64,000 nucleotides of DNA from an uncultured Planctomycetales bacterium. Its GTDB lineage: Bacteria > Omnitrophota > Gorgyraeia > Zapsychrales > GWA2-47-8. Each line of letters starts with the position of its first letter. Position 1 is the stretch's first letter. Shown in pieces: positions 1-64,000 of the stretch. A model generated the notes under the pieces. It saw nothing but the letters and a program-made list of their open reading frames with translations. It made no database searches and was not told the origin of the DNA. Location of the stretch: contig CAZCLW010000001.1 in NCBI GenBank assembly GCA_964499685.1, forward strand, positions 119,859 through 183,858, written 5' to 3'. A program made the translations under genes and the position numbers.

Positions 1-40
1 CGCCTCGGTCCTTGAGCTGCATCATGAGATATGGGCCGTC

Positions 41-3000
41 TTGAACCCGACCAAAACCCACGGCCGCAATCCATATCAATGGGTCGAACCTCAGGAGGGC
101 CGCAAGCGTCTCGGCCAGCATATTGAAGCCATACTTAAAGGCCGCGGTTCAGAGAAGACCGCCGGCCTTTTAAGACCGTTTAAAGTCCAGGCCAAGGCCC
201 AGTCCCGTGCGCCGCAAAACGGTTATATATTCATCGGCGCGGCGAATAAGAAAAATATTGTCATTAATTCAAGTCAATTTAAACCGGATTCATGGATCGA
301 AATAATCCCGATGTTCATTGATTCGAATGACCTCAGTAAAGGTGCTTATCTGTATTTTGTGACTGAGGATAAAAAGGTGCTGGAATATGAGTTCCATGCC
401 GACGGCAGATATGTCCGGCCCAGAAAGACCGACGATGAGAGAGCACAGGAAGACAGCCTGCAGGCCCTTCGCAATTATATTGAAGCCCTTATCAGCGGCC
501 GTCCTCTGACCGAAGCGGCATTGGCATTAAAGACATTTACGTTAAAGGCACGCAAACAGCAAGGCGCACGCGGCGGTTACGGCCAGCTCTACTTTGGTTA
601 TGTGGAAGGCCGCGCCGTCCTTATTACCTCCAAAAAATTCAAACCGGGCAAAGCGTTCGTCATCGAACCCGTCTTGATCGACCCTAAGGATGCTTCCAAA
701 GGTATCTATCTGCTTGTAAAGGTCTCCCGCAAAGAAGCGGTCCGTTATAATTTCAACAAAACCGGGGTTCCTTTCTTTACAGCTGTTGATCAGGAGGCCG
801 ATGAAAAGCAGCGCGGCAGCCAGGCCATCAAGAATTACATTGATGCGCTCTTAAGCGGAGAGGACCTCGCAGAGGCCGCCGAGGCTTTACTGGAATTCAA
901 AGTAAAGGTCCATAAGGACGCTGATACCGGAAGGATCGATCTTGGGCTATATCGGGGAGGTTTGATCCAATTGACCCGTCGGGAATTTGTGCCCAGGACA
1001 TTTGCCGTGATCAGGCCGGTCTTTGTCGATCCGCAAGACCACTCCAAGGGCGCTTTCTTTGAGATCATTCAGGAGGAGAAGAAATTTGTTTATGAGTTCA
1101 CAGCGCATCGTAGGCCGTACATTGAGGAGAAAAAATCCGATAAGGTCAAGGCATTGCGCGACAAGACCAAGCCGATCGTTGAATACGTCGCAGCTTTGGT
1201 CAAGCGGCAGAATTTACGGACAAAGACGGCGAATCTTACCGGATTCGATATGAAAGTCGGGTCGAACGGCCGGAAATCCAAGAAAGGTAAGCTTTATTTC
1301 GGTGCCTTTAAAGGGCGCTCAATTGCCATTCTGTCGAGCCGTCTTAAGCCGGAGACAACCGTCCGTATAGAACCTGTTCTGCATGATCCTCAAGATCTCA
1401 GTCTCGGAGTTTACTTGAAGGTCTTATTGCCGACCGGTGAAGATTTGGAATATGAGTTCTATAAAGAATTTGCGTATTTAAGAGTAAAATCGGATGCGCA
1501 GACGACGGCGTTAAGAAAGAACATTCAAAACATCCTTGATTATATCGACGCGCTTATCCGGAAGAAGAATTTGACCGTTTTTGTCGAAACCATGGCCTCC
1601 TTTACGATGCCGGTCGGTAAGCTGGACAAGGAAGGAAATTTCGGCAAGCTCTTTTTCGGTAAAGTCAGGGCCAATCGCATAGCTGCGATAGGCAATCAGC
1701 AATTAAAATATGGCACCAATGTTGTCGTCAACCCTGTCCAGGTCGATCCGAGTGATCCTTCCCGCGGCGTCGAGCTTCATATTATGCTGCCGGAAGGCAC
1801 AATTCTTGTTTACAAGATCAGCAAGACTCGCACACACTTCTTTGAACTCAAGAAGGATACGGTCAAGACCACCCGGCTCAGCCGGGGAAATGCCTTGGCG
1901 GATATCAAGAAACCAAATGTCGAATGGAGACGGGTACCGCTGACGATCAAGAAGGAGCTTGTTCAGGAATTGGCACGGCTGCTTGGCAAGCGTCCTTCCG
2001 AACTCATTATCAAGGATTTTGGCCGCAAGATTCCTTCCGTTGGCCGGACGCTTAACGGCTTGATCGACTCATACAGACAAGAAGGAGATGACCGCTTTGC
2101 CGCCGTCAGTCGATTGCAGGAAGATTTAGGGTTTACCCACAAGGTAACGGTCGAGGAATACCGGTGGGAAGAAAAATACCGGGACGAGGAGAAGGTCAAA
2201 GAAGCCTTAGACCTGAAAGACATTTCGCCAGCCGCTATGGAAGCCGTGGGTCTAAGCGGCGGTGTCAATAAGACGACGGAACGAAAGCTTTTTGCCGAAG
2301 TTAATAGAGGTAATGCGGCCGCGCGCGATGCCGCTTATCATTTATACCGCAATCTGGTCCCGGCCGCTTTGAGACGTATTGATAATGCTGTCGCCAATGC
2401 CAACGAAGGCGAATTTATCGCCATTGGTGACGCCGAACTTTTACGGCGTATCGATACATTCGGTCTGCGCCGAAGAAATTACAGGCTTTCGACCTATGCG
2501 TGGAAATCCATTACTAAGGTATTGCTGGACCATGCCAGAAAGTTCACGACTATTTCACTGGACAGCGCCATGGGTAAAGATGGGGATATGGCATGGAAGG
2601 ATATCGTTGTCAGCAGCCGTTCATTTACCAATAACGATGGGCACCGCCATAAACATCTAATACAGGAAGGCGGGTCCGATGTTGATGAAGCGGTCAAGCT
2701 TCTGGAAAAGAACCATGAGCCCAGCCGGAAGATCGAGGCCTTTATACTTCTTGCCCAGGGTGCGACGGTCGCCGATCTGGAAACAGAATATATTTTCGGT
2801 GATGAGTCTCTTCAGGCGATGCTGCGGCGCCAGATCAACATCATTCAGCACAATTCTCGCTGGGATAATACGGTGCTAAGAACGGCGCCAAAAGCCCATA
2901 AAGATCGCCATAAGCCTCGGAAGAATAAAGCCCCGGCCCTGCCGGTCAGCGATCCTGCCAAACCGCGTCCCGGAAAGACTGAAGCTGATGTCATTCAAGG

Positions 3001-6000
3001 TCTGCAAGAGCTTGCGGAAAAGGCTCTGGCGGGATGGAAAGCGGTCAGCGCAAAAGATCTGCCGAGTTTTGTCAAAGAGGTCCTGCAGTATTTCAAATAT
3101 ATCGGCGATGAGGTCCGTTATAAAAGACTGATGGCGCTGATCAGCACGAACCGTCTGATGATCGGCGATGATCATATCTTCTACGGCGCGAACGATTTTG
3201 ACGGAACAAACGAAGACACTTTCCGCATCTTTATTGCCCTTAACGATAATCCCGACCCTGCCGCAACCCTTATTCATGAATTAAACGGTGAAGATCACCA
3301 AGCCAATCTGGAAGCTGAACGACGCTTCCGCAATGTCGTTAAGAGCTCGTTAAATCCGGGCAAAACCATGTCCATGGGAAGTCCTTTCAGGGTTTATGAT
3401 CTTTCTCTTCCGATCCTCCTTGCCGGCCTGGGAATACCGTATATCTTGGCTTTATCCATGCCGGCCACAATTGTTTTGATTGTTATTGTCTTGATTGCCT
3501 TCTTAGCAGCCCTAAGTGATGCCGAAAATGTCGGAGACGTGATCGGAAAAACGATAGTTCTTTCAGTTGTTCTTCTGCTTATCGTTGCGGCGGCTTATTA
3601 TGTGGTCTGGCCTGTTGCGCTATTCGTTCTAAATCTCGCCTGGAGTGCGGTGTCATTTATCTTTACGATCATCGCGTATCCTTTTGTGGTCTGGTATGAC
3701 TTGTTTGTCATGTTTCAAGAAGAGCCGTACGGTTTCGGATGGCTAAAAGCAGCATTCATTGCTCTGGTAGCGGAAGGCGCTATTGTCGGTGTTATCAGTA
3801 AGGCGTTGACTTTGTTCTTTTCTTCAAAGGATAAAAAGGAAAAAGAAGAAGAGTTTGCGGAGGAAGATGCTATTTCATTATATGCCGTTATTTTTGGTAT
3901 CCCTGCGCTTGTCGGGCTTCCATTTATTATTTATGCGAATTGGGGCTCGATCCTTTCCAGTATAGGGATAGGAGCGGAATATTTCATTGGCTGGAATTTG
4001 CACTATTTGTTAGGTGCTCTATTGGTCATCGCCGCTGTTGGTCATATTTATAAGAAATTATCTCAAAATTATGATCCCAAAGATGTATCGACTATTATGT
4101 ACTTCCTGGCAGCTATTGTTGCGCCTGTGGGAGAAGAAATTGTCTTCAGGTGGCTGTTGTTTAATTTATCGATCTGGTTATGGATAGACTATTTCGGCCT
4201 TACACAAGAGTTTGTATATACCCTTCCCCTATTTGGGTACACCATTGATGGTATATCTCTCGGTCTCTTGATCGCTGTTCTTGCTAATGCCGAACTTTTT
4301 TATAAAGCACATGGTAGCGGTAAGTGGTTCCATCATTGGTTAATTGGAGTGGTTGCCTCATATTCTTATTTCAAGACCAACTCTTTGGTCGTTCCTATTG
4401 CAATGCATTTTATTTGGAATGCGACTGCCACAATCGTTGCGGTCCTGCTCAATGCGGTTGCACCTTTATCCATGGTCGATTTAAAAGGTATGTTGGGGTC
4501 TTCGGACGGGAAAGCCGTCGAGACAAAGAAAACCTCCTTCCCGCACGTTCTTATTCTCGGCAAGCCGGGCAGCGGCAAAAGCGAGGCGGGCAGGCGTCTG
4601 GCCCAGAAATACGGAGTTCCGTTCATTGATATCGGTGAAATTCTACGGCAAGAGCGGAATGCCCAAGCAAGACAAGAGAAAGTTCCTACCGAGAACGACT
4701 TTAAGCCCGGCATAGAGGCCTTAAAGGCCAGGCTGGCCGATTCGACATTGGTCCAAAGCGGTTTTGTCCTGGTGTGGGCGCCGCGCGATGAGGCTCAAGC
4801 TGAGTTCTTCACCGAATATCTAAGAAAGAACAAGATAGAAGACAGGTTGCTGGTATTTTGGATCCGGCTGCCTAACGCCGTGGCCAAAGAAAGAATACTT
4901 AAACGTGGATTGACTTCCGGCCGGACTGAAGACAAAGAGGCGGGTAAAGTTGCCCGCCGGCTGGCAAGGTTTTATCAATACGGGCACCCGGCGATCAAGC
5001 GAATGATGGAGCTCGCCGGATTCAAAGTGTTCTTTATTGAGGGGAAAAAGAGCGCTGACAAAGTATTCGTGTCCATGGTTAAAGCGGTGGACCGCCGTTT
5101 AGATAGGCAGCGCACTGAAGACCCAGTTCTTTTGGCCTTGGCCCAGATCGGCGAAAAGGAATTCCCGTCGTTCACTGAAGAAAAGTCCTCTCCCGAAACA
5201 TTCTTTATGCAAGCCTTAAAGGCTATTCATGAGTTGCTTAACGAACGCGCCCGGATTATGAGCGATCTCTTGCCGGCTTCCGCTTCTGCGGATGGACTGA
5301 AACGCTTCGGCGAAATTCTGCGCACTCATCAGTTGCCCGGCCTTGATGTCAAGGCTGTCTTGGATCAAATTTATGACAAAGCGGCCTTTATTGATCGCGA
5401 TGGGACTCGGCTGGAAGAGCCCGGGATGCTTCATTATGTAAAGATCGTTCAGGGTGCGGTCCGCCACTTCGACCAGTTCAAGGGCGACTTAGGATTGATC
5501 CAGAGAGCCGCCCGCACCATCTTCGATTATTACATTTTTTATCATTTAGCTCTGTTATCATTGCGGCTCTGGGACGATCCGGATAGTGCCGATAGGAAAT
5601 TGGACAAATTGCAAGGCCTGCTCGACCGGCTTCAAGGCCATGAAGGCAGCGGTCAGCAATTTACCGTGCATGCTGTTTCGCTGATTTCCTTCCCGATCGC
5701 CAAGCCCTCGCGCAATGAACAGCAATACATCGACCTCTACGGCCGTATCGCCGCTCTGGATCCCCGGCACCAGCTTCCGTTCCGCAAAATCCAGGCCGTC
5801 AATAACGGGCGGCATCTTCTGACGCAATTGACCGTCGCCGAGGAAAGTATCGTCCGTCAGGCCAATCGGGTGGATTATTTCATGATGCTCCATGATCTTG
5901 CGGCTTTGTTGAAAGTCTATGCTTCTCTCGGGCATCTTTCCATGCAGGACCATGCCAAACGGGAAGTCGTGGAAGGTATTCTTGCCATCCTTTCCGGAGA

Positions 6001-9000
6001 TATTGAAGCGTTTGTCGACGGCAGTATTTTCCGCGCCCTTCGGCCGTATAGTCCGCCCGAAGAAGTAGCGGTCTTTATTCAGGCTTTGGAAAGATTGCAA
6101 GAAATAACGAAAGAGGCGCTGATGCGCGATATGGAAGTATTGAACCCATCGACGCAGATCTTCTCACCGCTGGCGGAATTGATCATGATGCCGCATACGT
6201 TCCTGAATGCAATGGTCATGGCCTCGCTCTTCGAACGCGGACTCGAGGTTTTTGCTTATGACGATATTCACTTCAGCCGGGCTCAAGCTGTGGAAAATCA
6301 GCGCAGATTGGCGTGGGCCGAACGGGTCAATCCGTTGTGGCAAATGATCCAGGTCAGGGTCTTCCGCTATGATGTTAATACCGCACAGGATCTATTTGAT
6401 CAAACGCTTAATTACCTCCGGCACTCTTCTTCAGGTACCGTGACCGGTGCGTCTAAACCCGCAGTCGCCCATCTCTCCCTCGCCCAGATCGGCGAAGAGG
6501 AGTTCCCGCGGTTCAATCTGCTGCTTCGCTGGGTCCTTATGCTAAGCGGCGTCATCATGCGGCATGAGTTGGGCCATTTGATCGGCGCTATTCTATTCCA
6601 ACAGAAATTTAAGACTTCACTTAAGGAAGTCGTTTACACTGGCCGTATTACGGGAGTGCGCGGCCTTCCGCTCACCTTCGGGTTCCTGGCCAATCTCTTG
6701 ACCGCCACGGCCGCTTTCCTTCTCACGCTTTACTCTTATCCGTCTCATGGGCATCTGACCCTTGCCTTGTTTACCATCGGCACATTGGACTTCATAGCCG
6801 CTGTTGTGGAGCTGGTCGCCAAAGAAGGCGATCTTTATAAATACGCGCCGATCATCCGCGGCCGCCTGAAGCTCAGCGTCGGTTCCTTGCGCCGGATGCC
6901 GTATTTGGCGCATTGGCTGAAGATGGAGGAAGGGACTCTCTCCCGGCTGCTTTCCAGCCGCGATCCGAAAGACCTTAAGGAAATATTCAAGGTCATCGGC
7001 CGACGCGCCGGCCGCACCTACGGCGCCGATGGACTCCACGAAGTAAGCTGGCGCCTGGTGGATTATTTTGAATATCTGGAACGTGTCCAGGCCTCACCGT
7101 TTGCCAAAGTAAAGCCCTACAATCCGGAGAAGGAAAATAGCGCGGTCGAAGTGCAGCCGCTTGAAAAAGAATTCCGGACGAAGTTCGGCGAAAAATTCGT
7201 CTTTGAGCGGTATTGGAAAGTGATCCTGCGTATCGTCGAGGACAATCTCTCCCGCGGCCTGAGCCAAGAAGAATTCGCCGTCCTGCAGAGCTTTATCGCC
7301 CATAATCCGCTGATGGCCAATTATCTGTTCAACAGCTATCTCCTGAAAAACCAGGGGCTCTATGTGCCGCTGTGGATGTCTTACTCGGAGGGAGTGCGTT
7401 TCGGCAAACGCTGGAGAGAACTGCGTCGAAAGCATAAAGAAGCCATTCAGGCAGGCTTAAGAGGTATTTTGTCGACGAGAAAGATCGAGCAATATGCCAA
7501 GGGGATGATCGTTCCTTTGGAAGCGTATATGGAACATTCCAAATATCTGCAGCAGCAGTTTGCCGGCCGCAATTTCAGCGCCGGATTTTATCTGCAGTAT
7601 TTGGCCGAGACCGACTACTTCGACCTGGAAGCGACCGCGAGCCGCATCGAGGATTTATTGATCCTTATCCAAAAAGAGTCGCACCGCAAGAAATTCAGGG
7701 TCCTTCTGGCGGCCTATGACCGCTTGAGGGCCGTGCCCAGTATCGTCTTTGCCGCCGAGATGGTCAAATTCATCCTCGACCGGCAAGATCTTACTTTCGA
7801 GATCATCGGGCTGGATACGGATCCTCTGAATGTGTTGCAGGGCCGTGAAAAACTGGCCCGCTTCGGTATGGAAAATGCCGTGAGCCTCGTTGGGCCGGAC
7901 AATGTCCGCCTCGGCGAGATGGTCCGTAATCATGAAAGTATCGAGGCCAACGACCTGCGTGAATTGTTGTTCCAGACTGAACTGATCGAAAGCGGATTCG
8001 ACCTCATCATCTATTATGATCCGGGCCAATTGGTGGATCCGGGCCCGCCTTTGGCCAATACACGAAGGACGGCCGAGAATTTTGAATATGTCCTGAATCA
8101 AAACGGTTTATTGCAGCTCTTTGTCCGTGAATCGAAACTGCAAAAGAGCCTGGCGTTCCGTCTTTTGACACAGGCCGCCTGGATTCCGGTCCGTCAGGGT
8201 GTCGTCAGCGCTGTCCAGCCTACGGCGCGATGGGACCTTCCGTATAATCGGTATACCTTCGATAAGAAGGGTCTTATGGAGTTCAATGACCGGTTGTCCC
8301 TCCTCGGACAGGAGACAAACAAAGTGGGAGATCCCCATTACACAGCCGAACAGCTGGAGAATCTGGCTACATTGGGCGAGATAAAGCGCCGGATCGATAA
8401 CAGACGCCTGCGCACTGAGGCCGCCATTTCGGATTGGAACGGCGATAAAGCCCTTTGGTGGGAGAAGATCGTTATTGAATACCGCCGGGCCTTTACCGAA
8501 TACATCGCCCGCGGCGGGGAGCGGGACAGGTTTACCTTCGATGTCTTCCTCAATGGTGATGCTCTCTTTGCCGAATATAGAGAAGGACAGCCTTATCCTG
8601 ATGATCCATGGAGTGTCTTTAAGCTTCTTTCCGGCATGGACCCGAAAACAGGTGAAAAGATCGAGAATAAAGGGACCCCCGAAGGAATGCAGTTCCATTT
8701 GATCCTGGGTATGAACGAATATCTATTCCTGGCCGCCAAGATGGAGAATGCGATAGGCTTGCGGCTGATGCTGGGAGATAAATTCCGGCCCGGATTCGAG
8801 CGTCTGGGTGTTTCGGGCAACAACTTTGACGAAAGAAAACAAAGCTTTTTGAGCAATCCGGCCATCGATAGAATTTACCGCTGGATCCGTCAGAATGCGC
8901 ATTTGTTCAAGATCGGCGCCAACGGTACGTTATATATAAGCGGCGGTGCATCGATTGCCGTCAGCATGCAGAACTTTGACGAGACATTGTTCACCCAGTT

Positions 9001-12000
9001 GATGAGACTCGAGGAACATTTGCGCGAAGAAAAGAACGGACGCTTTGTTTACACGCTGACCAATGATCCGCATCTTCAGGCCATGGCCGGCTCCAAAGAA
9101 ACACTCGATTCCCAGTTCCGTCTTGGGCCGCGGCATCTGCACAGGCTGAGCACGCTCTTTTCATCGCCGTTCATTTGGCTCATTAATAACAGCCGGTTGA
9201 ACCGTGAGAACCTGCAGGGCGGCATCATCGGCGCCGGCGACGGTATGGTGACCATAGGACAAAAAGGCATCCGCTATTATACGCAGGCAGGATCCTCCGA
9301 AGGCCAGAAAAGCATAAAGAAAATTAAACTCCTCACAGGTGAGGAATTTGTGAAACAGTTGCACCAGCTGGTCGTTGAATTAAAGACCCTTGAGTATGAC
9401 CGGGGCCGCATGGACGAAGCCGCCAAGCGGCTCAGGCCGGGATTTGAAAGAGCGGTAACGTCTATTCTTAATCTGGCATCGGAGATCGGCCTCGGGCGTT
9501 ATAAATTGGGTACGCTGCGGGATAAGGTCCCGGAGAATATGAAATTCAAGATCCGCCGGGTCCTGGCCGGCCTGGGGCATTTCGTGTCGCCTGACAGTAC
9601 GCAGCGGCGAAAAGAGATCAGAGCGAAACGGCAGGCCAGATTGGATGAAGCCAAGCGGCGCCTTCAAAAATCAATAGACGCATTCGATATGGATGTAGTT
9701 ATCAAGGAATTGGAGGCCCTGGAAAAGGACCCGCGCAACGATGAGCGCATATTGGAAATGGGCGGTTCGTTTACGATAGAAGTCGAGATCAAGAACCGAA
9801 AGGGCATGCATTTGCGGCCGTCCATGATGGCCTTCACCCTCTTGGCCAGCTTTTTGGATCAAGTGACTGTGACCATAAAGAATGTCACTACCGGCAGCGA
9901 TGAGATAGACGGCCACACGCTGATGCAATTCCCGATGTTGGCGGCCAAAAAAGGCGACCGCCTTCGGGTTGTTATCGTGGCAAAGGATCCGCAGTACAAG
10001 CTGGAGATGTTGCAGGCAGCGGTTGCCTTAAAGATCCTTATTGAAGAAAGAATTTTCGGAGAAGTTGAGGGTCTTGAGAGGGAAGCCGAGGAGCTGTATA
10101 GCGCCAATCCAGAGGAGATCGTCAAAGAAGTTACGGCGTTCAGCGCTGATCAACTTTTTGAAAAACTGCAACCTCGGCCATCCGAAGGTCATGGTGAGCT
10201 CAAGACCGCATCCTGGGCCAGGGCGCCCTTAAACGGCCCGTTGCCGAGAAAACCCGGAATATATATCGATGCGGAGCGGACCATGCTCCTGCGCGATGAG
10301 GATATTATCGCTTTACGGCAGCAGGCAGAGGCGGCCTTGGCCAAGGAACCGTTGGCAAAAACCGTGACCCTTGACCTGCCGCGCGGCGGAGCGCTCAAAT
10401 TCTCCGTCTTCCATCTTGACCGGAAGATATTCCTGCTGCCTTTGAAGATCGCTTCCGACGGACGCTTAGGCGCGGACTTGGCCAGGGCCTTGGCCATGAC
10501 CGGCATCATGCTGTTCTATGATCTGTTCATTGTCCTTCCTGCTTCACATATCATCTCGCCGAATTTCTCAGATCACTTAGCTGCCAGTATCCCCGAACAT
10601 CAAATTATCGTTTTACACGATCGTCTGATACCGTTGATGCGCAAGCTCGACCGGATATTACCTGGCACCGGTTCGACTTTCCGTCAAGTTCTTCTGATGC
10701 ATGAATTGCGCCATGTCTTAAGATCGCTAGGACAAAGAGATGACGAAGAACATCATGAGCAGCTTGACCGCATGCAACTGAGGGTCTTATCGGTGTATGA
10801 GCAGTTTGATATTGGGCCATTAATGTCCTTGCTCTTGGAAGAAGGTGTCGTTGACGCGGAATTCAACCGACGGCTTGGTGCTGAGAATGCGGTCAATGTG
10901 AATCGTTTGCCGGAGCACATTGACATGGTAGAGATCATCCACGCGGATGAATTTTTCAAGGATTTGAGCCGATGGTTAGGTAAGAACGGGGATATTTCTT
11001 GGGATGGCGGAGAACGTTACGGAGTGGTCTGGGCCCGCCTTGAGTATGTTAAGAAGCAAGAATTTCATTCCATCCAGGTAATGGCGGAAGACGACTGGAA
11101 AGGCCGGTTTGCCGAAATGGCGATTTTGGACAAAAACCGCGGCGTCTGGTATCCGGAAAGAGGCGCTTTCGGTCAGCTTATTCTCAGCACTTACCGTTAT
11201 CATGACGGCCGCATCGCTGTATTGATAGAAGAAATTCAGCCTGACCATTACCGCAAACTGAGCCATACCCGCCGCCGGCATCTGGATATGTGGCGGCAAA
11301 AGGCGGTTCAAAAGATCGCGGAGTGGGTGGTTGCCAACGGCTATGAGCTTATCGCCGCCGGGCCGGAAATGATAAGGTCCGTTTACCGCAAGAAAAACGG
11401 AAAGACCTTATCGGATTTTGAAGTACGGAAAAATTATATGGAGCCTTATGATCCCGACTTGTGGAAAACACGACGGTTCATTACGCCGCACTTCCCGGAA
11501 TACGAAGCATTGTACGTATTCAGGAATGGACATCATCGGCCCGGTACCGCCAACGGGGACCGGCAGCCGCTCGCCATAACAACAATACCAACGATGGCCC
11601 ATTCTATCTCCTCTTCCGGCATGTTGGCGGTCGCCCAACGCTTTAAAGATGACCCGTCCATTGCCAGCCACTTCAGGATATTAGGCGATGCGCTGAAAGT
11701 GCTTGAGGAATATATCGCTTCAAGCGGCAAAGTGACAGGGCCGCCGATTGTGGCTTATAGAACCACAGACGGACAAGTCATCTGGAACTTAACCACAGAA
11801 AAAATCTTCGAGATTCTACTGGAACGCGGGCATAACAACGGCTTCATCCGCTTCGTCATCGATCAAATCAAATTGCATGAATCAAGAGAGACGGAAGCCG
11901 CCGCCATCAAAGCCCAAGTGGATGAAATGGCCGCTTGGTACGGCCGTCATCTTTCCGATAAGCGCCGTCAGGCCTTGTCCAGGTCCAGCAAAAGCCTTGC

Positions 12001-15000
12001 CCGCCTTGTTGCCTTCCGCCGGACTTATGAATATTTAAGCGCCGCTCTCCTCATTGAGCCAGAAGATCCTCAATGCACCGAAAATCTTTCCACTGCCGCG
12101 TTCTATCTTGCCAAAACGCGCACGCATCTGGCCTATATCGCGGGTATTGTTGATCTCCTGGAGAGAAGCTTCGGTCTGGATACAGAAAACCTCAGCGCCG
12201 AGCGTAAACGTCTCATGCTCGCCGCCGTATATTCCATCGGTATGAAAAAGGCCATTGTCCCGGCGCAGGAAATAATAACTATCCTTGAACAGGTCATGAG
12301 GAGCCGGTTCGACCGCCTGGAAGATGCGGCCTTGCGCGATAAGATGCTGGTTGCCGTCTATAACGTAGCCATGAAAAAAGCACAAAGCTCCCTGATGACG
12401 GTCATTGAATATTTCTGGGAACAATTCGGTATCGATATCGGCCAAGAGAAGGATGCGGCTTTGAGAGATCAAGCCATCATCGCCATGTATACGATCGCTT
12501 CATGGAAAGCGGAAGATCTGTTGCAGCTCATCACAGGCATTCTTAAAGAACGGATAGACACACCGCCCGATACTCTTCCCGTTTTAGCCAGATTGAAGCT
12601 TGTCAGATATATTTATCGCTTCATTCAGGATAACCGCAAAGAATTTAATGCGATAAATGATGCCGAGTCGAAGAGGGCACGCGCGAAGGAATTGATGGAC
12701 CCATCCGCTATCGCGAAGATCCTGAACCCTGCGCCGGTCAGGAAAGCGGTTGTCGGCGTAAAACGGCCGAAGGCCAAAAGACCGGCCCATGTCCCGATGC
12801 GCTATAAGACCGTCGATGTGATCAAGCTTCAAAGCCGACAGGAGCTGCTCAGTAAACAGATTTACAAAGAACTCAGGGATGAGGAAGGCGTTGTCCGTAG
12901 TACGGCATCCTATGTGTATCGGATATTTGAGATCAATTTGGATTCGGATATCCTGGTTTTATTGATGTTGCAGGAAGTGTTCGGCGACAGGATCAAGATC
13001 GAGAGCCTTAAATATAAACGGGACCTGGCCGGAGAAGGAAGCTTTTATCTGGGCGTGGTTGAGGAAGAACGCGTCGATCCTGTTTCGTATGAGGAATATC
13101 TGGTGATCGAGCCGATCGCGCTCTTTTTCGCCCACGAACCGACACGCACCCTGCTTTACGCCCAGATGCAGCATTGGGATGCATTGATGAGCTGGCAGGA
13201 CAATGATGCGCGGACTTTAACGGAATTGCTCCATGAAAAATTATTCTGGCCGCAACAACACAATGTTTTCGTGAACGGGCGTCAATATGATGTGAGCTAC
13301 AGCTATGTGGATATAGAGGATAGACCCGTATCCCTCGAATCGGATGCGCGCTTTTGGGCTGTCCTGCATGATGTGAGCGTCGGGTTCACCAAAGATTCCG
13401 GACTTTCTAACGATGACATAAATGGCGGCCGGTTGTTGGGCCTGTCCTGGCCGCTGTATCCGTTTATTTTCGCCTCAATGATTGATTCCCCGCAGGCCTT
13501 GATGCAGTTATTCGCTATGGCGGCATTAGCGATCTTGCTCCTTTTGGGCTACTCGGTGTATAGGCACAAAAATAGCCCGATAGTCATTAACAGAGGACGC
13601 GGCTCCATTGATATGGGGCCGGAGCATCCCATTGCCGATGAGCATGTGCGGATGATGGACCATCTCAGTGCTTATGAGCTCGCCGGATTGACCAAGGGAT
13701 TGCCGGTGGTCATCCTTAATTTTGATCCGCACCATGATAAATATGTCTCGGCGGCGAGCGATTTCCATAGTGCCGGATCGCATAACTGGGCGTATTTGGC
13801 GGAATTGGAAAAGCGCGCTATCGTGATCACCGTTATCGTCGCTGATGGAAAAGAATCCCGCGGCGGCTTTATAGGTAAGAATGGAGAATGGAAAGAGCCG
13901 CGTGGTACGGTCAAGGCGATTGATTACCGGCCCATTACGGCAGAAAACTATACGATCCTGCCTGAACTGAAAAATGTCCGTGTCGCCGCGGGCGGCCGCA
14001 TGTATTCTTTTGCCGATTATCCCGGATTGGTCGTTATCAATGTCGATTATGATTTCTTCAGCTTAAAGCCGAGACAGGGAAGAAAAGGCGACAGGATCAT
14101 TGACCGCAAAGGCTATCATCTCTCCGAAGGGGACGTCGCCGCTCAATTTGAATATCTGGAGCAATATCTGCTTCGGCAGAAGATCCGGGCTGATGATGTC
14201 GTCGGTTTTGTCTCGCCGAGATATTTGAACAGACAGCATGAGGACTTTCATCCCGCCTGGGTGCCGATGGTCGGGAAGCATTTTCTGAAATTCCGTAGGG
14301 CTATGCTCCATAAGGCGCCTCCGGCGGTCCAGCATATATCCGGCGTCAGACAGCTGTTTCTTGCGCTTGCTTTTAGCGCTTTGTCCATGTTGTCTCTCAG
14401 TCTTCCCGGGTGCTCGATCCCGCCTCAACCTTCGGAAACACCGAAGGTGCACGAGGTCATTTTCTTGTCGCCGGAAGAAAGAGTCCGAAGTCTTCTGCAG
14501 GGGATCCCCGGGAACAACAATAGCGATCAGCTCGTCGACATAACAGGAAGATTGGTGGACTTCGGCGACAGGGCCCTGGAACCTTTGATCCAGGCCCTTG
14601 ACCATGAGCATGAAAAGGTGCGCCAAGTGGCCATAACGGCTTTGGCCGAGATCAGCAGTGAACGGGCACAACAGGCATTAGTGAACGCCGTTTCTAATGA
14701 AAAGATCGCGTCCAATGAAGACAACAGGCTTGCCTTGAGCCGGGTCATCGAAGACAAGATACTGCCGGCCGCTGTCGAGCCATTGCTTGAGATCTTGCGG
14801 AATTCAGGCAACAGTAATTTTGTGGCTGCCGACATCTTAAGCCGCAGTAATGATGCGCGGATCATCGAACCTTTCTTAGGCCTCTTGAAAGATGACAATT
14901 CCAGCAACAGGCTTCAAGGAACGGCTGTGTATGGATTGACCGCCTTCCAAGACCGGCGCATTACTACCGCCTTATTGCACATCGTGGATACGGCCGACAT

Positions 15001-18000
15001 CGCGCATTTGAAAATTAAGGAAGGCCAGGCTGATATAGAGGACCGCAATAGTTACCGGCTTTACATGACCCTTCTTAATCTCGATGCCCTCAGGGTCGAA
15101 CAAGATGAAGCCCTGCGGGTGATCCAGTCCATCATGCCTTTATTGGCCAACGAGCAACTGCCTGAAGTTTATGCCGTTCCCGCCTTTAAGGTATTGGCCA
15201 GCATCGTCACAAACCATCCCCAACAATTTGCCGATCATCCGCAAACAGACGTTCTTGGCCCCGAAGCGGTCAGCCGCACGGTCCGCCGTATCGCCGGGAC
15301 CGGCGTGCTGGAGAAAGATTACAGTGAATTTCCCATGCATGAAAAAACAGCTGCCGTCAGGATCATTTCCGCACTGGGGACATTCGAAGAATTTAAGACG
15401 TATTTGGCCAAAGATGCGGTCGGCTTGCATGATCCCCATCAGGACATCAGGACCGAAGCTTATAAAGGTTTGAGACGTTTCGGTAAAGATGCCCTGCCTT
15501 TATGGCTCGCCGGATTAAGGGATACCGAATTAAAAGTCTGTGACCTGTGCGTGAACGCTCTTATAGCCATCGGCAAGGAAGTTGAGCCGCATGTCTGGGC
15601 GATCATAACCGATCCGGCGGAGACCATACAGGCAAAAGCCCAAGCCTTCAGGATCATCGTTGAATTCGAGCTTGGGGCCTCCGACGAGGCGACAAAATTT
15701 ATTGAGTCTTTATCGCATCCTCTGCCTTTCGATCTCATCCGGGCTTTGGGCCGGACAGGTAATACCGCTGCCGTTCCGACCTTGATCGAAGTCATGAAGA
15801 ATAAGGACGGCCATTACGGCAATATAGACTGGCGCGAAGAGGCCGCGAAAGGATTAGGCAGGCTTAATGATGCCCGCGCGGTCGAGCCGCTGGTCAGGTA
15901 TCTGTTCGATGTCGGCAGTTTTGAAAGAAGCGCCGCGCGTCATGCCCTGACCCAGCTGTCGCGGCTTACCGCCCAGGAGATCGTTCCCGGCGTTTTTGAT
16001 AAAGCCCAATTAAAGGTCCTCAACACCAAGCGGGCCCGTCAGGTCCTGAATATCTTGCATGAAAGCGTTCCGACCGTCGATTATTCCATTGAATATATCG
16101 GACAAATGCTCACCCAGAACGATAACGAACAGCTTCGCGACGCGCTGGACCTGTTCAAGAAAAGTAAAGAGCTTAACATTCTTTATCCGTTCCGGTTCTG
16201 GGACGGGGATATGGACCTGGACCTTATGCGGCTCGTTATCCAGAACAGGCTCGATCATCCGGCTGAAAAAGATGAGCGGCCGCTGGCTGTCATCATTGTC
16301 CCGCGCAGCGACTGGAATGCTGCGTTTGACAGCGATGCCCTGAGAAAAACGATCAAGGAATTAAATAAGTCTTATTATGTTCTTTATTATGAGGTTTCGA
16401 ACGAAGATGAGATGATCAGAAACTTCCTGGCGGCAACGGAAAAGAAAAAAGCCTCTGTCCTGCTTTTGGGCGGCCATGCGAACATGTCCAGCATGTCCTT
16501 CGGTGCGGAAGATCCGGCGCAGGCGGCGGTCAAAGAAGAAGATGAATGTCTCGTCATTTCCGTCTCAGATAAGGACAAATTGCAAAATGCCGGGATTTCC
16601 GTCCGTCTGGAAGACGGAGGGATCGTCATTCTCGGCGCCTGCAGTTCAGGCAAGGGTAAAGGAAGGGAGCAGAACCTGGCCAACATGTGGCGGGAAATAT
16701 TCCCGCAGGCCCGGGGTATCTGGTCGCCTGTCGAGCCCACACCGTTACCGGATTTCAAGTTTAACGCCGATGGGAAAGTGGAGGAGGTCAAATATCCTTT
16801 CAGCGACACCTATATCGGCTGGATCGATCAAATGATCGAAAACGGCGTTATCCAGCCTGACTTTATTAAAGAGGAGAAGCGAAGCGGTGCCCTTGCTTCG
16901 ATGTATCCGGGAGAAAGATCGACCTTGTGGCCGTTCTTGCTCATGGCCAGCGCGGGCGTCGTGATGATGATGTCCTCGAGCTTCAACCGGCGCAAAGAGG
17001 ATGATTTTGATCTGGAAGGGGATGTCAATGACCGGCCGTCCCTGACTTCGCCTTTCGCCATCCCGCACGTAAATAAAGCGCCCGATGCCAAACGGATCTT
17101 GTTGGAAAAGTTATTGGCAGCCTACGGTCTGCAGCCTCTAAGCGAGAATCTTGGCAGAGAGCACATTATGGTCATCCTGGCGGAATGCAATTGCGACCAA
17201 GGTTGGGTGGTTTTCAAGACCCCGCGTTTCCGTGCGGGCGAGAAAGAATTTGAAGCCGAGAACCATTTGATCGCTTATCTTATCGGCCAGGGTGTTCCGG
17301 CTGCCGCTGCTCTTAGAAATAAAGAAGGCAAGATCGGGACGGATATCGAGGGAACAATCTATGTCGCTTATCCGTATATTCAAGGACGCCATGTCGAGTT
17401 AGGCGTTATGTCGCCTGAAGAAAGACGCAGCGCCGCGCAGGCCTTGGCCCGGCTTCATAATGCAACCGCCAAGTATCAGTCCTTGCCGGAGTTGGGAGCG
17501 GATGAATTCCGTAACGGACTTTTGCATAAAGGCATATGGACCATGGGAGAACTGGTCGCCGGTTTACCGTTATCCGAAAGGCCCAAGAGCGCGCTGGAAG
17601 AATTTGTGGAAGAAAATGTTGTTGAACTGATTGAAGAGCTGACCCGTCTTGAACGGGAATTGCCGTCGGAAGTTTATACGACGCTCCCCAGTCAGGTCAC
17701 CCATGGGGACCTTCATCCGGGCAATATCCTGTTCCGCGAAGAGAAAGTGGCCGGCATCCTCGATTGGGAGTTGGCGCACTACGGGCCGCGCCTCGGCGAT
17801 GTGGCTGGTCCCATGTCCTACAGCCGGCCCGAGGACGGGACTTTGCTGGACCTGAATGCGGTCCGTACCTTTATTACCGCCTATCAGGAAGCTGCCGAGC
17901 GAAAACTGACCAGAAGAGAGCTTGAGCTTCTTCCGGTCTTTTACAGACGGGATTTTCTCGGCACTATCCTTTATCTGGTCCAGTTCCATCTTAGGGATGA

Positions 18001-21000
18001 TTATCAAGGAAATTTTGTGAAAGCGGTGCTGGCCAGTTTGCGCAAAATAGACCGGCTTGATTGGGATAGCTTGCATGATCTTTCCGCGGATTCCCGCGCT
18101 CCTCTGGCTGTCAGCTGGCTGTGGCTGCCGGTCATCACATTGCTCCGGCGCGTTATGGGTGACCGGGCCATTGCGGTCACCATCGGTATTATTGAAGAAG
18201 TGCTGCTCTCGGCGCTGGTCGGTTATGTCTTCTACCCGCTTTTCGGCCGGGTCTATGCCCACTTAATGCATTATCCGCCGGGCATTTATGCGCCTGGCTC
18301 TTCGCTTTGGGCGGCCGGCTTTGCATCCGCGGCAGGAATTCTGCTTGCCATTTTATTGCATACCCAAAAGACCTACAGATTGGTCGATGGAAAATTGATC
18401 CTCAGCGAAAAAGAAGTCGGGCGGCCTCATTATCCTTTACGCATGCTGGAAATTTTTGCCGAAGAAAGGGCCCCTAAGGACCTCAAAGTCCTGGCCAAAA
18501 TTTTCAGTATTATCCGCATTGTTTCGGGCGGCTTTCTCTATATATTAGGCCCCATCCCGTCGATCTTGACCGCGGCCCTGATGCACGGCCTGTATAACGG
18601 CTTGATCGCGCCTGTTTTTGGCGCGCCCCTGGCCATGGCGGACATAGTAGATATCGGAATAATCTCCGGTACTGTTGATGAGCGTCTGGCCGAGATCGCG
18701 AAGGTCGGTCGTGACCGGTCCAAGTTCGAAGATGTGAAGGCTGTGGGCCATGTGATCATCGCAGGGACCTTGCCCAAGTCGGGGAATCTGGATATCGGGA
18801 AACGTCTTGGAAAATTCCCGCTGCATGGTGGAGAAAAATATGAATTGGAAATGGCCGGCGGCTTCCCGGTCAGGATTACTTTCAACCAAAGCGGCCGGAT
18901 ATATCCGTTTTATCGTATCTGGAATGCCCGGACGGGTGAATTGATCGATACACATACCGGAAAGATGACACGCGCGCGTATGCTGAACTACGGAGATATT
19001 GTCACGGAAACACAATTGAACGAAGCAGGGAAACTCTCGCTGGGCGGCGGGCGGCCACGGGTCAATGGCCTTATGCCAAGGCCACAAAAGGCCTGGGCCA
19101 GGATAGAAAAACATGCCGAAGAAAGAGTTATGCTCTATGTGCATGGGGGGCTGGTTGTTAAGATCTGGTCGATGACTTCTGATCTTAATGAAGACTTTGT
19201 TCTGGTCTGGGATAAAAAACAGCGCCGATTTATCTCCTCCTATCTAAATTATTTGCCCTCCGACGAATATGCCCTGGTGACATCCGCACATGAGTTTTAT
19301 AAAGAACGCCTGACCAAATACGGTTATCTGACGTTTGGCGGCCGCGAAAATGCCGTTTATTTCGGTGAGGAGTATGCTTACGGAAGGGTCATCGTCCGCA
19401 AAGTCCGTTCGGCCGCTGCCGGGCGTATTTTATTCGGCGAAGCGGTTGCGCTTAAAGATGGTTCGACCCGGACTTTGCGTCCTGTGTATCGCGTCAATCC
19501 TGGAGCGGCGGAGGATTCCTTTGAACGCGGTGAATTGATCGAAGGGGTGAATGATCTTGGCCGGAATTTGCAAAATGAATGGAAGGATTTTATCGTAGGT
19601 GAGACGGTTTTAACGGACAGCGCGCTCTATCAGGCGGGTTATCTTGGACGGTTCTCCTACTTCCCGGATGCGGTCGTGGAATTGAAGTTTATCGACGGAC
19701 AGGCGCGCTATGTGCGGTTCATCCGTGATGCACAAGGAAATCCCGTTACCGATATCCATGGCCGCGATCTCGTCGTTGATCTTCGCCGGGATATTTTGGA
19801 GCAAATGAAGCAGCATTCAAAGATTTATTTTGAACGGAAGATCCATAAGGCCCAAGAGCTGCTTGTCCTGCCGGGACAAAGGCAAAACCTGGTTGAAGCC
19901 CGCCGCATGCTGACGCGCCGCGTACTAGAACGCGTTCCGGCCGGAACGGAGATCGCAGAAGCCGCCGACGCTGTTCATCAAGCCATGGGTGCAAAATTGC
20001 ATTCCCTGCGGGTAAGTCAGGGCACTTATTGGGCTGTTACCAGGGCCGGTGCCGCCCTGGAGAGAGCACAGGTCTCCGTTCAAAGCGGAAATCATGCCAA
20101 GGCCGTCCGTCTGGCGCGCGATCTTCTGGAAAGGATCAGGCGGTTCAAAAAACTTAACCCGTCGGTAAACGGAGAATTTGATGATATTGTCGCGGCGGCC
20201 GAATTTATTCGTCGGACAGCTCTGGCCGGCGTTGAGAATGGACGAAAGGTGGAAGTTGATTCCATCCATACGATTTATAGAGAAAAGCCGGTGTATACCC
20301 AGCCGGAAGAGGAAAGGCTGTGGAGCCTGCTCGCGGACGGCCAGAACCATGCCCTGCTGCCATTGACGGATATATATATTTGGGAGATCAAACAGATCGC
20401 CAAAGAATTCACCTGGGAATACAGCGATTTTTATGAAGATCTCGTACATGAAGGCATTGTGTACTTCTTGGAAACCGCCGGAACATACGGTCTGTGGCAG
20501 AGAGAAAGCCTGCGTGAGCTCATTTTTGCCCGATTGCGTCAGAGGTTTGATGAATTAAGAAAAGAGCGCAACCGTATCATCTACCGGACCAGATCTTTGC
20601 AGGCGCCGCTGGGCGGAAATCAGGACGGAAAACCGTTCACTCTGGAATCTTTACTTTACACAGAAGATGACATTGACACGACGGAAACTGTCGAAACTTC
20701 GTCGAGATCGATGTCTTTGATAAAGCCGGCCGTCTTCACGGTCTTTTTGGCCGGATTATTAACGACCGGCGCGAAGGCGCAAGCGTTGGGTAATGATCTT
20801 GCCGTGCAATCGCAGGGGGCAGATTGGCCGGCCATATGGCACGCCTTGGGCGCGAGCGCTATCTTATTGATCGTATTTGTTGCACAAATGATCCTCGTTG
20901 CTTTATGGCACGAGATCGGCCATGCGCTCCCTACGCTCTTATTCGGCGGAAAAACAAAGATCAGGCTCACGTGGAGCGGCGCCGAGACCGTGCGTGATAT

Positions 21001-24000
21001 CGATCCGCGCGTATTCGACGGATGGAGGGGATGGAAAGGCTTCTTGATGGACGCCGGCGGCCCGCTCTTTACGTTCTCCCTCATTCCATTGAGCATTTGG
21101 ATGATGACGTTGGAATGGGGCGCCCTGGCTTTCCCGGTGGAACTTATCCTTTGGGCTGTCTTGCTGGAGAATGTGATGATCGGTTTTATGAATGCCGTAC
21201 CGGGAGTGTTATCGGAAGAAACCCACGGCAAGACCGACGGGAACAGAATAGCCGACCGCATTCTGGAGAGGCGTATCCAGCGCTCCTTTAAGCGTCTGGA
21301 GCGCGCAGGGAAACTGAAAGGCGCTCTTATTTCTTTGGATCTGGGTCCTCATCTCTCCCTGATTCGCGCCAGAGGATTCGTTGCGGTTGCGCAGGCTTTG
21401 GCCTATGTACGGTCAGGGGTCAAGGTCCGCGCCGGGCCGGCGGAATTTTTTGCCCGGAATCCCGGTAAATACGTTGTCAGCTATAAAGGTACCCTATACA
21501 TCACTCCTGAATTCCAAGACAATGTCCACTTGTTAAGGTTCCTGATCATCCGGGAACTGACAAGCCTTTTAGGTTTCCCTAAACATTTCAAAGACCAGTT
21601 TTATAATGTCATCAGATCGGGCCATCCCGATGAAGAGATCCAATTGTGGGCGGAGCGCCTGGCGATCGCGCCAAAGCCGCCCGCGAGATCACCGCTCCTG
21701 CAGCTCGATTCCACGCGGACGATCGGATATAAGTTCTTCGCCCGTTATTTCGGCTGGCATGCGCCTCCGGCATGGCTCATTGATATTGTCTTTACCGCCG
21801 CGTATGAGCTTCCGCAGACCTTCCGCCCCATCCATTTCTATCTTAAACACGATAGCCGCACACTGTCGCAAAAAATTTCCCGCGCCGCCGGTATCGCCGG
21901 AATTTTGACCGGAATGCTGGCGGCGGGCATCCTTTTCCATTGGATGATCATGCCATTGGCTAATGTGTTCGTTCACGCTTTCTATAATATGTTCTTCGCC
22001 GCTAACTTATCGCTGCCGAAGCGGCCCTCCAAGGCCGAGCGGGAATGGGAGACCAGGCCTTTGGACATGATCATGGCCTTTTTCCGCGATATCATGACGG
22101 TCAATTTTGACGCCATTGAAGTGATCACCGCGCGCAAAGATAATCCCGAGGATACCAAGATCAAACGGCGTTTCACGACGGTCAGAAAGCGCCTGGAACG
22201 CCTGCATCAGCGCCTGAGCGATTGGAAGACAAGTACAAATTTGTCCTTGGCCCGCAATGCCCGTCCGGAACGAGATCAGATCTTACGTGACCGCCTGGCC
22301 TTGATCGAAAAATCCCTGCAAAGGTTCGAAAAGGCCGTTGAATTTTTCCAGAAAGGTAACGGCCCTGTGGTCGGCCAGATCCTTTTCGCCGTCACCGGTA
22401 CGCTCATGAACGAGTATGAAAGAATTTCAGACCAGCAGATCGCGCGTTCCCGCCAATACCGCGCCCGGCAGAACCTGGATTATCCGACGGGACGGGGACG
22501 CATTTGGAAAGACAGGCGCACGCGTCAATTCATCCTCTCCAAATGGGGCCATCGCCAGGTCGAGCCGGCCAAAGGCGTTAAAGTGACCCGCCGCGTTCTA
22601 CAGGAGATCCTCTTCGATACGTATTGGGAAATGCTGCGCTCTTTGGATCACACCTTTGATTCCCAATTCAAGAACCGGGACCACATAAGCAATATCCTGA
22701 AAGCGTTCAAGGCGCTCAGCGACCGATTGTCCTCTCAGTCGGGAAGAAAGCTTTCCGATGATCTGGTCAAAGAAATTTCAGCGCAATTGGAAGCCCTTCA
22801 AAAAATGGTATCCGGTCCGCGTGTCATCATTGAATTAAAATTGGCCCAATCGGCAGTGGCGACCGCACAATATTTATTCGAACGAGGCCGGTGGCGCTTC
22901 AGCCTTAAGATCATCTTGCTGGCGCAGCGGTTTTTTGCCAAGCGCCTACAGGAGATCGGCTCGATGATCGGCCGGAACGAAGACGGTAAGCTGGCCGTCA
23001 TCCGCAACATGATAGCGGAAAGAAACCGTTATATCCTGGCCCGCATCGCAGACATCAGGGCAGGGAACCGGAAAGCGGCTTTAGGATTGGCCAGTTATCT
23101 GAAAAACAATAAAGACCCGGATCTGGCCGGCGTGTACACATTGATCGTTGCGGCCAGGCAGGCGCAGGAGCAAGGCCGCCATGAAGACGCCCGGCGGTAT
23201 TTGCTCTGGGCCGAGCGCCGGGTCATCATCTCCACCCGTTTGCATGAATTTATGGCCGATTACCGCGATCGGGTCAAGGACTTGAGGCTTTCCGGTACGG
23301 AAGAAGCTGAGGCCTCGGCCAAAGCCTTCCGCGAGGCTTTTGAAGGATTATTCAAGGAATACCAAGACGAAAAACGCCATAAAAAACTTTGGGCTTACCG
23401 TCTTTATCAGGCGGTATTCGTTTCTTTGCGCATCAACAGTCCGGCCGATCCCCAAAAACGCGTTTCCAATCCGCTGTTTGAATTGTTCTCCGTCTTTATC
23501 GGTATCCTTGAGCTCAAAGAGATCAAAGATATTTTAAGGGCTTCAAGACTGGTCAGTAAGCGCCGTACACCGCAACTTTATAAATTCTTGGAGCAGATGC
23601 AGAAGAAATATTCTCAGATAAGCCAACTATCAAAAGAGGAAAGGCATCGCCTGATCGTCCTCATCGCCCAAGACCGTCAAAAGGAAGCAGGCGGACTGTT
23701 CGGTCCGCGCGTTGACTTCCTGGCGGAAGTCCGGAAAGCGGCGGTCCTAGCCGGGCTGACCAATGGTTTTAACGGCGTTCCGCAGGACGCCTCTTCCAAC
23801 GGAGAAGACAGGGAAGCGGTCATGCGGAAGATCGAAGAACTCGGCGGACTTATTGCCATCGCCGTTCTTTACGGAGGATTTATCGAGCGCGAGGAGATCG
23901 TGAAATTGTACGATGTGGAACGAATGGTCCGTCGGTTGCAGGAACGCGTTTATTTCCTGCGCGGCCCGCCCGAATTGGACGTTGTCAATGTGGTCGAAAC

Positions 24001-27000
24001 AGGAAAGCTCATTCCAAAGGCCACGTACATCATTATTCCGCCGAATGCGCCGGAATGGAAAGTCCAGCATGAGATCTGGGCCGTCTTGACCGGCAGGCCC
24101 CACGCCGAAAATCCATTTACATCACCGTCAAAACGTGCGCTAGAAAGATTATTTGAATCCGTCAATCGCGATGTCCGGCAGATCAAACCAGAGGATGTCG
24201 AGGTGCTCTTTCAGCAGACGCGGGTCCGGCGTTATTTATACTGGATATTCTTTTATTCGCGCATCCAAAGATTATGGGACATTTCCCGTGAATACCGTTT
24301 CGACCAGCGTAGGCTCTCTTTGGAGATCTACCGTGAATTCAAGACAGCCATCGAATCGATCAAAAGAAAGACGCGTCAAAGGTTTATGTCCATGCTCAGA
24401 AGTCTTCCGGAATTTGAGGCTCTTGAGCACATTGAGAAGGCGCATATCGTCGACACCCTGATCGTCCATGAGAAAAAGCGGATCTTGACGGCCATCCCGC
24501 AGGACATTGTGGTCATCCCGGCCGACGGTGAAATGTTTATCTTTTACCGGAATCTATTTTTGCGGCTCTTTGATCCTGAGGATCCCCGCAACGATGATCT
24601 GTTGTGGGTATTCCGGAGAGAAGGACATATCCGGTCTTTGGTCAAAAGGACTATTCTTCATAGCAGACAAGGCCTGGCCATAGGTATCCAGGTTTATAAG
24701 AGCGACGCTTCTTTTGCGGCCATGATCGCCCGGCTCTTTAACGGCAATCATCACAATATCTGGGAACACCTTAAGAAAACCGCCAAAGAAGCCCGCGGCT
24801 CTTCTTCGATGGAACCGCTGGTGAGAGAATTTGCCCAGCTGCTGGCCGTACACCGTTCTCTGCGCTTATTATTTGAGCCTGTATTCACTGAGCATGAAAT
24901 GGCCACCCTTGTCCGTTATGGAATCAAAAACCATGATCGCGACTGGGAAAGTTTCCAGCGGAAAATATTTGCGGCTATCGGCGCCTTTCATCTCTTGAGT
25001 CCGGAACCGGCGATGCATGTTAAGAACAACCACCGCCATGATCAGGTGATCGAATTCGAGGTTTTTAAAGGCACAAAGGTGCGCGGTATTTTCAAGAAAA
25101 TGCCGGGACATGAGTCTGAGCGATTGCCGGTCATCATCCTTACTCCTAATCACGCTCCGCCCGGGTTCCATGACATCCAGAATTTCCTTAAGGTGCACGT
25201 GCTGCAGTTGGAATCGGTGGCTACCAATGATCATATTGTGATCACCACGTTCGGCTATATTGAAAGTGAGAACATCATGATGGTCATCGAACAGCTCCGG
25301 CAACGTAACGATATCGATCCCGACAATATCGTGCTCTGGGGACTTTCCGCCGGGGCCAACCGTGCTTTGTTGGTCAATAATAAAATGCATCAGCAGGGAA
25401 TAAAGCTCCCCAGGGCGATCATACTTGATTCTTTGATCGATGACACACTGGACGGGCTCCGGCGCGGATTCGGATGGATGGGCGGCGGTATAGACAAGCG
25501 TTATGCCAAAGAAGCGATCCATTATGCCTCGAAGATGGTCCGGGAGCATTTACGGCGTTTGGGGATCGAAATGGATATCGATCTCCTGGTTAGAAGATCG
25601 ACGGATGTCTCCCGCATCGCCACAAATACCCTGATGGTCTTTGCCTTGCTGGATGACTATACCAATCAGGATGAAATGGACAAATTCATACGTAAATTGG
25701 TCCGTCTGCGCGGGACCAGGGAGTTCGGCGCGAAGCATGTTTCCTTCAAGATCATCGCCTATAACAACCGGCACGCCCACGGCTTCCAGGATTACCGTGA
25801 TTTCGCCATATTATTCATTCATTCACTGCTGCCCGTCGAATACCGTCTTGAACGTCCCGGCAGGATGGAGGATGCCCGCCGGACGGTCGCCGTCTACGGC
25901 GATGATTATCTCAAGCAGCCGCCGGGATCATTGGCGAATAAATTCAGATCCAAGAGAGATCCCGCGCGTCCATTGCCGGGCAAGGCGATGCCGGCGCGGT
26001 CGGTTATCGAACGCGAACTGGAAACACAAGATTTAGATAAGCTTTCGATCATTGAAACTTCTTCTACGATTATAAAGGCGGCCGTGGCTATATTGCATAT
26101 GCTCGGCGAGCACAAGATGGCCAAGCACTTGTTCTGGATGGCCAGACAGGGCCTGATCCGCGCCGGTCCTTTTGCCAGATATTTAGCAACAACCTATTCC
26201 CGTAATGGGAAAGAATACCTGATCCTCAGTAATTATTATCAAAGTCATAATAGTTCTCTTCAAAGGGTCTTAAGTCTTATCCATGAGATCGGGGCCACGG
26301 CGCCGTTCGATCTCTCCCACGAAGCCAATCTTTCCAGAGAAGAAACAATCCACCAGTGGATACAACGTTCATCTTTGACCATTATTCGGATAGCGGCCCC
26401 TGAGTTCCGCCGGCCGCGGCGCCTGGCGGACCTCGAAAATTATCAAGAAGGATCGATCGCGGAAGAAGAGATTGTCAGCTGGTGGGAGAAAGGGGAACGT
26501 CTGCTGCCGGTCAATCAAGTCATCCCGGGACACGTAAGAAGTATTACCCCGACGGTACGCCGCAAGTCGGCCAAGTACCGGCATAGTCCCTATAAATTCC
26601 TCGTCGAAGGATTCCGCGCGTACGTCATGGTCACCCGTTTTGCGGCTAATCGCGGTCCGGTCGTTGATCTTTATGAACGGAAGAGGTCGCGTCTTAAATT
26701 CGTGGCCGCTTATCAATTCGTTGCGTCGTTCAACAGGACGGTCCAGGTCAACTTGGCCGCATGGGATATCTGGGATTACATCCATGGCCGGGAAGATCTG
26801 ATTCCCGTTGAAGGGCGATATTTTGAATCCACCATTGTGAACGAATCCTCTTATCCGGATTCTTACCGTACCAGCGTTTACCTCAAAACATCCAGCGACC
26901 GGCGTTCCGAGCAAGACATAAGGATCCGGGTTTCCCCCGAACATATCAAGCATAGGAATTATAAGGGCCGCAAGGTGGCGATCGCTTTGGAAAACGACGC

Positions 27001-30000
27001 CGACCACGGCTTAGTCGTTAATGCTTACTGGCTGGAAGATTATCTGCTGGGTCCCCGAAGACGGTGGGGAAAAGAGATCGGATCCATGATCTTTGACCGC
27101 GCAACAGGTAAATACCGTCCAGCGGACCTTCATCGTCACTCGGTCTTCGGTGTCCTGGAGGGCCGTACAAATATCCGTCCGGGCCGTTTTGTCAGGGCCA
27201 ACATCAACCGCGGCGAGAACGGCGGCAGCCGCGTTTCGCTCAATTCCGATCACCGGATGCGCACCATCAGCATTTCCGGTGGATTAATGAAAACGCACGG
27301 CTTAAAGATCGGACAGGCCATGATCGTCCGCGTTGAAAAAGACCGGCACGGGGTTTATTTGGCGCTCTATAAGGCTTCTGACCTAGACCGTCTGGATGAG
27401 GTAAGTTCGATCCTGACGACCCGATTCATGCGGTATAGCGGCCAAAGATCCAGGAACAGAAGCCGCCTCCGAGGACAGATGTGGCAAGTCGATCCCGCAT
27501 TGACCGACATATTCAATCTCGGCCGCGGTAAACGCAATGTTCGCCCCGGTCTCGGTATAACGCGGCCGCTTAAGAATTTCAGGCCGCACAATAAAAGCGG
27601 CTATCAGATCAAGTTGGTCTCCGAGGCGGAAAATGTGAAGACGGTCCATTTATTCCTGCCGATTTCCAAAACGGATTGGATCACTTCGGTCAAACAAAAG
27701 AATCCAAAAGCAGTGTTTGTGATCAATATTCTGGAAGATAAAGATTATGGTCCTTACGTGGAGGTCCGGCTTGAAGGGGCACTGCTTAGTCAGCACTGGT
27801 ATGACCGTCAAAGGAAAGAATTTAAGCGGGTCGATCTTAATATAAAGAGACTGATCGATTGGGTCCATCGGCAGAAGAACATTCATGGCGAAGAGATCGA
27901 CCTTGCTGGATTTGATCACTCTTTGGAAGATATTTCCAAGGGAGGTTTTGATCGATCTTACAACGCCCGTCGGATAAATTTGAGGAATGAAAGACTTTCC
28001 GGAAGGCGCCTGCGCATTGTGTCCAAGGATGGCCGGACCATCAAGTTATTTGACGCCGATAAACCGCTTAAGGGGCAGCGGCCGTTGGGTATCTATGTTC
28101 GCCATCCGGTTGAGAATAAATTGGTCAGATGGGAAGGAGAGCAAGACATTCGGGAAAGTGCACCCAAAGGTTATTGGGGTGACTTATCGAGCCATCATAT
28201 TGAAGATCTGGAAAGAATGGTCAAAGAAGGGAGCTATCGCGCCGTTGGCCGGTTTAATGCCTTTAAGTTGCGTATCGGTAAAGTACGGGTCAGATTCTTC
28301 TATTTAACCGGTAAATTACCGATGCCAGAAGATAAAGAAGACCGCCATTTGACCCCGCCCAGGAAATTTATCTGGGGCCAATCAAGAGGTAAGAGGGGAA
28401 CGGTTTTACACGTTTACTTCTCATCCCGTGATTTAGCCGAGCAGATACGACATATGTTTAAGATGAAAGAAAATTTGCATGAAGCGCTTTCGGCCATTGC
28501 TTTGCATGAGCTTATCGAAATAAAAGCGGATAAAAAATACGAGGGAAATACTCAGCGCGGATCATTAGCGCATGAGTTGGCCGAGCGTGTCGTTTACCGC
28601 CGTTACAGTAAAGCGGCCGCCCGTCTTTTTGAATTGACCAGTCCCACAAAAGGACTGCGGGAAGCCAGGAAGGATTTCCGGAACTACAGGGAAGTCGTCA
28701 GCGATCACCTTAAAAAAGGGGATTTTGCAGCCTTGCAATATGATAAGGAAAGACAGGGATTCGTTATTGCGAATGCAATAGGCAAAGACGGGGTTGTCTA
28801 TGCAGGTAAAGGTCTTTTTAAGCGAGGTTTGAAATGGCTGAATGCCCTTTTTGACCTTTTAGCTTCCATTGATCCCGAGATTTTCAATACTTTTGCAGAA
28901 GACCCTGAAGCCCGCATAATCTTCATCCCGAATATGGGGAATAAGGCCCAGGGGAACAAACATAGTTTTGGCCCTAGTCTTTCTTACCATTGGGCCGGCC
29001 GTCCGGTTTATTTCTTTGATCGGAAGTTATTGAATTATTTGCCGGATTTCTACGAAAATTTACGGTTCGAGATACAAGAAGGCGCATATGCCTCCGCCCG
29101 CTTTACACTTTCGGAAAAGTCCCGCTTAAAGACGGGTCATGAGACCTCCGCCTTGCGAAAGAAAATAACCATGATCAATGAAGGCAGAGGTTTACGCAAT
29201 ATCGGCTTTAGTATGCGGCACAATCGCGATCGTATGCAGGAAATCGCAAAATTAGCGATCGTTCTTGAAGTGGAACGGCTCTTCGGGAAGAAATACGACC
29301 CGGATGATTTCTTAAAAGCTTTGCGCATCCTCTCTCATTTTGTGAACAAGCAGGGGTTTGCGCATCAAGGAGCCATCAGGCATTTTCTTTCTCAGAATGA
29401 AATATTCTTTTTGGCGTTTTCTGCAGATCCAAAAATCCTGCCTGTCACCCTGAAAGTCTTTACAGAGCTTATAAGATCAGGATCGGATAAGTTTTCTTAT
29501 CATACGAATACCATCTTGGAATTGCTTGCCCCTCAATTTTATGGATCAAACAGTGCACGGTTCCGTTATGAATTGTTGAGATTCATACGTTTCCATATGG
29601 AAAGTTTACTTGCCGGTCTTTTGAAGAAGAAAGAGGGCGCGGACATCCTTCGTTATGATTGGTTCGTGCATGACCTTGCCGCCCCCGTCTGGCAGATGGT
29701 CGAGTATGCCCATCAAAATGTTCAAACCAAGCAAGTTCGGGCGGAACTCAATGCACTGCTCCTTAGAATGGTTTTGGTGGTGGCCTTGGCAGCTAAATTC
29801 ATTTCAGCCGAGGAAGCAAAGGAATTAATGGCAGCCGATGTCGGTGAAAAAACACACCAAGAGGTATTGGAGATGCTCGTGCCTTATTTGCGGGATTTTG
29901 TGATCAATGAACGTCAGGATCTTCCTTTGAGCGTCACGACCATGGGTCTGGTAGGGTTATCCGCAGTCAGCCGTGTTGTCCCTGAATTCAAAGAAGAAGC

Positions 30001-33000
30001 GGATAAGGCTGCGGAAGCATTCATTTTCGGAAAGAATGGGGCAGATAACACAACGCGGACCGGTTCCAAATGGTTCAATGGTTCCATGGATCAAATAAGA
30101 GAAGAGATGCCCACGTTAAGCTTGATTCTGGGTAACCGGAAGTATTTGGCCCGGCTCTTGCTTGTTCTGGGAACATTGCGGCTTTTATACGATTATCAAA
30201 AAGCGAACGCGTCGAATCTGACGCCGATCGAGTGGGCGGAGGCCAATCAGGTCATTTTAAAGGTCCGGGAGCTCTATATTGCTCCGGTCAGCGAATCGTT
30301 CCGCCGCCATATTGTCTATACAAAGGACAATGATGGTCTTAGATTTGCTCTGGAGATCAAGATGCCCGGGCAGGATTATGGACGTGATACCATTTGGGCC
30401 ATACATACGACATTTGCCCAGAGGTATCGCGAGCATTATGGGGAAGAGGGCATGGTCAAACCGCTCTTCTATATAGGCCTTCAGGGTAAATACATGCTTT
30501 ATGATCACATGAATACCGACAGAGAAAAGAGCGGGATCGTCGGATTCGATTACTTTGAAGGGAAAAGATTGAAAAATGTGCTTGAACATCGCGATGCAGA
30601 AGGGTCGTATTTTGAAATGGTGGCCAACAAGAATGGAATAAGTAAAGAAGACCTGCTGGTCCGAATTTTTTTAGATATTTTGACGTTTATCTTGCGCATT
30701 CACCTTTTAGGCTATTTGGGGACAAAGCCGACTCTCAATGATCTGCACTACGAGAATTTTGCTTTATTACCTGACGGATCACTGAGGGTCATCGGGGATT
30801 TCGGGGCGTTCCGTTATTTGGGCCGCACGTTGACCATGCGGCTAAGAAAAGAGGAGACACGCGACCGTATTGTTGATCCCGGCGCCATGTCTCTTGCCGA
30901 CGGTGTATTTGAGCCCCAGAAATTAGGCCCTGATTATTTAGCCAAAGTATTGGATGCAGTCCTTGAGAGGATGCTGAAAGATGCCTCATCGGAGAAAGAG
31001 CGGGAGAACATTGTTCGCTCTGTATTAGAGGAAGTCGGATCCGTCTTCGTCGAGATAGGGCTGCCACAGGAGCGCTTAGACCAAATTGTGGCTTCCCATA
31101 AACTCGAAACCGCCGGCTCCCACAACATCACTGTCCGCGGATTGCGGCACGCCGCCGATAGATACCGTACAGCCGAGCCGGAGGTTGCGGAGCAATTCGA
31201 CTGGCTCGCCGATATTTTAGAAGAACTCATCGGCTATTTGATCAAGTCAGGGAAGATCCGCGGCGAGCCGGAAGATACGGTCGAGAATTTTGCCGTGGCC
31301 AGTCGTATCGACGGTGAAATATTGTGGAGCGGAGAGATCGGCGGCCGGGAAGGCCTGAAGAAAACATTGCGTAAAGCAAGCCGGAAACTTCATCTGACCG
31401 AAAAAGATATTGAGAACATACTTACCCACATTGATGTCCACGAAGCACAGCCCACGGAGCAAGAGGCCATTGAAGCCCAGCGCGTCTTGATCCTAAGGCA
31501 ATTAGCCGCGGGTCAAGCCGGACAAAGGGCGCCGCCCCGCAGAGCATGGTATGCCTTGCCGCTCATTATTTTTGCGCTTGTCTCTGTATTCGCTTTAAAA
31601 CAAGACACTCCTTTATTAAGACTTGCCCCGTCCGTTCAGGCCGATCCGATCCGGGAAAATCTTACTCCCCTTTTTGAAAATGAATTTAAGGACATTTCCG
31701 TTCTGGGTTATGAAGAGTGGCAAGAAAGAGCGGACCGGTTATTAGAATTACATGACCGCGACAAGCTTAATGACTACACTTTAGAATATCTGATCGCCCA
31801 ACAGCTTGTTGAGCATTATTTCCGGGAATTCTTTGGCCAACTCACGTCGGCGGATGCCCAGCGGTTAAAGAAGCTTCTCACCATTGAACAGCCCAGCGTG
31901 GAATTTGTTATTGAGGGATTGATCCATAAGCTCGGCAGTCCTTTTGACCGTGAAAAAGTAGAGACCCTTGTCCCTGCCTTTTATGCCACCGCTGATTTTC
32001 TGGAAAAGATCATCATTCAATTGAACGCGCATACCGGGCCCCCTGAGGGCCTCCAGGAACAAGCCGAGTCGGCCTATCTGCAGCTTATTGCCGATATTGA
32101 TTTTTATGATGAAGGCAAACGGATCAACGCTTTTCTTGATCTTCTTAAGGAGCAAGGATCGTTCGCGGCGGCCCAACGCCTTCTTTGGGATTACAGGATG
32201 GCCCAGGACCAGTGGAAAGAATTCACGGGCATTCCGATCGAAAATTTTGGGACCGAAACAGAAGCCTATTTACAGACGGTCGTTTCGCAGACCATGCAAT
32301 ATGCGGTTGAAAATCATGCCGAGGATATTAACAGGATCGGCAATGCGGAAGGTTTCAATGCTCTTATCGTTTTGCGGCCGACTAATCGGGACATCCGCTA
32401 TCTGAATACGGACGGCGTTGTAAGGGCAAGCATCGGTTTCTTGGGCCATACCCAGGATTATCCCGACGATCAAAGGCCGTACAGTGTTTATTCCGACCGC
32501 AATAATATCGTTATATGGAAAGGGGAGGAACCGCAGCATGTGATCTGGAGAGGGACGCCGGAAGAGAGAATGATCGAAGCCGAGATATCCAGAATGTCGA
32601 GCGAAATGCGTTTTGGCCGGCCGATCCCGTCCCAGTTGTACCGGCACATCCCACCCTCTGAATTGACGAGGGATTTCCTGATCAAGGCCGCCGACAGTTA
32701 TCTGCGGCTCCGTTTCCGTTTTGATCCTGAAGGGAAATATGAAACCCCGTGGGGCCGTGTTTCCATCCGGCTGGATGATCTGGAAGAAAACCGTCGGAGT
32801 TTAGGCGATGTTGTGCGGCCAAGAACTGTACGCGATCCATGGACATCTCTCTCTCCGGCGGGTGAAAAATCTGTGCCCCAGGCTGTGCCCGCGGGCCCGG
32901 GCGGAAATGATCCTGCCTCCCTGATGAACCGCTTAAAGACCCAATCGACATGGCTCCTGACTGCCCTGTTTGGCGGCACTCTGCTTTTTGTGTTTTTAGT

Positions 33001-36000
33001 CATCGTTCTCTTTACCGCGCTCGCGGAGATAGTCTTCATTCCGGATAAAGAGGATCATTCTGACCCCAGGGCGGATATTTGGCGCGGGGAGAGGTTGTGG
33101 CTTTTCAGGATACTGACTTTTTCAGTCATCAGCGTTTCCCTGATACCGATCGGCAATATTGTGCTTACCGAATTGATTGGTAAGGATATCTCGACCCTCT
33201 ACTCAGCCATCTATGATCATAATCCATCCCTGGCCACTATAGTTGAATGGACCGCCTATATCCTGGCCGGACTGGACATATTTTTATTGGTTGTTTTTGC
33301 GGCCTTTGCCGTTGTTAAGAAGATCAAGATGATCAAGCGGCTTGATGAGTATGTCCATGTCAGGACATGGGGGAGATTGAAGGAAAGATTGACCAGTAAC
33401 GGTCTGAACAGTCTCATCATTATCGGTTGGCCGGGTTCGGGCAAAAGCTATTTGGCGCAGTGGTTGAAACAGCAGTGGGACAATCATGAAGAGCATGTGG
33501 AGGTCCTGCAGGCTGACATGTTCTTTAAAGAGCGGGTCCACATCTTGCCCATGGTGCTCCTGCAGTCTTTGGGCTGGATCCCGGTTGTCTGGTGGCAAAA
33601 ATGGATAAGCCGCCGGATGATGAAAAGAAGGATAGACGGCGAGAAGTTACAGGCTTTCTTCGAGACACTCACGGCCTACCGCGAATCCTTGCAACACGAT
33701 CCTGAGCACGCGCTTCAGGTGCGGTTGCAAGTCAGAAAGCCTCATCCGCCGCTGTTTTCACCTTCGATCATCGATATTGAACTTAATTTGACACCAAAGA
33801 CCATCTTGGTCTTTGACGGATATTTCTTCGCTTATTATCTGGAACAGGTCCCCCATCCGCATATCTTATTGTTGAAAACATCTCTTTTCCGTTCCTTCCT
33901 GAACTATGTCCATCGCCACCGCAAGGTCAACGGTGCAAAAGGGTTCGTAAAAACAGCCATATCTTCTTTGGCCTCTGCGGCAGGGATCCTGATCGATTAT
34001 CCGGTCATCCAAACTTCCCGTCACATCGGGACCGAATACATCATTGATTTTAACGGCCACGAAGAGCCTCTTTTATTGAAGAACGGCAAGAACGGCAAGC
34101 ATAACGGACGGAAGGGACACAAGAATGGCGACCATGACAAAACTCCGCCGCAAGACCGCAGCGGGGTCCATGTTAATATGCCGGTATTTACCGTCGGGAT
34201 CGCAGGTTATATGGCCGCGCAAGCCCTGCCTCTATCCCCATGGGTAGGAGTCGCATTCTTGGCCATTACTTTTATTGGTTTGATCCTTTGGGCTTTGCCC
34301 GCCGACCCCCGTCGATACGACCGCAAGTCCTATGAAGATTATAAAAATACGCGCGGAGAATTGGGCGATGTTTACGCGTTCTTTATCAAAGAAATCATTG
34401 TTCCGCATCTAAAACCGGAAGATGTGGTGGTCGAGGTGGGTGCTGGAGCGGGAGGATTAAGAGAATTACTGGGGAATACTTTACCGGAAGGGGTCCGTTG
34501 GATCGAGACCGATTCCAGCCAAGAAGCCCTTGATTATCCTCGGCGCTTCCCGACAGAAAGACAACAGGTAGTCTTGCCGCAGCTGCCGTTTGATCCGGAT
34601 TCTGTTTCAACGGTTGTCGGATTATCCTCGTTAAGCTCTCTCAATCAGCCGACCATAGTTAGTTCTCTTCAGGAGATTTTCCGCGCTGTTCAGCCCGGTG
34701 GGAAATTTATTCACATTATGGATCTTATCCCTCCGGCCGGCGAGGAATGGGAAAAAGCCCAAAAGGAAGGGCTTTTCCTGCTTCCGCGCGTTGCCGATAT
34801 TGCGGGCGGCCCCCTGTCTCTGGGATTGCTGTATGTCAGTCAGGAAAGATTGTCTAGGCAACCTGCTCTGGTGGAGCAGGCCATAGAGTTTATCCGTATT
34901 TTCAAGACAAACAATTCCCGCGGATTTCTGGATGATGCCATGGTCCAAAAGTTGAGGCGTTTCGAGGAGGAGCTGGACCGTGCCCAGGTCGTGGTCCGCA
35001 AAGAAAACAGTATGATCGAGGTCAAGGACCGGGAAATCAAGGCCGCCGTCCAGGAAGCGGGCTTCAGGACCCTTCAGGCCGGTTTATTCCAGATTAACTT
35101 TGCTGTCGATAGAAAAGATGTTTCCGGGCTGGCGCCATCTATCAACACGGTGATCTTTGACCATGGCAAGATCGGCCGGTATCATTTCCCGGACGTTCCG
35201 GGCGATAAGGTCCAGATCTTTATTGCCGTGACAGCGCTTGTCGCGGAAAAACCCCTACCGCCTCCGGCGGACCAAACAGAAAATGCGGCCAATGACTGGC
35301 TAGCCAAAAGACTTAACAGTTTTGCCCGGCTCTGGCAGGGCGCCGATCCTGCCCTGCAAGAACGGTTCCGCGAAGAAACCGCCTTATTGAACGCGATACT
35401 TGATCAGCAGGAGACCGAGATAGGCCGGGATTATTTGGCCCGGCTCATCGGATTGCAGGAGGCATACAACCACTTCCATCGTCGGGGTCTTTCGCCCCAT
35501 AGGATGCCTGAAGGGATCGAAGAGACGAATTGGAAAGGTTATGAAGGAGTGGATCTTCACGGTTGGTTTTGGAAAGCCGAAGGCAGTGAAGAAAGACGTC
35601 CCGCGGTTGTTTTGTTGGCTCCATGGGGTTTTGATGCCACATGGAATCTCCCTCTCGCCCAGCGCTTAAGAGAACACTGGAACGTTCATTTTGTGTTCAT
35701 AAGTCTGCGCGGCCACGGAAAGAACGGTTCTTCGCTGACAACGTTGGGGATCGCCGAAAGCCTGGACTTGCAGGAGATCGTCGGACAATTGGCGGCGCGC
35801 CATGATGTGGATCCGGATAGCGTCATGGTCATTGGTCATTCGTTGGGCGCGATCAGTTCCATTATAGCTCAGGCGAGAAAACCGCTCTTTCGGAAGATCG
35901 TTGCGGTCGGTCTTCCGGCGACCTACCGCGCCGCTGTTTCCAGCTGGATAAGGAATCTGGTCCTCTCCCAGCAGCGCTATCGCCGGGCGTTTGCCCAGTT

Positions 36001-39000
36001 CCCGGTCCCGGAAGAGTTGAACGAGGCGGTGGTTTTGGCAGCAGGGAACGCGGTGGAAACGATCCGGGAGTGTTATGTGAAGGAAATAGGCATTGATATA
36101 AAAAATTGGACCGTGGCTGGTATAGCTGAACCGGTCGAGGCCATCCGTCACATCAACGCACCTGTCCTTTTAGCCGTGGAGTCCGATCAGATAGTCGTTA
36201 ATGCCGCACAGCGCGAAGCTTTTGCGGGATCTGCAGGGAATTCAGTTTCCATCCGTACATATGCCGGGACGCATAACGGGATCTTAACGGGCGAAGACGG
36301 GGAGCGGTTTATTCAAGACGTTGTGGCGTTCTTATCAGAAAGCATACCGGCCGCTCCGGTCACGCGAGAAAGATTCATTGATTTCTTAGATCAGCGCGCT
36401 GTAATTTGGCAAGTCCTTTCAGCTCTGGAAAGCTTCCGCGCGGAGGGGATGATCCGTGGTTACGGTATATCCGGAAGTTTTTCGCGCGGCGAACTCCGTC
36501 TGGATAACGGTCACGACCTGGATATCGCGCTTTTGCTCAAAACCCGTCCGCAATTCCCCGAAAGACTGATCAGATACATTGATCAGGTCAATAAAGATCA
36601 CGGCGATGCCGTACATATTACCCTTGAGGCCTTTGGACCGGCCTATCGCTTCGACCCACAGACCGGATCGCTGCGGTTTGAGATGGTGCGCGGCCGGGAG
36701 ATTGTCCGGTCCCAGATCGGATCCGGTAAATATAAAGGAAATAGATTTATTCAGCTTTCAGATTTGCCCATTACTACGGATGTCCTGTGGCAGTTGTATC
36801 AAACATTGGCCGCCTTGGGCCCGCTGACAACCGATGAGGTCCGGGCGATGCTGGATGTGGAAGCCTGTCCCAACTGTGTCCTTAAATTACTTTCTCCACA
36901 GCGCGCCGTTGAAGTTTACATGCAATTGCAAAAAGATCCGCAGCGTAATATCCGTTTTGTCGAGGGCCATCCTTATTTTAACGTTCAAGCTTTACTGGAA
37001 ATTCTCAGGTCCGATGAGATCGAGCGCATCTTTGTCGAACCGGACCCAACCGCCCCGGGGCGCGGCTGGCATGCCACCTCACGTAAGACCGGCGTCCGGC
37101 TGACCGATATTCCGGACCCGGCCAACGCCTGGGTGGGGGCCGCAGAAGATACATTGGGTGGCTGGTCAAAAATTTTGTTGGATGGCTTAAAAAAGGCAGG
37201 ATTGGCGTCAAAGCAGTCGTTAAGGATCATCGATTTGGGGACCGGTTACGGATATTTCTTGCAGCATTTTGGACGACTTCTCAAGCAGTGGGGCTATCGC
37301 GTTGAGGCTTTGAAGGGCATCGATTATGACAGCGGTTTGGCTAATGCCCATCAAGTTTTGCGCGAGCGGTCTGCGGAATTGCCGTTAATTTTTGCAACCG
37401 CCAGAGTGGCGGAATACAGCGATGACCAGGAATACGATATCGTGTCCATGAACGCCCCGCATACCCAGGTCTTGGAAGAATTTACTTTACGCGCTCTGCA
37501 GTTGGTCAAAACAACCGGAATTATCTGGATCCGGATGGAGCAAACACAAGAAGACTGGTTTGTCTCTGCCATGACGGAATTGAGCTATCATTTCAAGAGA
37601 ATACCTAAATTTGCCGGAATGGAACTTAAGGAAATGGAATTGGTTGTGGGGGACGGTCTCGTGGACAATGAATGGAGTAAAAGTCCCGTCGTTCATTTAG
37701 TCTATTTTACTTCTTCAAGGCCTTCGAATTTGCGCGATGATCCTAACGGCCGGGTGGGGGCCAAAACAAGAAGAGAATGGCAGCCGCACGAGATCCGTCA
37801 GTGGCTTTTGGAAGAACTCGGAGAAGAATTAGGCATTGCTTTTGTGAGGGTTTTGATTGAAGGGTATGAAAAACTTCTTAACGGTGAGAATATTGATAAG
37901 GTCACACTAGCTGGTCTCTCCTATCAGCTGCGCACGGACCATTTTCTGGTGGCGGGATTGGGGAGAGTGATCAAATATCAATTCGAAAATTCACATTATG
38001 AGGCTGTCATCCGTTTATTCGACCGTCTTCCTTTAGCGAAAGGAAATTTTGTTCGTTTTACGGCCGGAGAAAAACGAGTCCGGCCGGAGAAAGATCCCTT
38101 TGCCGCACAAAAAGAGATCCGCCGGCGTTTGGCGTATTTGAGCGGCGCTCCTTGGATCGCTACCCTTGTTGACGAATACGAGATGCTTCCTGACAGCGGC
38201 GGAGACCCCCATACAATCGACCGCCTCGCGCAGACCGCCTATCAGATCAGAAGAGGGCATTTGCATATATCCAGCTTGAAGGATGTTTTGACCAAAGGCT
38301 TCGATGGTGATCCCCGCCAGGTGATAATGTATGCCTTCCCGCGGCTTGCGCTCAAAGAAGAAGGCTTCAAGGTCGTCCTGAAGGTCGATAAAGACCACTT
38401 TTATCAACGGGTTTACCGGATCAGCAAAGACCCGGCGACAGGGAAGGAACTCCGAGAACTGGTCAATGTGGAACGTCAGAGTGCGACATTTTCCTTCCTT
38501 GATACGCCGGGGCCGCATCTACGCCGCACATTTTTGGCGCAGGATGGACGTATCTATCTGTGGCCTAAGAAATTCGTTGGGCCGCTTAGGGTCATTAAGG
38601 TCAATGGCCGGAGCCGGCCGGATCCGGCCTTGACCGGAAGAGCGGTGGATATTTATTATGATGCCGACAATATTCCACGCCGGCTCGTGATCTATGAAAC
38701 ACCCGAGCGGATCAAACTCTTGGATTCCATTCATCTCCACCCTATATTGACCGTCCTGGATTCAGGGAGGACCCAGCTTCACGATGTTTATTATCGAGGC
38801 TATCCTTCCCAAAAGCGCCAAGCCCTGACGAACCATGTTGTCGAAGGAAGATTGAGCCCTCAAGGGACTTTTTCATTCGCGAATGATAATAAAGAGGCTT
38901 CCGGTGCCTGGGCCAGATTTGGGTTGAGGGCCGATCACACTATAGATCCTTCTTATGCCGGCGCGGCATACTCCGCCTATTTTAAGGATGGCTATCCTCT

Positions 39001-42000
39001 GTGGGCCGTTATCTATAAAGAAGGCCGATTGACCGAGGAAGAAGGTGAGCTGCATATTTTCCAGCGCATTCTAAGACAAAAGGACCTGAAAGTGGTCAAA
39101 ATTTTCGGTACAACGATATCCATGGCTACCTGGCCCACGATTTTATCCGAACATGGGCCGATCTTCATTGAAGGCAGTTATGTCGCCGATAAAAAGGGTA
39201 TTATTACTATCGCCGGCAGAAAACTGCGTTCTAGGGAATTGGCTGGCCTTCCTGTACTTATGAAAGCCGATGAGACCGGCCGTTTTTATGCCATGCCGAT
39301 GATCGTTCCCGATAGGATGAGAAAATGGAACCATGCGGTTTTTGCGGCCCAAGTGAAAAATATGATGGCGCAAGAACTGACCCGCGCCCCGGCTGAGCGT
39401 GTGCTCATTGTTCCGGAAGGCATCGATGAAAAAAGCCGGTCATTTTATGAGCAGCTATATCGGAAGGAAAGATTAAGCCAAAAGGGCGTGGTTTCCTTGT
39501 ATGAAGACATTATCTATTTAGGGGATTTTGCCCTGGATCAGATCTTGCGTGGAGTTCCTGAGGACGTCTTGAATTACAGAATTAAGTCGGGGGATAGGGA
39601 AGATACGATCAGGGAATTCATACGTCAGGTCATTCGCCATGGCGTGGTCAGTATCAATCGCGGAACTTTGGGCCCAGCCCATGAACGTCTGGGCCGGGAT
39701 ATCAATCTGCGAGAAAGGCCAAGGATCGCGCTTATGTCGTTTGTTTTGCGGGCAGAGGCCGCGAAGGACCTGATCTGGGCCAGCCATGCTTATCTGGTTT
39801 CAGAAGAGATCGCGCGGGTCCGGGCTGCGCGTCACCTTAAGTTAAATGGAGAAGACTGGGAAGAATTGCATGCGATCGGGTTAAACGTATCGCTGAGGAA
39901 GGCTGTCCAGTTTTATAACATTTATGATGCGCGGTCTAGGAAGGCGACATTTGTTACATATGCCCGCAAGATCATCGAGCGCGATATGCTCAAGGCCCTT
40001 ATCAAAATTTCAAAAGTAAGAAAACGGATGCCTTTGTCATTGCATCATCCTTATGGACCAGAAGCAGAGGGGCGGCAGTGGTCGTTGCTTGATGAGATCG
40101 TGGATGAAAGGACCGGCGTAGTAACAGAAAGCTTTACACCGACGCAAGGTTCCGCCAAAGATGGATTTTATGCAATCATGCAAGGATGGCGCATTCTGGA
40201 CGAACGTACCGCGGAAATGCTTTGGTTGAGATTTTTGCATTATTTTGGTTTTGAAAGATGGACTTATCAGCAGATCGGAAAAAAATTCGGTGTAAGCCAT
40301 GAGACCGTCCGCTTGACCGTTTTATCGCTTTTAGAGGCATTATTCCAAAGACCGGAGATCATCGTCGATATCGGTGCTTTATTCGGCATTCGATTGGATG
40401 CGGATACGCTTGTCTCGCTCTTGGAGCGCTGGAACGGCAACGGTAACGGTAGCGGAGAACATAACGGTGATGATGAAGGTTTGAAAGGAAAACAGGCCAA
40501 TGCCCTGGCCTGGCCGGTCATGGCTTTGGTCCTCTTGTACATTTATCCTTCCCTGATGACCTTGGCAGCGATAGCGCTCCTGGTGGTTTTGTCGGCAGTC
40601 GTTTGGTATAAAAAGCCGCGGCCGCGCGAAGTTGCTTTAACACATTTTCGGAAAAACCTGCGCAGGACAGTCATGTTTAACAATGATACTGCGGGCTATT
40701 CCTTATGTTATCCCACCAATGAGGATTATCTTGGCGCGCAGATCCCTGGTTTACGGCAGATGGTCGAAGCGAAAAAAGCCGCCGGAGAAACGACTGTGGC
40801 CGTTTCCGTGTCCGTGGACCAAACCCTGGGCTTTTTAACGCTTTTTGACCGCGTCTATCTCCTGGATAATACCGCCGCGGTCGTTGAATTGGCTTTTCCG
40901 GCGATGATCAAAATGATCATGGAGGCGCAAAGCCGGGCTGATTTTGCGGCACGGCTTTTCTGGAGGGAATTGAGTCCGGAGCAGTTAAAGGATTTGGAAC
41001 ACGCCCCGTTATCCGCGATCGAAGAATATTTAAGGGATGATGATCGCTTTGCGGATCGCGGCGTAGATCGAATGTCCTATGTGGTGGAGCTTCTTTATGG
41101 GATCGCGACCCGGAAGATGCGCTGGACATTATTGAGAAAGAGGGAATTTGAGGATGCTGTTTATGAGTTGCGCAAGTTGTTCTTCGGCTGGATCAGGACC
41201 GAAGAAGATCTTGATTATGCACCGGAAAAGAGATTATCCGCTTTTGCCGCGGCAACATACTTGAAAGATGAGGATTCTTTCCGGACGCTGAAGACGAAGC
41301 TGGCATCGGGCGCATTGCTCCCTGTGCTCGGCGAAATAGAGGGGGAAGGCTTAAGATATGTCACAAATGATCTGCAGGAGAAAGGATGGACGGCGCATCT
41401 GATCTATATTTCAAACAGTCTGGAATTGGCCGGCCTGTTCGGCAACACAGGGCTTATCGACCACGACATTTTTGCGAAGTTCAGGGCCAATCTCAGGCGT
41501 GCCAGGGATAAAAGGGTCATTGACAGCCGGACATTGATCTCCTGGGGTATCGAAATTGACAGGATGCGTCTGAATACCCTGGAAGAATTCTTTGGCGTTG
41601 ATTTTCCGCTCGACGAGGAGTTTTTGGGAAGTAAATCGCACAAGGCTGTCGTTTATCACGCTGATACCAAGATTTCCCGGAGGCCTTATCGTCCGAAAGC
41701 ACCGGAAGAGCGGTATACGGACGTGGATCAGTACCTTCTCGAGAAAAGGATCGATCCGCGGGTATTAAGACAGTTGGTGAAGATCAACAGGAGCAAACTC
41801 AATGTCTCGATCGTTATCCCGACGACAAAGAGCAGCCGCCACTTAAGAGAGACCGTCGAGCATGTGGCCAAGCAGTTTTCTTTTATACGGCAGCAGCGTC
41901 CGGGCTGGACGGTCGAGTTGATCCTGGTTATCAGCGGCGAAGAATTGGACCGGACGCGGGAAGCGGCTTTAGCTCTTCAAAATGAATTTTTCTTTGCCGG

Positions 42001-45000
42001 AATCAGGGAATTCACCGTTATTGAGTTAGATGTACCGGGAAAGGTCAATGCCATGAATGCCGCTGCTGAATACGCTAAAGGAAAGGATTCTGATGTAATC
42101 GGGTTCATTGATGATGACGTACGGTTCCTGGATGAAAATATGCGTTTAGACCGGACTGTATTCATACGCAGCGTTCAGCATTTGGTCGACACCAAAGAAG
42201 CTTATTTTGTGGGGCCGGACCTTCACATTCTCGCTTCTGAAAATCGCAGCGGCCTGATCACCCGGGCCGAGCAGGCCTACCGCGAACGCCGCGCGCATTT
42301 GGCGCTAAGGTTCCCGGTGGGCGCCGCCATGTTCATGCTGACCAAAACTTTCGCGCCCATGCCTTCTTCAACGATCAGCGATGATATGGCATTGCGTTAT
42401 TATTATGGCGATCCTTATATATTGGAACAGCGCGTTCAAGTCGTGCCCAAAACAGCCGTATACGCCCGCGGCGAAGGAAGTTTCGGGGAGTATTGGAAAC
42501 GCCGTTTCCGCTTGAGCGTCGGGAATAAACAAGCCGAAGACTTCTATAGGGAGAAATACGATGCCATAAGAAAGCTGCGGCCTGCCCTTTCCTCATTTTG
42601 GTTAAGGACCTATCTCTCTGGATTGAATAAGCAGCAAAGAGGTGAGGCCCTGAAAAATCTTTTTGTGCTCCTGATGGCCGGCGGCTGGCTGCCGATCCAC
42701 ATTTATGTTGTTCTGCGTACGCGTTTCAGAAAAATCCTTCATCTTGATCCCTACCGCACCAAATGGCACGCCGTATCTTCATCGACTCAATGGGAAACCT
42801 CTTCAAAGCAAGTGAATGTCCTGGCCTGGCCGGTCATGGCCGGGACGGTGGTCTATCTCTACCCGTCCCTCGTGACGCTTGCCGTGATAGTCGTTCTCAG
42901 TATACCGTTTCTGGTCTATTGGTTCAGAAAAGAAAAAGCCCATCGGCCCCGTCATGAATTGACCGCCAAACAGGAAGAGGCTTGGAGCTATGACCGCGCC
43001 GTCGACTGGGACCTTTACGGTGCCGTCGAGGTCCGCGCCCTTCTCAGACGTCTGGAAGAGGAGAACAAGCTAGGGGAAGTGATCGTCGATGCGGGATCTT
43101 CTTATAGCCCGGTGACCCGCTTATTGAAAGATAAAAAGGTGATTGCCGTTGATGTAGCGGCCATGAAGCCCAGTGAAAATATCCGGTCCGCCGTTGCCAT
43201 ACCTGTTGATTCGCCCACGATCCTTCTGCAAGGAAATATCCAGCAGCCGGAAAAGATCACGGCGATCGAGGAGGCCCGTTCTTTGCTTGGCGCCGCTGAG
43301 CACATTAAAAATCTTGATGAATTATTGGGTACGCGCGTCGATACGGTAGTTCTTTCCCGTATCCTCAATTATGTGGATTACGAGCATGTTATCGCAAAAG
43401 TCATTGCGTGGCTTAAACCGCAGGGCCGCTTGATCGTGGCGAATGATACCCGTCAGGGATCGCGCCGGCGGTTCAGTTCCGGCGGCCTGAAGAACAACCG
43501 GCGGTTCGTGGCCTTTTTGAAGTCGCAGGGCTTTGCGATCGAAGAGCTCGCCCCTGATCCCGTCGGAAAACGTAAAGATGTCATGCTTGTTGCCCGTTAT
43601 GATCCCGGCGAGGTTCTGTTCGGACACCAGGGTCATGCCCAGGGAGAGCATAAGTTGTCTTTGGAAATAAGGACGGCGGATCCCAAGCAGTGGATACGGC
43701 AGCGTTTGGTTCCTGCTTACCTACACGAGGGTTTCAAATTAAGTCTGGCTCTTAACGAGCCTAATTATTTGCGCTTTGCCCTCAACCCTGTTGAGGCGCA
43801 GAGTGATGATGATTTACGCATGTTGGTCCACCTTAAAGCCCAAGAGGATATTGTTTACATGTACGGTGGAAAATTGCGCGACCGGCGCGGCAAACTGAAC
43901 TGGCGGGTGATCGAAAGATACCTCAAGGAAGCCTTGTTCCCGTTCCTGCTTTCCCGCGGATTCAAGATGGTCTATGTTCCGATCGTGCATAAACATGCCA
44001 AAGCGCGCCTTATCAACATGGGCTTCAGGCGCCATGGCGACGGAACGCTAAAATATGAATTGGCGCCGGACCTTCTTCCGGAAGCGAAGGGCTCGCTCAG
44101 CGGAATGGGTTTCGCCGTCGTCCCGCTGTTTGCTGGCATGCCTGACGGCATGGTGAGTTTATTGATCACATTCATGGTGTTTGCTATCGGAATGATGTGG
44201 ATGGTCAGCGGAAACGGGAACGGATACGGCCCGCGGCGGGAACGCCTGCGCAGATTGTTCGTCCAGAAGAACCTTAATCCCAAGACCGCGAAGGGCGACC
44301 GGACCGCGCATGTTTATTCGGTGACAACGGTCAACCCTGCCGAGAAACTGATCTTCCATACGGCGCAATCCGATAAGGGGATCGAGCGGCTGGAGAACAG
44401 CTTTGATATTCTGCACGCGCTGCAGTCGGAAGGAAGGCGCGAAGATCTTCCTCATCTCTTAACGCCCATCCGGCGGTGGGAGCCAACCACGATTGACGGT
44501 AATAATTTGCGGCTGTTTGAGATGGACCGCGACGGCGAACAGCACGGATTTATCACCAACTATGTCTCGGGAGTGAACGGTTATCGGGTCCTGTTCAGGC
44601 ATGTTGTTCAATTTTACGGCGCGCCGACGGCCTGGCAATGGCTGGTCTCCTCGGCCGAAGTCCTGGCTTTCTTGCATAAACGAAGCGACGGTAAACCTTC
44701 CATCGTGCACCGCGACATCAAGCCGGGTAATTATGTCATTGATGTGATCGACGGGAAGATTTCCGTTGTGCTGATCGACTTTGAGTCAGCGGTCGAAGCA
44801 GGAAGACGTTTTAACGACCGGGAAGAGATACATCTTTTCACTGAGGATTTCTCGGAACGGGAACTTGCCAGACGGGGCGTGCCTCTCGTATCTTTTGATC
44901 AGACCGCGCGTCACGCGTTTGATATTTTCGGCTGGGGGATGACAACCTACTATTGGATGACAGGGGACTTTCCGTACGCCGCCGCCAAAAGTATGAACAT

Positions 45001-48000
45001 TGCCACCTTGTTCAGGGCTTGGAAAAGAAGATTATTGCGGGCCGGGGCTTCTGCGTCTACTCCTGTCATCCTCAGGGCCATGATGCCGTTCCGCGATATG
45101 CGTTACCGCTCCATGGACCATGTGGTAAGGGACCTGCATAAACTCGGCCAGGCGCAGGGATTAATCGTCCCTAACGGCGATAACGGCAAAGAACATAGAC
45201 CGCTGGGTTTTGCGCCGAGAGGGTTCTTGTCATGGCTCTACTCCATTCTTCCCGACGGGGCTCTCGGATTTCCGTTCCGCGTGGCGTTGGCGGGGATCGT
45301 GATCCCGATCTGGGAAGGTATCAAAGATTTTGCGTTGCCGTCCTTAATCCTTGTCTTAAGGCGCAAGGTGAGTTTGTTCGATGTCAAGGGCCTTATACGG
45401 ATCATGCACCGCTTTAGGGCCATGCATGAGGACCAATTTTTTGTTGCCAACAGCCGTGTTGCCTTCCATAAAAATGATTTTACCGAGGAAGAACAACAAA
45501 GAATCAACAGGGCCATCCGGTCCTTCTCACGGATCTTTATCCTGCCCTATTTAGTATGGCTGAGGTGGATGCGCGGCTGGATGGTCTTTGTCGGCGTGAT
45601 CAACGCCTACCTGGGCGTGGTCGCTCTGGCGATAGGAAGGCCCATATTTCCTTATCCCTTCGCTCTTTTTGCAACGGCCTTTATTCTGGTCCTGCCGATC
45701 ATCCTGGCGACGGTCCATTCCGTCGTTCTTCACATTTCTTACAACCTTTCCGTCTTGCTTTTAGACGAAATAATCCCGCTGGCCATGGCCAGTCCGCTTA
45801 AAGAAAAACGCGGAAAATTGATCAGAAAAGTCATAGCCGACTTAAAAAAGAAGGGCGTTAAACCATTGGCCACGGCGGTTACAGAAGAGATCCGGAGGAG
45901 GGCCGCTGAAAATTCTAAGATAGAAGAGTTGACATTCGATCAAGTCTGGAGCACGGCCGAGGAATTAGGTATTGAATTTGAGACACGGTCCATCGATAAA
46001 AAGGAACGTGTTAAACAGATCAAGCGATTGGCGGAAGATTTTCTCGCCAAGAATAAGCGCAAGCCAACGCTTCACGAAATGGTCGATCTGCTTAACACGG
46101 ACAACAAAGGTACGGATGTCACGTATCAAAATTTGTTCAAGTGGTTTGAGGGCCATGATGTCGATTATCAGCGCTTGGGCATCGTGAAAGTCGAGCGCAG
46201 CATGGAAAATTCCCTAAGCCAGATCGTCGAAGCCGCCCGCGCGCTCCAAGAGGAACGGTCGAGCAATGAGATCACGATGGCGGAGATCAGGAAAAAAATG
46301 GGTGTTAAGAATGCGGCTTTCTCAAATCGTCTCAGAAGATTGAGGGAAGCCGGCAAGGATGCCCAGGCCGAATTAATTGCGGCCGGGTTTGTGTTCAAGC
46401 AACCGCCGCCCAAGCGGGTCAAGCCGCCGAAGGCCCAAAGGGAAAAGAAGACGCCGGTCATGAAAGTCCGCAAGGTCCGGATCCCCAAGGAAAAGCGTCA
46501 AGGTGTGGGGAAGGGCCAGCCTCTTCACGTGCGCAAATTGATCCGCCGGGGAGAATTTGAAGAGGCTGAGAGGATATTGAACGAATGGGATGAAAATAAG
46601 ATGGGATCGGTCAAGACCAACGCGAAATTACGTCAGGAGCTTGAGGCGCAGAAGATCGCTGGTCCTGTCCCTGTCCATGTTCCTAAAAAACGGGAACGGG
46701 TTGTCCGCGTCAAAAAGCCCGGCGTGGGGCGGGGGAACATCGGCCGTATCCGCAAAATGATCCGTCTGGGAGAATTTAACGACGCGGAAGCCATGTTAAA
46801 CGATTGGGAGGCAAAGCAATTGCTGCCGGCGTCGCAGATTGCCGGATTCCGAGAGAGCCTAGCAGCCGGAAAAATAAAAGCGGAACAGGAAAACGCTGAG
46901 CGAGAAAGATTGGAGGCCGAGCGTGTTTTAGAAATTGAACGCGCGAGAAGGGCTGAAAAAGAAAGATTGGCGGCCGAGATCGCAGAAGCCGAATTCAAAA
47001 TGAAAGCTGACTCGGAAAGACTTCAAGACGCCGCGGAGCAATTAAGGACGGCCCAGGAAGAAAGATTGAATTTGGCCAGAGAGCAATTAAGCAGGCAGGA
47101 GGAAGCTTTGCGGGCCGGGTCGGGCAATTTGCGCCGGCAGCTGAACGATCATCGTGCGGCCTTGGAGGATCTCGAAAGAAGATTGGAAGAACAGGGCCAG
47201 CGTTTACAAAGGAGAGTGCAGGCCCTGCAAAGAGAAGAAGAAAGGAAACAGAAAGAGATCGTCCAGCTTATCGAGCGGATCAATGAGCATTTAACCCAAC
47301 ATATTTTCTTTGAGGCGGGAGCGCGCAGGGCCTTAACGCGGCTCAAAGAACTTTTGCCGGGCGACGATGAGCGCTTGGCAGTCCTTGAAAGCAAATTAAA
47401 CGAAAGAGCGGTATTGGAGCGGGACAACGCCATTATCCGGGCCATGTGGGATGCAATTGAAAAGCAGGAGTTCGATCCGAATGCGGCCGGTAACGCCATT
47501 GAAAAGCTGAGGAAAGGTTTGAGCCGGGACCGCCCTGAAATTGTCCGCATCCGCGAAGCCTTGGTCGTAAGAGACCGAATGGAGAGGGGAATTTACGAGC
47601 AGACCGTTAAGGTCAAACCTATCGGAAAAGCTGTGCCGCTCAAGAAGGCTGATGAAAAATCTGCACAAGCACCGACCATCGAGCAATTGATCGAGAAGGG
47701 CGATTATGGCACCGCCCGCGCAGTCCTGGGCGGTCTATCCGAAGAAGATCGGCTGCAATGGGAAGAAAGAATAAATATAGAAGAAGGGTGGCTCGAGATC
47801 GTCAATTTGATCGCTGCCATCCGACGGGAGATCGTGCATTTGCCCGATACAGGTGACATCACCGAAGAATTGAATGCTCTTAACCGCAGTATCGACCGGC
47901 TCAAAGAACTGGAAGAGAAACATCCCTATTCCAAAGACCGGGAAAAAATGGCCCACATGGAATTGAGGGAAAAGGTGCAGGCCATCCAGGAAAAATGGAA

Positions 48001-51000
48001 TAAACGTAAGGCCGATATCGAACGCCTCCGCGCGTTGATGGACAAGGAATCAAAGAAGAAAAAAGATTCATGGGTTAAGCCCAAAGGGAAACCGTTGTAC
48101 GCCATTGCGTTCCCGTTGTACGGCCTTGCGGCTTTAGACCCTGCACAGATGTTCTCGGCCGACATGCAGTCCATTTTCGGAATTTTATTTGCGGTTTTTG
48201 CTGCTTTTACGGTATTTGCCGTGTCGGGAGGAAAAGGGAGGAAGAACGAAAATATTGATGAACGACTCACTATTTTATTAAAAGCAGCCGGTTCTTTCAT
48301 CAAGCATGCGCCCGACGGCCGTGTGGAAATATGGGCAGCCAGCCGCGATTGGTTCCTGGAGCAGTGGGGGCGTGATACTTTTATCGCTTTGCCAGGACTT
48401 CTTTTGGTCACGGGCAGATTTGAGGAAGCAAAGAATGTCATCGCCGGTTTTGCCCGGTATGAAAATAAGGGACTTCTCCCTAATCGTATTTTACCGGGCG
48501 ATCAAATTATGGAATATAACAGTGCGGACGCGCCCCTATGGTTTATGCAGGCAGTCAAAGAATACCTTAATTACACAAGCGATTGGGATTTCCTCATGGA
48601 AAATGACGGTCTGATTTTACGGACGATGCGCAACATCATTTTTCATTATAAAAACGGAACAGATTATCGGCGGCATGGAAAAGAGCGGCGTATAACCATG
48701 GATGAAATTGATGGATTGATCATCAGTCCGTCCCAAGCCACCTGGATGGATGCCGATCCGAACGGACAAGATCGTCCCGTCACACCGCGCGACGGGAAAG
48801 CGGTCGAGATCAACGCGCTCTGGTATCTCAATCTGAGGTTTATGGTCGAGGTTGGAATAAAATTCGGTGATATCAACAGTGCGGCAGAGCATCAAAAGCT
48901 TGCCGATAAAGTCAGAAGATCATTCAATGAAAAATTTTGGAATCCGGCCTTTGAGCATGATCCGTCAGCGACTCCTCTGTTCGATGTTATAGAGGGGGAC
49001 CCGCATAAAGGCGCCATCCGTCCGAACATGCTTTTTGCCGTCGGCCGCACAAGCGACCTTCTTTCCATTGAGCGCCGGAAAGCGGTTGTTGATGTGGCCA
49101 CCCAAGAACTGCTCACGCCTTACGGCTTGCGCACGTTATCGCCGCGCGATTCGCATTACCATGACGTCTACGACACGACAGCGCCCGTTGAGATCAAAGA
49201 CCAGGCTTATCATCAGGGGACTGTCTGGCCGTGGCTCATCGGTATTTATATCGACAGTCTGGCGCGTGTCCGAAAACTTGAGCGGGAAGAAGTTCGAAGA
49301 TTGCTTGACCCTCTCCTTGAGTTCCTGATGAGCAGCCCGGCAGGGTCTTTACCGGAAGTTTTTGACGGCGGCGATATCAGCGGCATTCAGCCGCAAAAAC
49401 CCGGCGGGACCTCTTCGCAGGGTTGGAGCGTGGCCGAGGTCCTGCGTGTCGCGGGAGAGTATGGCCTTGCTGGTCTCGGGCCAGGCCGGACCCGCGATGA
49501 ACAAGAAGCGGCTGAGGTCGACAAGCGGTTGCTCGTCGATGAACTTGTAGGATTTTGGAAGAATTTGACCCCGGGACAGATGTTCGCTTTGATGAAAAAG
49601 GACTTGCCGGGAGAAGAAATCAATAAAAGGTCCAGAGCCTTGATCAAGGAGACGTGGGGGGCCGAGGACAGCAATGAATATGGCCCGGAATTGTTCGGCT
49701 ACAGGATGACCCCGGACCAGCTCAATGATATTTTTGACAAAACGGGAATAAGGGCCGGAGATACGGTCCTTGAAATCGGGCCGGGATGTTCGCCCTTGAG
49801 CATGATCGCCGCTTTACGCGGGGCCCATGTGACGGTCATTGAAGCATTTGAATTGTTTGCGATCCGCCAGCATGTCATGTTTGAACATAACCGCACGGCG
49901 ATCGAGCTTGCGGGCGGAAGCTTCGACTATATGGTAGGCGGCATCTTTAGAGAAGATGTGCAGGCTAAACTGGCGGATAGAAAATTCGATCACATTATTA
50001 TTTTAAATGTCCTGAACCCTCGTGACGTAACCGATCCGCGGTTATCGGCGATAGCGGGATCGTTAGGAGAAACAGACCTCACATCACCGCATTTTGGGAT
50101 CCTTGACGCACAGGAAGTGGGTAAAGTGTTAAAAGAGATTGCACGTAGAAAGGCCCCTTCCGCAGGATCCATACTGTTCAATGTCAATACTTCCTACTCT
50201 TTCAGCATGTCCCGGATGTTAAACCTGATGACGGAATTTAAGGGTTGGCTAACGGCTGAGGGCGTTAAATTATCTTCGGTTGCCGGATTGACCTGGACAC
50301 CCCTCGGCGAACACACGGCTGTAGTTTGGCCGACCGAAGGTATAAATGAGAATAAAAATGCAGGACAAATACTTCCAGGTATCAATTTATCATGGGGTTT
50401 CCTTGCCCTGGATCCAATGGGGATGTTCAAGCCGGGGATGGAGAAGTTCTTCGGCACCGTCTTTTTATTGGGCCTGATTTTCCTGGGATGGTTTATCTTT
50501 CATTGGTGGAAAAACTACCCATTAAGAAGAATACGAAATATAGTCCGTCAATACCGTCTCGGGGCGTTTGATCTTCCTGTGGCGTTGGCATACTTGGCGA
50601 AAGACAGTGCGTATTTTGACATAACTCTTTTCCATGAAGGCCCGGAAACCAAGATCAAGGCTTTGATAAGGAATATTTGGAAACAATCGACGGGCGAGCC
50701 GTTGCCTTCTTGGGTAGAGATACGGAAATCCACAACTGCGTTGACGCCCAATCAGATCAGGGAATATGTAAAAAAGGTAGAGTTTCAAAAACTCGCCTTT
50801 GGTCTACATAATATGGCCTTCATTGTGAGCTTGAGGGCCAAGCAGGCGGATACGATTGAGTATTTAAGAAGGCTTTCGTATGGGATGACCTTGAGGGACG
50901 CCCGCAATTCCATTGCCTTCAAGGCTGAGGTCCTTGTAGACTCTTTGGGCCGAACCGGGCAGATCCGGTGGGTGGACGGCCGGATCACCACGTACCGTTG

Positions 51001-53044: not shown

Positions 53045-53046
53045 TT

Positions 53047-53460
53047 CTATTGAAATCCCGCAAAAACACCGGTGCCGAACTTTTCCAGTACTTCATCCAA
53101 CACTTGCACAAAACAGATCTGGCTTGTGTTATCGCCCCCGTCAAGAGTATTCCGTGTGGCGCAGAGGGTATAGCTGGTGCCGTCGGAGGCAATATCAATG
53201 CTGTAGGTAAAGTGAGAGTTCGGCATATTGAGATCGGGCGTAAGAAAACTCTGACTGATATCGCAATTATAAACTGCCGAGCCGGAAAGCCCATGGCAAT
53301 GTTCAAAGCTGCGCCGTAATTGCATCATTATGTTGAGCGCCTCGGCGCTCCGGGAATATTCGATCATACGGTACATGCGCGGCAGGCCCAACGCAGCCAG
53401 GACGCCCACGATGATAATGACAATAATGACTTCCAAAAGAGTAAAAGCTTTCTTATTCAT
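53047..53460 (-). CDS. Divergent prepilin-type pilin-like protein, paralog 4 (about 137 aa from MNKKAFTLLE; the ORF extends to 53487).
   Basis: MNKKAFTLLEVIIVIIIVGVLAALGLPRMYRMIEYSRSAEALNIMMQL.... It lacks the C-terminal YEGMEW motif of paralogs 1-3. TGATG coupling at 53460. Its stop at 53047 is 2 nt from the giant gene's stop (convergent). Confidence 0.7.
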   Translation of the reverse strand: MNKKAFTLLEVIIVIIIVGVLAALGLPRMYRMIEYSRSAEALNIMMQLRRSFEHCHGLSGSAVYNCDISQSFLTPDLNMPNSHFTYSIDIASDGTSYTLCATRNTLDGGDNTSQICFVQVLDEVLEKFGTGVFAGFQ

Positions 53461-53978
53461 CACCATTCCATCCCGTCGTAAATGCAATAACCTTTAATAT
53501 GGGTGCCGTGGGAAGAGCTGGAAGACAGGCTGATCCCGCCGGGGTCATCATTGACTAACATTGTTGAGCTCACAAGACTGCCGACCGTAAAAACCACGTT
53601 AGCTAAACAGTCCCCGTATATTCCGGAATCATCATCCCGCCAGGCGAATAAGGCATACCCCACGGACCCATCGGAAGGGTCGGTTACGGCCGATAAAAAT
53701 TCATACACAAATTTACTGGGCCCGGAAGGATCGTCAATGCCGAGCGCGGAAAAACTAAGGCAGTTTGTGTAAGCGGTCGTCCCGCCGCCTTTCATTAGGT
53801 AACACCGCTCAACGGCCGCCCGGATATTGCTGAGATGATTGATGGCCTCGATGGCGCGGGTGCGCTCGACCATGCGGATAAAACGGGGAAAGGCGAGGCT
53901 GGCCAGGACCGCGATAATGATGATGACGATAATGAGTTCAAGGAGAGTAAAGCCGGATCCCAGGCGTTTATTTACCAT
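53460..53978 (-). CDS. Prepilin-type pilin/pseudopilin-like protein, paralog 3, 172 aa.
   Basis: MVNKRLGSGFTLLELIIVIIIIAVLASLAFPRFIRMVERTRAIEAINHL...GYCIYDGMEW. It has Gly at -1 before Phe+1. It overlaps the upstream gene's stop by 7 nt. Confidence 0.8.
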   Translation of the reverse strand: MVNKRLGSGFTLLELIIVIIIIAVLASLAFPRFIRMVERTRAIEAINHLSNIRAAVERCYLMKGGGTTAYTNCLSFSALGIDDPSGPSKFVYEFLSAVTDPSDGSVGYALFAWRDDDSGIYGDCLANVVFTVGSLVSSTMLVNDDPGGISLSSSSSHGTHIKGYCIYDGMEW

Positions 53979-54493
53979 TCCATGCCTTCATACACACAGT
54001 GGCCGGTTATTGTTATTCCTTCATCGTTGCAATTGTGAAAGAAAATGACGCCTAGGGAATCGGGATGTGTTTGTACTCCCGAACCGCCGCAACCGCTCCA
54101 GGAAAGGGTGCAATCGGACGTAGTGGTGCCGCCATCCCGCGTATTGCGTACGGCTGTTAATCGATAGCCTATATTGGAAGAGGAGCCCCAGATACCGAAT
54201 TCAAAATGGCTGTTGGGAGCCGAAAATGGATTTTCGATCCCCAGCGTATTCCATAAACTCGGTGTCGGGGAGCCGGAGGCTGTCAGGCATGCCTGCAAAG
54301 CATTGTATCCTCCGCCGCGCATCAAATAGCAACGGTCGACAGCGGCCCGGATGGTCTGGAGTTGATTGATCGCCTCCAGGGCACGGGAGCGCTCGACCAT
54401 GCGGAAAAAACGGGGCAGGGCCAAAGCGGCCAGGACACCGACGATAATGATGACGATAATGACTTCAAGGAGGGTGAAAGCATTTTTGCGCAT
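53972..54493 (-). CDS. Prepilin-type pilin/pseudopilin-like protein, paralog 2. The ORF extends to 54520 as MCLRRHGMV...; the start at MRKNAFTLLE is preferred.
   Basis: MRKNAFTLLEVIIVIIIVGVLAALALPRFFRMVERSRALEAINQL...GHCVYEGMEW. The TGATG stop/start overlap with the upstream gene at 54493 gives a typical short leader peptide. Confidence 0.75.
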   Translation of the reverse strand: MRKNAFTLLEVIIVIIIVGVLAALALPRFFRMVERSRALEAINQLQTIRAAVDRCYLMRGGGYNALQACLTASGSPTPSLWNTLGIENPFSAPNSHFEFGIWGSSSNIGYRLTAVRNTRDGGTTTSDCTLSWSGCGGSGVQTHPDSLGVIFFHNCNDEGITITGHCVYEGMEW

Positions 54494-55002
54494 TACCATT
54501 CCATGCCTTCGTAGGCACAATAGCCTTTGATTTTAATGCCTCCGGAATTATTTCCCATCATGGCGACTCCGGCAACCACCGGCGCTCCCCAAGTCCAGTC
54601 GAAGCTGGTTACACCGTAGGGTGCGGTATCACCCATTACGCATGTGGATGAAATTCCCAGGTCGCGCGTGTTGCGTCTGGCATGCAGGACCCAACCGAAA
54701 GAGGTCTGACTGCCGGCCCAGGAGGCGTCATAATCGAAATGACTGTTGGGGCTGTTGGCCGGGTTTTCCGCGGCCCATACAATTTGACGGCAGTTGCTCC
54801 ATCCGGTAATGCCGCCGGTGCTTCCCAGATAACAGCGTTCAATGGCCGCCCGCAAACTGCTCAGCATACTGATTGCCTCCACAGCGCGGGTGCGCTCCAC
54901 CATGCGGAAAAATTTAGGCAAAGCAATGCTGGCCAAGACGCCCACAATGATAATGACGATAATGACTTCCAGAAGAGTAAAAGCTTTTTGTTTTTTAAGC
55001 AT
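54493..55002 (-). CDS. Prepilin-type N-terminal methylation-domain protein (type IV pilin / T2SS pseudopilin-like), paralog 1, 169 aa.
   Basis: N-terminus MLKKQKAFTLLEVIIVIIIVGVLA has the class-III signal/prepilin motif (FTLLE with Glu+5). A Cys pair brackets the C-terminal region. The C-terminal motif is GYCAYEGMEW. Its stop overlaps the next gene's start (TGATG). Confidence 0.8.
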   Translation of the reverse strand: MLKKQKAFTLLEVIIVIIIVGVLASIALPKFFRMVERTRAVEAISMLSSLRAAIERCYLGSTGGITGWSNCRQIVWAAENPANSPNSHFDYDASWAGSQTSFGWVLHARRNTRDLGISSTCVMGDTAPYGVTSFDWTWGAPVVAGVAMMGNNSGGIKIKGYCAYEGMEW

Positions 55003-55077
55003 ATATTTACCTTTATTTAAATTATAACATTAACTTATTTCGCGCTATTACGAAAATAAAAAAATCGATAGATGGTC

Positions 55078-55106
55078 TTGCATGCTAAAAATCACAATGT
55101 TATAAT
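55078..55106 (+). promoter_or_regulatory. Sigma-70-type promoter candidate for the + strand operon: -35 TTGCAT (55078-55083), 17-nt spacer, -10 TATAAT (55101-55106).
   Basis: Read directly in the sequence: ...cttgcatgctaaaaatcacaatgttataattcc.... An AAGGAG ribosome-binding site (RBS) lies at 55141-55146, before the GTG start at 55156. Confidence 0.4.
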
Positions 55107-55155
55107 TCCTTTAGTTTCTAAGGGTTATTGAAAAAAATTTAAGGAGATTTTAAAG

Positions 55156-56310
55156 GTGCATCTGATAAAGATCTCTTCCATAGTGTTCTTTTTGACCATC
55201 GCCGCGGGAACTGGTTTTGCCTCTCCCGTGGCAATGACTTCCCAATATTATGCCCAAAGAGGCCGTGAACTTTATGAAAAAGGCAAGCACGAGGCCGCCA
55301 TTACGGAATTCCATAAGGCCCTTCAGTCAGACCCTTCCAATCTGGAAGCCAAGCAGTATTTAGAAAAGCTCGGTGTCATGCCGGGAATCCTCTCTCGTCC
55401 GGAATCCACTCCCGTCAAGATCGCCAAATTAACACAAGAAGTAAAGGTCTATCAAGGCAAGCTGGCCGATTTGGAAACGGTCAACCAGTACTTGTCCTCC
55501 GACAACGAGCGATTGTGCGCGACCATGGAGGACAAAAATGAAGCGCTGGACGGCATGGGTATGCGGGTGAACATGCTGAAAGAAAAATTAAGCGAGATCA
55601 ACAGTCATCACAAAAAGCGTCTGGCCCGATACAAAAAACTCAACGACATTCAGAGCGATCAGCTTGAATTTCTGGAGCGCATGGTGCACCGGCAGAGAGA
55701 ATTGGTCGATCAGCGCGATCTTCTTCTCGACGAGCAGGAAGAAGAGCTTAAGGGCCTGAGCGACCATTTGGATTCTGTCAAGGATGTTTCCTTGGAAGAG
55801 ATCTATCGCGTCGAAGACCTGCGCCAGCAGGAAAAGGACCGGTATCAGGGGATGATCGCGGACCTGACCCGGAGTCTCCGGGAGAAAGAATGGGAGCTGG
55901 CGTCCTTGATCCCACCGGCGGAAACAGTTGAGAGCGATCTTTCAGCGCCCTACGCGGAGTTGGAGGAAAAGGTCCAGCTTTTGAAGAAAAAGGACAGCGA
56001 CATCGCGGCTTTAAAGGAAAAATTGGTCGAGGCCCGCGAACAGATCGGCCGATTGGAACAAAAAACGATAGGGGCGGAGGAGTCGCAGCAGGTTGACGCT
56101 TTAAAGTCCAGGGTAGAGACCATTCAGGGTGAATTGGACCAAAAGAACATTTCTCTCTCGGCCCAGGAGAATGATATTGCTATTCTTCAGGAACGGCTCA
56201 GCGATGCCCAGGAACAGCTGGGTATTGTCCAGGCCATTGTCGAAGATAAAGAGGGCCAGATCCTGGCCCTCGAAGCAGAAGTCAAGCAGATCAGACAAAG
56301 GTGCGAATAG
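55156..56310 (+). CDS. Secreted TPR-like / long coiled-coil protein (384 aa, GTG start).
   Basis: N-terminal signal peptide MHLIKISSIVFFLTIAAGTGFASP. TPR-like YAQRGRELYEKGKHEAAITEFHKALQSDPSNLEAKQYL. The rest is heptad-rich coiled coil. Confidence 0.7.
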   Translation: MHLIKISSIVFFLTIAAGTGFASPVAMTSQYYAQRGRELYEKGKHEAAITEFHKALQSDPSNLEAKQYLEKLGVMPGILSRPESTPVKIAKLTQEVKVYQGKLADLETVNQYLSSDNERLCATMEDKNEALDGMGMRVNMLKEKLSEINSHHKKRLARYKKLNDIQSDQLEFLERMVHRQRELVDQRDLLLDEQEEELKGLSDHLDSVKDVSLEEIYRVEDLRQQEKDRYQGMIADLTRSLREKEWELASLIPPAETVESDLSAPYAELEEKVQLLKKKDSDIAALKEKLVEAREQIGRLEQKTIGAEESQQVDALKSRVETIQGELDQKNISLSAQENDIAILQERLSDAQEQLGIVQAIVEDKEGQILALEAEVKQIRQRCE

Positions 56311-56313
56311 TCA

Positions 56314-57048
56314 ATGCCTCTTAGCCGGTCCGAAACCCTTCTGGCCATAACCAATCTTCTTGAAGAAAAAATTTCTCAAGCCAAGATCTATGAATGGGCC
56401 CTGGCCCAGGCCGTTGCCAAGGACTATGACGTTGTCGTCAAGGATGATCCGCTTTTAGGCGAGACCATCCAGGTCCTCATCGACATGAACCATCAGCAGG
56501 GATATGTCCCCACCCGCGAAGACCTGCAGTATTATAAAGACTGCCTCGAGGGTAACGCGGATTTTGAACCGCTTGCCGTCCGTCTGGAAAAGACAAAAAG
56601 AGCCAAGCAGGCCGAGGCTGAAAAAAAGCGGGCCCAACCGCAGCCGACCGCCGGCGCAAGGCCCAAAACGATCCCGCGCAAGATCATGCGGGTTTACGTC
56701 GTTCTTTTTGCGCTGACCTCCTTGATCGTCAACATTACGGGCATTATTAAGCCGGGTTATTACCGTCCTGAAGATATCGTTACCAGGGCCGATGCGATCA
56801 AAGAAGCCATTCCCCATTTTATCTACATTGCCTTTCTGCTTATGCCGCCGCATAGATTAGCCGCCGGCTTTCTTTCTTATCTGGCCTTGCCGGTATTGTT
56901 CTTCGGGACCATTTTTTATTTCTACATCACTGTTTCCATCGTGTTCCAGCAAAACCTCAATCCTCTGCTGTTATTGGTTTACGCTCCTTTTGCCCTGATC
57001 CCGGCCTTGTTGGCCCTGTGGCTTCTCATTACCGAAAAGAAGCATTGA
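56314..57048 (+). CDS. Membrane protein with a soluble N-terminal domain and three or four C-terminal TM helices (244 aa).
   Basis: ATG 4 nt after the preceding stop. C-terminal hydrophobic helices VYVVLFALTSLIV, FIYIAFLLMPP, LALPVLFFGTIFYFYITVSIVF, LLLVYAPFALIPALLALWLLI. Confidence 0.65.
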   Translation: MPLSRSETLLAITNLLEEKISQAKIYEWALAQAVAKDYDVVVKDDPLLGETIQVLIDMNHQQGYVPTREDLQYYKDCLEGNADFEPLAVRLEKTKRAKQAEAEKKRAQPQPTAGARPKTIPRKIMRVYVVLFALTSLIVNITGIIKPGYYRPEDIVTRADAIKEAIPHFIYIAFLLMPPHRLAAGFLSYLALPVLFFGTIFYFYITVSIVFQQNLNPLLLLVYAPFALIPALLALWLLITEKKH

Positions 57049-57142
57049 GCATTGAAGAACAAAATATTCATGTTGGGTGTCCTGGTGCTGGCCGCACTCT
57101 TCGGCGGGATTTTTTTACCCCTCGATCAAAGCGAGGATTTTA

Positions 57143-57774
57143 TGGCCGAGCGTAATAAAATGGTGGAAGAGCAGATCATCCGTCGGGGCATTGATGATGA
57201 AAACGTCATCAAGGCCTTGCGCAAGGTGGAACGCCATCTTTTCGTCCCGCCAAATGACCGGCCCCTGGCCTACCGCGACCATCCCTTGCCTATCGGGTTC
57301 AATCAAACCATTTCCCAACCTTATATTGTCGCGTACATGTCGCAGGCCGCGCATTTGAAAAAAGATGACAAAGTTCTGGAGATCGGAACGGGCTCAGGGT
57401 ATCAGGCTGCGGTCCTCGCCGAAATCGTCAGGGAAGTCTATACGATCGAACTGATTGAAGGGTTGGCCAAAAGCGCCCAAGAGCGGCTGGCCGAACTTGG
57501 TTACACAAACGTTTTTGTGCGTCACGGCGACGGTTATCAGGGCTGGCCCGAACATGCGCCTTATGATGTCATCATCGTCACGGCCGCACCCGAAACCATT
57601 CCACCCAAACTAATCGAACAGCTTAAACTCGACGGACGCATGGTCGTCCCCATCGGTTCCGTCTATCAGGAGCTTTATTTGATCACCAAAACACCGACCG
57701 GTGTCGTTCAGGAAGCACTGCTTCCGGTGAGATTCGTGCCTATGGTGCCCGATAATGGGGAAAATAATTTGTAA
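57143..57774 (+). CDS. pcm: Protein-L-isoaspartate O-methyltransferase. The track ORF begins at TTG 57052 and would add a hydrophobic 30-aa N-terminal extension. The ATG at 57143 gives the canonical ~210 aa.
   Basis: MAERNKMVEEQIIRRGI.D..V..A...V.RHLFVP, motif I VLEIGTGSGYQAAVLAEIV and PYDVIIVTAA...P..L..QL..DGRMVVPIG are the hallmark PCMT blocks. Confidence 0.8.
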
Positions 57775-57840
57775 CTCAGCAGTGAGATCTGCGTTTAAAG
57801 TATAGCGACGGACATTTCGTTTGAAGAAAGGACTCCCCTT

Positions 57841-59295
57841 ATGATAAGAAAATACATCCTTGCAGTTACTGTTGTTTTGGCATTGAGCGTACCGCAAACC
57901 GGCTTTTCCCAGGAACCTCTCACAGGCAAGACTCCTCCCGGCGTGATCAAGAGCACGGTCCAGGACCAGAAAAATGTGGCCGTGACCGTTTACAACAATA
58001 ATCTCGCCTTGATCAAGGACACGCGCGAGATCGATCTTCCCAACGGACAGGCGGAGCTGAGGTTCATGGATGTGGCCGCGCACATCATGCCGGTCACGGT
58101 CCTTATCAAATCGCTCAATGACCCGGATAAATTCTCCGTGCTGGAGCAAAATTATGAATACGACCTGATCAGCCCGCGGAAACTTATGGACAAGTATGTG
58201 GGCAAAAAGATCAAGATCATCGATTACAACGCGTATCAGGATAAGAAAGAAATATTGGAAGCCACTTTGCTCAGCAATAACGAAGGCGAGATCTACCGGA
58301 TCAATGATGAGATCTTCATCGGCCACGCCGGATACAAGGTCCTGCCGGAAATTCCCGCCAATCTCATCGCCAAGCCGACGTTGACCTGGCTTTACGCGAA
58401 TTCGGCCAAAAGGCCGCACCGGCTTGAGGTTTCTTATTTGACCAATAATCTGAACTGGAAGGCCGATTATGTCATGTCGGTCAATGACAGCGACACGCTG
58501 GCTGATCTTTCCGGCTGGGTGACCTTGGATAACAAAAGCGGGGCGACCTACACCGACGCGAAATTGAAACTTGTCGCCGGAGAGGTCAATCGGGTAGCCG
58601 ACTCTATGTCGAGAGCCAAGGCCGGAAGAATGGAATTTGCCATGGCGGCAGAAGCCCCGGGCTTTGTCGAAAAATCTTTTTTCGAATATCACATCTATGA
58701 CCTGCAGCGGCCGACCACCATCAAGGACAATCAGACCAAACAGGTGAGTTTGCTGGAGGCAGGCGGCGTCAAAGTGGAAAAAGAAATGACCGTGCGCGGC
58801 AATCAATATTACTATTATTCCTCTTACGCGGCCCAGAAAATGAAAACGCCCGTCGAGGTATATATCAAATTCAAGAACAGCCAGGACAATAACGTCGGGA
58901 TGCCGCTGCCGGCCGGCACCGTGCGCTTGTATAAAGCGGATTCCGACAAAAGCCTGCAGTTTATCGGCGAGGATGCGATCGAACACACACCCAAGGATGA
59001 AGAGGTAAAACTCAGGATCGGCGAGGCCTTCGATGTGGTCTCGGAGCGCGTGCAGACGGACTTCAAGATCGTGGCCTCCAATGTGTATGAATCAGCGTGG
59101 GAGATCTCGCTGCGCAACCATAAAAAAGAAGCGGTCACGGTCGGCGTGGTCGAGCCTTTGACCGCGGACTGGCAGATCCTGGAATCAACCCACTCTTATA
59201 ATAAGGAGAACGCGTTCACCATCCGCTTTGACGTCCCCGTTGCCCCCGACGAAGAAGTGAAGGTCAAATACCGTGCGCGGGTAAGGACACATTAA
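57841..59295 (+). CDS. Secreted protein, possibly of the DUF4139 (mucoidy-inhibitor MuiA-like) family (484 aa).
   Basis: Signal peptide MIRKYILAVTVVLALSVPQTGFSQ. Internal LSGWVTLDNKSGATYTDAKLKLVAGEVNRV resembles the conserved core of DUF4139 proteins, recalled from memory and not verified. Confidence 0.5.
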   Translation: MIRKYILAVTVVLALSVPQTGFSQEPLTGKTPPGVIKSTVQDQKNVAVTVYNNNLALIKDTREIDLPNGQAELRFMDVAAHIMPVTVLIKSLNDPDKFSVLEQNYEYDLISPRKLMDKYVGKKIKIIDYNAYQDKKEILEATLLSNNEGEIYRINDEIFIGHAGYKVLPEIPANLIAKPTLTWLYANSAKRPHRLEVSYLTNNLNWKADYVMSVNDSDTLADLSGWVTLDNKSGATYTDAKLKLVAGEVNRVADSMSRAKAGRMEFAMAAEAPGFVEKSFFEYHIYDLQRPTTIKDNQTKQVSLLEAGGVKVEKEMTVRGNQYYYYSSYAAQKMKTPVEVYIKFKNSQDNNVGMPLPAGTVRLYKADSDKSLQFIGEDAIEHTPKDEEVKLRIGEAFDVVSERVQTDFKIVASNVYESAWEISLRNHKKEAVTVGVVEPLTADWQILESTHSYNKENAFTIRFDVPVAPDEEVKVKYRARVRTH

Positions 59296-59411
59296 AGATT
59301 CTTCTTTTTTCATTTTCTTTTAATCCGGTCTTAATTTACGATAACTATAATAAAGCGTTGTTTGAGGGAATGACCCGGAACAGGCCCCGCCACGGCGGGC
59401 AGGGAGAGCGG

Positions 59412-60017
59412 ATGAAAAAAGAATTACTGGCGGGATGTTTGGCTGTCGTCCTTGTCCTGTTGTGGAAGGCAGAGGGAGCAGCCCAGGACCAGGAACTTAA
59501 GAAGGCCATCGAAGACAGCTATGTACAGGAATTTCCGGAGCTAGGGCTGGTCCGGGAACAAATGGAGAGGGCCGAAGAAAAACGCGCGGCCAAAAACGGC
59601 ACGCTGGCGGGTCTTGTTGAGGATAAGGTCGCCCAAGGGCAAGAGGTGGAAAAAGATGAAATGATGGAGGCCCTGGCCGAATCCGTTTCGACCGATGCCG
59701 AAAAGACCTTCAAGGCTTACATTGCCGATCCCGTTCCTCAAACGGTCAAGATCATCGAGGGCGCCAGTCAGCACTGGCAGGGATTTTCAGCCTCTCTGGT
59801 CTTTACCGCGGATCCCGCGACTTTCGATGAATTGAAACTTGGATATGACCGGATCCCTTTTGAGGGGATCAAGCCGTTGGTGGCTGAGTGGTTCACGGAA
59901 GATATTTCTCATAAAGCTGATATTCTGGTTTATTTCCGCCATGATAATTTGAATAAGTATTACCTCCTCCTAGACCCTTCCACAGGAAAGATCTTTTTTA
60001 AAGGTCTTTCAGCCTAA
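59412..60017 (+). CDS. Hypothetical secreted protein (201 aa from MKKELLAG; the track ORF starts at 59358 without an RBS).
   Basis: RBS AGGGAGAG at 59401-59408. Signal peptide MKKELLAGCLAVVLVLLWKAEGAAQ. TATAAT at 59346-59351 upstream. Confidence 0.6.
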   Translation: MKKELLAGCLAVVLVLLWKAEGAAQDQELKKAIEDSYVQEFPELGLVREQMERAEEKRAAKNGTLAGLVEDKVAQGQEVEKDEMMEALAESVSTDAEKTFKAYIADPVPQTVKIIEGASQHWQGFSASLVFTADPATFDELKLGYDRIPFEGIKPLVAEWFTEDISHKADILVYFRHDNLNKYYLLLDPSTGKIFFKGLSA

Positions 60018-60152
60018 TCTTGTAACATACTGTAAAATAATAAGTTAAGAATAAATCTACTGGAAAGACCAGCCGGTATTTATCTGTGGTTGGCCTTCTT
60101 ATAATATGGCATACTTTAAGTAAGAAATGCGGTGAAGAAGGAGGTGGTAAAA

Positions 60153-60452
60153 ATGAAGAGAGCTCTTAGTTTAGTCATTGCATTGGTTTTTGTGGTGACT
60201 ATGACAGCTCCGTCATTTGCCCTCCCCGAGCCGGTAGATAAGTCGCTTCACAAGATCAAGAAGGGCGTATGGGATATCGCGTCCATTCCCTATGATCTTG
60301 GTAAAGGGACTTATGATGAAGCCAAGTCCTCTAGTTTCAAGCCGTTTGGTTTGTTAGGGGGCGTATTAAAAAGCTCGGCTGAAGGCGTCAAAAAAGCTGT
60401 CACGTCAGCGGTCGATATCGCGACGTTCCCGCTCGACATGGTCAAGAAGTAA
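60153..60452 (+). CDS. Small secreted protein (99 aa). The ATG at 60153 is preferred over the GTG at 60132.
   Basis: Strong RBS GAAGGAGGTG (60136-60145) 7 nt before the ATG. Signal peptide MKRALSLVIALVFVVTMTAPSFALP. TATAAT at 60100-60105. Confidence 0.6.
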   Translation: MKRALSLVIALVFVVTMTAPSFALPEPVDKSLHKIKKGVWDIASIPYDLGKGTYDEAKSSSFKPFGLLGGVLKSSAEGVKKAVTSAVDIATFPLDMVKK

Positions 60453-60510
60453 TTACCACCTGCCTCGCCCAAGTGCGGGGCTTGACTAGCCGCAGAAGTG
60501 TTTTGGAGAA

Positions 60511-60546
60511 GGGGGTCAATACGCAACGTTTGGCCCCCTTTTCATT
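60511..60546 (+). terminator. Rho-independent terminator after the small secreted protein gene.
   Basis: GC-rich stem GGGGGTCA (60511-60518) pairs with TGGCCCCC (60531-60538), including one G-U pair, across a 12-nt loop. A T-tract TTTTCATTT follows. Confidence 0.55.
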
Positions 60547-60608
60547 TATCCTGCCTTGAAAAGCCCCTCTATATATGCTATCTTTTTAACAGTTTTTAAA
60601 CTAATACT

Positions 60609-63600
60609 ATGTTTAGACACCTGCATAAAAGGCTTAAAAAAGGCCCGTTCCGGGCTTTATTTTTTATTTTTATATTTTCTTTCCTTAACTTGAACGTGCT
60701 TCCGGCGCAGGCTCAAACTTTGCCGATTTTGCCTCAACCCGGAAGCATGCTTCCGGTCAGCCCCGGTTTTGCCCCGCCTCACCTTAAGGGCATCAAAGTT
60801 TTCAGCGATAACCCGCTCCACTTTGATTTTTTCGTGCACCGCGGCGATACAGGTCTTTCGCAGGCCGAGATCCGCCAGGAATCCTTGAAACTGATCAAAT
60901 ATTTTTTGGCCACGCTCACCATCCCCGAGGATGAGCTTTGGGTCAACCTTTCTCCCTATGAAGAAAACCGCATTATCCCGGAACGTTTCGGCCAGACCGA
61001 AATGGGCCGCGATCTTTTGGCCCAGGATTATCTGCTCAAACAGCTGACCGCTTCTTTGATGTATCCGGAAGACGACCTGGGAAAAGAATTTTGGGGCCGC
61101 GTCTATAAGCGTGCGTATGAACTGTACGGCACAACGGAGATCCCCATCAATACTTTCAATAAAGTCTGGATCGTCCCTGACAAGGCCGTGGTCTTTGAGG
61201 ACGGCGATACGGCCTATGTCGTCGAAAGTCATTTGAAAGTCATGTTGGAAGAAGATTACGTTTCCATCAAGAATAATTTAAGCGACAAGCAGCGCGGCAC
61301 CGACCGGCTCAAAGAAGACGATGTGCGTATTTTGAGCAACGTCTCTTCGGGGATCGTCCGGGAGGTCCTTATCCCTGAGATCGAAAAAGAGATCAACGAG
61401 GGAAGGAACTTCTCCGGTTTGCGGCAGATCTATCATTCCATGATCCTGGCGGCCTGGTTCAAGCAGAACCTGAAGCAGTCGCTTCTGGGGCAAGTGTATG
61501 TCGACCAAAAGAAGACCAAAGGCATCGACACGGAAAATCCGCGCGATAAAGAGTTCATTTATGAGCAGTATCTGGAGGCGTTCCGCCGGGGCGTTTACAA
61601 TTTCATCAAGGAGGATTATGACCCGGTGACCCAGGAAGCCGTTGCGCGGCGTTACGTTTCGGGCGGCTTTCAGGGCGATGCTTTGTTCAGCCCGCAGGTG
61701 CTCAAGGCCGTCAATCGTGACCGTGTTTTTCAGCCTGACGGGCGGATAAACCCGGCGATGCTTTCAGTCAGGGCCCAGCAGAACATCGTGGCCCTGCCGC
61801 AGACCGCCGCCGAAGGCGACCTTTTCCGGGTGGAAACTAATTTTTATGAATTCGGCCGGCAGGCCGATCGACAGGAAGTCCGCCGTATCGCCCGAGGCAG
61901 TCAAGCCAACCCTGCCATGCTCGGTAAAAAACTGAGCAGCTTCCCGCAAGGAATAACACATCCGCGTTTAACGGAATTCAGGGAATTGGCCGCGGCCTTA
62001 TCCGAAAGGACTCTTCTCAGGGCAAGGTCTCTCCCTGAGGTCGATCAGGATAAAAGGAACTTGAGTTATGAATTGAGTTATGTCCTGTTGACTTCCGCGG
62101 CCTTAGGTGACCGTCAAACCTTTGAAGAAACGATGCGAAAAATGGAGGCGATCGTCGGTCAACCTTATACGGATGCCAATGTCCGCAGCAATGATCACAA
62201 TGCTTGGATGATGTGGATGCTCGGGCGCATGATGCTCGCCGAGGCCATGATCTCAGGGTCGAAGTCTCAAAAGATGAATGACCTTCAGGCCAAGATGGAT
62301 GAATTTTCACCATGGGCCTACAAAGGCCATCCCATGACGATCTGGGGAGAGGGCTACCGTCTCATGTGGCATGCGGTCGAGAACTCGGCTGAATATGACC
62401 GCCTCAAGTCTTCGATCGGAGAAAGATTGGGCGCCATGCCGGAGCGGAATCCCGATGAGGTCGATAATAAAGCCTGGGCCCACGTTGAGACATTCTATGC
62501 CTCTGCTTTAGCGGGTGACTTAGATACATATGACGGATTGGAAGAAGATACATTGCGTCTGGTCAGGTCCATGCGGCGGGTGGAAGGGTTCCAGGCCTGG
62601 GCGCTTGGTCAAATGCGCCTGGCAGCGGCTTTGATGAACGACCGGGTTTTTATCGAAAATACCGCGGAATTTGCAAAAGATATCATCGATCGTCCCGATA
62701 TACAGCCGCTCGACAAAGTAATGGCCCTGAACATGACCATTGCGGCGGATGCCGTGTCTGTCAATCCCGCGATGTTGGCCCAATCGCCTTCTGAAACGCC
62801 GGATGACTGGGGAAGCGAACGGGGCAATCTGGCTAAGAAATTGGGCGCCATTCCACACCGTGAGGTCAAAGGAAGACCGGAAAATTCTTACAGCGTGAAC
62901 CGGGCGGTGCGATTGGCTTTTGAAGCGAACAAGACTGAAGAAATACCTGAGGAGATCCGGACTGCTTTAATGGAATATTTGGACGAAGAGGAAGTTGCCA
63001 TGGCAGTCGGGGATACAGGTCTTACAGCGAAAATATTGCAGGCCAAGGCGACTGACGCCGAGACACGGCTCATCCTCGTCGAGGATATACAGGCCAATTC
63101 GCCGGCCATTGTCATCCGTGATGCCGATAATTTTCAGGTAGCGCATATCGGCCCTTCCCGGCAATCGCTCTATCTGGGTAAAAGATTCGTCGAGCAGCTC
63201 CATCAATCAAATTCCGCGGAGGACAAGGAGATCTTGAACGCGTTTTTGACCCGTGAACTGGTAGCCCTGGTCAAGTTCAATGAAGTTTACACCGGGAACA
63301 ATTATGACGACGCGATCCGCCAAGCCGAGGATATAGCCGAGAATTTTGAGAAGATGCTTTTATCCCGACGCTTAGGGAGTGCAGACCGTTTGGACGGCCG
63401 TTTGCGGCAGGCGGTGAATGAGTTCCTGGAAGTCGGCCGGCCGCAATTCCATTTTGGTATCCGTAGCGGCCTGCAGTTGATGGCCGGTCGTCACAATATC
63501 AGTCTTACATCCGACCCGCTGGATAATCTTGCCGTTCACAAGGAGTTTATCGAGAAGGCCTTTAATTTGCCAGTCTCTCAGCAAACAACGCTTCTGCGGA

Positions 63601-63999
63601 ATTACCGCAGCTTTATTGACACTAACCGGGTTTTTATCGACCTGTTCTTTTCTCCGGATGAACGGCAGGGATTGGAGCAGCTTAGGCCGCGTATCGGTTA
63701 TTATCAGGGAGACCACTTGACCTCCTTCCCTGCGCAGGAATTAATGGCCTTTGACCATATCCGCCGGACCCGGCCGCAAATGGTTGAACAAGAAATTGAA
63801 CTGGCCAAAAGAGATATCCCGCCGATCACGGCGGAACTTCCCTCTGAGGAGCTCTTCCGTCGTTTGCGGGAGCATTCGCAGAATATTTTGTCCGGGCTGG
63901 CCATCCATCCGACCCTCCGGAACCAGCTCACGCAGGAAGTAGAAAGCCATCTGTACAAAGAGCTTATTAGCCGTCCCTCGACGGACAGACGTATTGTGT
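60609..63999 (+). CDS. Large secreted protein, 3'-truncated by the window edge (>=1130 aa). Unknown function; possibly a second giant gene.
   Basis: ATG at 60609. I translated the frame by hand and found no stop through nt 63999. The N-terminus MFRHLHKRLKKGPFRALFFIFIFSFLNLNVLPAQAQT is a signal peptide (AQA|QT). It is absent from the ORF track only because it has no stop in the window. The minus-strand ORFs 60657..61232, 61278..61508 etc. are shadows. Confidence 0.75.
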   Translation, partial: MFRHLHKRLKKGPFRALFFIFIFSFLNLNVLPAQAQTLPILPQPGSMLPVSPGFAPPHLKGIKVFSDNPLHFDFFVHRGDTGLSQAEIRQESLKLIKYFLATLTIPEDELWVNLSPYEENRIIPERFGQTEMGRDLLAQDYLLKQLTASLMYPEDDLGKEFWGRVYKRAYELYGTTEIPINTFNKVWIVPDKAVVFEDGDTAYVVESHLKVMLEEDYVSIKNNLSDKQRGTDRLKEDDVRILSNVSSGIVREVLIPEIEKEINEGRNFSGLRQIYHSMILAAWFKQNLKQSLLGQVYVDQKKTKGIDTENPRDKEFIYEQYLEAFRRGVYNFIKEDYDPVTQEAVARRYVSGGFQGDALFSPQVLKAVNRDRVFQPDGRINPAMLSVRAQQNIVALPQTAAEGDLFRVETNFYEFGRQADRQEVRRIARGSQANPAMLGKKLSSFPQGITHPRLTEFRELAAALSERTLLRARSLPEVDQDKRNLSYELSYVLLTSAALGDRQTFEETMRKMEAIVGQPYTDANVRSNDHNAWMMWMLGRMMLAEAMISGSKSQKMNDLQAKMDEFSPWAYKGHPMTIWGEGYRLMWHAVENSAEYDRLKSSIGERLGAMPERNPDEVDNKAWAHVETFYASALAGDLDTYDGLEEDTLRLVRSMRRVEGFQAWALGQMRLAAALMNDRVFIENTAEFAKDIIDRPDIQPLDKVMALNMTIAADAVSVNPAMLAQSPSETPDDWGSERGNLAKKLGAIPHREVKGRPENSYSVNRAVRLAFEANKTEEIPEEIRTALMEYLDEEEVAMAVGDTGLTAKILQAKATDAETRLILVEDIQANSPAIVIRDADNFQVAHIGPSRQSLYLGKRFVEQLHQSNSAEDKEILNAFLTRELVALVKFNEVYTGNNYDDAIRQAEDIAENFEKMLLSRRLGSADRLDGRLRQAVNEFLEVGRPQFHFGIRSGLQLMAGRHNISLTSDPLDNLAVHKEFIEKAFNLPVSQQTTLLRNYRSFIDTNRVFIDLFFSPDERQGLEQLRPRIGYYQGDHLTSFPAQELMAFDHIRRTRPQMVEQEIELAKRDIPPITAELPSEELFRRLREHSQNILSGLAIHPTLRNQLTQEVESHLYKELISRPSTDRRIV

Positions 64000-64000
64000 T

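Follow-up and report, generated by a model that had tools for sequence, protein, structure and literature searches.

The window analysed here, a 64,000-nucleotide stretch of DNA, ends within a forward-strand open reading frame (ORF) that translates as 1130 codons without a stop up to the window boundary (Table 1), in agreement with the original prediction of a frame open from the ATG at 60609 for at least 1130 aa. An in-frame TAA at 60597-60599, four codons 5′ of this ATG, makes it the first possible start. In the final 1 kb, the remaining two forward frames contain 11 and 21 stops, and we estimate that, at 51% GC, 1130 consecutive codons would stay open by chance with a probability of about (61/64)^1130, or ~1e-24. 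The absence of this ORF from the ORF track, also remarked upon earlier, has a trivial cause, as the ORF lister skips ORFs running off the window. That the ORF is coding follows from homology, since its conserved aa 36-355 match 6,269 cluster representatives at E≤1e-30. A pseudogene or assembly chimera without a functional product would have a parallel in certain family genes on metagenomic contigs, which are split in two ORFs (loci L022 and L055), but it is extremely improbable here: the frame is intact over all 1130 available codons, the protein is collinear with its syntenic orthologues P0121 (2291 aa) and P0001 (1533 aa), the N-terminal domain shows strong conservation, and the linker motifs described below show selection at the peptide level.

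The ORF has its own transcription unit, whose 5′ boundary is a terminator-like hairpin (dG -25.2 kcal/mol, z = -5.6, with 0 of 200 shuffles folding equally well). A consensus terminator scan made no call at this position because the 10-nt loop exceeds the 8-nt limit of the scan, and the stem-loop was read from the sequence. Between the hairpin and the gene, a sigma-70-like match ending 25 nt 5′ of the ATG offers weak evidence of a promoter.

Table 1. Features of the ORF and its 5′ flank, in window coordinates (pLDDT, confidence of the predicted structure)
Feature	Position	Strand	Basis
Terminator-like hairpin followed by a U-run, 3′ of a 106-aa gene	60506..60543	+	RNA fold
Sigma-70-like promoter match TTGAAA-17-TATCTT, TG preceding the second hexamer	60556..60584	+	Consensus match only
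ORF, 1130 codons, 3′ truncated by the window boundary	60609..63998	+	Translation, homology
Sec-type signal peptide, aa 1-35, predicted signal peptidase I site AQA/Q	60609..60713	+	Sequence and layout in relatives
Conserved N-terminal "bookend" domain, aa 36-355, last residues RRYVSGG	60714..61673	+	Alpha+beta, without known relatives
Linker mini-module, aa 356-438, flanked by two NPAML	61674..61922	+	Motif positions, pLDDT, conservation
First NPAML, aa 381-385	61749..61763	+	Sequence
Second NPAML, aa 434-438	61908..61922	+	Sequence
Module A, aa ~448-718, 14 predicted helices, (alpha/alpha)6-toroid-like	61950..62762	+	Predicted structure
Third NPAML, aa 719-723, opening a predicted disordered linker (aa 719-761)	62763..62777	+	pLDDT 25-46
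Module B, aa ~739-940, alpha/beta, recurrent in other family members	62823..63428	+	Pairwise identity, pLDDT
Module C, aa 941-1130, helical	63429..63998	+	Collinear with P0121 aa ~1130-1333

The same window holds a gene for a 17,667-aa megaprotein, and the ORF had been proposed to encode another large or giant protein in tandem with it. The protein is indeed large, but it is probably not giant, and the tandem arrangement is not supported either. The ORF begins 7.5 kb 3′ of the giant ORF, and the two are separated by the hairpin and by ten ORFs, including four opposite-strand pilin genes. In each of the two related genomes, the gene block that here ends in the window ORF is preceded by MutS/MutL and no giant gene, and the linkage is therefore not conserved. 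As to size, complete members of the protein family identified below, recovered through their C-terminal domain, measure 738-3242 aa (median 1745), and relatives sharing the N-terminal domain 420-5312 aa, the upper value being the longest of the 150 best matches; complete members span 0.7-5.3 kaa and the family as a whole 0.4-5.3 kaa. A second giant extracellular protein, co-acting and co-expressed with the megaprotein, would be in keeping with the shared strand and window, with the published clustering of secretion and pilus genes beside giant genes (bioRxiv 10.1101/2023.11.21.568195), and with the common pool of cytoplasmic-type enzyme and signalling modules on which both genes draw. Against the lengths, the intervening genes and the synteny in relatives, and with none of the family's end domains or motifs found in the giant ORF, this idea is largely refuted and very unlikely. 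A visual resemblance of module B to repeated "...AH.G....HE[LI]" segments of the giant ORF was also dropped, as an iterated module B HMM had no match there. A search of the giant ORF for a peptidase that might act on the family yielded an Rce1-like CAAX-protease domain and no C39 or S8 domain.

End domains, export signal and family frame

Scanned as a whole, the ORF gave no matches in Pfam or among PDB sequences and only noise in NCBIfam, which bears out the earlier impression that it lacks recognisable domains. Its closest match in the protein database is 72% identical, a genome_contigs scan with the N-terminal part returned relatives at 49-56% only, and an exact 41-mer from the window end had no match in metagenome_contigs. 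The ORF contains a single N-terminal domain of ~320 aa, 80% identical to that of P0001 over aa 36-355 (E 4.5e-169) and recognisable across the family by the pattern LP.PG.M ... WVNLSPYE ... NTFNKVWIVP ... RKYFSGG. This domain forms the N-terminus of ~8,000 protein clusters (at 50% identity), all of whose named sources are Omnitrophota, bar two MAGs labelled Planctomycetales. The ORF is a real gene and belongs to a very large Omnitrophota family that has gone unannotated, for which there is no Pfam or NCBIfam model and no description was found in the main Omnitrophota literature. The N-terminal domain is predicted to be alpha+beta with long helices, and structure comparison of the model gave no match to a known fold; both AF2 models are of moderate quality (pLDDT 68-69), and this absence could stem from model error. 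For aa 436-1130, the structure model agrees with the alpha-rich character originally suggested.

A second conserved domain, of ~55 aa, ends the complete members with the pattern GGIDLNP..LDLQIKRDGxGxPLP...GFxPVIINIxPVxNLPLLLG and is followed by a short acidic tail. It was found in 84 of 120 and in 135 of 186 members in two retrieved sets, and it has no Pfam or PDB relatives (24 C-terminal domains scanned against Pfam, 0 families). Because its alignment is too variable for seeding, the locus search anchored on this domain was seeded with a single sequence. In the resulting sample, 32 of the 37 ORFs whose 5′ end lies in the locus start with the N-terminal domain, and two of the five exceptions are split genes, in which an ORF with the N-terminal domain lies immediately upstream. 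Both bookend domains are thus shown to co-occur on one polypeptide, and the family has a fixed frame consisting of a cleavable Sec signal peptide, the ~320-aa N-terminal domain, a variable series of modules unrelated to one another, the ~55-aa C-terminal domain and the acidic tail.

Within the window, where the ORF is cut at codon 1130, none of the frames encodes a GGIDLNP-type C-terminal domain; both syntenic orthologues carry one. As the 3′ end lies beyond the window, we infer the C-terminal domain and total length of this gene: the protein is probably about 2,000 aa long, given its collinearity with P0121, and the absent part would proceed as in P0121, through a carboxyltransferase and a receiver domain to the C-terminal domain.

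The classical signal peptide noted earlier is confirmed by a basic n-region (MFRHLHKRLKKG), a hydrophobic core at aa 14-31 that is the sole TM-like segment within the 1130 aa, and the AQA/Q site at aa 33-36. An identical layout, with the consensus [AVS]-[YFQ]-A/Q-[ST], is present in 151 of 151 scorable relatives, and in the window ORF, too, an [AVS]-x-A/Q site immediately precedes the conserved mature N-terminus. The protein is predicted to be exported and would cross the inner membrane via Sec. Given the Sec-type signal peptide and the absence of known domains, export is most likely. It is quite unlikely that the N-terminal hydrophobic segment instead remains uncleaved and tethers a cytoplasmic multi-enzyme, whose modules would form an intracellular metabolic and signalling scaffold. 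Such an arrangement would suit the family's cargo, which is mostly of cytoplasmic type (PGI, PGM, UDPGP, pfkB, carboxyltransferase, receiver, HATPase_c and GGDEF/EAL) and includes, in P0092, a PGI domain scoring 630 bits against Pfam PGI, as would be expected from an active enzyme. However, six basic residues precede the hydrophobic core and none occur in the ~20 residues after it, so that the positive-inside rule places the body of the protein outside, and the signal-peptidase site is kept family-wide.

Exchangeable modules and linker motifs

Between the end domains, the window gene encodes, in order, the linker mini-module, the (alpha/alpha)6-toroid-like module A, module B and module C. Across the start of the mini-module, at aa 345-396, pLDDT is <50. 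For module A, no sequence relatives were found, and its predicted model has a toroid-like shape comparable to that of GH76 and other (alpha/alpha)6-toroid enzymes. Module B, with pLDDT up to 90, shares 31-36% identity with P0003, P0002 and P0012 and is also found in P0121 and P0138. The final residues of module C, PSTDRRIV, align with the start of the carboxyltransferase domain of P0121. When aa 440-1130 and aa 720-1130 were used as database queries, no homologues were retrieved, probably owing to a word-index limit, since P0003 and P0121 do match pairwise.

Comparison of orthologous loci shows that modules between the bookends are swapped. Six genes upstream of the window ORF are 46-76% identical to their counterparts at L001, the locus of P0001, and the match between the window ORF and P0001 stops at aa 427, inside the mini-module. 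P0121, encoded at the same locus, has in common with the window ORF aa 8-402 (62%) and aa 719-1126 (28%), and its carboxyltransferase, receiver and C-terminal domains lie beyond the latter stretch. Between P0001 and P0121, homology is limited to the N-terminal part and to the receiver and C-terminal domains.

The junctions are marked by short motifs. NPAML occurs three times in the window ORF, compared with ~6e-4 expected from composition, and the codons of the three sites vary at synonymous positions, which indicates selection at the peptide level and led us to reject a repeat or recombination site acting at the level of DNA. Nor is translation initiating internally at the methionine of the motif supported, as only 3 of 14 sites have an upstream SD-like sequence and SSP[IV] contains no Met. 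In an unbiased 4-mer scan of the family, SSPI, SSPV, DAAM and DSAM came out on top at 18-38 times expectation, an enrichment repeated at 22-37 times in an independent sample. Of the homology-block ends, 28.6% have a motif no more than 25 aa away, as against 10.7% of random positions. In P0001, motifs flank the PGI and receiver domains; in P0121, they flank the receiver domain and coincide with the onset of homology to the window ORF, the third NPAML aligning with a DPAMM at P0121 position 922, where the homology of the two proteins restarts. The NPAML sites at aa 381 and 719 fall within segments of pLDDT <50, and the site at aa 434 directly precedes one (aa 436-447). The window ORF thus has the layout of variable modules parted by linkers with [DN]xAM[LMT] or SSP[IV], and the evidence shows that modules in the family are separated by linkers, predicted to be disordered, whose short motifs are selected as peptides. 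The motifs are not universal, since 67 of 170 members lack both types. They may serve as processing or hinge sites that free modules in the manner of a polyprotein.

Relation to known systems and possible function

The closest known counterparts are the multi-enzyme giant proteins of Omnitrophota, or "Archaeovorins" (West-Roberts et al. 2023, bioRxiv 10.1101/2023.11.21.568195; Nielsen & Lui 2026, bioRxiv 10.64898/2026.06.07.730766), described as proteins of at least 10 kaa in both studies, and the Pfam families of the bookend cargo have also been reported from them (bioRxiv 10.64898/2026.06.07.730766). Both groups belong to the same phylum, place a signal peptide or membrane targeting ahead of a patchwork of signalling domains and enzymes of cytoplasmic type (PGM, starch synthase, receiver, HATPase_c, methyltransferase, GNAT, HAD and NUDIX occur in both), and are unannotated over the majority of their sequence. 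Nevertheless, bookend proteins are 10-100 times shorter and are defined by their end domains and linker motifs. Whereas the giants have numerous TM helices, the window ORF has none past its signal peptide, although ~1/4 of its relatives have a TM-like segment within the variable region; it also lacks, by Pfam, the SecA-DEAD, C39 and S8 domains and the dockerin or TSP3 repeats of the giants.

Other resemblances are more distant. MARTX toxins (RtxA) carry conserved N- and C-terminal regions around a strain-variable effector mosaic whose short inter-domain linkers are processed. The likeness is an analogy only and lies in conserved ends, a mosaic middle and linkers as processing sites; MARTX proteins differ in their type I secretion without a Sec signal, glycine-rich repeats and internal cysteine protease domain. 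No Pfam or NCBIfam match to such features was obtained in the window ORF or its complete relatives, and a Sec signal is present. Type IX cargo resembles the family in having many paralogues per genome, a Sec signal, unrelated cargo and a small conserved C-terminal domain, but the system belongs to Bacteroidota and its cargo is not known to have a conserved N-terminal domain. The C-terminal domains of type IX cargo are covered by the models TIGR04183 and Por_Secre_tail, and the C-terminal parts of four complete relatives gave no NCBIfam match to these or any other model, nor did the 24 C-terminal domains scanned against Pfam match a family. TpsA/CdiA, Rhs and LXG proteins also combine a conserved N-terminal trafficking domain with recombining variable modules and frequent tandem genes. 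In contrast to the beta-helical TPS domain of TpsA, the bookend N-terminal domain is predicted to be alpha+beta, without a Pfam or structural match; polymorphic toxins vary at the C-terminus and bookend proteins internally, and bookend cargo resembles metabolic or regulatory proteins more than toxins, with no immunity genes at the clustered loci.

The best reading, for which we see somewhat more in favour than against, is a Sec-exported carrier of shuffled modules that is possibly processed at its motifs. Both bookends could then act as common handles for a later shared step, for instance anchoring at the surface, secretion or delivery. In Omnitrophota, which are nanobacteria that depend on hosts and have not been cultivated, the most coherent purpose would be delivery of, or exposure to, host or prey cell material, because many of the modules are cytoplasmic-type enzymes and signalling domains. 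A periplasmic or surface site in the producer fits poorly with receiver, histidine-kinase, PGI, PGM, UGPase and carboxyltransferase modules, which need cytoplasmic substrates. Among 539 neighbouring ORFs clustered from metagenomic family loci, only an ABC transporter (8 loci) and an acyl-AMP ligase (7 loci) recur, and no protease, dedicated secretion partner or immunity genes were found.

A static surface scaffold, exported, uncut and anchored by one or both bookends, would display enzymes and binding modules on the surface or coat, and its linker motifs would be flexible or modified (e.g. glycosylated) spacers rather than cleavage sites. We regard this as a tentative alternative and somewhat unlikely, even though it draws on the same architectural evidence as the carrier and would accommodate the failure to find a protease among the family's neighbours, the predicted (alpha/alpha)6-toroid shape of module A, which is typical of glycan-active enzymes, and the Ser/Pro-rich SSP[IV] linkers, which are similar to O-glycosylated spacers. 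Mere spacers, however, rarely hold a five-residue consensus with Asp/Asn alternation over thousands of paralogues, and the cell surface offers no obvious substrates to receiver, kinase and sugar-phosphate enzymes. The processed carrier can also be taken further, to a phylum-wide polyprotein delivery system in which the end domains would cooperate in carrying the mosaic of cytoplasmic-type enzymes and signalling modules out of the nanobacterium and into or onto host or prey cells. This extension, which we consider unlikely, would make [DN]xAM[LM] and SSP[IV] the cleavage sites that free the modules, and the Asp/Asn alternation would indicate Asx-specific or succinimide-type cleavage. If true, this would be the first processing code to be defined for multi-enzyme proteins of Omnitrophota.

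For the locus itself, the reading of another giant gene within a cluster of giant genes gives way to that of a member, ordinary in size, of a very large family of its own. Very long proteins with cytoplasmic-type enzymes behind export signals are the oddest trait of Omnitrophota, and the bookend family represents a mid-sized sister class to them. Its two conserved end domains can be turned into HMMs with which the whole cargo repertoire of each genome can be catalogued, and module exchange, being observable at orthologous loci, is a tractable feature. The linker motifs, in turn, provide explicit predictions of processing sites that are testable in existing metaproteomes.

Conserved ends of the window ORF family

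The frame opening at ATG 60609 runs for 1130 codons without a stop, as far as the window's final complete codon, with 11 and 21 stops in the remaining two forward frames over the last kilobase; because an in-frame TAA lies four codons upstream, this ATG is the earliest possible start. The open frame, its absence from the ORF list, its classical signal peptide and its lack of recognisable domains had all been noted in the original prediction, and each is borne out here: the listing tool leaves out ORFs that cross the window edge, the protein begins with a textbook Sec signal (basic n-region, hydrophobic core at aa 14-31, AQA|Q), and searches against Pfam, NCBIfam, and PDB sequences returned no match. 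The core is the sole TM-like segment in the visible protein, which would be exported by Sec and lose its signal peptide. Two minus-strand ORFs (Table) are most likely shadow ORFs, since both lie antisense to plus-strand genes backed by homology.

A word-indexed search retrieved more than 4,493 proteins with 46-72% identity to the query, over just its first 28-44%. When the N-terminal domain (aa 36-355) was compared exhaustively by HMMER with 1.84 billion cluster representatives, 7,977 matched at E<=1e-3, of which 6,269 matched at E<=1e-30. In the best 150 matches (protein lengths 420-5,312 aa), the domain is nearly always a single unbroken stretch and starts, with three exceptions, within the first 80 residues. 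It contains 61 invariant columns across 28 members, and the same signal-peptide layout with a [AVS]-[YFQ]-A|Q-[ST] junction recurs in 151 of 151 scorable members. Named source organisms are all Omnitrophota/Omnitrophica, apart from some unclassified bins from vent metagenomes and two third-party MAGs under the label Planctomycetales.

Full-length relatives close with a conserved C-terminal domain (about 55 aa; GGIDLNP..LDLQIKRDGxGxPLP...I.GFxPVIINIxPVxNLPLLLG) and, after it, a 10-80-aa acidic tail; no relative of either end domain turned up in Pfam, NCBIfam, or PDB. The C-terminal domain occurs in 84/120 and 135/186 retrieved family proteins, and some members without it seem to be truncated where their contig ends, such as P0122, which stops inside its transaldolase domain. 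The two ends are coupled in an independent test based on 71 metagenomic loci retrieved by the C-terminal domain alone, where the N-terminal domain opens 32 of the 37 C-domain ORFs having their 5′ end inside the locus; of the five that do not fit, two represent split genes, their N-domain ORF lying directly 5′, and three lie on 1-2 kb contigs. Complete family genes in these loci have a median length of 1,745 aa (range 738-3,242 aa). Family genes often adjoin, with at least two in about one locus in six and three in a row in L005. In L002 and L006, a C-terminal domain lies directly 5′ of the next gene's N-terminal domain. At L022 6722-10300 and L055 6580-10230, a family gene is broken into an N-domain and a C-domain ORF, through either a frameshift (a pseudogene) or an error in assembly.

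Features of the window and parts of the window ORF
Feature	Position	Strand	Remarks
Giant ORF	41-53044	+	complete, 17,667 aa, TTG start; most of its length without annotation
Four tandem prepilin-type genes	53047-55002	-	N-terminal methylation motif FTLLE...; directly downstream of giant ORF
PCMT gene	57052-57774	+	protein-L-isoaspartate O-methyltransferase, E 3.9e-62
Minus-strand ORF, 458 aa	57610-58986	-	antisense to DUF4139 gene
Terminator-like hairpin	60506-60543	+	dG -25.2 kcal/mol, z -5.6; then U-run; 3′ of 106-aa gene
Window ORF	60609 to window end	+	
Minus-strand ORF, 191 aa	60657-61232	-	antisense to N-terminal domain
Signal peptide	aa 1-35 of window ORF		
N-terminal domain	aa 36-355 of window ORF		
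Linker mini-module	between first and second NPAML		~80 aa; conserved with P0001 as far as aa 427
Module B	aa ~739-940		alpha/beta, pLDDT up to 90; also in P0003, P0002, P0012, P0121, P0138
Module C	aa 941-1130		sole match P0121

Module exchange and linker motifs

The orthologous position of the window ORF is occupied by the family genes P0001 (1,533 aa, locus L001) and P0121 (2,291 aa, locus L009). The genes on its 5′ side encode a coiled-coil/TPR protein, a 244-aa membrane protein, PCMT, a DUF4139 protein, and two small proteins; identity to their counterparts is 46-76% in L001 and, for three of them, 32-62% in L009. All three orthologous genes share the N-terminal 400 aa, and P0001 and P0121 share the receiver and C-terminal domains, whereas the middle parts are not the same: P0001 has PGI, P0121 has B, C, and carboxyltransferase on top of a different set, and the window ORF has A, B, and C. 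Modules have thus been exchanged while both the frame and the locus stayed fixed. Two further members carry entire suites of metabolic domains behind the signal peptide and N-terminal domain of the family: enoyl-CoA hydratase, AMP-binding, KR, and short-chain dehydrogenase in P0138 (4553 aa), and PGM and transaldolase in P0122 (2803 aa).

Residues 719-1126 of the window ORF are collinear with aa 922-1333 of P0121 (28% identity), and its final window residues, PSTDRRIV, pair with PKRDIRISD, where the P0121 carboxyltransferase domain starts (E 7.6e-29 against oxaloacetate decarboxylase alpha, 2nx9_A); a receiver domain and then the C-terminal domain follow. From this collinearity we infer a full length of about 2,000 aa, with the 3′ end beyond the window and the same ending as P0121. 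Given this estimate, the lengths of the orthologues, and the range of complete family genes, the protein is large but probably not giant.

NPAML occurs three times in the window ORF (aa 381, 434, and 719; about 6e-4 expected from composition), and the three sites differ in their synonymous codons, indicating constraint on the peptide rather than the DNA. In AlphaFold2 models of moderate confidence (pLDDT 68-69), the first and third motifs fall inside segments with pLDDT <50, and the second directly precedes another (aa 436-447), placing this peptide-level selection in predicted disordered linkers. Relatives carry [DN]xAM[LMT] (e.g., DAAMM, DSAML) or, as a second type, SSP[IV]; in an unbiased 4-mer scan of variable regions, SSPI, SSPV, DAAM, and DSAM reached 18-38 times expectation, an enrichment repeated at 22-37 times in the independent C-domain-anchored sample. 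The motifs are placed at module borders. In P0001 they flank the PGI domain (motifs at 440 and 1073, domain 492-1047) and the receiver domain (1300 and 1438, domain 1312-1431), with the C-terminal domain just after, at 1455; in P0121 they flank the receiver domain and mark the onset of homology to the window ORF. Family-wide, a motif lies no more than 25 aa away 2.7 times as often for homology-block ends as for random positions. The motifs are not universal, as 67 of 170 members have neither type.

Relation to the giant ORF and neighbouring genes

The giant ORF belongs to the 'multi-enzyme' Omnitrophota giants, with Pfam matches to Rce1-like CAAX protease, adenylate kinase/AAA_17, PTS-HPr, APH kinase, HEAT repeats, methyltransferases, alpha/beta hydrolase, sigma-70 region 4, GT2, protein kinase, and GDE_C; C39, S8, and SecA domains were not found in it (Pfam, E<=1e-5). 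It and the bookend family, as we term the proteins with both conserved ends, both take modules from a pool of the kind reported for Omnitrophota giants (bioRxiv 10.64898/2026.06.07.730766). Both bookend domains are absent from the giant ORF, and a scan for the linker motifs gave none apart from one chance match.

In both L001 and L009, MutS/MutL precedes the shared gene block, whereas in the window the four opposite-strand prepilin genes and the giant ORF do so. Synteny breaks 5′ of a 384-aa gene (window ~53000-55100 versus L001 1-3968 and L009 1771-6303), so that the giant-plus-pilin block looks like a variable insertion or rearrangement. Three of the prepilin genes overlap a neighbour, and three of the four share a conserved ...C.Y[ED]GMEW tail. 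The strong terminator-like hairpin, missed by a consensus scan with an 8-nt loop limit that its loop, as read from the sequence, exceeds, stands together with a promoter-like site between the window ORF and its upstream neighbour. The proposed tandem arrangement with the megaprotein locus therefore stands as nearness within the window but not as conserved functional linkage, since MutS/MutL takes this place in both relatives and the giant ORF lacks the bookend domains and motifs.

The PCMT product has a hydrophobic N-terminal segment (MKNKIFMLGVLVLAALFGGIFLPL) and may hence be exported or membrane-anchored. Its gene lies three genes 5′ of an ORF having Asn/Asp-initial linker motifs, is present in L001, and is absent from L009.

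Predicted export and possible roles of the conserved ends

The two end domains could be handles that all members use in one later step (for instance anchoring, secretion, or delivery), and the linker motifs could act as processing or hinge sites; alternation of Asp and Asn at the first motif position would fit, as an idea only, Asx-directed or succinimide-type cleavage. The nearest working analogy is the MARTX-type toxin, with conserved ends and a mosaic effector array cut at linkers. No protease or secretion partner was found in the giant ORF or 539 neighbouring ORFs. A large part of the cargo (receiver, kinase, PGI, PGM, UGPase, and carboxyltransferase) requires cytoplasmic substrates, a point either for action in another cell or against export. 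For this reason, two alternatives to processed export are retained: a static scaffold, in which the exported protein stays in one piece, and a cytoplasmic tether, in which the modules are not exported and for which this cargo speaks, set against the signal peptide common to the family.

In its diagnostic traits the bookend family differs from giant Archaeovorins, T9SS cargo, MARTX toxins, and TpsA proteins, and neither a family with a conserved N- or C-terminal domain nor the linker motifs are described in the main Omnitrophota papers, West-Roberts 2023, Seymour 2023, and Nielsen & Lui 2026. With export predicted from its signal peptides, we rate the bookend family as belonging among modular exported proteins with conserved targeting ends.
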